A stretch of 64,000 nt of DNA from NCBI GenBank assembly GCA_965225945.1, contig CBDDBZ010000037.1, forward strand, positions 32,001 to 96,000. The letters are read 5' to 3'. The DNA is from Alphaproteobacteria bacterium (GTDB taxonomy: Bacteria > Pseudomonadota > Alphaproteobacteria > GCA-2731375). Position numbers and translations under genes: made by a program. The notes under the pieces are model-generated. The model made no database searches, was not told the DNA's origin, and saw only the letters and a list, made by a program, of their open reading frames with translations. Shown here piece by piece: positions 1-64,000 of this stretch (position 1 is the stretch's first letter; each line of letters opens with the position of its first letter).

Positions 1-411
1 GTTCGCCGCCACCACCGGCGCCACGGCACCGGCGGGCACGTCTGGCAGGGTCGCTTCAAGGCCTTTCCGATCCAGCGCGACGCGCATCTGCTGACCGTTA
101 TGCGCTACGTCGAGCGCAATCCGGTGCGCGCCGGCCTGGTCGCGCGGGCCGAGGACTGGCGCTGGTCGAGCCTCGCCGACCCGCCGCCCGCGGATGTGCC
201 GCCCCGGCGCTCTCCAGTGCCCTTGCCGAGCGACTGGCGGGAGGTGGTCGCGCGCGCCGAGCCGGCGGCGGAGCTCGAGACGGTCCGCCGGAGCGTCGAT
301 CGGGGCACGCCCTTCGGCGGCGCGCGCTGGGTGCCGCTCACCGCCCGGCGGCTCGGCCTCGAATCGACCGTGAATCCACGCGGCCGGCCGCGCAAGCCGC
401 CATTAAAGTAG
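1..411 (+). CDS. REP-associated tyrosine transposase (RAYT/TnpA-REP-like, Y1 HUH), 5'-truncated by window edge
   Basis: Frame 1 from base 1 reads ...GHVWQGRFKAFPIQRDAHLLTVMRYVERNPVRAGLVARAEDWRWSS. The WQGRF, YxxxNPVRAGL and WxWSS motifs are typical of RAYT-superfamily proteins; stop TAG at 409-411. Confidence 0.9.
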   Translation, partial: VRRHHRRHGTGGHVWQGRFKAFPIQRDAHLLTVMRYVERNPVRAGLVARAEDWRWSSLADPPPADVPPRRSPVPLPSDWREVVARAEPAAELETVRRSVDRGTPFGGARWVPLTARRLGLESTVNPRGRPRKPPLK

Positions 412-426
412 CCTGACCCCTTTTTC
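408..426. repeat. RAYT-terminal motif GTAGCCTGACCCCTTTTTT
   Basis: Overlaps the RAYT stop codon; the same core recurs at 518-535, 597-614, 1726-1742, 55088-55104 and partially at 55116-55126. Confidence 0.8.
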
Positions 427-430
427 TAGA

Positions 431-516
431 TGGTCGCGCGCGCCGAGCCGGCGGCGGAGCTCGAGACGGTCCGCCGGAGCGTCGATCGGGGCACGCCCTT
501 CGGCGGCGCGCGCTGG
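431..516 (+). repeat. 86-bp exact duplicate of RAYT coding sequence 245-330
   Basis: Direct comparison: tggtcgcgcgcgccgag...ggcgcgcgctgg is identical at both positions. Confidence 0.95.
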
Positions 517-517
517 A

Positions 518-614
518 GTAAAGGGGTCAGGCACCTTTTACGCACCATCGATTGTCTGGACCCGAGGCGTCGGGGCGCTGGCAACTCACAAGCAATGGTG
601 CCTGACCCCTTTAC
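518..614. mobile_element. 97-bp REPIN/MITE-like element with perfect 18-bp terminal inverted repeats
   Basis: GTAAAGGGGTCAGGCACC (518-535) and GGTGCCTGACCCCTTTAC (597-614) are exact reverse complements. Confidence 0.85.
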
Positions 615-833
615 CAACCTGCCGGCACATCGCCGGAGGAAAGGGAAGATGCGCGCTCTTGCAAACAGAGGCCTAATGGGTGACCCCATTGTGTGACCCC
701 TAGCTTTACATTTCTTTAGGCTGCAGAGAAATGCCTGAAACAATAGGCTCCTAGAGAGGTGTTGTGACCGGGAAGGCAATCCCGCCACAGGGAACGGTCA
801 GGTTGATTTTTGCAGACGGGAGGCATTGAGCAG

Positions 834-1676
834 ATGTACGGGTATGGGAGTTTCAATCGAGGTGTCGTCTCGGCGCTGGTTTTGGCCGCGCTGGTTTCAA
901 TCGCAGTCCTGATGCCGGTGGCTCCGTCGCGGGCCGCGGGCGAGGTGAAAATCGAGTGGCTGACCTGGTCATTCTTCCGGATCACCACGCCCGGTGGAAA
1001 GGTCATCCTGACCAACCCCTGGTACACAAATCCAGACAGCAGTATCAAACTTGACGACATTCCGAAGGCGGACATCATCCTGGTGCCGACGGGGCATCCC
1101 GACGAAGTCGGCAATACCCTCAAGATCGCCGCGAAGACTGGTGCAACAATTGTCGCGTCCCACGAACTCGTTAACCTTGTGTGGAAAGACAAAAGCGCGA
1201 GATATCGAGATCCGATCACATTCAATGGCGTTGTCATTAAATCAAAAAATTTTCAACCAGGCTCAACGGAAACGATTGATGACATCACTATTCGCGCCGT
1301 CACCGCGTTGCACGGCAACGGGAATACCGGCGGTCCGGCCATGGGGTTTATCATCACTTTGGAGAACGGCTACACCATCTATTTCAGCGGCAGCACCGAT
1401 CTGACCCTGGATATGAAGCTGTGGGGCGAGCTGTTTAAACCGGACGCGGCGATCCTCTACCTGTCGAGCAGCGTGAACCCGCGCGATGTTGCGCTGATGG
1501 TGAAAATGCTGTCGGAGAAGAATCCCAATCTCAAGACGGTCATCCCCCACCACCATCGGCTGAAGCCGCCGGCGGGGCGCTCCCCGGCCGATCTCGGCAA
1601 AGCGATGGTGCGGATGGGGTTGGAAGCAAAGCTGATCGACCCCCGGCCCGGCGTGGTCTACACGCTGTCAAAATAG
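834..1676 (+). CDS. Secreted metallo-beta-lactamase-fold protein (UPF0173/UlaG-like) with atypical metal motif
   Basis: Signal-peptide-like N-terminus; KIEWLTWSFFRIT..GKVILTNPW; DIILVPTGHPDE in place of THGHxDH; ALHG; IYFSGST; IPHHH; GGAGG upstream. Confidence 0.85.
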   Translation: MYGYGSFNRGVVSALVLAALVSIAVLMPVAPSRAAGEVKIEWLTWSFFRITTPGGKVILTNPWYTNPDSSIKLDDIPKADIILVPTGHPDEVGNTLKIAAKTGATIVASHELVNLVWKDKSARYRDPITFNGVVIKSKNFQPGSTETIDDITIRAVTALHGNGNTGGPAMGFIITLENGYTIYFSGSTDLTLDMKLWGELFKPDAAILYLSSSVNPRDVALMVKMLSEKNPNLKTVIPHHHRLKPPAGRSPADLGKAMVRMGLEAKLIDPRPGVVYTLSK

Positions 1677-3352
1677 GCGAGACGCGGCTGCTAGCCCCAA
1701 TCATTCCCAACGCCGACGGGTGAGGAAAAGGGGTCAGGCACCTTTACGCACCATCGCTTGCCACGATCCGGGGCGTCGGAAACTCAAGAGTAAGGGCGCC
1801 CGACCCCATGACTCCTGATCCCTCGCACCCCGCCGTCGAGCCCATGGGGGAGGCTTCGCCCGGGCCGAGGCGGCGGAGACCGGCAAGGCGTCGAAGAAGG
1901 AAGGCCGCGCGTCTTGCCGCGTGAAGCGCAAGAGGTCCCCGCAATCGAGAGGTCGGGCGGCCGCGTTTGGCGGCCGGGGCACGGGCGACGTCGATCGGAG
2001 AGCGATGTCTCGGACCAGGGGCACACTCGGTGATGGGGTTGTGGATGGGCAATAATTAGTCGGCTGTTAAGAAGCGGTTCTGACCGCCGGCATTGAGATC
2101 GAGTCGGCCGATATGGCGGCGATGGTTTTGCGCGAGAGAAGCTTCAGCCACCGGAGGAGGAGGCGGAAGTCGTAGCCAGGGGCGCTATGCGGGCATTGTG
2201 ATCAAGTCGGCCAATACGGCGGCGATGATTTTACGCAAAAAAAGCTTCAGCCACCTGAGGAGGAGGCGGAAGTTGTAGCCGGCGGCGCTCATCACGGCGT
2301 TGATCCGGTCGCCGAGCCGTCCCTTCAGGTAGTTCCGGTCGAGATGGCCGTCGGTCTTGCAATGGCCGATGACGGCCTCGATGGCGCTTCGTCGCCGGAG
2401 CTCCTTTTTGATCTGGCCGTGGACGCCGCGCTTCTGGCCCGACTTGAAGACCCGCAGCGGCTTCGGCGCATCGTGGCCCCGGTAGCCCTTGTCGACATAG
2501 ACCCGCTCGATCGCGCGCCCCGTCAGGGTCTCGGTCTCCTCCAGCACCTCCTTCAAGGTGTGGCGGTCGTAGGGAATGCCGGGGAGCGCCTTGGCGTGGA
2601 GGATGAACTGTCCGCCTTTGCAACGCTTGTTGGTGGTGGTGAGCGAGACCTTGACGCCGAACTCGTAGGGCTTCGCGGCTTTGCCTTTGCCGATGCACTC
2701 GACCTCGGGGGCATGCCATGAATAGAGCTTCCAGCCGCGCTGGCGTTGCTTCTGGCCACGGATCTGGCGGGCCCTGAGAAGCGCCGTCGCGAAGACTTCC
2801 TCCAGCGCCCGATCGCCCTCGATCTTGCGCTCGATATCACGGATGAGCCGGCCGAGCCGGGTCCGCAAGAACTTCAGCTCCCGGTTCATCCGCTTGAACT
2901 GTTTGGCGTGGGCGTATCGGCCCACCATCATCGCCGCCCGCCGCGCCACCCGAACATAGCTCTGGCGGAGCTCCACGCCATGGCGCTTGGCCAGCTCGCC
3001 GAGCTTGTCGATCGCCCTCTTCAGCAGTTTGGCGTCGGTCGGGAAGGTGATGTTCTTCGGCTGCACCGTGGTGTCGACCGTGACCCGGGCGAGATCGCTC
3101 TTCTTCAGGGCGCCGGTGTCATGGGCAACGCGCAGGCTCTCTTGCAGCAGGATATCCAGGCGATCACCCAGGCGCTTCCTCCAATGGCTCAATCCCGAGC
3201 GTTCGTGGGGGAGCCCGTGCTGGAAGAATTCCTCGCCGGTGAAGTACTGGAAGTAGGGATCGTGCTCCCAACGCTCCCAGAGCTGCTCGTCGGAGAGCGT
3301 GTAGGTGTGCTTCAGCACGAACATGCCGATCATGAAGCGGACCGGCTCGGCG

Positions 3353-4768
3353 GGTCAAGTCCGGATTCTGCTGGGAAATTTCTCCGGGGTTGCCTCCGTC
3401 GAGGCCTGTTCTGGTAGTTCCAGCTGGGCTTGGTATTCCTGATCGAGTTCCTTCCTGACGGCGTCCATCTGGCGCCGCTCGAAGACGGTGACCTTGACTG
3501 CTTTCCATCGCTCGGCGGCGCGGCTCATGGCACCGAACATGAGCTTCAGTACCGCCTTTTCGCCGAAGGCGTTGGGGGTGATCTTCAAGCGCCGGCGCTC
3601 CTCCCCGAACAATCTCTCCAGCAGGTTGGTGGTGCGGATCGCCCGGCGGTGATTGACCGGCATGCGCAGGTGCGCGATGCAGGCCTCGAAATCATCCAGG
3701 AAACAGGCCACCGCCGAGGGCAGCTCGCGCTCCCAGTCACGCACCACGCCCTCGGCCAGATCGCGGGCGATGGCGCGCGAGGGGGCCTGGTAGGCCGCTT
3801 GGGCGCGGGCCTTGAACTCCGGCCAGAGATCCTCGGGCACCTTCGCCGCCAAGTTCCTCATCCGGTGCGCGAGGCAGCGTTGGCGCGCGCTCCTGGGAAA
3901 ACAAATCTCGATCGCCTTGATAATGCCAGGCGCGCCGTCGGAGGCGATCAGGAGAGGATCGCCCAGGCCTCGGCTGCGCATGTCCTGGAAGAACGCGGAG
4001 ACGGTCTCGTTGTCCTCCTTCGAGCCCGCCATCAGATGCAGGAGAACCTTCTTGCCCTCGAGCGTGAAGCCCCAGGCCGCCAGCACCGGCTCTCGCCTCT
4101 GCCCGGCCCGCAGCCGCTCGGCGATGCCGTCGACGAAGAGGTAGGCGATCTCGAACTCGCTAAGGTCGCGCTTGGCGAAGCCGAGGTAGTCCGCCCAGAG
4201 CCGCTCCCCCATCTCCGAGACCGCCGTGCGCGACAGCAGCAAGCGCCCACTTTCTTCCCTGAAGGCATCTTCGATGTCGCGCACCGAGAGACCGCGCGCC
4301 AGCATCTCCACGGCTAAATCCTCCAGGCCCTCGGAATGACCCTTCAGGTGCGCTCGCAGATCCGAACGGAACGGTTCGTCCGTCCCGGCGACCTGCGGCG
4401 CCGCATACCTGATCCGCCCCTCGGCCGTCTTCAGATGACCTTCGCGCGAACCGTTCCGGTAACCTCGGCCAGGCTCGGAACCGTGCTCGTAATAGTCCCG
4501 GCCCAGGGCGTCGCGCACCTCGGCCTCCAAGCCTTCCTCGATGATCAACCGCGTCGCCAACCGCACCAATTCACTCTTCGCGTCGACCACGCGGGCGCGC
4601 CCTTCGATCAGGTCGTTCAAGGCTTCACGCGTGCGCTCGCTTCCGGGTAGTCTCTTCGTCATGGAGGTGCCTCCTGTGCTGGGCTGGCGCGCAGCCATGC
4701 CCGGGTGGGAATCGACACCTCGAAGGATGCACCTCCTACCAAATTCCCAGCAAGTCTAGGACTTCACC
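3353..4768 (-). mobile_element. IS256-family element
   Basis: IRs GGTCAAGTCC..TGCTGGGAA / TTCCCAGCA..GGACTTCACC; 9-bp TSD GGCTCGGCG at 3344-3352 and 4769-4777. Confidence 0.95.
3355..4698 (-). CDS. IS256-family (Mutator-type) transposase
   Basis: GYRNG, LFVDG, SDGAPG, QRCLAH and IRTTNLLERLFGEERRR motifs; the true start may be the MTKRL Met. Confidence 0.95.
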   Translation of the reverse strand: MAARQPSTGGTSMTKRLPGSERTREALNDLIEGRARVVDAKSELVRLATRLIIEEGLEAEVRDALGRDYYEHGSEPGRGYRNGSREGHLKTAEGRIRYAAPQVAGTDEPFRSDLRAHLKGHSEGLEDLAVEMLARGLSVRDIEDAFREESGRLLLSRTAVSEMGERLWADYLGFAKRDLSEFEIAYLFVDGIAERLRAGQRREPVLAAWGFTLEGKKVLLHLMAGSKEDNETVSAFFQDMRSRGLGDPLLIASDGAPGIIKAIEICFPRSARQRCLAHRMRNLAAKVPEDLWPEFKARAQAAYQAPSRAIARDLAEGVVRDWERELPSAVACFLDDFEACIAHLRMPVNHRRAIRTTNLLERLFGEERRRLKITPNAFGEKAVLKLMFGAMSRAAERWKAVKVTVFERRQMDAVRKELDQEYQAQLELPEQASTEATPEKFPSRIRT

Positions 4769-5434
4769 GGCTCGGCGGGTCGGCCGTTGTCGGCGAAGCG
4801 GTCCGTCAGGTGTTCCTCGATCCAGGCCCAATCGATCCTCTCGGCCAAGAGGACGAGCGGGTGGCGCATGTTGATGATGTGGTCGAGGCGCGAACGGAAG
4901 AGGTCGTCGTGATCGGCCTTGGGAGACTGCTTCGGTCGCATGGGAGCCCTCATAATCACGAGCTTGACTATAACATGAATCAGCGAAAAATAGAACATAA
5001 AATCAAACGAAATTGCAAGAAATCCACCTTGCCTCAGGCGATTTCTTGCAAACTCGAACCGTGCCTCACGACGAATACACCAACGATGCCGCCGAAATTC
5101 GGGAATTTAACGGCCGACTAATTACTGTAAATATGGTATTATGTATATTTTAACGTAGAAACGTCAATTTCGTAGAACGAAACCGCCCCCCGCCGGGGCG
5201 ATGGCGGAACGGCAATGATTTTCAAGGCTTTGGCGGACTCCCGCATATTCAAGACCAAGGATATATCGTCCCGTAAATGTCGTCATCGAGGGCAAAGTGG
5301 CGCGAATCGGCCCGCGAAACACTGGGTCGCGGGCTCCGGTGAGGCCTCGCGGTCGGAGTCGACCGGGCCGCCCTTGGTTTTCCGTCGCGGGCTGTCTTCC
5401 GTCGTGCCGACCGCCCTCCACATTTCCTCCCGAT

Positions 5435-6964
5435 TCACACCGCCCGCTTGCGCCCGCGGATCATCCGCATAACGGGTTTCACCGCGGGCAGGAGCAGAAG
5501 AATGATCGCCACGACCATGATCGGTCCGGCGTAGGGCCGGGTAAAGAAGATCGACAGCGAGCCGCTGCTGATCAACAGCGACTGGCGCAACGCCGGCTCG
5601 GCCAGCGGGCCCAGCACGATCGCCAGCACCGCCGGGGCCAGCGGATAGTCCAATTTGCGCATCAGATAGCCCACGAAGCCGAAGATCAGCATCAGCCAGA
5701 CGTCGTGCAGGTCCTTGGTCGGGGCATAGCCGCCGATCAGGCAGAGCACGAAGATGATCGGTGCCAGTATCGACAGCGGCATCTTCAAAATCCAGACGAA
5801 GGCGGGAATGAAGCCGATGTTGATGATCACGGCAAACAGGTTGGCGGCATAGAGGCTGGCGATCAGACCCCAGACGAAATCGCTGTGCTCGGTAAAGAGC
5901 AGCGGGCCCGGCTCCAGGCCCCAGATCACCATGCCGCCGAGCAGGATCGCCGTGGTGGGCGAGCCGGGAATGCCGAGCGTCAGCATCGGCAGCATGGAGC
6001 CGGTGCTGGCGGCGTTGTTGGCCGCTTCGGGGGCGACGACGCCTTCGAGCGAGCCTTCGCCGAAGCTCTCGGGCTGCTTCGACACTTGCTTGGCGAAGCC
6101 ATAGGCCATCAACGAGGCCGGCGTCGCCCCGGCGGCCGGTAGAATGCCGACGAAATAGCCCAGAATCGACCCCATGACCATGGTTTTCCAGGTCGCCAAC
6201 AACTGCTTCAAGTTCCCGATCGTGCGCTGGAAGGAAACGGTCGCCTCCGACATCATGCTCTTGCCGCCGGCTTTTCGGTTTTCCTCGATGGTCCACAGCA
6301 TCTCGCCGATGCCGTAGATGCCGATCGCGAGCACGAGGAAGTTGATGCCGTGCATGAAACCGATGATGTCGCCGAATATAAGTCTGGGCTCGCCCGAGAT
6401 GATATCCAGCCCCACCGCGCTCAGCACCAGGCCGATCGCGATCGAGAACAGGGTCTTGCAGATATCGTCGCCGCCGAGGCCGATGAAGGTGGCGAAGGCC
6501 AGCATCATCAGGGCGAATTCCTCCGGCGCGCCGAACACCAACGCAACGTGGGCCAAGGGGGGCGCGAAAAAGGTGAACAGCACCACCGATATGGTGCCGC
6601 CGACGAAGGAGGCGACGGCGGTCGCGGTCAGCGCCTTGTCGGCCATGCCCTTGAGCGCCAGCGGCCGGCCGTCGAAGGTGGTCGCCACCGCGGTCGAGGC
6701 GCCGGGTATGCCAAGCATCACGGACGAGATGGCACCGCCATACATCGCGCCATAGTAAATCGCGGCAAGAAACATGATGGCGCCGGTCGGCGGCACCAAA
6801 AAGGTCAGCGGCAACAGGATCGCGACCCCGTTCACGGAGCCGAGGCCGGGCATCGCGCCGATGAAGAGGCCGAGCGTGCAACCGAAGACGATCAGAGCCA
6901 AGTTCTGCGGCTCGAAGGCGACGGTGAAACCGCTGGCCAGGAGGTCGAGAGTCTCAATCATCAC
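5435..6964 (-). CDS. tctA: Tripartite tricarboxylate transporter permease
   Basis: Polytopic; GAMPGLG, IYYGAMYGG, GIPG, VAPEAANNA and LTLGIPGS motifs. Confidence 0.95.
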   Translation of the reverse strand: MMIETLDLLASGFTVAFEPQNLALIVFGCTLGLFIGAMPGLGSVNGVAILLPLTFLVPPTGAIMFLAAIYYGAMYGGAISSVMLGIPGASTAVATTFDGRPLALKGMADKALTATAVASFVGGTISVVLFTFFAPPLAHVALVFGAPEEFALMMLAFATFIGLGGDDICKTLFSIAIGLVLSAVGLDIISGEPRLIFGDIIGFMHGINFLVLAIGIYGIGEMLWTIEENRKAGGKSMMSEATVSFQRTIGNLKQLLATWKTMVMGSILGYFVGILPAAGATPASLMAYGFAKQVSKQPESFGEGSLEGVVAPEAANNAASTGSMLPMLTLGIPGSPTTAILLGGMVIWGLEPGPLLFTEHSDFVWGLIASLYAANLFAVIINIGFIPAFVWILKMPLSILAPIIFVLCLIGGYAPTKDLHDVWLMLIFGFVGYLMRKLDYPLAPAVLAIVLGPLAEPALRQSLLISSGSLSIFFTRPYAGPIMVVAIILLLLPAVKPVMRMIRGRKRAV

Positions 6965-7054
6965 GTCGTCTCATGACCGACGCCATAGCGCTTCCCGCCA
7001 TGGCGTCACTGACACCTCGCGCGCCACGAGGTCGATCCGCGCGAGCGCGGCGCA

Positions 7055-7564
7055 TCACAGAAATATTTTGTAGAGCGGATAGAACCACGTCTCGGTCACG
7101 CCCTTGGGCAGGGTGATTTTCAGCATGATCTCGAAAAAGAAGAAGGTCACCACGGGGATCAGAAGTGCCAGGCCGCCCGAGAGCCGCCACGAATGCCGTC
7201 CCAGGACCTTCAAGTAGAACAGCAGGAACAGCGGCAGGGCGCCATAGACACCGATGAGGCTAAAGAGCGCCACCGTGACGATCAGCGCCGCCGCGACCAA
7301 CCCCACGGGCAACAAAACCCCGGGCTCGATATAGCGCTCGCTCGATTGCGCGATTGGACCCTTGCGTCTGATCCAGTTGACCACGATGCCGATACACGAC
7401 AGCAGCATGATGACCGAAAGCCAGAAGGGCCAGGCGCCGCCGCCCGGCCCTTCGTCCTCGATCCAGCCGATCGGCAACTCCGCGCTCTTGACCATCAGGT
7501 AAAGCGAGAAGGCTCCGAACAGGACAGCCATCATCAGCTCCGCGGTGCGCACGCTCACAGCCAC
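7055..7564 (-). CDS. tctB: Tripartite tricarboxylate transporter small membrane subunit
   Basis: About 170 aa, 4-5 TM segments, GPGGGAWP motif, C-terminal LPKG; lies between tctC and tctA. Confidence 0.9.
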   Translation of the reverse strand: MAVSVRTAELMMAVLFGAFSLYLMVKSAELPIGWIEDEGPGGGAWPFWLSVIMLLSCIGIVVNWIRRKGPIAQSSERYIEPGVLLPVGLVAAALIVTVALFSLIGVYGALPLFLLFYLKVLGRHSWRLSGGLALLIPVVTFFFFEIMLKITLPKGVTETWFYPLYKIFL

Positions 7565-7601
7565 GGTCCTCCCCGCCGACCCAACTCGAGAACGCCGAGG
7601 T

Positions 7602-8594
7602 TCAGCCCTTGATGGCGCCCATATTGATCAGCATTTGCTTGTGCACGGCACGTTCGCCCTTCCAATAGTCCATCAGGGCATCGCCGGTCAGCAAATCGCC
7701 CTGCAGGCTCTTCTTCGAGCGATAGGTCTGCCATTCCTTCGAGTTGAAGACCTTGGTGAAGAGCGCGGTGTAGTAGGCCCGGGCATCGGCACTCATGCCC
7801 GGCGCGCCGACCACGGTGCGCTGCATGAAATAGACGAAATCCTTGCCGAGTTCGCGGAAGGTCGGCGCGTCCTTAAAGAGCGGCAGGCGTTCCGGCGTGA
7901 AGGCGGCGAGCGCCTTGGTGGTGCCGGCCTCGTAGAAGCCAAGCTGCTCGGAGGGGTTGTTTACGGTCGAATCCGCGTTCTTGCCGGCCAACTCCTTCGC
8001 GACTCTACCGCCGCCCTTGTAGGGCACGTACTTCATGGAAAGACCATAGCTCTTGTTCAGGAAATCGGTCAGCAGGTTGTCCTCGGAGTTCTTGCCGGTG
8101 CCGGCCATGATCCAATTCTTGCCCTTGGCCTTGGCGGCGGCCACGAAATCCTCGACGCTGTTGATGTCCTTGCGGTCGGTATGCACCCACAACAGGAAGG
8201 TGTCTTCCGCCATCCGGGCCACCGGCGTGAAGGTGGTGATGTCGATCCCGAGATTGGGCTGGCGGAGCGGCGTCGTGTAGAAACTATTCAGGGTGAACAT
8301 CAGCGTGTGATTGTCACCCTTCTTCTGGTTCATGTAGACCAGCGCCTCGGCGCCCGTGCCGCCCGGCTTGTTGATCGGCACCACCGGCACGGGAGCCATG
8401 TCGTTCTTCGCGATAATGCTTTGGAACAAGCGGACCGCCTTGTCGGCGCCGCCGCCCTTGCCCGCCATGACGATGAATTCGATCGGTTTCTGCGGCTCCC
8501 ACGCCGCTCCTACCTTTGTGCCCGTGCCGAGCGACGCGGCGCCCACGCCAAGAGCCAGCGCCAGCATGGTGATCATCGTTCTTCTTGAAGTCAT
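7602..8594 (-). CDS. tctC: Tripartite tricarboxylate transporter substrate-binding protein (Bug family)
   Basis: Signal peptide MTSRRTMITMLALAL; WEPQKPIEFIV, GGGAD, NKPGGTG and VPYKGGG motifs. Confidence 0.95.
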   Translation of the reverse strand: MTSRRTMITMLALALGVGAASLGTGTKVGAAWEPQKPIEFIVMAGKGGGADKAVRLFQSIIAKNDMAPVPVVPINKPGGTGAEALVYMNQKKGDNHTLMFTLNSFYTTPLRQPNLGIDITTFTPVARMAEDTFLLWVHTDRKDINSVEDFVAAAKAKGKNWIMAGTGKNSEDNLLTDFLNKSYGLSMKYVPYKGGGRVAKELAGKNADSTVNNPSEQLGFYEAGTTKALAAFTPERLPLFKDAPTFRELGKDFVYFMQRTVVGAPGMSADARAYYTALFTKVFNSKEWQTYRSKKSLQGDLLTGDALMDYWKGERAVHKQMLINMGAIKG

Positions 8595-8939
8595 CGGATC
8601 CTCCCGGTTTCCGGATTTAGGGTGCGGCCATATCAATGCCGCGCCCGCCATGGCGTAAAACCCCGGCGACACAGGGGAGCGCCCCCGGAATGAAATCGCC
8701 CAGCGGAACCTCGACCGACATGCCCCGGATGACCGCCGGTCCTGGGCATCACAATAGCCATCTAGGCTTCCGACCGCAATTTGGAACTCGAGGCGCGTGG
8801 CTAGAGCCTTCCACTGGCCTCCGGCACCGTCGGCGGATTTTGTTCGAATTGGGAACACGGTGTCTGGCCGAAACGTCGCCATCCCCGGCTTTTGGCGCCG
8901 CTGACGGCCCTCTCCCCCGGGGACTTTCGAGTCAGACTC

Positions 8940-9371
8940 TCACACGACCAATCCGGCGACGTAGGCCGGCCCGATGATATCGATCGCTTGGCCGAGCGCG
9001 CGGCGATAGGCGAGAAAGGCGGTGCGTCGCCGGAGACCATCTTCGACGGCGTTCTCATCGTCGGCCTGCGACAACTGCTGGGTCACGAACGCCGCCGAGG
9101 GCGCGAAATTGCCGGCGCCGCGTCCCCTCTGGTCGCGGTCCGCGTCGCGGGACGGGCGAAGCCCGCTCGGATGCGCGCGTTTGTCGAGCGATCGGCCCTT
9201 GGCGCCGCCGGCGATGAAATCGCGGGCGACGGCACGCCCCGCTCCCGACGGACGGTGGGCTCGGGCCTCCCGCTCGTGGTCTTCGATCGGCGCGAGCGAC
9301 CGCACCCCTCTCCCGTCCGTCGGGAGCGGTAAGGCTCGCCCTAGGCTCTCTCGCGCGGCGATGGTCGACAT
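8940..9371 (-). CDS. Hypothetical protein
   Basis: Open frame from MSTIAARE, divergent from the EAL gene; no recognisable domain. Confidence 0.4.
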   Translation of the reverse strand: MSTIAARESLGRALPLPTDGRGVRSLAPIEDHEREARAHRPSGAGRAVARDFIAGGAKGRSLDKRAHPSGLRPSRDADRDQRGRGAGNFAPSAAFVTQQLSQADDENAVEDGLRRRTAFLAYRRALGQAIDIIGPAYVAGLVV

Positions 9372-9632
9372 CGACTTCCCGTCCGGGACCGGGCCGACGA
9401 CGATCGGGGCCCGCTCGGCCCCGATCAATCGGCATTCAGGTGAATATAGTGACTAAGGCCGCAACTGTAAACGAAGGGAAAAGAAACCGACATGGCGGAC
9501 GCCGCGCGCAAGATTTGGGAACGTGGTGAATTGCATCAATAAAAATTAACGATTTTCGGTGAAGAACGGGTAACGGTTTTCGGATCTACTCGACCGATCG
9601 CCAATCTTGGTCTTTGCCTGTCCGGTCCTTGC

Positions 9633-11374
9633 ATGTCCGATTGTCACACGCTCGTACCGTTCGCCGCCGCCGACATCGCCGTGGAGCCCCTGTCGCGGCT
9701 GCTCGGTGTCGCCCAGGACCACCTGTATCTCTGGGATCTGCGTAGCGACCGATCTACTCGACCGATCGCCAATCTTGGTCGCGGCCCTGGCCCGCCGTCT
9801 TCGGCGAGGCCCTCACGGGTGACCTGATGCTGCTGGGGCGCGCCCTTCAAGCTCGTATCGCCGTGGACCACGCGCCGGCCCGGGCGCTGGCCATCGAGGC
9901 CTTGACCACCGTGGGAACGCCGCTGGAATGTACCTACAAGATCCGCCGAACCGATGGGCTGCTCGAGTGGATCGAGGAGACCGCGATCTCGGCGCCCCGG
10001 CCCGGCGACGGCGCCCCCCGCGTCCTGGGCACGTTTCGCATCGTCACCGAGGCCAAGGAGCGTGAGGAACGGCTCCGCCGCGCGGCCGACCATGATCGAC
10101 TGACCGGTCTCTTCAATCGCGAGCGGCTGGCCGCCCTGATGGAGGAGATGCTGGTCGGCTGCCGCCGCGAAGGGCAGCGTTGCGGATTCCTCGTCGTCAA
10201 TATCGACAACCTCGGGATCCTGAACGAGGCGCATGGTTTCGCCGTGGTCGACGAGGTGATTCAAGGCGTGGCGCGCTGCGTCGAGCGTCAGATCGCCCCG
10301 GACGCGATTCTGGGTCGGCTCGGCGGCAACCAGTTCGGCGTGATTCTACCGGACAGCGATGCGAGCCAAACGGCCGGCGCCGCCGAGACCATCCGCAGCG
10401 CCGTTAGAGCCAGCATCTTCCTGGGCGGGACCGGCCCGCTCTCGGTCACCGTTTCGCTCGGCGGCGTCATCGCCCCCGATTGCGCCAACGACGTCGCCTC
10501 GATGCTCGGTCACGCCGAGGAGGCGCTCGCCCGCGCCAAGATCGGCGGGCGGGATCGCTATGTCGAGCACTATCACTCGCCCGAACAGGCTTCGGAGCGG
10601 CGGCGCTCGATGGTGATGGGGGACATGGTGCTCAACGCCCTGAAGGGACACCGCCTCCGCCTCGCCCTGCAGCCGATCGTGCGGGCCGACGACGGCACCG
10701 TCGCCTTCCATGAGGCCTTGCTCAGAATGGAAGGCGACGGCGGCGACCTGCTGCCGGCCTCCGCCTTCATGACCGTCGTCGAGCGTCTGGGCCTCGTCCG
10801 CCTGCTCGACCGCCATGCCTTCGAGCTGGGCATCGATGTCTTGCATGCCTCGCCCGAGCTCAATCTGGCGGTGAATATTTCCGGCGGCACGGCGGCGGAC
10901 GGCACCGCCTTCGCGCAATTGCTGTCCGCGCTCCAGGCCAACTCCGAAGTCGCGGATCGCCTGACCATCGAGATCACGGAAACCGTCGCGATGCAGGACA
11001 CGCACGAGATCGCCTGGTTCATCGACGGCTTCCGCGAGCTCGGCTGTCGCGTCGCGCTCGACGACTTCGGCGCCGGCTACACCTCGTTCCGCCACTTGAA
11101 GAACTTGGCGGTGGACCTGGTCAAGATCGACGGACAGTTCGTCCGCGACATCTCCAAGCGGGCGGATAATCATCTCTTCGTCAAGGCGATTTCGGAGTTG
11201 GCGCGGGGTCTGGGCGTGGAGACGGTCGCGGAATGCGTGGAGAGCGAGGCCGACGCGGCGACGCTCCGGCGCCACGGCGTCGATTACCTTCAGGGTTACT
11301 TCTTCGGCCAGCCCGTATTGGTCGAAACGCCGCCCAGCGACGCGCGGCCGACCCCCCTGGTCACCGTCGCCTAG
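9633..11374 (+). CDS. PAS-GGDEF(degenerate)-EAL c-di-GMP phosphodiesterase; 5' part disrupted (intact frame 9827-11374)
   Basis: HDRLTGLFNR, RLGGNQF (non-canonical GGDEF), HEALLR, EITET, DDFGAGYTS, KIDGQF and QGYFF; the upstream frame 9633-9827 breaks at a 30-bp duplication. Confidence 0.9.
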
Positions 11375-11493
11375 CGCGGACTCCACCCGCCGAGCCGCCT
11401 CGAGGGTGGAGTTGGCCGAATCAATCCGGGGAAAAGGCTACCGAGGCGAAGGCCCGAGGGACTTTTCCCCGATCGACTCGGTATGCTCGGAGC

Positions 11494-11847
11494 ATGGAAT
11501 TTCTGGGTTTCGCATATGCCGAGCTGGCGCTGGGCGGGAGCCTCGTCGCGGCCGTGATCGGCCTCGCCTATTCGCTCGTCGACGCCGTGGCGAAGTCCAA
11601 ACGGGACGGCAAGGCGACATGGCAGCCGCTGCCCTTTGCCTTCGGCTTCGCGATCGTCTGGCCGGCGCTGCTCTGCCTGTTCCCGTTCTTCATCTTCGAC
11701 AATTTGGTGGCGCGGGCGGCCAGGGCCGAGCGAGCCTGGGCGGCCCGCCTGATGGACGCGCCTTGGTATCAGCACGCCGGGCGTCTGGTTCTGAGCTTCA
11801 GCTTCGGCATCATGGGCTGCTACGTCCTGGGTTTTTTCTTCTTGTAG
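11494..11847 (+). CDS. Small hypothetical membrane protein
   Basis: Three hydrophobic segments; GGAG just before the ATG. Confidence 0.6.
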   Translation: MEFLGFAYAELALGGSLVAAVIGLAYSLVDAVAKSKRDGKATWQPLPFAFGFAIVWPALLCLFPFFIFDNLVARAARAERAWAARLMDAPWYQHAGRLVLSFSFGIMGCYVLGFFFL

Positions 11848-11961
11848 ACGGCAATGCCCGCGTCGGCCCCGCCGTGGGGCACGATCGTCTCGGCGGTGCT
11901 CATGATCTCACCTCCTCGCTGTCGTGGCCACGGGTTGGCACGGTAGCGATATCGCGACGCC

Positions 11962-13737
11962 TCAGGCGTCCAGGCCGGCTTTGCGCAGGCCCTCGACAAC
12001 ATAATCGAGATGCGCGGGATCGCGGAACGGCAAGATCTGGCGCACATGCTCGGCGTCGAGGCCCGGCTTGAGGCGCAGCACGTCGGCGAGCGCGTCCCGC
12101 GCTTGCGCCACGTTTCCGAGGTGTCCCAGAGCCGAGGCGAGGATGCCATAGGCGGTCCAGGCCGCCGTCGGCTGACGCACGGCCTCGCGCGCGGTCGCCG
12201 CCGCCTCCTCGAGCCGCCTCGCGCCGAGAAACGCGAACGCTTTCACGATCAAGAACAGCCACAGCAGCGGATCGTGAGGGCTCAGGCGAACGGCCAGATC
12301 GCAGCATTCGATGGTGCGATCCCACAGGCCGGCGAAGACCAACGCCGTGCCCAGCCCCAGGTGGGCATGCGCGAAGTTCGGATTGAGGGCGATTGCCGCC
12401 TCGAGTTCGGCAATCGAGGTGTCGAGATCATGTCTCAAATAAAGGATTCGCCCGAGCGCGAAATGCGCGTCGGCGTCGCGCCCGTCCGCCGCGACCGCGG
12501 CGCGCCCCGCGTCGTAAGCCTCGACCAGCGTCGCCGGCCGATCTTCCGCGTAGCCGTGCATGAACGAGAAGTAAAGCGCGTGCGCCACGCCCGAGTGGGC
12601 CGGCGCGAAGTTCGGCGCGGCGGCCACCGCGCGCTTGAACAGCCGTTGCGCCGCCGCGTTATCCTCCCGGTTGAAGCGATAGAGGTGCCAGAGGCCGCGC
12701 TGATAGCTCTCCCAGACGTCGAGGTTCTCGGGCGCCAGCCGTTGCGCCCGGTCGCGCTCCGCCTGGTCGATCTCGGGCCCGATCGCGGCGGTGATCGCCT
12801 GGGTGATCTCGTCCTGAAGGGCGAAGATATCGTCGAGCTCGCGGTCGTAACGCTCGGCCCAGATGTGGTTGCCGCTCGCGCCCTCGATCAGCTGCGCCGT
12901 CACCCGGATACGCGGCCCGCCCTTGCGCACGCTCCCCTCCAGCACGTAGCGGACGCCGAGATCGCGCGACAGCTCGCGCAGGTCCGGCGAGCGGCCCTTG
13001 TAGGCGAAGGTCGAATTGCGCGCGATCACGAACAGCGAGCGATGGCGCGACAGGCTGGTGATGATGTCTTCCGCCATGCCGTCGGCGAAGAACTCCTGCT
13101 CGACGTCCCCCGACATGTTCTGAAACGGCAGCACGGCGATGGAGGGTTTGTCGGGAAGAGCCGGCGGCGTCGCCTCGGGCGCGGCAATTTTCGCGGCCGA
13201 GCCCTCGGGTCCCCACGACACGCGATAGGCCGACACCGGGCGATCGATGTTCTTGATCGACTGCGGGCCCATGTCCTCGAATTCGACATCCATGGCATTC
13301 GCGACATGTTCGTGGACGTTGCCGGAGACGCAGATCCCGCCCGGCTCGGCGAGCGTCTCCATCCGCGCAGCGACGTTGACGCCGTTGCCGTAGAGGTCGT
13401 CGCCCTCGACGATGACGTCGCCGAGGCTGATGCCCATGCGGAGCACGAAGCGGCCCTCCTCGGCCAGGCCGGCGTTGTGGCGGGCGAGCGCGCCTTGGAT
13501 CTCGGTCGCGCACTGCACGGCGTCGACGGCGCTCGGAAACTCGGCGAGCGCGCCATCGCCGGTGTTCTTGAAGATCCGGCCGCCGAACCGTTCCGTGATC
13601 GGATCGAAGATCTCCCGGCGCAGGGACTTCAAGCGGGCCAACGTGCCGGCCTCGTCCGCGTCCATCATGCGGCTGTAGCCGACGACGTCGGCGGCGACGA
13701 TCGCCGCGAGACGACGGGTGAGGCGCTGCTCGGCCAT
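11962..13737 (-). CDS. Class III adenylate/guanylate cyclase with TolB-like N domain and TPR repeats
   Basis: RRLAAIVAADVVGYS, TGDG, DLYGNGVNVAAR, PDKPSIAVLPFQNMSGD, SVRKGG..RVTAQL and a TPR-like C-terminus. Confidence 0.95.
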   Translation of the reverse strand: MAEQRLTRRLAAIVAADVVGYSRMMDADEAGTLARLKSLRREIFDPITERFGGRIFKNTGDGALAEFPSAVDAVQCATEIQGALARHNAGLAEEGRFVLRMGISLGDVIVEGDDLYGNGVNVAARMETLAEPGGICVSGNVHEHVANAMDVEFEDMGPQSIKNIDRPVSAYRVSWGPEGSAAKIAAPEATPPALPDKPSIAVLPFQNMSGDVEQEFFADGMAEDIITSLSRHRSLFVIARNSTFAYKGRSPDLRELSRDLGVRYVLEGSVRKGGPRIRVTAQLIEGASGNHIWAERYDRELDDIFALQDEITQAITAAIGPEIDQAERDRAQRLAPENLDVWESYQRGLWHLYRFNREDNAAAQRLFKRAVAAAPNFAPAHSGVAHALYFSFMHGYAEDRPATLVEAYDAGRAAVAADGRDADAHFALGRILYLRHDLDTSIAELEAAIALNPNFAHAHLGLGTALVFAGLWDRTIECCDLAVRLSPHDPLLWLFLIVKAFAFLGARRLEEAAATAREAVRQPTAAWTAYGILASALGHLGNVAQARDALADVLRLKPGLDAEHVRQILPFRDPAHLDYVVEGLRKAGLDA

Positions 13738-13979
13738 CGGGGAGGATCTCTTCGAAACCGGTCGCCGGATTGTAGGGGCGGCCGCTGCGAAGTGTCCAGC
13801 GACACGCGACCCTGGCCTCGTGCGGCCCTTGGATGGCGAAGCGCCCAACTGCGAACTGTTGGCGTAGGAACGGCACGAGGGCGCGCCGAACCCGACGCGC
13901 CCTCGTCAATCCCCCGTCGCCAGCCTCTTGGAGTGAACCGGCGACGCGGTGGCGATTGCCACCAACTAGGCTAAACGAG

Positions 13980-14198
13980 TTAGCTGTAGTTGGTAGCCAG
14001 CTTCGTCTGAATCGCCGTGAACAAGTTGTCCAGCTCGTCACCGATGGCGAACACCGCCGCGATGATGGCGACGGCGATACCGGCGGCGATCAAACCGTAC
14101 TCGATCGCGGTTGCGCCCGAATCGTCCGACACGTACTTGCCAAGCTTGCGCTTCAAGACGTGCGCGGTCGATTGAGCTTTCGTAATGAGCCTCAACAT
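13980..14198 (-). CDS. flp: Flp-family type IVb pilin
   Basis: DDSG|ATAIEYGLIAAGIAVAII cleavage and Flp motif; AGGAG RBS. Confidence 0.95.
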   Translation of the reverse strand: MLRLITKAQSTAHVLKRKLGKYVSDDSGATAIEYGLIAAGIAVAIIAAVFAIGDELDNLFTAIQTKLATNYS

Positions 14199-14429
14199 GA
14201 GGATTCTCCTTAGGTATCCACGCCTAGCAGCAGTACAACACTCGCTTTTCGTCGTCCAAGGGTCGGCCACCACGTAAAGGTCCGACCACAGCTTGGGATC
14301 GACTGACCCTAATATAGCCTACGGGGACCCGAAATGACAAGTGATACCCATCACTGGGGCAGAGGTGCCGATCGATCGCCGGCATGATCGTGTCCCGGGA
14401 AGTGGTGTAAGAGGCGGCTGGATGGCGGC

Positions 14430-14655
14430 CCGGGCCATCGGACAGCGGGTGCGAAAGCGGCAGCCCGACGGCAGATCGCCGGGATCGGGTGGCTCGCCCT
14501 CGAGCCAGAAGTCGTCGGTAACGCGCCGGCCGCCGATTTCGGGAATCGCCGACGGCAATGAACGGGTATAGGGATGGCGGGGATGGTCGAAGAGAGTCTT
14601 GGTGTCGCCGAACTCGACGATATTGCCGAGATACCTAACCGCCGTCCGATCGCAA
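14430..14655 (-). pseudogene. C-terminal remnant of an oligopeptide ABC transporter ATPase
   Basis: DRTAVRYLGNIVE..PRHPYTRSL..GEPPDP..PSGCRFRTRCP (oligo-HPY domain); no Walker A region. Confidence 0.85.
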
Positions 14656-14932
14656 CATTCTCCCCGCCGGTATGCGTTTCCGGCTCCGGTCCGGCCCTGG
14701 CGAATGCCCGGCCACCCCTGTTCCGGATTGGTGTTGACGGCCATGGCGACCGTGGTCAATGGTTTGTTCAAGCGGTCGAAATTCGTTCAGATGGATGAAC
14801 GCATCGGTCGAATCGGCGGAGCTGTCGTGGAAAAGCACGAGATCGAGACGACGGACCTGCATAACAAGATCCCCGAGCTTGGCCCCGCGCGGGCATCCTG
14901 AGGCGGGCCGGGCACCGAGAGGGAGGCTGTAG

Positions 14933-15709
14933 GTGGAGATCGCCTTCGAGGGACGAACGGTGCTGGTGAGCGGCGCGGTGCACGGCATCGGTCGCGCCAT
15001 CGCGCATGGCTTCGCCGCCAGAGGCGCCAAGGTCTATGCCGCCGACATCCTGGAGCGGGAACTCGACGACGTCGTCGGCTCGGCCGCGCCCGCGTGCGGG
15101 GGCGAGGTCTTGGCACGCCCCTTGGACGTTACCGATGGCGAGGCGGTCGCCGCTCTCGTCGCCGAGATGGAAGGGGCGGCGGCGAGCGGGCGCATCGACG
15201 TCGTCGTCCATTCCGCCGGCGGCGTGCGCGGGCAGCTCGCCAAGCCGATCGAAGCGGTCGGCGAGGCGGAATGGCGCGAGATCTTCGAGGTCAACGTCAC
15301 CGGTGCGTTCAATCTGGCGCGCGCCGCGACGCCGGGCATGAAACAGAACGGTGGCGGCCGGATCATCGTCATTTCCAGCCGGGCCGGCCTCGGCGTCAGC
15401 CTGACGGGGATCCAAAGCTATGCCATGTCGAAGGCGGGCCAGCTCGGCTTCGTTCGCCAACTGGCGCACGAGCTCGGCCCCTTCGCCATCACCGTCAACG
15501 CCGTCGCTCCCGGTTTTATGCGCACGAATCCCGACTCCGAGCGGCAGTGGCAATCCTATGGCGAGGAAGGCCAGCAGACGATGCTCGAGCAGATCGCCTT
15601 GCGCCGCCTGGGCCAGCCCGAGGACATCGCCCATGCGGTGCTGTTTCTCGCCTCCGACTACGCGGCATGGATCACTGGCCAGACCCTGGCGGTGACGGGC
15701 GGCCCGTGA
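14933..15709 (+). CDS. Short-chain dehydrogenase/reductase
   Basis: SGAVHGIG, YAMSK and VNAVAPG motifs; GGAGG RBS. Confidence 0.95.
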   Translation: MEIAFEGRTVLVSGAVHGIGRAIAHGFAARGAKVYAADILERELDDVVGSAAPACGGEVLARPLDVTDGEAVAALVAEMEGAAASGRIDVVVHSAGGVRGQLAKPIEAVGEAEWREIFEVNVTGAFNLARAATPGMKQNGGGRIIVISSRAGLGVSLTGIQSYAMSKAGQLGFVRQLAHELGPFAITVNAVAPGFMRTNPDSERQWQSYGEEGQQTMLEQIALRRLGQPEDIAHAVLFLASDYAAWITGQTLAVTGGP

Positions 15710-17808
15710 GCCATGAAGCAAGCCCCGTGACGACTACATCCGGACATGTCCTGGCGCTCGATGTCGGGGGCACCTTCACCGACGTCGTGCTGGTGGATTT
15801 GGCGACGGGGTCGCTGGTCACGGCCAAGGCGAGCTCGGTGCCCGATGATCCCTCCCTCGGCTTCTTCGCCGGGGTCGACAAGATCCTGCGGCAGACCGAG
15901 GTTTCGACCAGTGCCATCGACTTGCTGTTTCACGGCTCGACCGTGGTCACCAACGCCATCGTGGAGAACAGGTGTGCAAAGACCGCCATGCTGGTCAGCG
16001 ACGGCTTCAAATACGTGCTCGAGATCGGCCGAGCCGAGGTGCCACGAAAGGCGAACCTCTATGCCTGGGTCAAACCGAAACGCCCGGTGCCGCCCCGGCT
16101 GATCGAGGAGGTGCCCGAACGGGTGCGCCTGGACGGCTCGGTGGCCAGGCCATTGTCGGAGGCGGCCTGCCGCGAGGCCGCCCGGCGGCTGGGCGCGCTC
16201 GGGGTCGAGGCGGTCGCCGTCCTGTTCCTGCACAGCTATGCCAATCCGAGCCATGAGCGTCGCGCGGGCGAGATCCTGCGCCACGAGCTGCCCGGCGTCG
16301 AGATCGCGCTGTCGAGCGAGGTCTTGCCGGTGTTTCGTGAATTCGAGCGCGGCATGGCCACGGCCCTGAACGCCGCCGTCCAACCCCTGGTCGGGCGCTA
16401 CATGGCCAAGCTCATGGCGGGATTGCAGGATCGCGAGATTCGGGCGCCGCTCCGCATCATGAAATCGAACGGCGGGATCTTCTCGCCCGAACAGGCGGCC
16501 CGACAATCGATCCACATGGCGCTCTCGGGGCCCGCCGCCGGAGTCCAGGGCGCCGCCCGTATCGCCGGCCTGGCCGGCTACCCGGATCTCCTGACCATCG
16601 ACATGGGCGGCACCAGCACGGATGTCTGCCTGATCCAAAACGGCAGGCCCAACGTCACCAAGGACGGCGAGATCGGCCCCTTTCCCTTGTCGATCCCGAT
16701 CGTCGATATCCACACCATCGGCGCCGGCGGCGGCAGCATCGCCCAGGTCACGGAACAGGGTGGTCTGGTGGTCGGGCCGGAGAGCGCCGCCGCCGATCCC
16801 GGTCCCGCTTGCTATGATCAAGGCGGCGAGCGGCCGACGGTCACCGACGCCAACTTGGCTCTCGGCCGCATTCCACCGCATCTGCTCGACGGCGAGGTGA
16901 AAATCGACCCGGAACTGGCGATGCGCGCCATCGAGACCCATGTCGCCCGACCGCTCGGCATCAGCGTCGTCCGGGCGGCGCGTGGCATTCTCGCCATCGT
17001 CAACAACAACATGGTCGGCGCCCTGAAGGTGGTGTCGGTCGAGGAGGGCTACGACCCCCGCAATTTCACCCTCTGCGCCTTTGGTGGTGCCGGGCCGATG
17101 CACGGGGCTGAGTTGGCCCGCCTCCTCGGCGCGCCCAGAACCCTGATCCCGCGTCATCCCGGCATCCTCTGCGCCATCGGCCTGCTGAGTGCCGACCTGC
17201 GGTACGACTTCGTCAGAACGCGCATTCAGCGCGCACCCGAGTATGATCTCGCCGACCTGGCGCGGACTTTCGAGGGCCTGATGGGAGAAGCCGAGACACG
17301 CCTGATCGCCGAAGGGGTCGCCGCCGATAGACGGCGCCATGCCTGGTCGGCCGATCTCCGCTATGCCCGACAAGGCGTCGAAATCACCGTTCCCTGGTCA
17401 CACGAGGAGGTCTCGCCGGCGAGCATCGAGCGCCTCGTCGCCGACTTTCACCAGACCCACGAGCGGCTTTACACCTTCGCCGATCGCCAAGCACCCGTCG
17501 AGATCGTCAACCTCAGGGTCACCGCGACCGGGGTCATGGACGAGGTGGCGCTGCCGGAGGCCGAAGCGGTCGCGCCGGGCAGCTTGGCGGCGGCGGACGG
17601 CGAGCGCCTGGTGGTCTTCGAGGACGACAGCCCCAGGCTGGTCCCGACCTATCGGCGCGAGGCGCTATGCGCCGGCCATGTCGTCTCCGGCCCGGCGATC
17701 GTCGATCAGCTCGACGCCACCACCGTGATCCTTCCCGGACAGCGCGGGGATGTCGATTCGGGAGGCAATATTTTCCTCACCGACACGGAGGCCGGCCATG
17801 CGCCTTGA
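15706..17808 (+). CDS. hyuA: Hydantoinase/5-oxoprolinase subunit A
   Basis: DVGGTFTD, HGSTVVTN, SGPAAG, DMGGTSTD, IGAGGGS, PTVTDAN and FGGAGPMH; GTG start overlaps the SDR stop. Confidence 0.93.
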   Translation: MSHEASPVTTTSGHVLALDVGGTFTDVVLVDLATGSLVTAKASSVPDDPSLGFFAGVDKILRQTEVSTSAIDLLFHGSTVVTNAIVENRCAKTAMLVSDGFKYVLEIGRAEVPRKANLYAWVKPKRPVPPRLIEEVPERVRLDGSVARPLSEAACREAARRLGALGVEAVAVLFLHSYANPSHERRAGEILRHELPGVEIALSSEVLPVFREFERGMATALNAAVQPLVGRYMAKLMAGLQDREIRAPLRIMKSNGGIFSPEQAARQSIHMALSGPAAGVQGAARIAGLAGYPDLLTIDMGGTSTDVCLIQNGRPNVTKDGEIGPFPLSIPIVDIHTIGAGGGSIAQVTEQGGLVVGPESAAADPGPACYDQGGERPTVTDANLALGRIPPHLLDGEVKIDPELAMRAIETHVARPLGISVVRAARGILAIVNNNMVGALKVVSVEEGYDPRNFTLCAFGGAGPMHGAELARLLGAPRTLIPRHPGILCAIGLLSADLRYDFVRTRIQRAPEYDLADLARTFEGLMGEAETRLIAEGVAADRRRHAWSADLRYARQGVEITVPWSHEEVSPASIERLVADFHQTHERLYTFADRQAPVEIVNLRVTATGVMDEVALPEAEAVAPGSLAAADGERLVVFEDDSPRLVPTYRREALCAGHVVSGPAIVDQLDATTVILPGQRGDVDSGGNIFLTDTEAGHAP

Positions 17809-19582
17809 GCGGACAGGCGACACGATCACCTTGGAGTTGATCAAGGGGACCCTCAGCGCAGCCCGCGCGGAAATGGAGGCCTTGATCGAGCGCACCGCGA
17901 TGAGTCCCTTCATCCGCGAGAAGAAGGACTATTTCACCGCCTTCCTGGATCGCGACGGCAAGCTCGTCGTCGCCACCTCCCTGACGCTCTCCGGCAATCT
18001 GGTCTCGGGCATCCTCGAGCACTATCCCCGCCAGAGCATGGCCGACGGCGATCTCTACATCTACAACGACGCCTACGGCACCGGCGGTGGCGTCTCGCAT
18101 TTGCCCGACATGGTCTTCGTCGCGCCGGTCTTCCACGACGGCGAGCTCTTCGCCTTCGCCGAGGCCTGGGGACACCTCTGGGATATCGGTGGCATGGTGC
18201 CGGGGAGCATCAGCCCGCAAGCCACCAGCACCTTCCAGGAAGGCATCTTGATACCGCCCGTGAAGGTGCTGGCGGGCGGGGTCCTGAACGAAGAGGTGTT
18301 TCGCATCTTCACGCGCAATTCGCGCTTCCCGGACATGATGCGCGGCGACGTGAAGGCGATCATGGCGGCCTGCCACCTCGGCAAGCGGCGGCTCGAGGAG
18401 ACGGTGGCGCGCTTCGGCGTGGCGGCGGTGGGGGAGGCCTTCGAATTCATGCTGGCGCAATCGGAAGGCGCGCTTCGCGCCGAGATCGAGCGACGGGTTC
18501 CCGATGGCGCCTATGGCTTTCGGGACTTCATCGATTCGGACGCGGTGAGCGAGAATAGCTATTCCGTGCACGTGACACTCGCCAAGTCGGGGGGCAAGGT
18601 CAGCCTCGACTTTACCGAGAGCGACGACCAGGCCGAGGGGCCGATCAACTTCATCATGGACGACAGCGTGCCGAAATACATGCTCGGCCTCTATTTCACC
18701 ATGGCCGACCCGAACGTGCAGATGAACGCCGGTTTCGAGCGCGCCATCGACGAGATCATCACCCGGCCCGGCAGCATCGTCGCACCGATCGAGCCGGCCC
18801 CGATCGGCCTGCGCGCGCATACCCTGATCCGGGTCAACACGGCGCTCCTCGGCGCCTTGGCCCAGGCCACCGGCGGCGAGGCCTCGGCCGCGTCCTCGGT
18901 CTATGTGCTCTACTATCTCAGGAGCCGGAATCGCGCCAGCGCTCGCGTCGAGCTTTGCATCGAAGGCCTCGCCGTCGGCTTCGGCGCCCGCACCCATGCC
19001 GACGGCATCGATGCGGTCTATTACGTGGCGCAGAAGAACTATCCCCTGGAGTTTGCCGAGATCGAGTTCGGCGTCGAGATCGAGGCCTTTCGCATCCACG
19101 CCGATTCCGGCGGACCCGGCCGCTGGCGGGGCGGTTGCGGCATCATCCGCGATGTCCGGGTGTTGAGCGACGCGGCCACGCTCGGCCTCCGGCTCGACAA
19201 CTGCAAGTATCCGGCTTTCGGCGTCAACGGTGGCCGGTCCGGCCGGCCGGGCCGCGTGGTGCTCAACCCGGACACCGCGAGTGCCCGTGAGCTGAAGACC
19301 ATGAGCGACGGCAATAGCCTCGAGAAGGGCGATCTGCTCCGCATCATCACGCCGGGCGGCGGCGGCTGGGGCTCGCCCTTGCAGCGGCCGGCCGAGACCG
19401 TGCTCGAGGATGTGCTGGACGGCTTCATCTCGCCCGAGAGCGCCTTCGACGATTATGGCGTCGTGTTGCGCCGGGACGGCGTATCGGTGGATCTGGCGGC
19501 AACCGAAGATCGCCGCGTCGAGATCGCCGGACCGACCAAGATGTTTCACCGCGGGGCGTATTTCGACCCCGCCGCGTCGTGA
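17798..19582 (+). CDS. hyuB: Hydantoinase B/oxoprolinase subunit
   Basis: RTAMSPFIREKKD, NDAYG..SHLPD, HLWDIGG..PGS, SGGPGRWRGG and TPGGGGWG. Confidence 0.93.
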   Translation: MRLERTGDTITLELIKGTLSAARAEMEALIERTAMSPFIREKKDYFTAFLDRDGKLVVATSLTLSGNLVSGILEHYPRQSMADGDLYIYNDAYGTGGGVSHLPDMVFVAPVFHDGELFAFAEAWGHLWDIGGMVPGSISPQATSTFQEGILIPPVKVLAGGVLNEEVFRIFTRNSRFPDMMRGDVKAIMAACHLGKRRLEETVARFGVAAVGEAFEFMLAQSEGALRAEIERRVPDGAYGFRDFIDSDAVSENSYSVHVTLAKSGGKVSLDFTESDDQAEGPINFIMDDSVPKYMLGLYFTMADPNVQMNAGFERAIDEIITRPGSIVAPIEPAPIGLRAHTLIRVNTALLGALAQATGGEASAASSVYVLYYLRSRNRASARVELCIEGLAVGFGARTHADGIDAVYYVAQKNYPLEFAEIEFGVEIEAFRIHADSGGPGRWRGGCGIIRDVRVLSDAATLGLRLDNCKYPAFGVNGGRSGRPGRVVLNPDTASARELKTMSDGNSLEKGDLLRIITPGGGGWGSPLQRPAETVLEDVLDGFISPESAFDDYGVVLRRDGVSVDLAATEDRRVEIAGPTKMFHRGAYFDPAAS

Positions 19583-19651
19583 ATTGCAAAATATTGTCGC
19601 GCGTCAATTCCAGCGTCGGCATCGCCGATGGATAGGCGAAGGAGAGGAGCG

Positions 19652-21004
19652 ATGGACAACGATCACTCGGCGGTTCAGACCAACGATTACTGGCTCGATC
19701 TCGATCGGCGGTATCGGATCCAGTCCCGCCACACGCATCCGATCTGCCTGGCCCGCGGCGAAGGAGTTCGGCTTTGGGACGTCGAAGGTAATGCGTACCT
19801 CGACTTCGAAGCAGGACAGATATGCGTAAGCACCGGACATTGTCACCCGGAATACGTTGCCGCTTTGAAAGCGCAAGCGGAGACGTTGATTCAGACCGGC
19901 TCGGCCTATACCGCGACGGCGCCGATCCTGCTGCAAAAGAAACTCGCCGAGATCACCCCGGGCGCCTTTCAGAAATCATTCCTGGCCTGCTCGGGCGCCG
20001 AATCGAATGAAGCGGCGATCCGCCTGGCAAAGGCTTATACCGGCGCTTACGAGATCGTCTCCTTCTCGGGCAACTATCACGGCAAGACCTTGGGAAGCTG
20101 GAGCGCGACCGGCTTCGGCGGGGCTGCGCGGGCGCCTTACGGGCCAGGCCTACCGGGCATGATCTTCCTGCCGACGCCGTTCGCGTATCCGGTGCCGGGC
20201 GCCGAGCCCTATTCCCATGAGGACGAGGCGGTAGTGGATGCCTGCATCGCCTTCTGTGAGCGCCATCTGGACGCGGCGAGCAGCGGGAAACCGGCAGCCT
20301 TCATGGTGGAACTCATCCAGGGCGCGGCAGGGGTGCAGGTGCTGCCCAAACGCTTCGTTCAGTGGATCCGCCGCGCCTGCGACGAACGGGCTGCGCTGAT
20401 GATCGTGGACGAAGCGCAAACCGGCATGGGCCGTCTCGGCGGATCGTGGTGGGGCTTCGAGCATTTCGACATCGTTCCCGACGTCATCACGGCATCCAAG
20501 ACGCTCGGCGGCGGGGTCCCGCTGAGCGCAGTGATCACGACCGCCGAGATCGCCGACGCGGCCGTTGATCGCGGCTACGGCCAGAGTTCTTCGCACACCG
20601 GCGACCCGCTGCTGGCGGCGGCCGGACTCGCCAACATCGCCATAATCGAACGCCTGAGCCTCTTGGAGAACGTTGCCGAGCTCAGTGCCTACATGAGACG
20701 TCGGCTCGAGGCCTTGGCCGAAAGTAGTGCGGTTTTACGAGAGATTCGCGGCATCGGCTTCATCCTAGGGCTGGAGCTCGTGCGCTCGAAAGCCACTGGC
20801 GAGCCGAACGAAGACGCGACGGAAGCCTTCACGCTTGCATGCCGCGAGCGCGGTCTTCTTACCGGTTGGTGGCGGGACAGCAACCTGGCGCCGAACATCG
20901 TCCGCCTGATGCCGCCTTACATCCTGACGCGGGAGGAAGCCGACCTCGCCCTCGCCATTATCGAGGCGGCGTTGGCGACGGTCGAACCGGCGCTGGCGGC
21001 GTAA
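19652..21004 (+). CDS. Class III PLP-dependent aminotransferase
   Basis: GEGVRLWDVEGNAYLD, SGAESNE, YHGKT, DEAQTGMGR and TASKTLGGG. Confidence 0.95.
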   Translation: MDNDHSAVQTNDYWLDLDRRYRIQSRHTHPICLARGEGVRLWDVEGNAYLDFEAGQICVSTGHCHPEYVAALKAQAETLIQTGSAYTATAPILLQKKLAEITPGAFQKSFLACSGAESNEAAIRLAKAYTGAYEIVSFSGNYHGKTLGSWSATGFGGAARAPYGPGLPGMIFLPTPFAYPVPGAEPYSHEDEAVVDACIAFCERHLDAASSGKPAAFMVELIQGAAGVQVLPKRFVQWIRRACDERAALMIVDEAQTGMGRLGGSWWGFEHFDIVPDVITASKTLGGGVPLSAVITTAEIADAAVDRGYGQSSSHTGDPLLAAAGLANIAIIERLSLLENVAELSAYMRRRLEALAESSAVLREIRGIGFILGLELVRSKATGEPNEDATEAFTLACRERGLLTGWWRDSNLAPNIVRLMPPYILTREEADLALAIIEAALATVEPALAA

Positions 21005-21024
21005 GAAGGGGCGGCATACGCCCT

Positions 21025-22803
21025 TCATGCGCGACTTGCCGAACGGCTGCGACGCAAGCCTGCCCGCTTGGTTCGCGTTGCCTCCAAATCCACGGCATCA
21101 GCGGCAACGTCGAAGCAGACGCCGTAGTTCTCCCGCGCCGCTTGCCGCCCTACCTTGCCTTCCCGGACGTCATCGTCGACGAGAGCCGGATCGCGCAGCA
21201 GCCGGTCACCCCAACCACCGGCGCCCGCGGTCCGGTGCACGACCATCTGGTCGCGCCTGAACGACGTCGTCACTTTCGTCGGCAGGAGTTCAACACCATC
21301 CTCCGAGACCAATCGAGTCATCGACGGCGCCCCCGGTCCACCGCCGGACAACGGATAGGGCTGGAACTTTCGCCGGTCGGAACGTACCTGCAGGAACGCC
21401 GTCCCGTCGAGCAACCGGTGCGCCCGCTCGATCGCCAGCCCACCACGGTATTGGCCGACACCGCCGGTATCGGGGACGAAGCCGTAGTGTTCGATACGGA
21501 TCGGATTATCACGCTCGATGATCTCGATTGGAATGTTGGAGACGTTGAGCGAGATGCCGGTGATGCCGTCGATCCCGTCCTTGTCGGGCCGCCCGCCCCA
21601 CCCGCAGCCGACCGAGTCCATCAGGAGATAAGCCTTACCGGCCTTCTCGCCGGCGATCATCACCACCGAGATGCCGCCTTCACTGGCAGCGAACACTCGG
21701 TCCGGCACGACCTCGGCCATTGCCCCCATCACGGCGTCGACAATCCGAAAACAGGTGAGCGCGCGGGCCGCCACCGCCGCCGGCGGGCGTGGATTGACGA
21801 TGACGCCCTCCGGCGCGCGCACGGTTATGGTCTTGAAGATGCCGGCATTGTTGGGAATGTTCGGATCCATCAGGGTGCGAATGGAAAACCACGTCGCGGA
21901 CTGGCTCGACGCGAAAGTCGAGTTGATGGCGCTATCGACCTGTGGCGAGGTGCCGTCGAAATCGACCGTCACCTGGCTGCCCGAGATCACCACCTTGACG
22001 CAAATCTCGATCGGAGAATCGAGGGTGATGCCGTCGTCGTCGATATAGTCGGTGAACTGGTAGGTGCCGTCCGGCCAGGCCGCGATATCTCGACGCGCCA
22101 TCTGCTCGCTCTGGTCGATGAGGTCCTGGCTATAGGCCAGAAGCGCTTCCGGCGTATAGCGGCGGGCGAGCCGGACCAGCTCGCCTTCACCGACGTGGAG
22201 GGCGGCGAGCTGAGCGCGAAAGTCGCCGAGCACGCTTTCGGGAACGCGGACGTTGCGTTCGATCATATCGAACAGCGTCTCGTTCTCCCGTCCACGGTGA
22301 TAGAGCCGGTTCGGCCCGATCCGAAGGCCCTCGGCGTAGATTTCGCTCGAATCGCAGGCATTGCCGCCGGGCGCGCGCCCGCCAATGTCCGCTTGGTGAG
22401 CGACGGTCGCGGGAAAGCCGATGAGCCGGCCGTCCACGAATACCGGCTTGATGATGAAGACGTCGGGCAAGTGCATGCCGCCGGCGTAGGGATCGTTCAT
22501 GACGAAGACATCGCCTGGCCCCATGTCGTTGCCGAAGCGATCCAGCACGCTTCGCATCGCCACCGGAAAGGCACCTAGATGGAGCGGCAACGTCAGACCT
22601 TGCGCGACCATCTCTCCCGCCGGATCGAGAAACGCGGTCGAAAAGTCCATGACGTCGCGGAGGGTTCCCGAATAGGCGGTGCGGACCACCGTCAGGGCCA
22701 TCTCATCGACCACCGATTCGAGCCCGTTCCTGACCAGTTCGCGGGTAATGGCATCGCGCTCTCCACCGGCGCGGGCCTTTGGGCGGGTCGGCTTTTCATT
22801 CAT
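21025..22803 (-). CDS. hyuB: Hydantoinase B/oxoprolinase subunit (second copy)
   Basis: RTAYSGTLRDVMDFS, NDPYAGGMHLPD, HQADIGG, TGGVGQYRGG and AGAGGWGD. Confidence 0.93.
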   Translation of the reverse strand: MNEKPTRPKARAGGERDAITRELVRNGLESVVDEMALTVVRTAYSGTLRDVMDFSTAFLDPAGEMVAQGLTLPLHLGAFPVAMRSVLDRFGNDMGPGDVFVMNDPYAGGMHLPDVFIIKPVFVDGRLIGFPATVAHQADIGGRAPGGNACDSSEIYAEGLRIGPNRLYHRGRENETLFDMIERNVRVPESVLGDFRAQLAALHVGEGELVRLARRYTPEALLAYSQDLIDQSEQMARRDIAAWPDGTYQFTDYIDDDGITLDSPIEICVKVVISGSQVTVDFDGTSPQVDSAINSTFASSQSATWFSIRTLMDPNIPNNAGIFKTITVRAPEGVIVNPRPPAAVAARALTCFRIVDAVMGAMAEVVPDRVFAASEGGISVVMIAGEKAGKAYLLMDSVGCGWGGRPDKDGIDGITGISLNVSNIPIEIIERDNPIRIEHYGFVPDTGGVGQYRGGLAIERAHRLLDGTAFLQVRSDRRKFQPYPLSGGGPGAPSMTRLVSEDGVELLPTKVTTSFRRDQMVVHRTAGAGGWGDRLLRDPALVDDDVREGKVGRQAARENYGVCFDVAADAVDLEATRTKRAGLRRSRSASRA

Positions 22804-24765
22804 GGCGCGTGCTCCAGCCAAACGTTGCCCAAGGGGTCACACCGCGCCGTGAAGTCGGGCGGTACCAGGATCGTGGCATCGTACTCTTCGACGATCAGCG
22901 GTCCCGCCACCGCCGCTTGCCCGAGCGCGGAACGGGAGCTGTGAACCGGCGTCCAGCGGTTTCCGAACAAGGGCCCGAAATAACATTCCCGTTCTTCCCT
23001 TGCGCGCGCTCTCTCCGCCGGGACCGTTTCCGGCAGCGTCGGCTCGAAGCGCTCCGCTGTCCAGGGATTGGCGGCCCGCGTGACCAGCCGAAGATTCACG
23101 ACTTCCACCGGCGCCCCCGGTTTGTCATGGCCAAAGAGCCTTTCGTGTTCCGCCGCGAAGCGCGCCTCGATCGCCGCCAGTTCCTCGCCACCGCGCGGAA
23201 TTGGGATTCTCAGCTCATGGCCCTGGCCACGATATCTGAGATCCGCGAACCATTCGATCGCCACGTCGGCCGGTCGATCCCCCAAGGGCGGCGCGGGCGA
23301 TGCCGCAGCGCTCGCCTCCAGGCCATCGAAGTGCGTGAACATCGTTTTGTCGAGCCCGACTCTCGAGCCGGGCACCGTATGAACGAAGTGTCGGGTGATG
23401 TCGGCGAAGAGCAGCCCGAAGGCGCTGAAAAGGCCCGGATGCAGCGGAATGAGGACCGCCCTGATATCGAACTCCCGGGCGAGCGCGGCGGCGTGGATCG
23501 GGCCGCTACCACCGAAGGCCACCAAGTGAAAGTTCCGGACGTCGCGACCGCGTTCCGTCGACACCGCACGCACCGCCCTCGCCATGTTGGCGTTCGCGAT
23601 CTCGTGCACGCCGAAGGCGGCGGTCGGGATATCGAGTGACGTCGGCTCCGCCACTTCCGCCTTCATCGACCTCTCCGCCGCGTTCCGATCGAGCGGAACC
23701 GCGCCGCCGGCGATGCTGTTCGGGTTGATGTAGCCCAGAATGACATTGGCATCGGTGACCGTCGGCTTGTCGCCACCCTGCCCATAGCAGGCCGGGCCCG
23801 GATTGGCCCCCGCTCCCCGCGGGCCGACGCGCAGACCGCCACCGCCGTCGACCCAGGCGATGCTGCCGCCGCCGGCGCCGACTTCGGCGATGTCGATGAC
23901 CGGTGTGCGCAAGAGATAGCCGCTGCCCTTGATCAGCCGGCTATTGCGCGACACGTCGCCGCCGACCTCGAACTCCTCGGAATAGCTGAGCCTACCCTCT
24001 TCGATAATGGATGCTTTCGCCGTCGTGCCACCCATGTCGAAGCTGATCGCATTCGCGATCCCGGCTCGCTCGGCAAGCCATCGCGTGGCGATAACCCCCG
24101 CGGCCGGCCCAGACTCGATCGCATAGACCGGCCGTTCCGCCGTCGCCGCAATATCCTGGACGCCGCCGTTCGACTGCATGATGAAGACCGGACAAGTGAC
24201 GTTCGCTCCGTCGAGCCGATGGCGAAGGCTGTCGAGGTAGCGACGCATTTTCGGCTTGATATAGGCATCCGCGGCGGTGGTCGAGGTCCGCTCGAATTCC
24301 TTGATCTCCGGCAACACCTCTGAAGAGACGGACACTTCGATGTTCGGCAACGCCTCACGCAACACTTCCTTCGCCGCCAATTCGTGGGCTGCATTGACGT
24401 AGGCGTTGAGGAAGCAGACGGCGACCGACTCGACCCTTTGTTCGGCCAATGTCTCGGCGAGCCCCCTCAATGCCTCCAGATCGAGGGGGCGCACGACACT
24501 GCCGTCCGCCGCGATCCGTTCTGGCACTTCGAAGCGCAATCGTCGCGGCACCAACGGGTGCGGCTTTGTCCAGCCGATGTCGTAGAGACGTGGCGTGCGC
24601 AAGCGGCCGATCTCGAGAATGTCGCGAAAGCCTTCGGTGCATGGAACGAAACCGCTTTCAGCGGTAGTTCGTGGTGCCGGGCGGTGAGGTCGGTGGCGTA
24701 ACGGATGGGTCGATCCTGTGTTGAGGTTTGGAGTTCCGAAGCTCACGCAACACGGGAGCAGACCC

Positions 24766-25671
24766 ATGACCGATAGTGACAAGACCATCAGCCCGCTGCG
24801 CCAGCGCATGATCGACGACATGGTGCTTCGCGGCTTCAGTGCCAACACGCAGCGCGGCTACATCAGTGCGGTGGCCGGCTTTTCCGACTTTCTCGCACGC
24901 TCTCCGGATCGGGCGGAGGCGGAGGATCTCAGGCGCTATCAAGTGCATATGCGCAAAGCAGGCGCATCGGCGACGACGATGAACGCGGCGGTCTCGGCAT
25001 TGCGGTTCTTCTTCGGCGTCACGCTCGGCCGAGGCGACGCCGAGATCGGCATGACGACGGTGGCAATGCCGCGCAAGCTGCCGGTGATCCTGAGCGTCGA
25101 GGAAATGGCGCGGCTTCTCGATGCCGCCCCCGGTCCCAAATACAAGGCGGCCTTTTCGCTGGCCTATGGCGCCGGCCTGCGCGCTTCGGAGGTGGTCCAT
25201 CTCAAGGTCCCGGACATCGACAGCAACCGCAAGACGCTTCGCATCGAGCAAGGTAAGGGCCGCCGAGATCGCTACGCCATGCTCTCGGATCGCGCCGTCG
25301 AGCAGCTCAGGGTCTGGTGGTTGCTTGGCCGCGCCCGCGGCGTGATGCTGCCCGGCGGTTGGCTGTTTCCAGGCCAGAACCCGGTCAACCCGTTGACCAC
25401 CCGCCAGCTCCGTCGCGCCCTCGATGGCGCCAAGGCGGGGGCGGGGATCGAGAAGCGGATCTCGCTTCACACGCTGCGCCACTGCTTCGCCACCCATCTC
25501 CTCGAACAGGGCGTCGACATCCGCGTGATCCAGGTTCTACTGGGGCACAAGAAGCTGGAGACCACGGCTCACTACACCCAGGTCGCCAGCACCACCTTGC
25601 GGCGCGCCAAGAGCCCACTGGACCTGCTCGAGCCGCCGACGCCCAAGACCAAGCGCAAGCCGCCGAAGTGA
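24766..25671 (+). CDS. Tyrosine recombinase (XerD/integrase-like)
   Basis: SPLRQRM N-terminus; YGAGLRASE, GKGRRDR, HTLRHCFATHLLE and LLGH..TTAHY. Confidence 0.95.
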   Translation: MTDSDKTISPLRQRMIDDMVLRGFSANTQRGYISAVAGFSDFLARSPDRAEAEDLRRYQVHMRKAGASATTMNAAVSALRFFFGVTLGRGDAEIGMTTVAMPRKLPVILSVEEMARLLDAAPGPKYKAAFSLAYGAGLRASEVVHLKVPDIDSNRKTLRIEQGKGRRDRYAMLSDRAVEQLRVWWLLGRARGVMLPGGWLFPGQNPVNPLTTRQLRRALDGAKAGAGIEKRISLHTLRHCFATHLLEQGVDIRVIQVLLGHKKLETTAHYTQVASTTLRRAKSPLDLLEPPTPKTKRKPPK

Positions 25672-25684
25672 GCCGGCGGCCTCG

Positions 25685-26899
25685 GTGCCGCGTCCCGCGC
25701 TCGAGGTCCAGGACATCTTCCGCGACCACGGGCCCGGCTTCCGTCGGGCCCGGGCCGGTCGTCTGAGCCTCGGCCAACTGAAGGTCATGTCGGCGATCGA
25801 GTGTTGCCGCACCGCCGCGCTCGGCGGTCATGTCGCGGCCTGCGAGGACTGCGGGCAGAACCACATCGCCTACAATTCCTGTCGCAACCGCCATTGTCCC
25901 AAATGCCAAGGCCAGGTCGCGCGCGAATGGCTGGCGGCGCGAGAGGCCGAACTGCTCTCCGTCCCCTACTACCATCTCGTCTTCACCCTGCCAGCGGCGA
26001 TCGCCGACATCGCCTATCAGAACAAGTCGGTGATCTACGATATCCTGTTCAAGGCGAGCGCCGAGACCATGCTCACCATCGCCGCCGATCCCAAGCATCT
26101 CGGCGCCAAGATCGGCATCACCGCCGTGCTCCACACCTGGGGCTCGGCCATGACCCACCATCCCCACATCCACATGATCGTGCCGGGTGGCGGAATCTCA
26201 CCTGACGGTAGCAGTTGGATCTCTTGCCGGCCCGGCTTCTTCCTGCCCGTCCGCGTGCTCTCGCGCCTCTTCCGCCGCCTCTTCATCGAGAAGCTCCTCG
26301 CCGCCCACGAGGCAGGGCGCCTGAAGTTCTTCACCGACCACACCAGCCTCGCCGAGCCGGCGGCCTTCCGTGTCTTCCTCGCACCGATGCGCAAACAAGA
26401 ATGGGTCGTCTACGCCAAGCCGCCCTTCGGCGGACCAGAGGCCGTGCTCGCCTATCTCTCCCGCTACACCCACCGTGTCGCCATCTCGAACAGCCGCCTG
26501 GTCAGCTGCGACAGCCAAGGCGTCATCTTCAAGTACAAGGACTACCGGCGCAAAGGACGCGAGCGCTACAAGACCTTGCCCCTGGCCGTGCCCGAGTTCA
26601 TCCGCCGCTTCCTCCTCCATGTCCTGCCCTCGGGCTTTCACCGCATCCGCCATTACGGCCTCTTCGCCAACGGCGGTCGCACCCGCAACATCTCCCTTGC
26701 CCGCGAACTGCTTGCCATGCCGGCACCGGAGAGTGAGGCCGACGATGCCGCGAGTGACGATGATACCGAACCGCCGTCCCTCTCAGAGCCCTGCCCGCAG
26801 TGCGGCGGCCGTATGATCGTCATCGAGCGCTTCGAGGCCGGCGCCCAACCACGCGCCCCGCCCCGTGCACGGCCCCTGGCCAGGGCCACGGCAGCATGA
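25685..26899 (+). CDS. IS91-family Y2 HUH transposase with N-terminal Zn-binding domain
   Basis: NSCRNRHCPKC, HLVFTLP, LHTWG, HPHIH (HUH), YLSRY (Y2) and RIRHYG. Confidence 0.95.
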   Translation: MPRPALEVQDIFRDHGPGFRRARAGRLSLGQLKVMSAIECCRTAALGGHVAACEDCGQNHIAYNSCRNRHCPKCQGQVAREWLAAREAELLSVPYYHLVFTLPAAIADIAYQNKSVIYDILFKASAETMLTIAADPKHLGAKIGITAVLHTWGSAMTHHPHIHMIVPGGGISPDGSSWISCRPGFFLPVRVLSRLFRRLFIEKLLAAHEAGRLKFFTDHTSLAEPAAFRVFLAPMRKQEWVVYAKPPFGGPEAVLAYLSRYTHRVAISNSRLVSCDSQGVIFKYKDYRRKGRERYKTLPLAVPEFIRRFLLHVLPSGFHRIRHYGLFANGGRTRNISLARELLAMPAPESEADDAASDDDTEPPSLSEPCPQCGGRMIVIERFEAGAQPRAPPRARPLARATAA

Positions 26900-27171
26900 C
26901 CGACACCGCTTCGAATAACGCTATTGCCGCCGCTCACCCGCGGCCACGATCCCGCTCGCCGCAACACCATCGAGCGCGCAGGGAACCACCTGCGAGACCC
27001 GCCGGCATCGACCCGAAGTCGCCATCAAACCACCCTGCCGGTGTCGTCGCCAATCAGATCCGAGCCATCCAGCAGCGCCGGCCACCCGAGAAAGCTGGCC
27101 CGCCGCTCGCAAATCCCCATAGACCGAGCGTGCCGCACCGCCGAGCCTAGTCCTGCCCGCGGTTTCCTCCC

Positions 27172-27250
27172 TTAAGCGTTGTCCGACACCTGCCGATCCA
27201 GTCCGCCGGATGCAACCCCTGCGCCTCGGCAGGTGTCCGACAACGCTTAA
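27172..27250. repeat. Terminal hairpin of the integrase/IS91-like element
   Basis: TTAAGCGTTGTCCGACACCTGCCGA ... TCGGCAGGTGTCCGACAACGCTTAA: 25-bp arms with one mismatch. Confidence 0.9.
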
Positions 27251-27503
27251 CAGATGAGCGCGGTTCGCGCGCCCTCGCGCTCGATGACGGCATTGGTTGC
27301 GATCGTGGTGCCGTGCACCAATGTCACAACGTCCCGCGCCTCATCGCCACCCTCTTCGATCAGCCTCGCAAGACCATCGACAGTCGCGATCGAATAGTCC
27401 TCGACCGTCGACAGGCGTTTCTCCACGGCAAGCCCACCAGCATCGCTCAACAATACGATGTCGGTAAATGTCCCCCCGATGTCGGCACCGACGAGCAGCA
27501 TTA

Positions 27504-28430
27504 CTAGACCTTCCGACGCAACGCCGGCCCGGTGTTCGCATTCCCCAACCAGGGCCCGAGTTCGCCGAGTGCCGTGCGCAGCGCGGCGGTCGTCTCATCC
27601 TGGATGTCGTAGAGCGGTGGCCGGGTCGGTCCGGCGCTTCGACCGACCATTGCCAATGCCTGCTTTAGCGGCGCCGGATTCGGCTCGGCATAGATCGCGC
27701 GGCAAAGCGGCATGATGGCGTGCTGCAAGGCGCGCGCGTGGGCGACGTCGCCGGCCCGGAAGGCATTGCACAGCTCGACAAACAGACGCGGCGCCAGGCA
27801 AGCGCCCGAGATGATCGCACCGCGACCACCGACGGCGAGCGTCGGCAGGATCAGCTCGTCAAACCCCTGCAAGACCGAAAACCGCCCGGGCGCGAGATGC
27901 GCCAGTTGCGTAACGGCGTGCATGTCGCCGCTCGCTTCCTTTATGGCGACGAGATGGGGAATTGCATCGAGGAGCTCCAGAATGAATGCGACCTCGAGAT
28001 CGACGCCCGCGCGCCGGGGCGTGTTGAACAGGATCATCGGCAGGTCGACAGCCGCCGCGACGTCGATGAGGTGCCGCTTGACGTGGTGCGGCGTCGCCAT
28101 GACGAAATAGGGGGGCAGCACCATGATGGCATCGGCGCCTGCCGCCTTCGCGTGCTTACCGATCTCGATGATATCGGGCTGCGATGCGTTGAGGCAGCCG
28201 ACGATCACTCCGATCCCGCCGTCCGCTTCCGCGACGACACACTCGATCACCTGCTTCTGTTCGTCGATCGTTTGGGCAAGCGGCTCACCGGTGCCGCCCA
28301 AAGCGCATACCCCCCGCACCCCCGCTGCAACTTGAAAGCGCACACTTTCCCGAATGGAATCAAGATCGAGGGCGCCGTCACGAGCGAAGGAGGTCACCAG
28401 TGCGGTGAATATGCCCTCCGCTTCGAACAT
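27504..28430 (-). CDS. Dihydrodipicolinate synthase/N-acetylneuraminate lyase family aldolase
   Basis: GIFTALVT, GGTGE, LPPYF, IKEASGD and EPNPAPLK. Confidence 0.92.
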   Translation of the reverse strand: MFEAEGIFTALVTSFARDGALDLDSIRESVRFQVAAGVRGVCALGGTGEPLAQTIDEQKQVIECVVAEADGGIGVIVGCLNASQPDIIEIGKHAKAAGADAIMVLPPYFVMATPHHVKRHLIDVAAAVDLPMILFNTPRRAGVDLEVAFILELLDAIPHLVAIKEASGDMHAVTQLAHLAPGRFSVLQGFDELILPTLAVGGRGAIISGACLAPRLFVELCNAFRAGDVAHARALQHAIMPLCRAIYAEPNPAPLKQALAMVGRSAGPTRPPLYDIQDETTAALRTALGELGPWLGNANTGPALRRKV

Positions 28431-28962
28431 GACCGTGCCTCGCATCAGGTCCGACGTCCAAGGAACTCCGCGACCGGCTCGTCGACGTCGGTGAAATCCT
28501 CGTCCTCCGTCATCACCATCTGGTGTTGCGTCGGAAAGCGGTGACGCTTGAACGAGAGCTGGCGCATCGAGCTAGCCTAAGACCAAACTCACTTTCCGGC
28601 CAGTGGCGCGTCACCTACACGATTTTGTCATCGCGGTGGGGTTGGCGATCTGGCGGGTGGCCGTTTCGCGGTGATACGGGAGCCGACGGCCGAATGTCGG
28701 CTTCTCTATCGCGTCCTCGGTCAAGCCCTTTCTGGTTACGTCATGCCATATTCCTTCTTCACGTCGTTCCGCACTGGCGGATGTTGCCGCACGGGGCTCT
28801 TGCTTCTCTTCGAGGTTGGCGCGTGGCCACCTCATGATGGGATCAGAGGATGAGGCGGTTCAATCTTTCGCGCGTCCTTGCCGCCGGTCAGCGGCAGGGT
28901 CTACCGACATTACGAACTCACCCCACCCGTCGTCCCCGTGAGGACATCTCTCTGCCTAAGCA

Positions 28963-29423
28963 TGAGTCGGACCCGATTTCCTTGGACACAGAATTGGCTT
29001 AATCGAAGTGTCCAAGGAGGACCGGAACATGACCGACAATTTTGAGAACAAAGTTGCTGTTGATGGGCCTGTGGTAAACGAGGGCGAGCTTGGCTCGTCC
29101 ACGTTTTCCCCGGGCCAGGTTTCGCCGGCAGGCCCGCTGGGACTTGGCCAGCGGTGGACGGTGACGCGCAAGCGTGAGGTTGCCCTGCGGCTTTTGCGTG
29201 GCGAGCCGGTGGAACTTTTGTCGCGGCAGTTGGGCGTGGAGATTTTCCGGCTCGAGCAGTGGCGTGAGAAGGCGATCGCCGGGATCGATGCCTCGCTCAA
29301 GGAACGCAAGGGCGATCCGGTAAAGGCGGAACTGGACATCGCCATGAAGCGGATCGGGGAGTTGATCATGCAGGTGGAACTGCTGGAGGCCAAGACGGAG
29401 ACGTCCGGCCCTTTGGGGCGGCG
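28963..29423 (+). mobile_element. Truncated IS3-family element (left end plus orfA only)
   Basis: Starts TGAGTCGGACCCGATTTCCTTGGACA; near-identical to the reverse complement of about 62310-62770; orfB is absent. Confidence 0.88.
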
Positions 29424-29620
29424 ACGAGCAATCGCGGATAGACGCGCTCGCCGGCGTCGACGCATCCGCCGTTGGCGTCCCACTTCCACATGGCCGGTCC
29501 CGTCAGAATCTTTCGACCTCGAGACTCTGGAGCAGGCCCCTTAAGAGAGAGATACTTTCGCGCGCTTCCACGCTCGGGCGAAGTTCTCTGCTCGCTCAAT
29601 GTCCGAGCCAAAAGTCACCA

Positions 29621-30109
29621 TCAGCGACTTTTGGAGGCCTCGCCGTCGTCGGCGAGGGAATAGCGGAAATCGCAGTGGCTGGCGCCCTGCATGATCGTCT
29701 GGCCCCGCTCCAGCTTGATAGCCGGATTGAAACCCTCGCAGAAAGCGCCGTCGCGATTGCAGCTCAACAGATGGCCGATCTCGCCCAGGCCCATCTCGCG
29801 GTACATCTCCGCGTAGCGGCAGCGCACGACGTCGAAGTCGAAGCGTTGTTCCGATTCCTCCAACACTTCGATTTGAAGCGCGTCCTCCTTCTGCCAGTTC
29901 GGCAGCAGGCGGGCGAAAGCCGGCAGGTCCGCCGCGCCCTCCTCCCGCGCCGCGAGGCCTTGCCCGTATTCGATGGCGTTGCGACGGATCGCCTTATCCA
30001 GGACGTCGCGCGCCGCCGCCTCGCCGAAGGCACGCACCATCTCCTCGTAGATCGGCTTGATGACGCTGGCCTCGATACGTCGGAGTTGGATGATCGGCAG
30101 GTCGTTCAT
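29621..30109 (-). CDS. L-2-amino-thiazoline-4-carboxylate hydrolase-family protein
   Basis: FDVVRCRYAEMY..LGEIGHLLSCNRD..RGQTIMQGASHCDFRY pattern. Confidence 0.88.
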   Translation of the reverse strand: MNDLPIIQLRRIEASVIKPIYEEMVRAFGEAAARDVLDKAIRRNAIEYGQGLAAREEGAADLPAFARLLPNWQKEDALQIEVLEESEQRFDFDVVRCRYAEMYREMGLGEIGHLLSCNRDGAFCEGFNPAIKLERGQTIMQGASHCDFRYSLADDGEASKSR

Positions 30110-30255
30110 GGCTGCTCTCCGTGGGCTGAAACGGGGTGGGGGGCCGCTCGACCCCACTATAGCTCGGCTCGCGCCCCGACCCATGGCGCATGGCCCAATC
30201 CATTCGGTATGCTCGCACCCGGTACTCCCCTTCGCCAGCCTCGAGGAAACCAAAC

Positions 30256-31044
30256 ATGGAACGGGTTCTCATCACCGGCGCCGCCGGCGGCATCGGCAGC
30301 GGCCTGCGCCGTACCCTCGCCGGGGTCTATCCCAAGCTGCGCCTCTCCGACATCCAGCCGATCAGCTCGCCCGGCGCGGGCGAGGAATGCATCACCGCCG
30401 ACGTCGCCGATCTCGCCCGGATGGAAGCGCTCTGCGAGGGCGTCGACGGGATCGTGCATCTCGGTGGCAACTCCGGCGAGGCCTCTTGGGAGCGAATCCT
30501 GGAGGCCAACATCGTCGGCACTCGCAATATCTTCGAGGCGGCGCGGCGCCAAGGTGTCAGTCGAGTGGTCTTCGCGACCTCGAACCACGCCGTCGGCTTC
30601 TATCGCCGCGACCAACGAATCGACCACGAGGTGCCGGTCCGGCCCGACAGCCGCTACGGCCTCTCCAAGGCGTTCGGGGAGGCGATCGGCGCGCTCTATG
30701 CCGACCGCCACGCTATCGGCGTCCTCTGCATCCGCATCGGCAACTACGGCGACGCGCCGATCGACAAGCGCCGCTTGAGCATCTGGATCAGCCCGCGTGA
30801 TCTGACACAACTGATTCGCATCGGCCTGGAGCACCCCGAGATCCACTACGAGATCGTCTACGGGGTCTCGGACAACGCGCGCTCCTGGTACGACAACCGG
30901 AACGCCCATCGCCTCGGCTACCGGCCCGAGGACCGCTCCGAGCCCCATGCCGCCGACGTCTTGGCGCGCGAGCCCGCGCACGCGCCGGGCGAGCACGGCG
31001 AAATTTACCAAGGCGGCGTCTTCGTCGTCGATCCCGAACTCTAG
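30256..31044 (+). CDS. NAD(P)-dependent oxidoreductase, uronate dehydrogenase-like
   Basis: LITGAAGGIG, VVFATSNHAVGFY, RPDSRYGLSKAFGE and WISPRD. Confidence 0.9.
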   Translation: MERVLITGAAGGIGSGLRRTLAGVYPKLRLSDIQPISSPGAGEECITADVADLARMEALCEGVDGIVHLGGNSGEASWERILEANIVGTRNIFEAARRQGVSRVVFATSNHAVGFYRRDQRIDHEVPVRPDSRYGLSKAFGEAIGALYADRHAIGVLCIRIGNYGDAPIDKRRLSIWISPRDLTQLIRIGLEHPEIHYEIVYGVSDNARSWYDNRNAHRLGYRPEDRSEPHAADVLAREPAHAPGEHGEIYQGGVFVVDPEL

Positions 31045-31310
31045 TGGATAGAATCCAACATATGGTACCCCTACGACGGTTTCCCGAGCCCGCCGGACGC
31101 GTTGCCCGGCGCTTGTGATGCGCTAGCATCACGGCGCACCAGGCGCCTTTCCGGACGAGCTCGGGAAACCGTCGTAGGGGTACCATATCCTGGCTTCTCG
31201 GGGCGTCGGGCACCCTTGACGATGTGCCGGCATCGTCGGCGGGCGCCCTCCTGCCGAGAAACCAGGATATGGGATCGTAGGGGTACCATATGTTGGATTC
31301 TATCCACTAG
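31041..31310. mobile_element. 270-bp MITE with 36-bp terminal inverted repeats and nested internal palindromes
   Basis: CTAGTGGATAGAATCCAACATATGGTACCCCTACGA at 31041 and its exact reverse complement ending at 31310; CTAG at both ends. Confidence 0.9.
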
Positions 31311-31323
31311 GCGGACTCGAGCC

Positions 31324-32172
31324 ATGAACGAGGGCAGACCCAGGGTGTCGGTGCCGCCGGGCGCCTGCGATACCCACATGCACATTTATGCCGAGGAAGG
31401 GCGCTATCCCCTCTCTCCGGCGGCCGTGGGGGCCAAACCGGTCGGGGACGTGCCCGATTATCTCCGGATCCAGGCCCGCCTCGGCCTCGCCCGCACGGTG
31501 GTGGTACAGCCGACCCACTACGGCACTGACAATCGCTGCACCACGGCGGCGATCGCGGCGCTGGGGAGCGCCCGCGGCGTCGCGGTGATCGATCGCGCGA
31601 CGACGGACGACGACCTCGCGGCATTGACGGCGGCCGGCATCCGGGGCGTCCGCTTCCAGATGGTGCCGGGCGGCAATACGCCCTGGGAGGAGACCGACCG
31701 CCTGGCGGCGCGCGGCCACGAGCACGGCTGGCACGCGCAATTGCAGCTCGACGGGGGCGAACTGCCCGATCGCCTGGCGCAAATCCGCCGCTGGCCGGGC
31801 GATTTGGTGATCGATCACATCGGCCGCTTCTTCGAGCCCGTCGGCACCGACGACCCGGCCTTCCGCGTCCTCCTGGATCTGGTGGAGGGTGGGCGCTGCT
31901 GGGTCAAGCTCTCGGCCCCCTATATCCATTCCGAGGCCAGCCTGCCCGGTTTCGACGACGTCGCCCCCCTGGCGCGGGCGCTGGTCGAGGCGGCGCCCGA
32001 GCGCATGCTCTGGGCCAGCAACTGGCCGCATCCGACCCACCAGGAGGATCCGCCGGACGACGCCATGCTGCTCGACACCCTGCTCGACTGGGCGCCGGGG
32101 GAGGCGGTGCGCCGCAAGATCCTGCTCGACAATCCGGCGGCGCTCTATGGTTTCGGGCGGGACGGCGCGTGA
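31324..32172 (+). CDS. Amidohydrolase_2 family protein (lactonase/galactarolactone isomerase-like)
   Basis: GACDTHMHIY, VVQPTHYGTDN, IDHIG, VKLSAPY and LWASNWPHP. Confidence 0.9.
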   Translation: MNEGRPRVSVPPGACDTHMHIYAEEGRYPLSPAAVGAKPVGDVPDYLRIQARLGLARTVVVQPTHYGTDNRCTTAAIAALGSARGVAVIDRATTDDDLAALTAAGIRGVRFQMVPGGNTPWEETDRLAARGHEHGWHAQLQLDGGELPDRLAQIRRWPGDLVIDHIGRFFEPVGTDDPAFRVLLDLVEGGRCWVKLSAPYIHSEASLPGFDDVAPLARALVEAAPERMLWASNWPHPTHQEDPPDDAMLLDTLLDWAPGEAVRRKILLDNPAALYGFGRDGA

Positions 32173-34536
32173 GCGCGCGGCGGGAGGAGGACCTGGCGGT
32201 AAGGGAAATCGAGAAATTCGCGATCGGCCAGCCGGTGGCGCGCACAGAGGATCCGCGCCTGCTCCGGGGCGAGGGACGCTTCACCGACGATCTGGAGATG
32301 CCCGGGGCGGCGCAGGCCTTCGTGCTGCGCTCGCCCTTCGCGCATGCCCGGATCGACGGCCTCGATACCACTCGGGCGGTGGCGGCGCCCGGCGTCTTGG
32401 CAATCCTCACGGCACGGGATCTGGCGGCCGCCGGCTTCGGCACGCTCAAGAACAAGATCCCGCTCCAGGGTCGCGACGGCGCTCCGATGCGCGAGCCGCC
32501 ACGGCCCTCGCTCGCCACCGACCGGGTCCGCTATCAGGGCGAGCCGATCGCCCTCGTCGTCGCCGAGACCCTGGCCCAGGCGCGCGACGCGGCTGAACTG
32601 ATCGAGCTGGAGGCAACTCCCCTGGCCGCGGTCACCGACGCCCGCGCGGCGGGCCGCCCGGACGCCCCCCGCCTGCACGAGGACGTGCCGGGGAACCTCT
32701 GTCTCGATTGGGAGAGCGGCGATTGCGCCCGGGTCGACGCCGCTTTCGCGCGGGCCGCGCATGTGGCTCGCCTGGAGATCGAGAACAACCGCATCATCAT
32801 CAATCCCTTGGAGCCGCGCGCGGCCGTGGCGGAATACGATTCCACCGGCGATCGATTTACCCTGCACCTCGGCTCGCAAGGCGTCTTCGGGTTGCGCAAC
32901 AACATCGCGGGCGACATCCTCCGCATCGAAAAAGAGCGGCTTCGCGTCAGGACCTACGACGTCGGCGGCTCTTTCGGCATGAAGTCGGCGCCCTATCCGG
33001 AATACGGCCCCTTGCTGCTCGCGGCCCGGCGTCTCGGCCGGCCGGTGCGCTGGCGTGACGAGCGAGCGGACAGTTTCCTCGCCGACCAGCACGGGCGCGC
33101 CAGCATGGTCGAGGCCTCGATGGCCTTCGATGCCGAGGGCCACGTGCTGGCGGCCCGCGTGATCGGCCACGCCAACGTCGGCGCCTATCCGAGCCAGGTC
33201 GGCCCGATGATGGGGACGCGCAATATCCTGCGCAATTTCCCCAGCCTCTACCGCCTGCCGTTGCTGCACATCCGGACCTATTGCCGGTTCACCAACACCG
33301 GCCCCATCGCCGCCTATCGCGGCGCCGGCCGACCCGAGAGCAACTACTACGTCGAGCGGCTGATGGACACGGCGGCGCGCGAGATGGGGATCGACCGGAT
33401 CGAGCTCCGGCGGCGCAATCTGCTCCGGCCCGACGAGATCCCGCATACCGCGGTCTCCGGCCTCACCTACGACTCGGGCGACTTTCCCGCCGTGCTGGCC
33501 GATGCCCTCGAGCGCGCCGATTGGAATGGATTTCCGGCGCGCCGGGCGGATTCGGTTTCCCGGGGCAAGCTTCGCGGCCAAGGCCTCGCCTGTTATCTGG
33601 AGGCGACGGGGGCGCCGTCGCCTGAGATGGCGGCGATCCGCTTCGATGCCGACGGCGGCGTCACGATCACCAGCGGCACCCAAAACCAAGGCCAAGGCCA
33701 CGCGGCGAGCTTCGCCCAGATCCTCTCGAGCCGGCTCGCGATCCCGTTTCATTCGATCCGCCTCGAGCAAGGCGACAGCGACTCGCTGCTGGCCGGCGGC
33801 GGCACCGGTGGCTCGAAAACGATGATCACCGGCGGCGGCGCGATCCTGGAGGCGGCGGACGCGGTGATCGAGTTGGGCCGCCACCTCGCCGCCCGGGTGT
33901 TGGAGGCGGCGGTCGAGGACATCGGCTTCGAGGCCGGTGCCTTCCGCATCCTCGGCACCGACCGGGCATTGAGCGTGATGGCGCTCGCGCAGGCCCTCGG
34001 CGAGGGCGGCGGGGGCCCGGATCAGGGCCGCGACGCGCTCGACGTCGCGCTCAGCCACGAGGCGGCTCCCTCGAGCTTCCCGAACGGCTGTCATGTCGCG
34101 GAGGTGGAGATCGACCCGGAGACCGGCGTCGTCGCCGTGACCCGCTATGTGGTGGTCGACGATTTCGGCGTGCTGATCAATCCAATGCTGGTCGAGGGCC
34201 AAGTGCAGGGCGGCATCGCCCAGGGCATCGGGCAAGCGCTGATGGAGCGGACCTGCTTCGACGCGACGGGCCAGCTCACCACCGGCTCCTTCATGGACTA
34301 CGCCCTGCCGCGCGCGCTCGACGTGCCGGCGATCGCTTTCCACGACCACCCTGCCGGCGACCAGCAACCCCTTGGGCGTCAAGGGCTGCGGCGAAGCCGG
34401 CTGTTCGGGCGCGCTGGGCGCGGTGATGAACGCCGTGGTCGACGCGCTCAGCTCGCGCGGCATCCATCATATCGACATGCCGGCGACGCCCGCTCGGGTC
34501 TGGGCCGCGCTCCAGGGCGGCGGCGCGGTGTATTAA
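32169..34536 (+). pseudogene. Xanthine dehydrogenase-family molybdopterin subunit (form II CoxL-like), frameshifted near 34350
   Basis: IGQPVARTEDPRLLRG, VGGSFGMK, AYRGAGRPE, QGQGH and GQVQGG; the tail [23 protein letters not shown] lies in another frame and ends at 34536. Confidence 0.88.
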
Positions 34537-34577
34537 GGTGCCCGTCCACGAGGGGGCGATAAGCTAGGGAGTCGGTG

Positions 34578-36619
34578 ATGAGCTTGCCATTGGAATCGGG
34601 GATGAAGTTCGGCGTTCAGACCATTCACCGGCGATCGGAGCCCGCGGTTGGTCCCTGGTTCCCCGATCCCGGATATGCCCGCGAGCTGGTCGAACTGGTC
34701 GAGCGCCTGGACTACGATTCCCTGTGGGTCGGCGAGGGTGTGGGTCTGGTATGGAAAATCTAAGTCATTGATTTAGTGCGTTTTTTGTGTCGAGACGAAC
34801 GGCCGAAAACGGCTATTCGTGACAATGGGCCGCTCCAAGGCAGGATTTTGTCACGACGGCAGGGTCGAGCAGGGGAAGGTGGGAACGCTCCGCACCGCCA
34901 GAAGCGCTACGATGCCGTGTCTTGAAACCCAACATCGGGAGCATTCCCATGGCAGTATCCCCGCCTCCGGCGCCTTCGTCCATCGATCTTTCCGGCCTGC
35001 CTCCTCGGGTCGTCGAGGCGGCCGCCCGGGTGCTCGCACTGTGTCGCGAGGAGCTTCGTTCCGAGCCGCGCCCCGAGGCGCCCGAGGAGGTGAGTTGCGG
35101 GTGCGTGAGGCCACGAACGTTCGCTCGCAGCTCGCGCGGCATCCATCATATCGACATGCCGGCGACGCCCGCTCGGGTCTGGGCCGCGCTCCAGGGCGGC
35201 GGCGCGGTGTATTAAGGTGCCCGTCGGTGAGCACCCTGCAGCGCCTGACCCTGAGCATGCACGAATGCTGGGAGAGCCTCGGCCCGGAGACGCTGGGCAG
35301 CATCCGTGAGGCCGAGGGCATACCGCAGGACGCGACCACCGCCTCGGTCTCCCTCGAGTCATGGTGCCGCTGAGACCCGGCGAGGACGGTCGCGCCAAGG
35401 CCTCCTGGCGCGAGGCCGCCTGCGGCACGGTCTCCTTCCACGACGCCGAGGGCAAGCGCCTGAAGACCCTCTATCTCGGCCGCATGCCGGAGAGCGGCAA
35501 GCTCACGCTGAAGGCGCAGCTTGCAAGCGAAGTCGCACACATTGGAATCGGGGATGAAGTTCGGCGTTCAGACCATTCACCGGCGATCGGAGCCCGCGGT
35601 TGGTCCCTGGTTCCCCGATCCCGGCCATCGCATGCGCTACCACGCCCTGAAGGAAGAGGGCATCGCCATCGGCTCAGGCGTGGTCGAGGCTGCCAACAAG
35701 ACCCTGGTGACACAGCGCATGAAGCGCTCCGGCATGCGCTGGCGGATCGTCGGCGGACAGGGTCGAACTGGTCGAGCGCCTGGACTACGATTCCCTGTGG
35801 GTCGGCGATCACATCGCCTTCACCATCCCGATCCTCGACCCGCTGCTGCAGCTCGTGCACGCGTCGGCCTATTCGACCAAGCTCTATTTCGGTACCGGGG
35901 TCTATCTGGCGCCGCTCCGCCATCCGACGCCGACCGCCAAGATGGTCGCCACGATCGACCATCTGTGCGGCGGGCGCTTCATCTTCGGCGTCGGCGTCGG
36001 CGGCGAATTTCCGATGGAATACGCCGCCTGCGGCGTGCCGGTGAACGAGCGCGGGGCGCGGCTGGGGGAAATTATCGAGATCCTGCGCAAACTCTGGAGT
36101 GGCGAGAGCATCAGCCACGAAGGGCGGTTCTATTCGCTTCCCGAGACGCTGATGCTGCCGGCGCCACACCAGGCGGGTGGCCCGCCGATCTGGTGTGGCG
36201 GGCGCTCGGACGCGGCGCTGAAGCGGGCCGGCCGAATGGCCGATGGCTACATGTCCTACGTCGTCACACCGGAAATGTATGGCGAGGCGCTGGGCAAAAT
36301 CACCGCCGCGGCCGAGGCGGCGGGCCGGGCGAATCGGGTCTTCGCCACCTCGCATTTGCTGTTCAGCCGCATCGACGAGACTTACGAGGACGCGCTGGAG
36401 GCGGCGACCAAAACCTTGAGCGTGCGCTACGACATGGACTTCCGCCGCGCCGCGCAGCGTTACGCCGCGCTGGGCACGCCGGCGGACGTGGCGGCGAGCA
36501 TCGACAAGTTCCGCGAGGCCGGCGTGCGCCACATGGTGATGGACTTCGTCGGCCCCTACGAGGAGCGCGACCAGCAGATCTGCCGCTTCGCCGAGGAAGT
36601 CCGCCCGCTGCTCGGCTGA
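34578..36619 (+). pseudogene. LLM-class flavin-dependent oxidoreductase, disrupted (34578-34735 and 35761-36619)
   Basis: MKFGV..YDSLWVG(D)H..FGTGVYLAPLRHP..ATIDHLCGGRFIFGVGVGGE..PPIWCGG. Confidence 0.88.
34736..35760 (+). mobile_element. Fragments of an ISKra4/ISLre2-like transposase element interleaved with host duplicates
   Basis: WREAACGTVSFHD..TLYLGRMPE and RMRYHALKEEGIAIGSGVVEAANKTLVTQRMKRSGMRW motifs; GGGTGTG left end. Confidence 0.75.
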
Positions 36620-36709
36620 GGCGGCCGATCGGGCCATGGGCCGGACGACCGACGGGCGGGGTCGCCCCCACCCGCCCGTCTACGCACGAAGAGTTGACGC
36701 GTCGGCCGC

Positions 36710-37801
36710 TTACCAGATCGCCACCGGCGACCCGATGGAGCCCGTGGCGCCGGCGATCGGCACCGGCGTATAGACGTAGAGGAACAAGTAGACACCGGCA
36801 TCGGCCAGGGCCTTCAGCTTCAGGTTCTCCTGATTGACGATGCCGTGGCGGGTCTGCAGGTAGTTGTGGACGCAGAAGACGCAGCCGGGGGCCACTTCAT
36901 TGGGTGTGTCCTTGCCCGCCACCGGATCCGTCGCCGGCCAAGTATCGCCGCCGGTGACGCCCGCCTTCACCTCCTCGGCGATCCAGCGCGCCACGTCGAA
37001 GCCGATTCCCGGAGCGCCGTTGTTGAACTTGGCGTTGTCCTTGATCCAGTACTTCTCCCAGCCGTAGCGGAAGATGATGGCGTCGCCCTCCATGAACTCG
37101 AAGTTCTCCATGCCTTGGCGCTTCAAGGCCTTCTTGACGTCGGCCATGGTCGCGACCTGGCCCGCTTCCATCGACTCGACGCCGCGCGCGCCCGCGAAGT
37201 CGATCAGGATGGCGCGGGCGACGATCGGGTGCAGCTTCTCGGTGCCGAGCTTCCTGAGCCCGTAGGCACTGCCCATCTCGGCCGCGGTGAAGCCGTTGTA
37301 CCAGCGCATGTTGTCGAGGTCGCCCGGCCCGCCGATCGCCACGCCGATATGACCGAGGCCGTCGAACTGCGTCCCGACCTGGCCGATCTCGGTCGCCAGG
37401 AACTCGTCGTTGTACATCAGCTTGGAGGCGCCGAACGGACCGCCCGTGGGCGTCCCCGGAATTCGCAGGCTGAACTTGCGCTTGCCGAAGAGCGGCATGT
37501 CATCGGTATAGTCGTGACCGATTTTCATGGACTTGCCCTGCTTGACCACCGACATGGCGCGCAGCACCACCGCCGGCTTCGTGTACCAGTTGGTCGAGCC
37601 GGCCTCGTCGCCCGCGCCCCAGAGCGTGTTCGGCCACCATTTGGAGCCGAGCGGCGTCGCCATCGCACTGCCGTCGACCCAGGGCTGGCCGGCGCAGGCC
37701 TTCCAGTTCTTGTCGCTGCATTCCGCCGCGAGCGCGCTACCGCCCGTGGCCAGGGCAAAACTCATGAGGCTCGCAGCCGCGAGCATGATTCGAGATTTCA
37801 C
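36710..37801 (-). CDS. Secreted cyclase-family (kynurenine formamidase-like) metallohydrolase
   Basis: Signal peptide; WGAGDEAG, QVGTQFDGLGH, GDAIIFRYGW, ENL and GATGSIGSPVA; GGAGG RBS. Confidence 0.9.
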   Translation of the reverse strand: MKSRIMLAAASLMSFALATGGSALAAECSDKNWKACAGQPWVDGSAMATPLGSKWWPNTLWGAGDEAGSTNWYTKPAVVLRAMSVVKQGKSMKIGHDYTDDMPLFGKRKFSLRIPGTPTGGPFGASKLMYNDEFLATEIGQVGTQFDGLGHIGVAIGGPGDLDNMRWYNGFTAAEMGSAYGLRKLGTEKLHPIVARAILIDFAGARGVESMEAGQVATMADVKKALKRQGMENFEFMEGDAIIFRYGWEKYWIKDNAKFNNGAPGIGFDVARWIAEEVKAGVTGGDTWPATDPVAGKDTPNEVAPGCVFCVHNYLQTRHGIVNQENLKLKALADAGVYLFLYVYTPVPIAGATGSIGSPVAIW

Positions 37802-37888
37802 TGGTTTCCTCCCTCATGTCAGTGATCGGGCCGGTCATACCAACCGACCGAATTCGAGACTCGTTTGAGGATTGGCAAGGCAGGGCCG

Positions 37889-39279
37889 GGTCGTGTCCGA
37901 TAGTTGGTGGAAATTGGTTTTTGGCGTAGCTCCCGATCACGATGGTTGCTCAATCAGGCGGCGAGGTCAATCGGCTTCTTGACCGGCGCTTGGTCGAGTG
38001 TTTGCCAGCCACCGACGCGGCGCATGGTGATCTGCCCCGAGGCCATCAAGGCCCAGAACAGCATGGCCGCCGTTTCCGCGTTGGGTAGTGCGCATTGGGT
38101 CTTCACCCGGCGCTTGAATTCCCCGTGCAGGCGTTCGATGGCGTTGGTGGTCCGCAAGGACTTCCATTGCTGCGGCGGATAGCGCAGGAAGGTGAACAGC
38201 CGCTCCCCCGCCTCTTCCAGGCTGTCCGCCACGCCCCGGCAGCGGAGCCGCCACTTGGCCAGGAAGGCCTTGCGCTTCTTGCGCACTTGCTCGGCGTTTT
38301 CGGCGTACATCATGTCGGTGTAGTCGGCCTTGACCTCGTCGTGCAACGCCTTCGGCGCATGGGCGAGGAGGTTGCGCTCCTTGTGCACCGTGCAGCGCTG
38401 CACCGGAATATCGCTCCACAGGCTGGCCAGCGCCGCCTCCAGGCCCTTGCCGCCGTCTACGATCAGAAGCTCCGGCGCCTTCAGGCCACGGCCGAGAAGG
38501 TCCTCCAGGACATGGCGCCAGGCCGCCTCGGTCTCCCCGCCCATGTTCTTGACCGCGAGCAGAACCTTCTGGCCGTCCCGCCGCACCCCAAGCACGACCA
38601 GCAGCGGGATTGACAGCACTCGCCCATCAAGGCGCGCCTTGACGCCGGTGCCATCCAGGATCAGCCGGACAATGTCCTCGCCCGACAAGTCCCGAGCCTG
38701 CCAGCTCTCCCAGTCGGTCTTTACCTTGCGCCAGGCGCGGCTCACCGCGTCCTTGCCGACCTTGCCCCCGAACAGGCCGGCCAGCGCTCGGCGGACACGG
38801 CGCGTGTTGGTGCCGGCAAGGTACGTATTGGCGATAATCGCCTCGGCCCGTTTGGTCAGCCGCTTGTAGGCCTGGATGGTCTGGCTCCGCCATTCCTTCT
38901 CACCGCCATCCCCATCGAGCAGGCGGACGCGGGGGAGCGAAACCGTCAGCGCTCCGAAGGTGCCGACAAGCTGCCGATGCCGGTGGCCGTTGCGATAACC
39001 CTTGGGCGCGCCGCTGCGTTGATAGCGCGCACGGCCGCCCAGCGCCGCTTGCGCTTCCTCCGCCACCACAGCCTCGATGAAGGCGCGGACGCGAAAGCGG
39101 ATCGCATCCTCCAGGGGATCGAACCAATTCTCACCGGAAAATGGACTGGGCGACGTCGATGCCGTAAGATGTTTCATGGCGTAAGCTCCTTTCGGCGGCT
39201 GCACACCGCCTTTCTGAATGTTTTACAATCAGGAGTTTACGCCAGTTCTCCAATTTTCCACCAACCTTGCGACACCACC
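37889..39279 (-). mobile_element. IS256-family element (transposase 37954-39204)
   Basis: IRs GGTCGTGTC..GTTGGTGGAAA / TTTCCACCAAC..GACACCACC; 8-bp TSD CAGGGCCG; GYRNG, LILDG, QRCTVH and LRTTNAIERLHGEFKRR. Confidence 0.95.
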
Positions 39280-39330
39280 CAGGGCCGGGTGTGATTCTCT
39301 TAAGCGACTGATCCGCGGGGGAGAATTGAT

Positions 39331-40388
39331 ATGACGTTGGCGATTACGCGAGATGACCTGTCGGCGGACGAGATGCGCGTGGTGGCGCGTCGGGTCAAGC
39401 ACAGCTCGCAGGCGCGCCGCCTTCTGGCGCTGGCCCAAGTGCTCGATGGGCACGGCCGCGAAGAGGCGTCACGCGCCTGCGGCGTGCAGCGCCAAACGCT
39501 CAGCGACTGGGTGCACCGCTACAACGCCGAGGGTGTCGAGGGGCTTTGCGATCGGCCGCGCTCGGGTCGGCGACCCAGGCTCTCGGAGGCGCAACTGGCG
39601 GAACTGGCGGGCCTGGTCGAGGCCGGCCCGGACCTGGCGGTGCACGGAGTGGTGCGCTGGCGCTGCCTCGACCTTCGCGAGGAGATCAAGGCCCGCTTCG
39701 GTGTCGAGGTCTCCGAGCGCCACGTGGGTCGGCTCTTGAAGCGGCTCGAGTTCACTCGGCTCACGGTGCGCCCCCGCCACCCGAAAGCCGACGAGGCGGC
39801 GCAGCTGGCTTTTAAAAAAACTTCGCCGCGATCGTGACCGAAGCGCTGCCGGCCGGGGCCTGCGGCAAGCCGCTGGAAATCTGGTTCCAGGATGAAGCGA
39901 GAGTGGGCCAAAAAGGTACGCTGACGCGGATCTGGGCGCGCATCGGCTCGCGCCCACGAGGTCCCCGCGACACGCGCTACGAATGGGCCTACATCTTCGG
40001 CGCCGTCTGCCCCGAGCGCGCCACCGCTATCGCCCTGGTAATGCCCTACGCCGACACCGAGGCGATGACGCTGCACCTCAAGGAGATCAGCCGTGCCGTC
40101 ACCGCCGGCGCGCATTGCGCCTTGGTGCTCGACGGCGCGGGCTGGCACACCACCCCCAAACTGAAGCTGCCATCCAACATCACCTTGATCCGCCTGCCGT
40201 CCTATGCTCCCGAGCTGAACCCGATCGAGAACGTCTGGGAATACCTGCGCAAAAACAAACTCGCGCTCCGCGTCCATGACTACTACGACGACATCGTCGA
40301 GGCCTGCTGCAAAGCCTGGAACGACCTCCTCGCCAGGCCCCAACAACTCGCCTCGATCACCGGAAGAACCTGGGCATATATGTCATGA
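39331..40388 (+). CDS. IS630 transposase in two ORFs joined by a probable -1 frameshift
   Basis: HTH orfA 39331-39837; slippery TTTAAAAAAAC near 39811; orfB has FQDEARVG, LDGAGWH and PELNPIENVW. Confidence 0.92.
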
Positions 40389-40404
40389 TTTATGTCGGTT
40401 GGTG

Positions 40405-42808
40405 TTATCGGGGTGATTTGAGCCAGGCCGAGGCCTCGGAGATCCTGGGCATGTCGGAGCGGACGTTCCGGCGCTGGCGGGACCGCTATGAGGCCGAGGG
40501 TGCCGAGGGCTTGTACGACCGGCGCCTTGGTCGGGTCTCGGCGCGCCGCGCGCCGGTGGACGAGGTGATGCGGGTGCTGGAGCTGTTCGAGACGCGCTAC
40601 CCAGACTTCACGGCCAAGCACTTCCACGAGAAGCTGGTCTCCGAGCATGGCTTTGAGCTGAGCTACAACTGGCTTCAGCCTGAGCTTGCAGGCGCACGGC
40701 AAGATCAAGCCGGCGCCCAGGCGCGGGGCGCACCGCCGGAAGCGGCCGCGCCGCCCGGTGGTGGGGATGATGCTGCACCAGGACGGCTCGAGCCACGAGT
40801 GGGTTCCCGGCCAGTGGTGGGACCTGATCGTGACCATGGACGATGCGACATCGGAGGTCTATTCGGGCTTCTTCGTTGCCGAGGAGGGCACGATTAGCAC
40901 GTTCCTGGGGCTTGGCGAGGTGATCGCCGAGCACGGGCTGTTCTGCTCGCTCTACGCCGATCGGGGCGCGCACTACTGGCACACGCCCGTGGCCGGCGGC
41001 GGTGTGGATAAGGACAATCCGACCCAGGTCGGCCGCGCCCTGGCACAGCTCGGCATCGAGTTGATCGCGGCCTATTCGCCGCAGGCCCGGGGCCGCTCGG
41101 AGCGTATGTTCGGGACCTTGCAGAAGCGCCTGCCCCAAGAGCTGCGGCTGGCCGGGATCGCCACCATGGCCGAGGCCAATCGCTTTCTGAAGGAGCTCTT
41201 CTGGCCGGCGCACAACGCCCGCTTCGCCCACCCGGCCGCGGACACCGGCTCGGCCTTCGTGGCTTTTGCCGGCACGCTCGAGGACATCCTCTGCGTCCAG
41301 GAGGACCGCGTCGTCGCGGGCGACAACACCGTGCGCTACAAGAACCGCACGCTGCAGATCGCGGCCGATCGCCACCGCCACCACTACGTCAAGGCGCAGG
41401 TCCGGGTGCACGAATATCCCGACGGCCACCTGGCCGTCTTCCACGGACCCAGGTGTCTGGCGCGCTACCGCGCCGACGGCGAAACCATCGACGACGACAG
41501 GCTCCAGGCCGCGTGACCCGCTTCGACGCGACCGAGCCCGGGCCTGTGGATAAGTGGACAGCTCGGCAAAGCAGCCGACCTGACCACTCCCCCACAGACC
41601 CAACAACCACAACAGAAGCGGTCAATTCATATGGTACATAAAGCGGTCAACTCAGTTTGTTATACTCGCCTCACCCCAGAACCCGAAAATCCTTGTGCGA
41701 GATGATTCGGAAATTGTCGGTGATGGTGTCGCGCCACGTCGTCCACTCTCGTGGCAGTCGTCGGCGGAAGAAATCGTCGATGGCTTCGGTGAAGAGGGCG
41801 AAGCTGGCGTAGAAGCTGTTGTGGGTCACCTCGCGATGCATGACGCCCCATAATCGCTCGATGGCGTTGAGGTGGGGAGCGTAGGACGGTTGGAAGATGA
41901 GCTTGATGCGGCAACCCGGTCTCTCCAGCCATTGTCGGACCAGGCGGGCGTAGTGATAGCGGGCATTGTCGGCGAAGACATAGATCCGCGACTTGCCGGG
42001 ATTGGTGGCCTCCAGCATCTCGAACAGCGCGATCGTCGAGGCGGCGTTGATCCTCTCGGCCTGGACCAAGGGGCAGTGGAAGTTTTCCAGGTTGAGCGCG
42101 CCGTGGAGATTGATGCGCTGGCGCCCCGAGGTCCGGCGTAACGCCACTCTGTCGCCCTTCTTGACCCAGCCATGGACTGGGCGGGACTGGAATTCCGGGT
42201 GCACCGCATCGGCGAAGTAGACCACCTCGTCGGCGGCCAAGCCGTTGAGCAACTTATCATAGGCCTCGATAAAGGCGGCCTGCTCGGCCTCATCGGCCTG
42301 AGCCGGCAGGCTTTTCGGGCGCTTGTATTCGAAGCCCAGGCGATGCATCACCTTGATGCAGCCCGAATGGCTGTAGATCACTCCGTAGGTCGCCTTGATA
42401 TGGGCCGCCACCTCGCCGGTATCGCGGTAAAGCCGTTGGCTCAGATGGGCCGAAAGCTCCGCCTCTTGCTCCCGGCTCAGATGGCCCGACCGGCCATGCC
42501 AGTCGAACAGCGTCATTTCATCCAGGCCGCCCGCACGGTAGCGCTTCAGCCACGTCCGCACCGTGTCGTCGTCGAGGTAGAGCACCTTCGCCACCTCGAC
42601 GCAGCTCAAGCCGTCATCCAAGAGCAGAACGGCGTTCGCGCGGCGCGCCACCCCGTGGGTCTCGCTCGGATGCCCCATCACCGCCTCCAGGGCCGCGCGT
42701 TCCTCGATGCTCAGAAATCCACCGCGAATCATGACTGCGAGAAGAATCGATCCGCAGCCGGATTGCCAGAACTTTTTCGGGTCTGCGGGGAGTCGGGGTA
42801 TATCGACA
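40405..42808 (+). mobile_element. 5'-truncated IS481/ISNCY-like element (frameshifted transposase about 40405-41516), right end interrupted by IS630
   Basis: LSQAEASEILGMSERTFRRW HTH; HQDGS, MDDATS and YSPQARGRSER; repeated AAGCGGTCAA in the end, terminus ..GTTA|TCGACA at 42808. Confidence 0.85.
41663..42800 (-). mobile_element. IS630-family element, single-ORF transposase 41671-42732
   Basis: TA duplication; imperfect IRs containing CCCGAAAA; FADAVHP, ADNARYH and PHLNAIERLW. Confidence 0.92.
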
Positions 42809-43009
42809 GATCAATGGAGAGCGTCGTTGCGAATGGGGCCATGCTGTTTGGCTGACGGAGCTTCCGAGAGAGATCGGCCCCACAATCGCGAATTGCGTGC
42901 ACTCGGGGACAATCGCGATTTATAACGCCCATGATGAATTCGAAGCTTGCCGGCCCCCCAAACGTGGTCGACTCCGCGCGCCCCCGAGGGCCTGATCGTG
43001 CCGCGTGCG

Positions 43010-43225
43010 CTCCCCGGGCGAGGTCGCGGCCGAGGCGATCGAGGCCGACGTGCACGTGGCCGGGGTCTGCAACAAGGCGCCGATGTCGACGTCGAAGCCG
43101 ATGTCGGCGAAGGCGATCCCCTCGGGCCCCCGCTCGTGCCCGTCCTGGCCCAGCTTGGCGACCGGCAGGCGGCGGCCCTCGCTGGCGGCGAAGCCCTCGA
43201 TCTCGCCCGCCACCGCCTCGAAGAC
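43010..43225. repeat. Diverged, partly inverted copy of the methylmalonyl-CoA mutase 3' region
   Basis: Encodes [35 protein letters not shown] on the minus strand and [15 protein letters not shown] on the plus strand, matching about 48930-49150. Confidence 0.85.
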
Positions 43226-43513
43226 GGCATCGCGCTCGCGGCGGTGGCGGCGCCGCGAGAAACCCACCGCGCGGGACGTCATCGATGCCCCGAGCCCAAG
43301 CAAAAGCATTCAGTTAGGCGGAAAAGCATTCAGTTTCGGGCGAAAATGAAGGCTCAATTCGTGAATTGTATGCATTAGTGATAGAGTGCCTGGAACGTCA
43401 TGTTAGCGGTGGTTCCAGGGTGCGCTTATATGGTGCTCTTTTTGAGCGGTCGGTGGCGGTTGGCTGACGGGATGCTTTTGGGCTTGGCTGATTTTGTTTC
43501 GCGCTGTGGCTAT

Positions 43514-44410
43514 TCAGTCGAGGGGCCGGTCATCGATCTGGAGCGGTTCGCCGGCGCGGTCGCGCATGAGCATGTCGTTCCAGTCCAGGCCGTCGAGGGC
43601 AGGGCGCAGGCGGACGACCCTGCTGTCGTTTCGGATGAGCCGTGCCGCGGCGTCATCGCCCTGGCGGGTGGCGTCGTAGGCGCAGAAGATCCGGCCGGGG
43701 TTCCAGGCCTCGATCCATTCGGGGAGGCTTGCGGTGGCGCCGCCGGTTGAGACCACGGCGCATCCCTTGCGCCCGGCCGGGACGAGGTGGAGGGAGAGGA
43801 CCGACAGGGCGTCGATTGCGTTCTTGGCGAGGATGACGGAGTTCGGCCAGTCGGGTTCCCACGACATCCAGAAGCCGCCGCGCGCGGCGGCGCCGGTCGG
43901 CGCGAGGCGGCGTGGCGCCGCGGCAGGGACGATCTCGGCGCCGAGAGCCTCGCCGGCCGCGTTTCGGCGGACGAACACGGCGTTGCCGTGGCGGTCGGCG
44001 TAGAGCAAGCCGAGGTCGCGGCACAGGGCGACGAGCACATCCGCGAGGCCGCGCTGCTCGACGAGGTAGCTCTGGATGGCGGGCCAGTGGCGGTCCGGGC
44101 ACGGCGGCTTCGGGTGGCGATCGGCCGGGAACCGGTCACGGCACGGCAGTTCCGAGAAGAAGCCGAGGGCCTCGGGCACGGTGCACCGGCAGGCATGGAT
44201 TACCAGGTCGATCGCTCCGCCCCCGCCCTCGCCGCGCAGATGTTCGTAGAACATAAAGCCGTTGATGCTGACGACGGATCCGGGACGCCTCCAGCGCGCG
44301 GCATCGGTGGGATCGCGGCGGTAGCCGAGGCGGCGGACGACGTCTTCGAGGGGATAGCCTCGCAGGGCCTCGGCCCGCACCCGCCGGTCCCAGAGGCGGG
44401 GACCATCCAT
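43514..44410 (-). CDS. DUF3991/TOPRIM primase-like protein
   Basis: GGGGAIDLVIH, YLVEQRGL..GLLYADRHGNAVF, AIDALS, STGG, CAYD and DWND; starts 2 bp after the istB stop. Confidence 0.85.
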   Translation of the reverse strand: MDGPRLWDRRVRAEALRGYPLEDVVRRLGYRRDPTDAARWRRPGSVVSINGFMFYEHLRGEGGGGAIDLVIHACRCTVPEALGFFSELPCRDRFPADRHPKPPCPDRHWPAIQSYLVEQRGLADVLVALCRDLGLLYADRHGNAVFVRRNAAGEALGAEIVPAAAPRRLAPTGAAARGGFWMSWEPDWPNSVILAKNAIDALSVLSLHLVPAGRKGCAVVSTGGATASLPEWIEAWNPGRIFCAYDATRQGDDAAARLIRNDSRVVRLRPALDGLDWNDMLMRDRAGEPLQIDDRPLD

Positions 44411-44412
44411 GG

Positions 44413-45201
44413 CTACGCCGGCGGCGGTTCCCCGCGGTCCTGCGCGCCGGCCTTGCCGGCTCGCCGCCGGCGGCGCTCGGCGCTGCGCTGCTTCTGGCGT
44501 TCCTCGGCCTCCTTGCGGCGCCAGGACTCGGCGTCGATGGCGATGATCTCGGCGTTGTGGACGAGGCGGTCGACCAGGGCGACGAGGCAGGCGGCGTTGG
44601 GGAAGGCCTCACCCCACTCGGCGAAGGGCCGGTTGGTGGTGATTATGGTGGAGTTCTGCTGGCTGCGGCTGGAGACGATGTTGAACAGCAGATCGGCATG
44701 GCGGTTGCTGTAGGACAGGTATCCGACCTCGTCGATCACCAGCAGGTGCTGGCGGGCGTAGAAGCGCAGCCTGCGCTGAAGCAGGGTGTCGCTGTCGAGG
44801 GCGGCGAGCTCGCCGAGCATGCTGGCCGCGGTGGCGAAGCGCACGGTGTGGCCCTCGAGGACGGCGCGGTGGGCGATATTGGCGGCGATGGTCGACTTGC
44901 CGACGCCGTTTGGGCCGACCAGGACGACGTTGGCGGCCTCGTTGAGGAACTCGAGGCTCATGAGATCCTCGACGGCCATGCGGTCGCAGCGGCGCGGCCA
45001 TGCCCAGTCGAAGTCGGCGAGCGGCTTGAACTGTCCGAGGCGGGCGTCGCCGAGGCGGCGCTTGAGGCTGCGGCTTCGCCGTTCCTCCTCTTCCCAGGCG
45101 ACCAGCGCAGCGGGCCAGTCATGCCCGGCGACCTCGCCCCAGTGGGCGGCGAGGCCGTGCAGGCCGAGCGCCCGGGCACGGCCCATGAGGGTATCGTTCA
45201 T
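44413..45201 (-). CDS. istB: IS21 helper AAA+ ATPase
   Basis: [31 protein letters not shown] and LVDRLVH. Confidence 0.95.
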
Positions 45202-46703
45202 TGCTCGCTGTCCTCCTCGGGTTCGCCGGCCAGCCCGTCGTATCCGACGAGGTCGTGATCGCGGACAGTGATGTCGCGCACTCTCGGATCGCCGGGCAGT
45301 TCGACGGGGATGGGCGGGGGTTGGTGCCGCAGCTCGCGCCGCCGGGTCAGGCTCAGGCGCACGGCGTTGGGATGGGGAACGTCCCGCTTCAGGGCCTCGT
45401 CGATGGCCGCCTCGAGCTCGGCGGCGCCGTAGGCGTCGAGGAGGCGCAACAGGGCGGCGACGGTGGCGCCTATATAGCCGCCGCGCTGGGCGGCCTCGGC
45501 GAGCAGGCGCTCGCTGTTGGGCGCGGCCTGGACCAGCCGGTCCTGGCCGCGAAGGCGGCGGGCATGGCTCTTGCGCCTGACCAGCTCGGCGATGTGCTCG
45601 GGGTTCTCGATGCGGGCCGCCTTGTCGAAGCTGCGCGGATGGCTGGCGATGACGTCCACACCGTCGAGGATGCGCACCTCGTCGAGCGTCGCGACCACGA
45701 CGAGGGTGCGCCGCACATGGGTGTGCGGCACGCTGTAATCGTTGAGATCGAAGCGGGCGTAGGGGGTCTTGCCGATGGCGACCTCGACCCGGTCGTGGTC
45801 GGGGAAGGGATCGCCGGGCAGCGCGATGAGAGAGCCGCGTTCCCGCTCGAAGGCCTCGCGCACGGTGATCGAGCGGTCTTCGGGCCAGGGGCGGTCGGCG
45901 GCGATGCCGTGGCACCAGGCCAGGGCCTGGGCGTTGAGATCGTCGATATCGCGCCACCGGCGGGCGGCGAAGAAGCTGGTCCGGACATAGCGAATCGCCC
46001 GCTCCACGCGCCCCTTCTCGTTGCCGCGCGCGACCGCGACGGGCTTGGGCAGGAAGTGGTAGTGGCCGGCGAGGTCGAGGATCCGGGGATTGAACCGGAT
46101 GGCGGCGCCGCGGCGCTCCAGCACGACGCTCTTCAGGTTGTCGTACCAGAGCTCGCGGGGCACGCCCTGCCACGCCTCGAAGGCTTCGACATGGCCGCGC
46201 AGGAAGTTGCTCATCCCGGCGTCGAGGTAGAAGCGCAGGAAGATCCGCCGCGAGTAGCTGAGAACCATCACGAAGCCCATCAGGCGGCGCTCCGCGCGGC
46301 CGATCGTCACCTTGCCGAAGTGTCCCCAGTCGACCTGGGCCTGCTCGCCGGGAAGGGTCTTGAGGCGCAGATAGGCCTCGGCCACGGGCCTGGGCCTGAA
46401 GTGGCTGAGCAGATGACGGAAGTGGTCGCCGCCGCCCGGATAGCCGCGTTCGCGCACCATCTGGTAGAGCCGGCTGGCGGGCAGCGTCGGCCAGGATGCC
46501 AGCGTCTCGGCGATGAACGGCACGTATGGATCGATCATCGACGGCCTGGGCGACCTCGCGTCCCGGGGCTCGCCGGCCGCGGTGAGGAGGCGCTCGACGG
46601 TGTAGCGATGCACGCCGAGCTGGCGTGTGATCGTGCCGACCGTCCACTTCTCGACGTGATACAGGCGCAGGATCTCCGCGCGGGTCTCCTTGTCGATGGT
46701 CAT
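45198..46703 (-). CDS. istA: IS21 transposase
   Basis: [24 protein letters not shown] and [12 protein letters not shown]. Confidence 0.95.
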
Positions 46704-47140
46704 CTCACCCCCTTTCCCGTCGGGCGCAGCCCCGGATAGACCGCCTGCCCGCAGAACCGGCCGCAGCGATCGCAGCGGAAGACCCTGGCGGGCCGCTCGT
46801 GCCCGAAGGGCCGTGTTCCGGGACGCCCTGCCGGCGTCCGCGCCACAACAGGACGCCGCCGCGCGGCGGTCAAAGGGTGATGCGTCACTTCCTGCCCGCG
46901 GCGCCGATTCACCGGCGTCCGGCGCCGCCGGCGTTCGCGATAGCGCCGCTGGCGCTCAGCATGCTTGTGACGGCCCCGCCGGCTGTTCTGGTAGCGCTGC
47001 CCGGCATGGCGCTGCGATCGCCGGCGCACCCGATCGCTGCAGCTCCGTGAACAGTAGATGTTGCCGTGGTCGCAGTGCCGGCAGAGAACCACCTGTTGAT
47101 GGCACGAGGCGCAGTTGAACAGGCGGGCGGTGTTCTTCAT
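46700..47140 (-). CDS. Small basic Cys-rich (Zn-finger-like) protein coupled to istA
   Basis: CASC-x6-CRHC-x6-CSRSC, an Arg-rich helix and C-terminal CDRCGRFC; the stop overlaps the istA start (ATGA). Confidence 0.75.
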
Positions 47141-47560
47141 CGCGCAGCCGATGAGAACGGGGTGGACCCACGCCCAAACCCGCACGATACTGCGCATATG
47201 GGTCGTGCCTTGCATGGCTCGGGGGGTGCGGTGCCGGTCGTTGCCAGCAAGCAAACGGGGCCGGCGCCGCATCGTTCTCAGCGGCCCGAGTGTACTCCCG
47301 CGGCTCCCCTTGTCAGGTCCGCGGAACCGCCGCCGCCAGCCAGCCAAAACAGGAATCGAGACGCCCGCCCGCGGTGGATAAGCAGCCCGCCGCCGCCAGA
47401 CTCTTGGCGGTCGCTGCGGCGGGCTACTTACCCACCGCTGCGCCGAGCCAACTCCCGCCTGCAAACCACGCAGCTACAGCGCCACGATGCCCGATGTCGC
47501 TGAAATCACCATCTAAGCGCGGTTTTTCATCGCCACCGACAAACGTCAGGAGGTTGGGTT

Positions 47561-48499
47561 ATGGACGGCAAGGGTTTCCAGGTGTGGCTTTCGGCGGCGC
47601 GCGGGCTGACGCGCGCGCAGCGGCGCGAGGCGCTCGCGGTGCTGTCGGGCCGGAGCGAGGGCGAGGCATCGAAGGCCGCGATCGAGCTTGGTGTGGACGA
47701 GGCCCGGCGCTGTCCGCACTGCGCGAGCGAAGGGGCGGTTTCGCGCGGTATGGCGCGGGGTCTGCGGCGCTACCAGTGCAAGGGCTGCGGCAGGACCTTC
47801 AACGCGCTGAGCGGTACGCCGCTGTCGGGCTTGCACCACAAGGAACGCTGGCTGTCGTTCGGGGCGTCGCTGGCGAAGGGGGAGACGGTGAAGGCCTCGG
47901 CGGCGCGCTGCGACGTGGCGGTGAGCACGGCGTTCCGCTGGCGTCACCGGTTTCTGGCGGCGGCGCGGAGCGATTCGGAGGTGCTCAAGGGGATCGTGGA
48001 AGCGGACGAGACCTACGTCCTGGAGAGCCGGAAGGGCGCGCGCGGGCTGGGGCGCAAGGCACGGCGGCGGGGCGGCAAGGCGAAGAAGCGCGGCCTCTCG
48101 CGCGAGCAGGTACCGGTTCTCATGGCGGCGGACCGGAGCGGAACGACGGTCAGCGCGGTGCTGCCCAGGGTCGATGCGGCGGCGCTCACGGCTGCCCTCG
48201 ACCCGGTGGTCGCGAAGGACGCCCTGCTGGTCTCCGACGGCGGCGCGAGCTACCCACCGTGCGCCGCCGCGCTCGGGGTGAGCCACGAAGCACTCAACCG
48301 CTCGATGGGGGAACGGGTTCGGGGCGATCTGCATGTGCAGACGGTGAACAGCCGCCACAGCCGGTTGAAGGACTTCCTGCGTCCCCGCCGCGGCATCGCC
48401 ACCCGCTATCTGGACAACTACCTGAGCTGGTTCCACCTCGTCGGCCTCGCCCCCGGCGCCAATGACCGAGCCTGCCTCGCCGCCGCCGTAACAAGGTGA
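47561..48499 (+). CDS. IS1595-family transposase
   Basis: CPHC..CKGC Zn ribbon; VEADETY, LVSDG, HVQTVN and GIATRYLDNY. Confidence 0.95.
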   Translation: MDGKGFQVWLSAARGLTRAQRREALAVLSGRSEGEASKAAIELGVDEARRCPHCASEGAVSRGMARGLRRYQCKGCGRTFNALSGTPLSGLHHKERWLSFGASLAKGETVKASAARCDVAVSTAFRWRHRFLAAARSDSEVLKGIVEADETYVLESRKGARGLGRKARRRGGKAKKRGLSREQVPVLMAADRSGTTVSAVLPRVDAAALTAALDPVVAKDALLVSDGGASYPPCAAALGVSHEALNRSMGERVRGDLHVQTVNSRHSRLKDFLRPRRGIATRYLDNYLSWFHLVGLAPGANDRACLAAAVTR

Positions 48500-48695
48500 C
48501 GCATACAATTCACGAATTGAGCCAAAATGAATGCCTCATGAATGCGATTTTGGCCGCCGGAGGGCCCCTCGACACACTCATAAAGCAAAATACGGGGGCG
48601 GGTCGCGAGCTTCGTGGTCCCATACCGGAGAGCTTGGCGCCACGAGGCCAAATCGGCGCTCCGTCGAGCCGACCCACGGGTCGAATCGCCGTCCC

Positions 48696-50846
48696 CTACG
48701 CCGCCTTTCGCTCGCCGGCGAGCAGGGCGAGGATCTCGCGGGCGGCGGTGGGGATGAGGGTGCCGGGGCCGTAGACGGCGGCGACGCCGGCCTCATGCAA
48801 AAAGCCATGGTCGCGGGTCGGGATGACGCCGCCGCAGACCACCAGAATCCCGGCCCCGCCCTCGGCCCGGAGCGCCTCGATCAGCTCCGGCACCAAGGTC
48901 TTGTGGCCCGCCGCCTGGGTCGAGACGCCGACCACGTGCACGTCGTTCTCGATCGCCTCGGCCGCGACCTCGCCCGGGGTCTGGAACAGGGCGCCGATAT
49001 CGACGTCGAAGCCGATGTCGGCGAAGGCGGTGGCGATCACCTTGGCGCCGCGGTCGTGGCCGTCCTGGCCCAGCTTGGCGACCAGCAGGCGGGGCCGGCG
49101 GCCCTCGCTGGCGGCGAAGGCCTCGATCTCGGCCCTCACCGCCTCGAATTCGCCGTCGCCCTCGAAAGCCTGGCCGTAGACCCCGGAGATCGAGCGGATC
49201 TCGGCCCGGTAACGGCCGAAGACGTCCTCCATGGCCAGGCTCATCTCGCCGAGGGTGGCCCGTGCGCGGGCCGCCTCGACGGAGAGCGCCAGCAGATTGG
49301 CCTCGCCCTGGGCACCGTTGCGCAGCGAATTGAGCGCCGCCACCACCGCCGCCTCGTCGCGGCCCTCACGGAGCTGGGCGAGCCGCGCGATCTGGCGCTC
49401 GCGCACCTCGGTATTGTCGATCTCGCGGACCTCGACCTCCTCGCCTGTCTCGCCGAGGTATTTGTTGACGCCGACGACGACCTCCTCGCCGCGCTCGATT
49501 CCAGCCTGGCGCCGCGCCGCCGCCGCCTCGATTTCGAGCTTCGGCATGCCGGCCTCGACGGCGCGCGTCATGCCGCCCATGGCCTCGACCTCCTCGATCA
49601 GCGACCAGGCGTGGCGCGCCAGCGCGTCGGTCAGCGCCTCGATATAATAGCTGCCGCCCAGGGGATCGACGACGCGGGCCACGCCGGTCTCCTCGGAGAG
49701 GATCAATTGGGTGTTGCGGGCCACGGTGGCGGCGAAGTCGGAGGGCAGCGCGATCGCCTCGTCGAAGGAGTTGGTATGCAAGCTCTGCGTGCCGCCCAGG
49801 ACCGCGGCCAGCGCCTCGTAGGCGGTGCGCACGATGTTGTTGTGGGGCGATTGCTCGGTCAGGCTGACGCCGCTGGTTTGGCAATGGGTCCGCAGCATCA
49901 AGGAGCGGGGCGAGGTTGGCTCGAAACCCGCGACGATGCGGGCCCACAGCAGCCGGGCCGCGCGCAGCTTGGCGATCTCCATGAAGAAATTCATGCCGAT
50001 GCCGAAGAAGAAGGAGAGGCGGCCGGCGAAGGCGTCGATCGCCAGGCCGCGATCCGTCGCCGCGCGTACGTATTCCAGGCCGTCGGCCAGCGTGAAGGCG
50101 AGTTCCTGCACCGCCGTGGCACCGGCCTCCCCCATGTGGTAGCCGGAGATCGAGATCGAGTTGAAGCGCGGCATCTCGGCGGCCGTGTATTCGATCACGT
50201 CGGCGACGATCCGCATCGAGGGCGCCGGGGGATAGATATAGGTGTTGCGGACCATGAATTCCTTGAGGATGTCGTTCTGGATGGTCCCGGAAAGCTTTGC
50301 CCTGGGCGTCCCCTGCTCCTCGCCGGCGACGATGAAGGCCGCCAGGGTCGGCAGCACGGCGCCGTTCATGGTCATCGAGACGCTCATGCCCTGAAGCGCG
50401 ATCCCCTCGAAGAGGCGCTTCATGTCCTCGACCGAGTCGATCGCCACGCCGGCCTTGCCGACGTCGCCCACCACGCGCTCGTGATCGGAATCGTAGCCCC
50501 GGTGGGTCGCCAGGTCGAAGGCGACGGAAAGCCCGGTCTGCCCGCCCGCGATGGCGCGACGATAGAAGGCGTTGGAATCTTCCGCCGTCGAGAAACCGGC
50601 GTATTGGCGGATCGTCCACGGCCGGTTGGCGTACATCGTCGCGCGGATGCCCCGGGTGAACGGCGCCAGGCCGGGCAGCGTGTCGCAGCCCTCCAGCCCC
50701 TCCAGGTCGGCCGCCGTGTAGAGCGGCTTGACGGCGATGCCTTCCGCCGTCTCCCACTCGAGCTCGAGGTCGAGGCACTCCCGCTTCAGCTCCTTGGCCG
50801 CCAGCCGGCGCCAGGCCTCGAGACCGATTCCCGCATCCTCGCTCAT
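48696..50846 (-). CDS. scpA: Methylmalonyl-CoA mutase (B12-dependent)
   Basis: [33 protein letters not shown] and B12-binding [11 protein letters not shown]. Confidence 0.97.
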
Positions 50847-50903
50847 GCTCGCCTCCTCCGCGCCCTCGTCGTCGCGATGGGCGTGCCTTTATAGCAGAGG
50901 GCG

Positions 50904-52253
50904 TCAGACATTCGGCGCGGCGAAGGCCGCCTCCATTTCGCGCCGCGCATGCAGTGCCGGATCGGTCTCGTCGAGCGCGACGTCGCCCCAGACCAAGAGT
51001 TCGCCGGCCGCGACGTCGCGGGTGAGGGCTGCCTCGCTCGCCAGGCCGAGGGGCAGCCCGCCGATCTCGAGCGAGCGGGCGGCGGGGAGCTGCTTGCCCC
51101 AGACCGTGTAGCCGCCCTCGCCGTCGAGCACTTCACCGGCCACAAGATCGCGCTTGGCGGTGGCGACGACATCGGAACGCCATCCCGTCGGCGCCCCCGT
51201 CGCCTCGCCCCTGAGCGCGACGCTGGCCAGCGTGACGCCCAATTCCAGCCCGATCATGTGGGTCGGCCGGTAGAGCGCGAAGTGTTCATAGGTCTCGTCC
51301 GGCAGGAAGCCATACTGTCGATTGCATTCACGGACGTAGGCATGATCCGCCTCGATGACGACAAATGTACCCATTCGGAGGTGATGGGCGATCTCGTTCA
51401 TCCCGCCGTCGAGCGAGGAGACCACCTCGGTCGTGCCCTTGTGGCTGAGCCGGCCGCCGGCGCCGAGGGGCTTACAGATCGAGGCCAGCTCGTAGCACGA
51501 GGCGGTGGGGAAGGCGAGCCCGTCCGGCTGCGGGGTGAGCCCGGTGGCGTTACAGACCGCGGTCATCTCGATGCCGGATTTGCTGCCGTCGTGGAAGCTG
51601 TTGAACATCTTCGCATTGAGCCCGTCGGCCGCCGCCTGTTCGGCCGAGATGTAGAAATGCTCCCAGACCGTCTCCGGCGTCGATTGATGGAAGCTCGGGT
51701 GATAGCGCGTGCCCTTGCCGGCGGAGACGATCTCGAAACCGCAGGTTCGCGCCCAATCGACATGCTCGCAGATCAGCGCCGGCTGGTCGCCGTAGGCGAG
51801 GCTGTAGACGACGCCCGCCTCGCCCGCCTTGCGGGCCAGCAGGGGGCCGGCGACGACGTCGGCCTCGACGTTGACCATGACGATGTGACGGCCGGCCGCG
51901 ATCGCCATCAGCGCATGGCGGATACCGACCCGGGGATCGCCCGTCGCCTCGATCACGATATCGAGGCCGTCGGCCTCGATCAGCGCCGCCGCGTCCTCGC
52001 TCAGGTGGGTGGCGCCACCGCTCAACGCCGCGGCCAAGGACGGCGCGGCGTAGGCCGCCTCGTCCCAGCCGGTGACGCGGCAGGCGGTGCGCGCCCGTTC
52101 GACGTCCAGGTCGGCGATGCCCAGCACGTGGATCCCCGTGGTGCGCCGCGCCTGGGACAAAACCATGGCGCCGAACTTGCCGGCGCCGATCAGCCCGACG
52201 CGCACCGGCCGGCCGGCCTCGGCGCGGGCCGCCAAGAGAGCGTGGAGGTTCAT
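50904..52253 (-). CDS. NAD(P)-dependent oxidoreductase, homoserine dehydrogenase-like with C-terminal SAF domain
   Basis: GLIGAGKFG, MVNVEAD, YGDQP, DGSKS, LYRPTH and LDGEGGYTVWG. Confidence 0.9.
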   Translation of the reverse strand: MNLHALLAARAEAGRPVRVGLIGAGKFGAMVLSQARRTTGIHVLGIADLDVERARTACRVTGWDEAAYAAPSLAAALSGGATHLSEDAAALIEADGLDIVIEATGDPRVGIRHALMAIAAGRHIVMVNVEADVVAGPLLARKAGEAGVVYSLAYGDQPALICEHVDWARTCGFEIVSAGKGTRYHPSFHQSTPETVWEHFYISAEQAAADGLNAKMFNSFHDGSKSGIEMTAVCNATGLTPQPDGLAFPTASCYELASICKPLGAGGRLSHKGTTEVVSSLDGGMNEIAHHLRMGTFVVIEADHAYVRECNRQYGFLPDETYEHFALYRPTHMIGLELGVTLASVALRGEATGAPTGWRSDVVATAKRDLVAGEVLDGEGGYTVWGKQLPAARSLEIGGLPLGLASEAALTRDVAAGELLVWGDVALDETDPALHARREMEAAFAAPNV

Positions 52254-52283
52254 GGCTCTTTCCTTTGCGCCCGCGAGCGCGCG

Positions 52284-53066
52284 TCAGGCCGCGTCGGCCA
52301 GCAGGCAATCGTCGGCCAGCGGCGTGATCGGCGTGAAGTCGCGATGGGCGATCCATTCCGCCCGCTGGTAGCGCTGGATCGCGTTGTCGACCCGGTTGGC
52401 GCTGATATAGACGATGGTGCGGCCCCAGGGCGTCATGTTGGGGGGCGAGCCGTGCACCAGGTTGCAGTGGAACAGGACGGCGCCGCCCGGTGGCCCCTTG
52501 GGCGCGACGATGCCATGCGCGTCGACCAGCCGCCCCATGGTGTCGTTGTCGATGGTCCAGAGCGGATAGCTGGTGGTGGCCGTGTCGTGCCCGGCCTCGA
52601 TCACGCCGCCCCGGTGGCTGCCGGGAATGAAGTAGAGCGGGCCGTTGAACTCGTTCACCTCGTCCAGGAAGATCGCCAGGTTCATCGCCCGGGGCTCGGG
52701 CATCTCGTCGTCGCGCGACCAGACGCCGTAATCTTGGTGCCATTGCCAGACGTCGCCGTCGAAGGCGGCCTTGGCGTTGAGCTTGAATTGATGGATGTAG
52801 ACCGCGCCGCCCAGCAGCTCCATCGCCGGCCCGACCAGGCGGGGGTGGCGGGCGAGCTTTCGATAGAGTTCGGAGAAGCGGTGCGCGGCGAACACCGTGC
52901 GCACGGTGCGGCCGTCCTTCTCGCGGACGATCTCGTCGCGCTCGAGGCCGTAGAGCCGGCCCGCCTCCTCCAGCATGACGCCCGCTTCCCGGCGGCTGAA
53001 GAGCTCGGGGAAGAAGAGGTAGCCCTCTTCGTCGAATTGCCGCTTCTCGGCCTCGCTCAGTCGCAT
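52284..53066 (-). CDS. Fe(II)/2-oxoglutarate dioxygenase (PhyH/ectoine hydroxylase-like)
   Basis: FDEEGYL, HQFKLNAK, WHQDYG, NGPLYFIPGSH and LVHGS. Confidence 0.92.
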   Translation of the reverse strand: MRLSEAEKRQFDEEGYLFFPELFSRREAGVMLEEAGRLYGLERDEIVREKDGRTVRTVFAAHRFSELYRKLARHPRLVGPAMELLGGAVYIHQFKLNAKAAFDGDVWQWHQDYGVWSRDDEMPEPRAMNLAIFLDEVNEFNGPLYFIPGSHRGGVIEAGHDTATTSYPLWTIDNDTMGRLVDAHGIVAPKGPPGGAVLFHCNLVHGSPPNMTPWGRTIVYISANRVDNAIQRYQRAEWIAHRDFTPITPLADDCLLADAA

Positions 53067-53250
53067 TTTCGTCTCCCTCGCCGACGCTGGGTGATTTTAC
53101 CACGAACCGGCGATCGGCGTCATCGCGAAGTCCGGCTCTGGATCGCCACGGTGCGCGGCGGCGTCTCCCAGGCCCGCTTCGACCTCGGCCAGAACGGCTT
53201 CCGTCCAATTGCGATCGCTTCCGGCGATCCAACCGGCGGATGAAGCAGCT

Positions 53251-53377
53251 TTAGCGGATGAGTTGCGCCTCGCCGATCAGCTCCGCGATCTCGCGGCGCA
53301 GCAGGAATTTCTGGATCTTCCCGCTCGGGGTCAACGGAAACTCGTCGCGGATTTCGAGCCGCTCCGGCAGCTTCCAG
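53251..53377 (-). pseudogene. C-terminal fragment of an acyl-CoA synthetase
   Basis: Reads [40 protein letters not shown] (A10 PxTxSGK motif). Confidence 0.75.
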
Positions 53378-53521
53378 GCGCTCACCCGCTTGGTCTTGGG
53401 CGTCGAGCTGCAGCCCGGCGACCCCATGGACTACGAGACCTTTCCGGTGGTCTGGCCAAGCACCGATAGGACATGATGGGGGACCCGACCGGTTCGGCAA
53501 CTAAGGAAAACGGGGTTCGGC

Positions 53522-53911
53522 ATGGACATATCTCTCTTTCTCGCCAAGGTTTTCGGCGTCTACCTCATCGTGACGGGTGTTGCCGTACCACTCCGACGCA
53601 AAGAGTTGATTCCGGCGATTGAGCAGCTCTTCGACAACCGGCCGCTCGTCTACATCTTGAGCGTCTTCGCCTTCGTCGTCGGCCTCCTGGCCGTCGTGAG
53701 CCACAACGTTTGGGTCGCCGGCTGGCCCGTCGTCCTTACGATTCTCGCCTGGCTGATTTTCCTGGAGGCGATCGCCTATCTGCTCCTGCCCTTCGAGGTG
53801 CTGGCGCGGTTTGCTCGCTGGTTCAACACTCCGGCATGGCACGTCGGCGGCGGCGCGGGCGCCTTCGTCCTTGGCGTTTTCTTAGCGGGTAAGGGATTCC
53901 AGCTGCTTTGA
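53522..53911 (+). CDS. Small four-TM membrane protein
   Basis: Hydrophobic 129 aa with an HNVW..GWPV.LTIL.W pattern. Confidence 0.75.
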   Translation: MDISLFLAKVFGVYLIVTGVAVPLRRKELIPAIEQLFDNRPLVYILSVFAFVVGLLAVVSHNVWVAGWPVVLTILAWLIFLEAIAYLLLPFEVLARFARWFNTPAWHVGGGAGAFVLGVFLAGKGFQLL

Positions 53912-54069
53912 CGAAGAATAGAGGTCGGACTGCGATTTCCTGAATTTATGCAGGAGGCTGTCATGGTCCGTCGGCCGCGTATCCAATGTTTTCTGGTCGC
54001 GCTCTGGCCCGGGTTCGCCTTGGCCTAGTCGGCAGCTTATCCAGAGGCTCAAGCGGTGTGTAGAAGGGA

Positions 54070-54350
54070 GGCGGGCACTGCCACTGTATAGACTGCAGGA
54101 AGTCCAGCGGCACGGGCCATTGTTCTCACATGGTGGTGCCGGAGGACTCGTTGCGGCTCACCGGCGAGGTCAGGATCTTCGACATGCCCGCCGACAGCGG
54201 CAACATGGTGAGCCGGGGGTTCTTCCCAACCTGTGGCTGCCCGTTCATTCGACCAATTCCGGCATGCCCGGGATGGTCGTCGTCCGCGCGTCCAGCCTCG
54301 ACGATCCAGGCGTCTTCGAGCCGCAGATGGTGACCTACGCCAAGCGGGCG
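54070..54350 (+). pseudogene. GFA-family (glutathione-dependent formaldehyde-activating) fragment
   Basis: GHCHCIDCRKSSG..ADSGNMVSRGFFPTCG, then a frameshift to VRASSLDDP; both ends are missing. Confidence 0.82.
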
Positions 54351-54364
54351 GTTGATGGGGTTCC

Positions 54365-55104
54365 GTCGGCACGGCGGAAGACACCCTGCAACGGAAGACC
54401 GAGGGCGGACCCGACCGCGAGGCCGCCGCATCCGCCTCCGCCGCGAGCGGCTCACGGGCCGAGGCGTCGGCGGCGCCCGCATCGAGGCCGGCGCCCGGAC
54501 GCTTTCGCGGGCCGAGAGGCGCGCGCGGGGTCTTCGGGGCCCGCGACTTTGCCCGCGACGACGACGTTTATCGGGCGATATATTCTTGGCTTTGAATATG
54601 CAGGAGTCCACCAAATCATTGAAAATCATTGCCGTTCCGACATCGCCCCGGCGGGGGGCGGTCTCGTTCTGCAAAATTGGCGTTTTTTATAAAAAGATAC
54701 ATAATACCATATATACAGTACTATATTGGCCATCCACAACCCCGTCGCCGTGTGCGCCCCTGGTCCGAGACATCGCTCCCGGATCGACGTCGCCCGTGCC
54801 CCGGCCGCCAAACGCGGCCCGACGCCGCGGCCGGCTCCTGAACCTCGCAACGAGGCCGCCCGACCTCTCGATCGCGGGAACCTCAAGCGAATCACGCGGC
54901 AAGCCGTGCGGCCTTCTTTCTTCGACGCCTTGCCGGTCTCCGCCGCCTCGGCCCGGGCGAAGCCTCCCCCATGGGCTCGACGGCGGGGTGCGACGGATCT
55001 CGGGTAATGGGGTCGGGCGCCCTTACTCTTGAGTTTTCGACGCCCCGGATCCTGGCAAGCGATGGTGCGTAAAGGTGCCTGCGTAAAGGTGCCTAACCCC
55101 TTTT
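54365..55104 (-). repeat. Copy 2 of the long non-coding RAYT-motif-capped element
   Basis: Reverse complement aligns with 1726-2058 plus 5125-5411; ends GGTGCCTAACCCCTTTT with a 14-bp tandem duplication (55066-55093). Confidence 0.85.
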
Positions 55105-55147
55105 CTTCCTTTTCTTGACCCCTTTTCTCTTTTGGACGGATGCTGCT

Positions 55148-55285
55148 CTAGCGGATGAGTTGCGCCTCGCCGATCAGCTCCGCGAACTGCGCGCCATCTT
55201 CCTCCAGGGCAAAATGGCCCGTATCCAGCAGGTGAAACTCCAGGTTCTTGAGGTCGCGCCAGTAGGGATAGGCGCCTTCGCCGTC
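55148..55285 (-). pseudogene. C-terminal fragment of an alpha/beta hydrolase
   Basis: Reads [30 protein letters not shown] (catalytic-His GHFALE motif). Confidence 0.75.
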
Positions 55286-55336
55286 CAGTGCATTCGGAGC
55301 GGTCCTTTCATCGAGCAGGGGGAACGTCGTCAGGAA

Positions 55337-57156
55337 TCAGACTCCTGCCATGATTTTCTTCACGTCGTCGAGGCCGAGCGCGTTACCGGCCACACCCCAC
55401 TGGCCGTCCTTGACTTCTTCGATGATCACCCAGGTCACGTCGCGTAATTTTTCGTTGGTCACTTCAGTGACGGCGTCCGTGATCTTGCCGATCAAATCCT
55501 TGGAGTAACTGCCCAGGTAGCTGATTTCGATGAGGCTGCGGATTGGGTCTCTGGGGGCAGATTTTGTGGGTTTGGGGCGCTGACGGCCTAGATTTCGTTT
55601 GACAGAGGGTGGTTGGTCGATTCTAAGGATTCGATGGATAGGGATGTTCTTGCCTTTTTGTCGAAAGACGAGCTGATCGATGTGGTGCTGGCCCAAGGGT
55701 CGCGGCTCGCCGAGTTCGAACTCCGGCTTGGTGAACTCGAGCGCCGGCTTGGCCTGAACAGCACGAACAGCGGCAAGCCACCGTCGAGCGATGGATTGAA
55801 CAAGCCACCGGCGGGTAAAAAGAAGCGCACCAGGAGCCTCCGTAAGAAATCGGCCCGCAAGCCGGGCGGGCAAAAGGGCCACAAGGGCGAGACCCTGCGC
55901 CAAGTCGCCGATCCCGACGCCACCGTCGACCATTATCCCGAGACGTGCCAGTGGTGTGGTTCGGGATTGACGCCGGATATGGCTACCGGCCATGGGGCCC
56001 GCCAGGTTTTCGATCTACCCGAGCCCCGGCCCCTGGTGGTCACGGAGCATCGGGCGCATCGCTGCCGTTGCGGGCATTGCGGCACGTACACTCGGGCTTC
56101 TTTTCCCGTCGCCATCACCGGCCCGGTTCAATACGGCGCTCGGATCGGAGCCATGGTGGTCTACCTGTCGCACTACCAACTCCTGCCCGAGGACCGCCTG
56201 GCTGAATTGATGAAGGATCTGTTCGGGGCGGAACTGTCTCCGGCGAGCCTCGCGCGGATGGGCGGGAACAGCGCCGAGTCCGTCCAAGGCGTCGTCGATG
56301 TGATCCGCGAACTGGTGAAATCGGCGCCGGTCAAGCACATGGACGAGACCGGCTTGCGGATCGCCGGGCGGACCCAATGGTTGCACGTCGCCTCGACCGC
56401 GCGGTTGACCTTCTATCGGGTCTCGGAGCGACGCGGCAGCCTGCTCGGCGGAGTCGGCGGCATCGTCGTCCATGACCACTGGAAGCCGTACTTTACGATG
56501 GAGGGCGTACGGCACGCGCTGTGCAACGCCCATCACCTGCGCGAGTTGCAAGCCCTGATCGAGATCGAGAAGGAGGGCTGGGCACGCAAGATGCAGAGAC
56601 TATTGCGCCGCGCCTGCCACGCGGTAAATCTCGCCCGGGAGCGGGGCGTGGCGCTGAAACCAGGCCTCGTCGAGCGCTTCCGAGGGTGTTACGACGCGAT
56701 CACGGCCGAGGGCATCGCCTTTCACGAGGCACAACCTCCTCTTGCGCCCAGATCAAGCAAGGCCAAGCGCCGGGGAAGCAAGCCGCGCCGCACCGGGCAC
56801 AACCTTCTCCGGCGCCTTCAGACACACAAGGAAGACGCGCTGCGCTTCCTCATCAATTTCGCCGTGCCGTTCACCAACAATCAGGCCGAGCAGGACGGGC
56901 GCATGATGAAGGTCAAGCAGAAAATCTCCGGCGGCTTCCGCAGCCAGAAAGGCGCCGAAGACTTTGCCACCGTCCGCGGCTTCATCTCGACCGCCAGAAA
57001 ACAGGGCTGGAACATCATCCAGGCGCTCATGGAAAATCCCGAAACCCTGATCGAGCGTCTCCACGCCGCCTAAAAGGCCACCATGTACCTGGGCAGTTAC
57101 TCCTTGGATTGATCGGCGCTGAGTTCGTCCTTGAAGACTTTGACGTTAATAAGCGG
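55337..57156 (-). pseudogene. 4-oxalocrotonate tautomerase-family gene split by IS66
   Basis: PLINVKVFKDELSADQSK (57101-57156) joins DLIGKITDAVTEV..TWVIIEEVKDGQWGVAG; no in-frame ATG before Pro1. Confidence 0.85.
55505..57100 (+). mobile_element. IS66-family element, single-ORF type (transposase about 55634-57073)
   Basis: Perfect 15-bp IR GTAACTGCCCAGGTA; 8-bp TSD TCCTTGGA; NSGKPPSSD, DETG, CNAHHLREL and FTNNQAEQD. Confidence 0.95.
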
Positions 57157-57401
57157 CCACAGTACACGACTCGTTCATGCTGGCTTTGGCCTGGGCACCT
57201 GGACTGGTGGTTTTCCGGGGACGAGGAAACGAATCAGCTCAATGGCTTGACGCCTGTCGATAGGATTGACGAGCTGTCGCCTTATCTGTGGAACGGCGTG
57301 CAAAGTTGACCCCTGTTGAGGGGTGATCGGCGTCCAAATTTGACCCCCTGAGCCTGGCTAGTCCAAGTCACCTCGTTTTTGGGCGGACGAGGTGGTGGGG
57401 G

Positions 57402-60090
57402 ATGTTGGTCGTGGAGACGATAGCGCGGATCCGGCGGGAGTATTTCGTCAAGGGGAAGCCGATCAAGGAGATCGTGCGGGACGTGAAGGTCTCGGGCAAC
57501 ACGGTGCGCAAGGTGATCCGTTCGCAGGCGACGGCGTTCACCTACGACCGGCGGGTCCAGCCGATGCCGAAGCTGGGGCCGTGGACGGCCGAGCTGGAGC
57601 GGATGCTGGAGGCCAACGAGACCAAGTCGAAGCGGGAGCGGCTGACGCTGCTACGGATCTCCGAAGCCCTCGAGGGTCTGGGCTATGGCGGCGGCTACGA
57701 CGCGGTGCGGCGCTACGCCAAGGCGTGGCGGTGGCGCCGCTCGGCATCGACGGCGCAGACCTATGTGCCGTTGGTGTTCTCGCCGGGCGAGGCCTATCAG
57801 TTCGACTGGAGCCACGAGTACGTGGTGCTGGCGGGGGTGACGACCAAGGTCAAGGTCGCGCACGTCCGGCTGCTTACCACCCATCAGATTTTGCTTGCCT
57901 TGTAGAATCTTGATGTGATTCAAGGAATCCGCCCTTTTCACAGGCGGAGTTCGACGGATGGTTGGTATCGAGATGCTGTCGGGGACGATCGGTGAGGACA
58001 TGCTGGGGCGTCTTGCCGGGCAGACTGTCGCTTTTGGTGGCGACGATGCTGGACGTTCGGAGCGCGAACCTGATGGACTTGGCGGCGTCCCTGCCGCGCG
58101 CGGCAGAACGGCTGGACATGCGCTATCAGTGGATCAGCCGGCTTTTGGGCAACGACTTGATCGAGGTCGACGCGGTGATGGCGCCTTACGGACGCGACGT
58201 TCTGGCGCGGGTCGGGGCAGGCGGGCAACAAATTGTCCTGATCATGGACCAGACCCAGTTGACGGCCCGCCATCAGGCGGTGATGGTGGCGGTGCGGATC
58301 GCCGGGCGGGCGTTGCCGCTGTCATGGCGGATCAAGGAGACCCGAGGGGCGATCGGCTTTGGCGAGCAGCGCGAGGCATTGGAGGCGGTCGTGGCGTTGC
58401 TGCCCGCCAGCGCCAAGCCTGTGCTGATGGGCGACCGTTTCTACGGTTCGCCCGCCTTGATCGCCTGGTGCCGGGACCAGGGCTGGGACTGGCGCTTGCG
58501 GCTCAAGCAGCACCTGTTGGTGTTCGAGGACGGTGGGGAGACCACCCTGGCCGAGTGTTTCGCCCGGGGCGAGCACATGCTCACCGGCATCGACCTCACC
58601 GAGAAGCGGGTCGCCACCAACGTCGCCATGGTGCACGAGGCGGGCCACCCGGAGCCCTGGATCATCGCGCTGTCCGAAGCCCCCACCAAACATCGGGCCT
58701 TCGATTACGGGCTCCGGTGGGGCATTGAACCCATGTTCTCCGACTTCAAAACCCGAGGCTTCGGTATTGAGGACAGCCACATCCAACGCACCGACCGCTT
58801 GGGTCGCCTTATCCTGGTCATGGCGCTGGCGCTGTTCTGGGCCGTGTCCGTCGGCATGTGGGACGTGGTCAACAAGGCCACCCCGGGCGAAAAAAACCGC
58901 CGGAAAAGCGACCCCGCAACCTGCTACGCAGCCTGACATCGCTGTTCAAACGTGGCATCCGCCGCATCCAGACCTGCCTCCAGCGACTCATCCCCCTCCC
59001 GCCCCTCTGGGAAGTCTGGAGAAATTGATGGGTGGTGAGCGTCCGGCTGTGCCACAGCCGAATGTTCTTCGTCCGCGCTTATCCGCGCGAGAGCCAGGAG
59101 ATGGTGTTCGACGCCCACGACCGGGCATTCCGGCTGTTCCAGGGTGCCTGCCGGCGAGGCATCTACGACAACATGAAGACGGCGGTGCAGACCGTCCTCA
59201 TCGGCAAGGAGCGCGCGTTCAACCGGCGCTTCGTGCAGATGTGTGGCCACTACCTGGTCGAACCGACAGCATGCACGCCGGGAGCGGGATGGGAGAAGGG
59301 GCAGGTCGAGAACCAGGTCGGGATCATCCGCGGTCGGTTCTTCACCCCGCGGCTGCGCTTCAAGACCTACGACGAGCTCAACGCCTGGCTCTTGGACCAG
59401 TGCGTCGCCTACGCCCGGCGTCATCCCCACCCGGTGTTCAAGGACAGGACTGTCTGGCAGGTGTTCGAGGACGAGCGTCCGTCCCTGGTCGGCTATCGCG
59501 GGCCGTTCGACGGCTTCCACGCGGTCCCGGCGTCGGTGTCGAAGACCTGCCTGGTGCGCTTCGACAGCAACAAGTACAGCGTGGCGGCGCGCGCCGTCGG
59601 CCGTCCGGTCGAGGTCCATGCCTACGCCGATCGCATCGTCATCCGCCAGGACGGCGAGATCGTCGCCGAGCATGCCCGGCGCTTCGGCCGCGACCAGACC
59701 GTCTATGACCCGTGGCACTACGTGCCCGTGCTGGCGAGGAAGCCCGGTGCGCTTCGTAACGGCGCGCCGTTCAAGGACTGGGCGCTGCCCGGCGCCCTGG
59801 GTCGCGTGCGCGTCCGGCTCGCCGGCCACGACGACGGCGACAGGCAGATGGTCGAGATCCTCACCGCCGTGCTGGCGGATGGGCTGGCGGCGGTGGAGGC
59901 CGCCTGTGCCGAGGCGCTCGCTGGCGGCGTGTGCAGCGCCGACGTCGTGCTCAACATCCTCAATCGTCGGCGCCAGCCGTCCGAGACGGCGCCGATCCCG
60001 ACGCCCGCGAACCTGCGTCTTCGCTTTGAGCCGGTGGCCGATTGCACCCGCTACGACCGCTTGAGGGGGGTCGGCCATGGAGCGCCATGA
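57402..60090 (+). pseudogene. istA: IS21 transposase split by IS4 (57402-57872 and 59040-60090)
   Basis: FSPGEAYQFDWS..AHVRL|CHSRM..YDNMKTAV..WEKGQVE. Confidence 0.92.
57873..59039 (+). mobile_element. IS4-family element (transposase about 57958-59028, with frame breaks)
   Basis: IRs CTTACCACCCATCA / TGATGGGTGGTGAG; 10-bp TSD CGTCCGGCTG; MDQT, GDRFYG and YGLRWGIEPMFSDFK. Confidence 0.92.
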
Positions 60091-60805
60091 GGTCCTGGAG
60101 ATGATGGCCGCACTCAAGCTCGCCGGCATGCGCGACGCGTTCGACGAGGTGCTCGCCGACGGCCTCAAGCGCCAGCATCCGATGCAGCGAATCATCGGCG
60201 AGCTGTTGAAGGCCGAGATCGCCGACAAGCAGGCGCGATCCATCAAGTACCAGATGAGTGGCGCCAAGCTGCCGCTGGCCAAGGAGCTGGCCGACTTCGA
60301 CTTCACCGACACCCCGGTCAACGAGCCGCTGGTCCGCGAGTTGGCGGTCGGCGGCTTCCTGGCCAACCAGCGCAACGCCGTGCTGATCGGCGGCACCGGC
60401 ACCGGCAAGAGCCATCTCGCCGTCGCCATCGCGCGGGCCTGCATCCGCGATGGCGCCCGGGGCCGCTTCTTCAACGTCGTCGACCTGGTCAACCGGCTCG
60501 AGGCCGAAGCCCGCGCCGGCCGCCAGGGCCGGCTCGCCGATCAGCTGGCCCGGCGCGACCTCGTCATCCTCGACGAGCTCGGCTACCTGCCCTTCGCCCA
60601 AACCGGAGGCCAGCTGCTGTTCCACCTCGTCAGCCGGCTCTACGAGCGCACCTCGATCATCGTCACCACCAACCTGACCTTCGGCGAATGGCCGTCCGTC
60701 TTCGGCGACGCCAAGATGACCACCGCGCTCCTCGATCGTCTGACGCACCACTGCGAGATCATCGAGACCGGAAACGACTCCTGGCGCTTCAAGAATCGGT
60801 CCTAA
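60077..60805 (+). CDS. istB: IS21 helper ATPase
   Basis: [21 protein letters not shown] and LLDRLTHH. Confidence 0.95.
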
Positions 60806-61008
60806 AGGCAACCGATCCACCTGCCGCCCGGTCGCCCAGGTGGGCCCACAGGAACCTCCCACGCGCGGTCCGCCGCCAGCCGCGTGGTGGGCGCGTCGGC
60901 CCGCGCGCGGGCCCCTCCTATGGACTACCTGTACGACCTCCGCCGTGCATCCCCAAAGGGGTCAACATTGCACGCCGATAGGGGGTCAATGTTCAACGCC
61001 GATTGACA

Positions 61009-61673
61009 GTCGTCAACGACACGGGCCGTCACTTTGTTGCTGTCGCGGTCTTTCATACCAACAACGGCGGTCTTGCCAACTGCACCACGTCCGGTGCCCG
61101 CCAACTCTTTGCGCTTGGCCTTGCTCATGTTCTTGCGCTTGCCGCCAAAGTAAGTTTCGTCTACCTCGACCGGGCCGTCGAAAGGTTCGCCGTTCTCGCC
61201 CGCCCACGCTTCACGGATACGGTGCAACATGAACCAAGCTGTAGGCTGGGATACGCCGATATCGCGGGACAGTTTCATGCTGGCGACGCTTTTAAGGCTG
61301 GTAAGGCACAAGTAGATGGCGATGGCCCACTTGCGAAGCGGGACGTTGGAGCGGGCAATCGGCGTTCCGGTGCGGACGCTGAAATACGACCGGCAGTCAG
61401 AGCACCAATAGGGCATCGGTTTGGCGTTCGGGACTTCGCGCGTCCGAACGCTCCCGCACTTGCCGCAATGCCGCTCGCCGTCACGCCAGATAACGGACTC
61501 GAACCATGCCGTCGCGGCAGCCTCATCCGGGAACATGTCCATGAGCTGGACCAGCGTAACGCCTTCGCGATGGGCTTTGCCTGGGGCTTTCTGCGTCATG
61601 TCCGTGTCTCCCTTCCAACACCTTGGAATATAGGGAGTCAGTCAGCTAATGTCAAGTAGTCTTTATAATCCCC
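61009..61673 (-). mobile_element. 3'-truncated IS1595-family element (transposase from 61599)
   Basis: Left end GGGGATTAT; CGKC..CSDC and VEVDETY; cut off exactly at the IS21 end. Confidence 0.88.
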
Positions 61674-62770
61674 ATACTGGGAGCCGTGATCCATCCGCAA
61701 GGCCAGCCCCCGCGCCGCACCGGCGGAGGTCGAGGCATACAGCCTCGCAAGCCCCATGGAGATCGGCTGAAGGGCGGCGAAGCGGTCGCCTCGCTTGCAC
61801 ACATGCCAGCCGACGCACTCGGCGTTCCAATGCTCGATGGCGGTGAATATCCAGCCCCAGCCGTCGTCCACCGTGAACACCCGAACGCCGTCCGTGCCCC
61901 ACATGAGGTTGGGGGCATGGGTGATGATCTCACCGACATGGGGATTTCCGCCACGGCGGCGGCAGCGATGGGGCGAGAGCAGGTTGTTCTCGCGCATCAC
62001 CCGGAGCACCCGCTTGCGGGAAACACGGATGCCACGACAGACCCGAAGCCGAGCCCAGACCTTGCGGTGTCCCTCGCCCTCCCAGGGGGATGCCTCCAGG
62101 TCGGCCTCGATGGCCACCAGCAGAGCCTCGTCCGAGATCGAGGGCTTCGGTCCCCGGCGCTTTGCTGGTGGGCGCTCAGCGGTGGCCTGCTGCCGGGATT
62201 TCATGGCGTAGAACGAGGAACGGGCAAAACCCCAGGCCGCACAGACCCGCTGGAGGCCGTAGGCCAAACCCGTGCCGGGAGAGGTGGCGGCACTCATCGC
62301 CGCGACCTCCGCCGCCCCAAAGGGCCGGACGTCTCCGTCTTGGCCTCCAGCAGTTCCACCTGCATGATCAACTCCCCGATCCGCTTCATGGCGATGTCCA
62401 GTTCCGCCTTTACCGGATCGCCCTTGCGTTCCTTGAGCGAGGCATCGATCCCGGCGATCGCCTTCTCACGCCACTGCTCGAGCCGGAAAATCTCCACGCC
62501 CAACTGCCGCGACAAAAGTTCCACCGGCTCGCCACGCAAAAGCCGCAGGGCAACCTCACGCTTGCGCGTCACCGTCCACCGCTGGCCAAGTCCCAGCGGG
62601 CCTGCCGGCGAAACCTGGCCCGGGGAAAACGTGGACGAGCCAAGCTCGCCCTCGTTTACCACAGGCCCATCAACAGCAACTTTGTTTTCAAAATTGTCGG
62701 TCATGTTCCGGTCCTCCTTGGACACTTCGATTAAACCAATTCTGTGTCCAAGGAAATCGGGTCCGACTCA
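61674..62770 (-). mobile_element. IS3-family element (orfA 62294-62725, orfB truncated by IS1595)
   Basis: Left end matches the 28963 copy; orfB has GHRKVWARL, WGTDG and MDHGSQY. Confidence 0.9.
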
Positions 62771-63984
62771 TGGCGCTCTACATGATCGGTCTGGATCGCT
62801 TCAAGTTAGTCAACGACAGCCATGGCCAAAGGATCGGCGACGGTTTGCTGGTGCAGTTCGCGACCAGGCTGTCGCGTTTTCTGCGCAGGACCGACACGCT
62901 CGCGCGGCTGGGGGGCGACGAGTTCGCGATCATCACCACCAACCTCGATCGCGACGCCGCCGCCTCGGTGACCGCCGAGAAGATCATCGATTCGGTGGCC
63001 GAGCCCTTCATCATCGACAGCCACCATATCAACAGCGCCGCCAGCGTCGGAATCGTCATCTTCGATGGTCGCGAACCGGTCACCCCCGACGAGCTGTTGC
63101 AGCGCGCCGATTTCGCGCTCTACCGGGCCAAGGAGGCGGGGCACCAGCAATACCAATTCTTCGACGAGGACCTGAACCGGGCGGTACGGCGCGGTAACCT
63201 GCTGAAGAAGGAATTGGCGGCCGCGATCGGCAGCGATCAGATCCACCTCGTGTTCCAGCCGAAGATCGACATCGCCACGAAGACTATCAAGGGGGTCGAG
63301 GCGTTGACCCGCTGGACCCATCCGGAGCTGGGTCCGATCTCGCCGGCCGAATTCATCCCGATCGCCGAGATGACCGGTCAGATCCTCGATCTCTCCGACT
63401 GGGCCCTGGAGACCGCGTTCAAGACCATCGGGAGCTGGCGCGGGACGGTCCTGGAGACCGTGCCGATCGCCCTCAACGTCTCCGCGGTGCAGTTGAAGAG
63501 TGGCGACATCGTCAACACCATCCAGCGGCTGATGCGTCGCTACGGCGTCTTGCCGCGGGATTTCGCCCTCGAAATCACCGAGACCACGGCACTCGAGGAT
63601 CTCGAGGGGGGAATCGACCGGCTGACCGCGCTACGCGACATGGGCGTCGAGATCGCCATCGACGACTTCGGCACCGGCTATTCGTCCTTGGCGCTGGCGA
63701 CCACCCTGCCGGCCGATCAATTGAAGATCGACAAGTCGTTCGTATCCGGCATGCTGGAACGGTCGTCCGACGCGGCGGCGGTGAATACCACCATCACGCT
63801 TGCCCACAGCCTCGGCATGAGCGTCGTCGTCGAAGGGGTCGAGACGATGGAGGAGTTCGAGTATCTGGACCGCAGCGGCTGTGACCAAGTGCAAGGCTTC
63901 TTGATCGTCAAGCCGCTCGCGGCCGAAGAGCTGGTGACTTGGTATGCGCTCGAACGCGACACCTTGCTGCGCGTCGCGGCCTGA
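62770..63984 (+). CDS. 5'-truncated GGDEF-EAL protein
   Basis: LDRFKLVNDSHG, ARLGGDEF, EALTRW, EITET, DDFGTGYSSL and QGF; begins inside the GGDEF domain at the IS3 end. Confidence 0.88.
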   Translation: MALYMIGLDRFKLVNDSHGQRIGDGLLVQFATRLSRFLRRTDTLARLGGDEFAIITTNLDRDAAASVTAEKIIDSVAEPFIIDSHHINSAASVGIVIFDGREPVTPDELLQRADFALYRAKEAGHQQYQFFDEDLNRAVRRGNLLKKELAAAIGSDQIHLVFQPKIDIATKTIKGVEALTRWTHPELGPISPAEFIPIAEMTGQILDLSDWALETAFKTIGSWRGTVLETVPIALNVSAVQLKSGDIVNTIQRLMRRYGVLPRDFALEITETTALEDLEGGIDRLTALRDMGVEIAIDDFGTGYSSLALATTLPADQLKIDKSFVSGMLERSSDAAAVNTTITLAHSLGMSVVVEGVETMEEFEYLDRSGCDQVQGFLIVKPLAAEELVTWYALERDTLLRVAA

Positions 63985-64000
63985 TCCCCCCCCCCGGCCG

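Follow-up and report, generated by a model that had tools for sequence, protein, structure and literature searches.

A four-gene IS21-family insertion sequence with a primase-like gene coupled to istB

The element, its ends and its copies

Within the window, by which we mean the whole 64,000-nucleotide stretch of alphaproteobacterial DNA that was analysed, four genes lie on the minus strand between the ends of an insertion sequence (Table 1). The IS21 family is defined by two ORFs, istA and istB (PMC10122671). Both of these were recognised here: IstA matched NF033546 with 249.1 bits (cut-off 160) together with HTH_23, rve and Mu-transpos_C_2, and IstB matched PF01695 at 1.7e-53 and NF038214 with 204.3 bits (cut-off 200). 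With IstA, an adjoining IstB, terminal repeats and a short target-site duplication, the element belongs to the IS21 family. Like canonical members such as IS21 and IS5376, it encodes a DDE transposase, in which an N-terminal HTH is combined with a Mu-type C-terminal domain, and an AAA+ IstB, with istB following istA through overlapping stop and start codons, and it ends in imperfect TGT...ACA repeats flanked by duplications of 5-7 bp. Unlike them, it is 4,141 bp long, possesses an internal sigma-70-like promoter and encloses four conserved ORFs rather than two only, because a Cys-rich ORF has been added upstream and a primase-fold ORF downstream.

Table 1. Coordinates of the features of the element in the window
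Feature	Position	Strand	Basis or remarks
IS21-family element	43401-47541	genes on minus	4,141 bp; TGT at 43401-43403, ACA at 47539-47541 (window sequence)
Target-site duplication, copy at the element's 3' (IRR) end	43394..43400		AACGTCA
Right (3') end	43401..43513	-	non-coding tail, imperfect terminal inverted repeat, TGT start
DUF3991/TOPRIM (primase-like) protein, 298 aa	43514..44410	-	Pfam DUF3991 and Toprim_2, AF2, Foldseek
IstB, AAA+ helper ATPase, 262 aa	44413..45201	-	PF01695, NF038214
IstA, DDE transposase, 501 aa	45198..46703	-	HTH_23, rve, Mu-transpos_C_2, NF033546
Cys-rich (zinc-finger-like) protein, 146 aa	46700..47140	-	ORF, conserved start
Conserved leader, putative 5' UTR, promoter to first ATG	47141..47288	-	nucleotide identity to relatives
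Sigma-70-like promoter, CTGACA-16-TACACT	47289..47316	-	pattern search and conservation
Left (5') end	47317..47541	-	terminal inverted repeat, ACA end on plus strand
26-nt inverted repeat inside the left end	47371-47438
Target-site duplication, second copy	47542..47548		AACGTCA

The tight coupling of the genes that the sequence-only reading had described is present in the sequence. TCAT on the plus strand at 46700-46703 and 45198-45201 reads ATGA on the gene strand, so that stop and start codons overlap, and a 2-bp gap separates the stop codon of IstB (44413-44415) from the next ATG (44410-44408). The sigma-70-like promoter was seen once against 0.1 expected sites, and both of its hexamers are conserved in four relatives (L009, L011, L027 and L030). 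All four genes probably form one operon with its promoter inside the left end; the operon would be transcribed from this promoter, and its translation would be coupled through the ATGA overlaps and the 2-bp gap. A leader of about 400 bp had been proposed to hold regulatory sites or an RNA, and the former part of this proposal stood, in the form of the promoter (47316-47289, minus strand), whereas the latter fared less well. The single-sequence fold of the leader had a z of -1.58, with 13 of 200 shuffles equally good, the RNAalifold structure contained 1 compensatory pair of 50, a search of the leader in Rfam gave nothing meaningful (the best match being a microRNA model, E 0.08) and a distant-mode search of the leader in the PLSDB plasmids gave zero matches; the case for a structured RNA in the leader is faint. 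Nucleotide identity of the leader to relatives was 0.78-0.88, similar to that of the istA coding DNA and not higher, and exceptional conservation was ruled out, the leader core being about as conserved as the istA DNA.

In the genome, 21 copies share these ends; 19 are uninterrupted, at 99.4-100% identity, and the tips TGT and ACA are identical in 20 of the 21. Target-site duplications of the IS21 family range from 4 to 8 bp; here, direct repeats of 5-7 bp flank 17 of the 21 copies, at 16 different sites. The TGT...ACA ends and the perfect 7-bp duplication claimed for the window copy were borne out, with AACGTCA on both sides, but 7 bp did not hold as the general length. The shared ends of the copies and their own duplications also agree with the earlier claim that the four genes move as one unit. 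The proposed insertion into IS1595 could be followed in the same genome, where about 55 other IS1595 copies are uninterrupted and carry a single AACGTCA each, while two bear the element (the window copy and copy C18). In addition, the joint of 43393 with 47542, which leaves out 4,148 bases, is present in contigs from two public RNA-library runs. We conclude that positions 43401-47541 of the window represent an active IS21-family insertion sequence that is present in the genome in about 21 copies.

Several further features of the element were recorded. Both ends carry GCGCTTAnATGGTG and GGTGGCG motifs, and a 6-bp indel that differs among the genome copies is in frame. The orientation of the copies was unbiased with respect to local GC skew (10 of 21), the skew being weak, and no target motif shared among the 16 insertion sites was apparent by eye. 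A canonical two-gene IS21 is present in the same genome at about 45 copies. When the whole element was compared with plasmids in near mode, the matches were confined to istA/istB of two betaproteobacterial plasmids (73-76%). RNA-library contigs span the whole element; contigs cannot show transcription. The repeat finder returned mostly chance GC-rich matches within the element.

The two additional proteins

The Cys-rich protein has the pattern CxxC-x6-CxxC-x6-C-x3-C in its N-terminal part, which may be MYND/HIT-like, then a basic helical hairpin and, in its C-terminal part, CxxCxxxC. It belongs to a family of 218 clusters and has invariant Cys residues, and its AF2 model has a pLDDT of 72.9. 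Searches of Pfam, NCBIfam and PHROG matched zero families, the Atlas search gave 'hypothetical' clusters only, and Foldseek against the PDB found nothing significant, the best match being YacG (E 1.4). The ORF was found in 3 of 400 other species-representative genomes of the same class, one of them unpublished (G240) and not relied on for any conclusion. It also occurs in more distant IS21 elements of the order Zn ORF, istA, istB, whose IstA is 63% and 50% identical to that of the window and which lack a primase gene. This distribution shows that the histories of the two accessory genes are separate, and that IS21 transposition in itself can do without the primase-like gene. Within the IS21 subgroup of the window, the Cys-rich protein is the older accessory and a distinct one; it would most likely act as a nucleic-acid-binding regulator.

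The primase-like protein matched Pfam DUF3991 with 36.6 bits (cut-off 24.5; 6.4e-9) and Toprim_2 with 22.9 bits (cut-off 22.1; 1.1e-4). Its AF2 model (pLDDT 85.8, pTM 0.83) was most similar in Foldseek to DnaG primases, with 2au3 at E 1e-5 followed by 1dde and 1eqn and then by T7 gp4 and Twinkle; the probability to DnaG cores was 1.0 and the TM 0.33-0.44. A TOPRIM fold with an N-terminal RNA-polymerase subdomain is present in the model and its matches. The CHC2 pattern is a zinc-binding one with Cys ligands, and the GEGGGGAIDL stretch has no such ligands in any member of the family, so that an N-terminal domain has been kept in which a CHC2 zinc-binding domain cannot be recognised. As judged from model and profiles, the protein derives from a DnaG-type primase of mobile elements, composed of a zinc-less N-terminal domain, DUF3991 and TOPRIM. 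The same three-part layout and fold are found in the DnaG-type (TOPRIM) primases of plasmids and conjugative elements, which include the 'DUF3991 and TOPRIM domain-containing protein' and MobV relaxase-primase fusions, and the plasmid proteins are 25-32% identical to it over about 90% of its length. However, these primases are encoded beside transfer genes or are fused to relaxases, whereas the gene in the window lies inside an insertion sequence and is coupled to istB.

The primase-like protein of the window also differs from the plasmid primases in lacking the Glu, the second Asp of DxD and the GSRK-type motif. The family profile aligned to E. coli DnaG (1eqn/1dd9) at an E of about 0.005, placing 'LaesAiDAlS' on VVEGYMDVVA and 'cgfdadrtGdeaA' on CCYDGDRAGRDAA; thus K196 occupies the position of the TOPRIM Glu and T248 that of the second DxD Asp, the DxD being D246-A-T248. 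The changes of Glu to K and of DxD to DAT, which the sequence-only reading had pointed out together with the retention of DWND and of the GGGGAIDL region, are therefore real, and all of these motifs can be read in the translation (GEGGGGAIDL, LAKNAIDALS, YDATRQGD and DWNDML). In the clade of the window (the window and 13 near loci), the Glu position is occupied by K in 5, G in 5 and D in 3 of 13 rows and by E in none, with N or A also occurring in a further alignment, and the second Asp position by T in 10 and P in 2 of 12 rows and by D in none. The changes at both positions are thus clade-wide. By comparison, 67 of 67 other relatives retain both Glu and the second Asp. A further loss in the near clade is that of the 'F+GMAPGSRK' stretch. 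On the basis of these losses, the protein is predicted to be incapable of acting as a primase in the clade of the window.

Association of the primase module with IS21

The sequence-only reading had suggested that IstA homologues be searched for both neighbours and that co-phylogeny be examined, and both extra genes were found to recur with IS21. IstB lies directly upstream of the primase-like gene in all 9 near loci, with a gap of 2-12 bp, and in 45 of 46 far loci whose upstream DNA exceeded 900 bp (37 from a strict parse and 8 from tblastn), most of them with a gap of -4. The gene also co-diverges with IstB: the patristic distances of IstB and Toprim were correlated with r = 0.99 when all 41 rows were used and with r = 0.88 when the far clade of 35 was taken alone, a value that 0 of 2000 permutations matched in either set, and the two trees have 17 of 38 bipartitions in common. 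The data support the view that the two additional genes belong to the unit as stable, conserved components and are not one-off cargo.

The far clade is distant from that of the window and much larger, and consists of five-gene IS21 elements from metagenomes, 4.8-5.1 kb in length, which encode orf216, a ParB-like protein, IstA, IstB and a DUF3991/TOPRIM protein and for which we know of no name. Like the element in the window, they carry the primase-module gene right after istB and inside IS21-type terminal repeats (45-98 bp), and there, too, it co-diverges with IstB. In contrast, their IstA and IstB share no more than 23-32% identity with those of the window, their primase site is intact, and they possess ParB-like and orf216 genes instead of the Zn ORF. 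The primase clades of the window and of the far IS21 elements are not sisters in the tree, and an AU test of IS21 monophyly gave p = 0.013 for a group that was named after the tree had been seen. In one predicted protein, P0241, IstA residues 1-390 are fused to the primase module, and P0277 and P0001 each combine parts of IstB and of the primase module. These three fusions could be artefacts of deletion or gene calling.

Similarities were also noted to Tn7-like and Tn5053-like transposons (TnsD/TniQ, TnsE), in which a DDE transposase and an AAA+ regulator are accompanied by further element-encoded proteins. A related, catalytically intact primase gene occurs in a TniA/TniB-type transposon beside a DnaB/RepA-like helicase (L029, L031 and L032). 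Unlike these transposons, the element in the window has no TniQ, TnsD or TnsE homologue, as judged from Pfam and NCBIfam matches. In the searchable literature, ISfinder aside, we found no paper describing a four-gene IS21 element. To this extent the proposal of an undescribed IS21 subtype stands.

Possible roles of the primase-like protein

We lean towards the explanation that the primase-like protein of this active IS21 element is a non-catalytic accessory subunit of transposition. In this scenario, IstA as DDE transposase and IstB as AAA+ helper carry out transposition as in canonical IS21, and the whole 4.1-kb unit, with the two extra genes inside its terminal repeats, is mobile as one. The primase-like protein would still have the surfaces with which a primase binds DNA or the replisome, and would connect the complex of IstA and IstB with particular DNA structures (forks or gaps, for example) or with repair and replication of the strand-transfer product. 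Complex prediction for IstB and the primase-like protein (alignments A3 and A2) gave a score of 0.00, which lends an interaction no support and does not argue against it.

Several other explanations have to be weighed. The gene might be a passenger, serving for instance host establishment or anti-defence in the manner of leading-region genes of conjugative plasmids. Its closest non-transposon homologues are indeed plasmid proteins, either standing alone by type IV secretion genes or fused to MobV relaxases or contained in very large multi-domain proteins; the ParB-like gene of the far-clade elements is of a type typical of plasmids or phages, and IS21 elements function without the primase-like gene. 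However, it always keeps the same position, orientation and translational coupling with respect to istB, it co-diverges with IstB across a deep divergence, it has been kept after the loss of its catalytic residues, and a fusion to IstA is known. Such a set of features fits a subunit better than cargo, and we consider a passenger rather unlikely. Alternatively, the primase-like protein, the Zn-finger protein or both could be negative regulators, with an inactive mimic titrating IstB, IstA or the ends and so limiting copy number. Catalytically dead derivatives of enzymes are often inhibitors, the primase-like gene is the last in the operon, and the strongly basic helical hairpin of the Zn protein suits nucleic-acid binding. 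Yet an element held in check would have to be reconciled with 21 copies in the genome, and as the primase site seems still to be active in most relatives, the ancestral role cannot have been inhibition; such regulation is improbable.

The gene might also be a decaying relic, a former primase that is heading for loss and has no present function. In addition to the lost catalytic residues and the freely varying residue at the Glu position, this explanation could account for the dN/dS values (NG86), which were 0.35-0.64 for the primase-like gene, 0.17-0.34 for IstB and 0.19-0.40 for IstA; among the four genes its values are the highest, consistent with relaxed constraint. It would also agree with the known C-terminal remnants and one truncated orphan copy of the gene. 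Nevertheless, dN/dS was below 1 in all 15 pairs that remained when the frameshifted L030 was excluded, the indels in the alignment are in frame, and full-length proteins of 59-85% identity occur over dozens of 90%-identity clusters. Moreover, 29 columns are invariant over 26 sequences, and W, F and G motifs show no variation anywhere, not even in the N-terminal domain. A relic is therefore very improbable. Neither one-off cargo nor neutral decay, the outcomes that the sequence-only reading had named as arguing against it, was observed, given the 9 near loci and these dN/dS values; the gene appears, from the alignments, to be kept under purifying selection and coupled to istB. Among 400 other species-representative genomes of the same class, the protein was detected in 2, as C-terminal remnants of about 40 residues only.

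IS21 is a structural and biochemical model of transposases controlled by an AAA+ ATPase and has been described as a two-gene system. The present data suggest that this much-studied family has a helper protein that has not been described. A primase-fold protein that has stayed with IstB through deep divergence, that some elements carry as a fusion to IstA and that is catalytically dead in a plainly active one also suggests a previously unrecognised link between IS21-type transposition and DNA priming or replication. More tentatively, large lineages of IS21 may have a DnaG-type primase module as a third core component that co-evolves with the other two; the module would have been taken up on more than one occasion, one of them by the TniA/TniB-type transposon with its helicase. 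Such elements would couple transposition to their own priming of DNA synthesis, and in the lineage of the window the module would have become a pseudo-enzyme that persists as a structural adaptor. It would then be the first accessory or target-coupling factor known to be encoded by an IS21 element. With 4.1 kb, four genes and many identical copies, the element in the window is a clean test system, for which the three-gene relatives without a primase and the five-gene relatives with an active one are natural comparators. In annotation, such 4-5 kb units are likely to have been split into 'IS21 plus hypothetical proteins'.

Structure and mobility of the element

The element at window 43401-47541 is a member of IS21. 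Its ends are TGT...ACA, with AACGTCA on both flanks. The gene junctions, namely the ATGA overlaps at 46700-46703 and 45198-45201 and the 2-bp gap at 44411-44412, were as stated in an earlier sequence-only reading, and we infer a single operon comprising all four genes. The Cys-rich (Zn) ORF had no match in the Pfam and NCBIfam family search. IS21 family members consist of two ORFs according to recent structural work (PMC10122671), whereas this element has four. A 2023 survey (PMC10293859) describes an IS21 element with a target selector as unreported. In the full-text literature we found no relevant description of IS21 combined with DUF3991, toprim or primase, although such elements may have been catalogued in ISfinder, TnCentral or supplements; for IS21 with an accessory gene, a third ORF or ParB, nothing relevant was found among the matches listed.

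Features of the element and its host insertion sequence (window coordinates)
Feature	Position	Strand	Description
Cys-rich (Zn) ORF	46700-47140	-	146 aa, counted from the conserved ATG
IstA	45198-46703	-	501 aa; HTH_23, rve, Mu-transpos_C_2; NCBIfam 'IS21 family transposase' 249 bits (cut-off 160 bits)
IstB	44413-45201	-	262 aa; PF01695 1.7e-53; NCBIfam 'IS21-like element helper ATPase IstB' 204.3 bits (cut-off 200 bits)
Primase-like protein	43514-44410	-	298 aa; passes Pfam DUF3991 and Toprim_2
Predicted promoter	47316-47289	-	sigma-70-like, CTGACA-16-TACACT
Inverted repeat	47371-47438		26 nt, 88% complementary, 16-nt spacer; outer leader
Host IS1595	43310-43400 and 47542-48530		transposase 47561-48499 (+)

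The same reading had proposed that the leader could hold regulatory sites or an RNA. The predicted promoter is the sole such site in the region (1 found vs. 0.1 expected) and is conserved in relatives; an RNA found little backing, the Rfam search of the leader returning nothing for it. The approximately 150 nt from the promoter to the first ATG show an identity of 0.78-0.88, much like the 0.82-0.85 of istA DNA, and a long-range stem (GAGAACG/CGUUCUC) ending 13 nt ahead of the ATG hints faintly at RNA structure. The inverted repeat in the outer leader is recognisable in L011 as well, but not in L009 or L027.

The element has been recently active, and its four genes move as one unit, as had been claimed from the single copy. 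In the genome of the window (6.27 Mb, 39 contigs), 21 copies share common ends; 19 are uninterrupted, with 99.4-100% identity, and two are broken up by other insertions. Direct repeats of 5-7 bp flank 17 copies, at 16 different sites, and are absent at the remaining four, one of which has an altered tip. A frame-breaking indel in one ORF was found in 4 of the 19 uninterrupted copies. In the primase-like gene, the Gly-rich N-terminal motif has an indel of 6 bp that keeps the frame (window 44228-44233) and is missing in 7 copies and present in 12. The target of the window element was the leader of an IS1595, and elsewhere in the genome approximately 55 IS1595 copies retain the empty site with only one AACGTCA. 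In two of the approximately 57 IS1595 copies the IS21-type element occupies an identical position, and the nested pair has therefore itself been copied or moved. In addition, position 43393 is joined straight to 47542 in contigs of two public RNA-library runs, one 4,171-nt RNA-library contig spans exactly 43401-47541 with a flank differing from that of the window, and near-identical sequence was detected in public runs (20 runs, 8 studies).

The same genome carries a second, canonical IS21-family element in approximately 45 copies (e.g. C38:9132-11352 and C39:101778-103998), with IstA approximately 31% and IstB approximately 35% identical to those of the window; a window-type query detected no primase-like gene beside it in this genome. 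Two orphan primase-like genes (C30:9340-10134, equivalent to L101:6341-7135, and C38:350-1144) are 64% identical to that of the window but without homology to its first 43 residues, and neither IstA nor IstB is encoded next to them; upstream of the C30 copy lies an ORF with a UPF0236 match. Around the host IS1595, translations revealed a full-length methylmalonyl-CoA-mutase-like ORF on the right and, on the left, a degraded and incomplete second copy of its C-terminal region (ORFs 48696-50846 and 42920-43309, both minus strand).

Linkage of the primase gene to IstB

The primase gene has accompanied IS21 over the long term, and its linkage to and co-divergence with IstB are conserved. The gene order Zn-IstA-IstB-primase is common to the window and its close relatives, which come from two Alphaproteobacteria MAGs, one MAG labelled Pseudomonadales and several metagenome contigs, with IstA 76-83% identical to that of the window. 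Absence of the TOPRIM gene from such relatives would have marked it as one-off cargo, but IstB lies directly upstream of it in 9 of the 9 near loci with enough DNA, with gaps of 2-12 bp. A profile-based scan of metagenome contigs yielded 80 loci. In most of these the primase protein is only 30-38%, and IstA and IstB are 23-32%, identical to those of the window, yet the IstA-IstB-primase order was kept. Among the 46 far loci with >900 bp of upstream DNA, IstB adjoins the primase gene in 37 by strict parse and in 8 more by tblastn, usually through a 4-bp overlap, and L093 is the sole case with no adjacent IstB.

A co-phylogeny comparison, which the sequence-only reading had called for, revealed that the primase protein tracks IstB. 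In trees of the same 41 elements, patristic distances of the two proteins were correlated at r = 0.99 for all elements and at r = 0.88 within the far clade (n = 35), values reached by 0 of 2000 permutations; the trees share 17 of 38 bipartitions, most of the rest being weakly supported. Fusions also occur: the 656-aa protein P0241 joins IstA residues 1-390 to a primase module without an IstB part, its IstA portion being 59% identical to the far-clade IstA of L047, and P0277 and P0001 combine IstB and primase-module parts in one predicted protein.

A primase fold with a dead active site

The last protein has a DnaG-type primase fold with a dead site. Its confident AlphaFold2 model, built from a 70-sequence alignment (pLDDT 85.8, pTM 0.83), has DnaG primases as its best PDB matches, led by Aquifex ZBD+RPD 2au3 (E 1e-5) and followed by E. 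coli 1dde and 1eqn, with T7 gp4 and Twinkle next in rank. The family profile matches E. coli DnaG at an E value of about 0.005 and places ESAIDA and DADxxGD on the TOPRIM Glu and DxD of DnaG, positions at which the window protein has K196 and D246-A-T248. These substitutions had been read correctly from the window, and they proved to be ancient and clade-wide: in the window and 13 near loci, K, G or D but never E stands in place of the Glu, and T or P but never D in place of the second Asp of DxD, while E and both Asp are kept in 67 of 67 other relatives with a residue at those positions. The near clade also lacks an 'F+GMAPGSRK' stretch kept by other relatives. The whole family preserves both the DWND motif and the N-terminal domain (GGGGAIDL). 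The near-clade protein presumably can no longer make primers.

Neutral decay of the gene, the other outcome that would have spoken against a role in the element, was not borne out. Pairwise NG86 estimates of dN/dS among near-clade elements, all probably inflated by high-GC codon bias, were 0.35-0.64 for the primase-like gene (15 pairs, frameshifted L030 left out), 0.27-0.60 for the Zn ORF, 0.19-0.40 for IstA and 0.17-0.34 for IstB. Of the four, the primase-like gene is under the weakest constraint, yet still under purifying selection. In addition, full-length homologues with 59-85% identity form dozens of 90%-identity clusters, many on contigs of approximately 4 kb, the size of an IS. A slow decay would agree with the gene being the least constrained of the four, but with purifying selection still acting we regard it as very improbable. 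That the protein is a copy-number inhibitor seems improbable, and that the gene is a passenger with another function is somewhat less so, though still unlikely.

IstA and IstB would transpose the whole unit, as in canonical IS21, and the primase-fold protein, being unable to make primers in the near clade, probably works through binding. It might bind the IstA/IstB complex, or else DNA structures or replisome components once recognised by its ancestors, and such binding would link integration, or its repair, to replication intermediates.

Origins of the two accessory genes

Sequence comparisons indicate that the Zn ORF and the primase-like gene have separate histories. The Zn ORF family comprises 218 clusters, none annotated, with 7 invariant Cys, 2 further Cys of at least 90% conservation and, after the N-terminal Cys cluster, a basic helical hairpin. 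The ORF lies upstream of istA without a primase gene in an IS21 element of an Aromatoleum aromaticum plasmid (IstA 63% identical to that of the window) and in one from another genome, located on a contig of 3.5 kb (IstA 50% identical). The far elements (L038-L099, e.g. L047:276-4970 and L053:2071-6992) form a large group of metagenomic IS21-type units of 4.84-5.08 kb with five genes, in which a 216-aa ORF without an assigned family and a ParB/KorB-like gene precede IstA, IstB and a DUF3991/TOPRIM primase with intact E and DxD; IS21-style terminal repeats of 45-98 bp with internal repeats enclose the primase gene.

When plasmid outgroups were included in the tree, the near-clade primases grouped (99% SH-aLRT) not with the far IS21 clade but with homologues from a different transposon type (L029:646-4984, L031 and L032, with parts in L028 and L035). 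In this type the primase, whose active site is intact, follows a 512-aa rve transposase, a TniB-like ATPase (AAA_22) and a DnaB/RepA-like helicase (AAA_25) that has a winged helix. Constraining all primases linked to IS21 to a single clade cost 40.8 log-likelihood units (AU p = 0.013), in a test on a quick tree with the group defined once the tree had been seen. The likeliest scenario is that a Zn-IstA-IstB subgroup of IS21 gained, from a helicase-primase or plasmid pool, a primase gene that later lost catalysis, and that a second IS21 lineage independently carries an intact primase gene. An ancestral role in priming DNA synthesis, on an intermediate of transposition or of element-borne replication, is suggested by the intact far-clade enzymes and by the helicase-primase pair of the Tni-type element.

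At E <= 1e-3 the primase module matches 8,090 representatives, and at E <= 1e-30 it matches 688. Outside transposons it is a common mobile-element primase that stands alone next to type IV secretion genes, forms fusions with MobV relaxases or lies within very large proteins. In a 2,926-bp Paracoccus plasmid (L106), the only annotated gene encodes a fusion of a MobV relaxase with the DUF3991/TOPRIM module.
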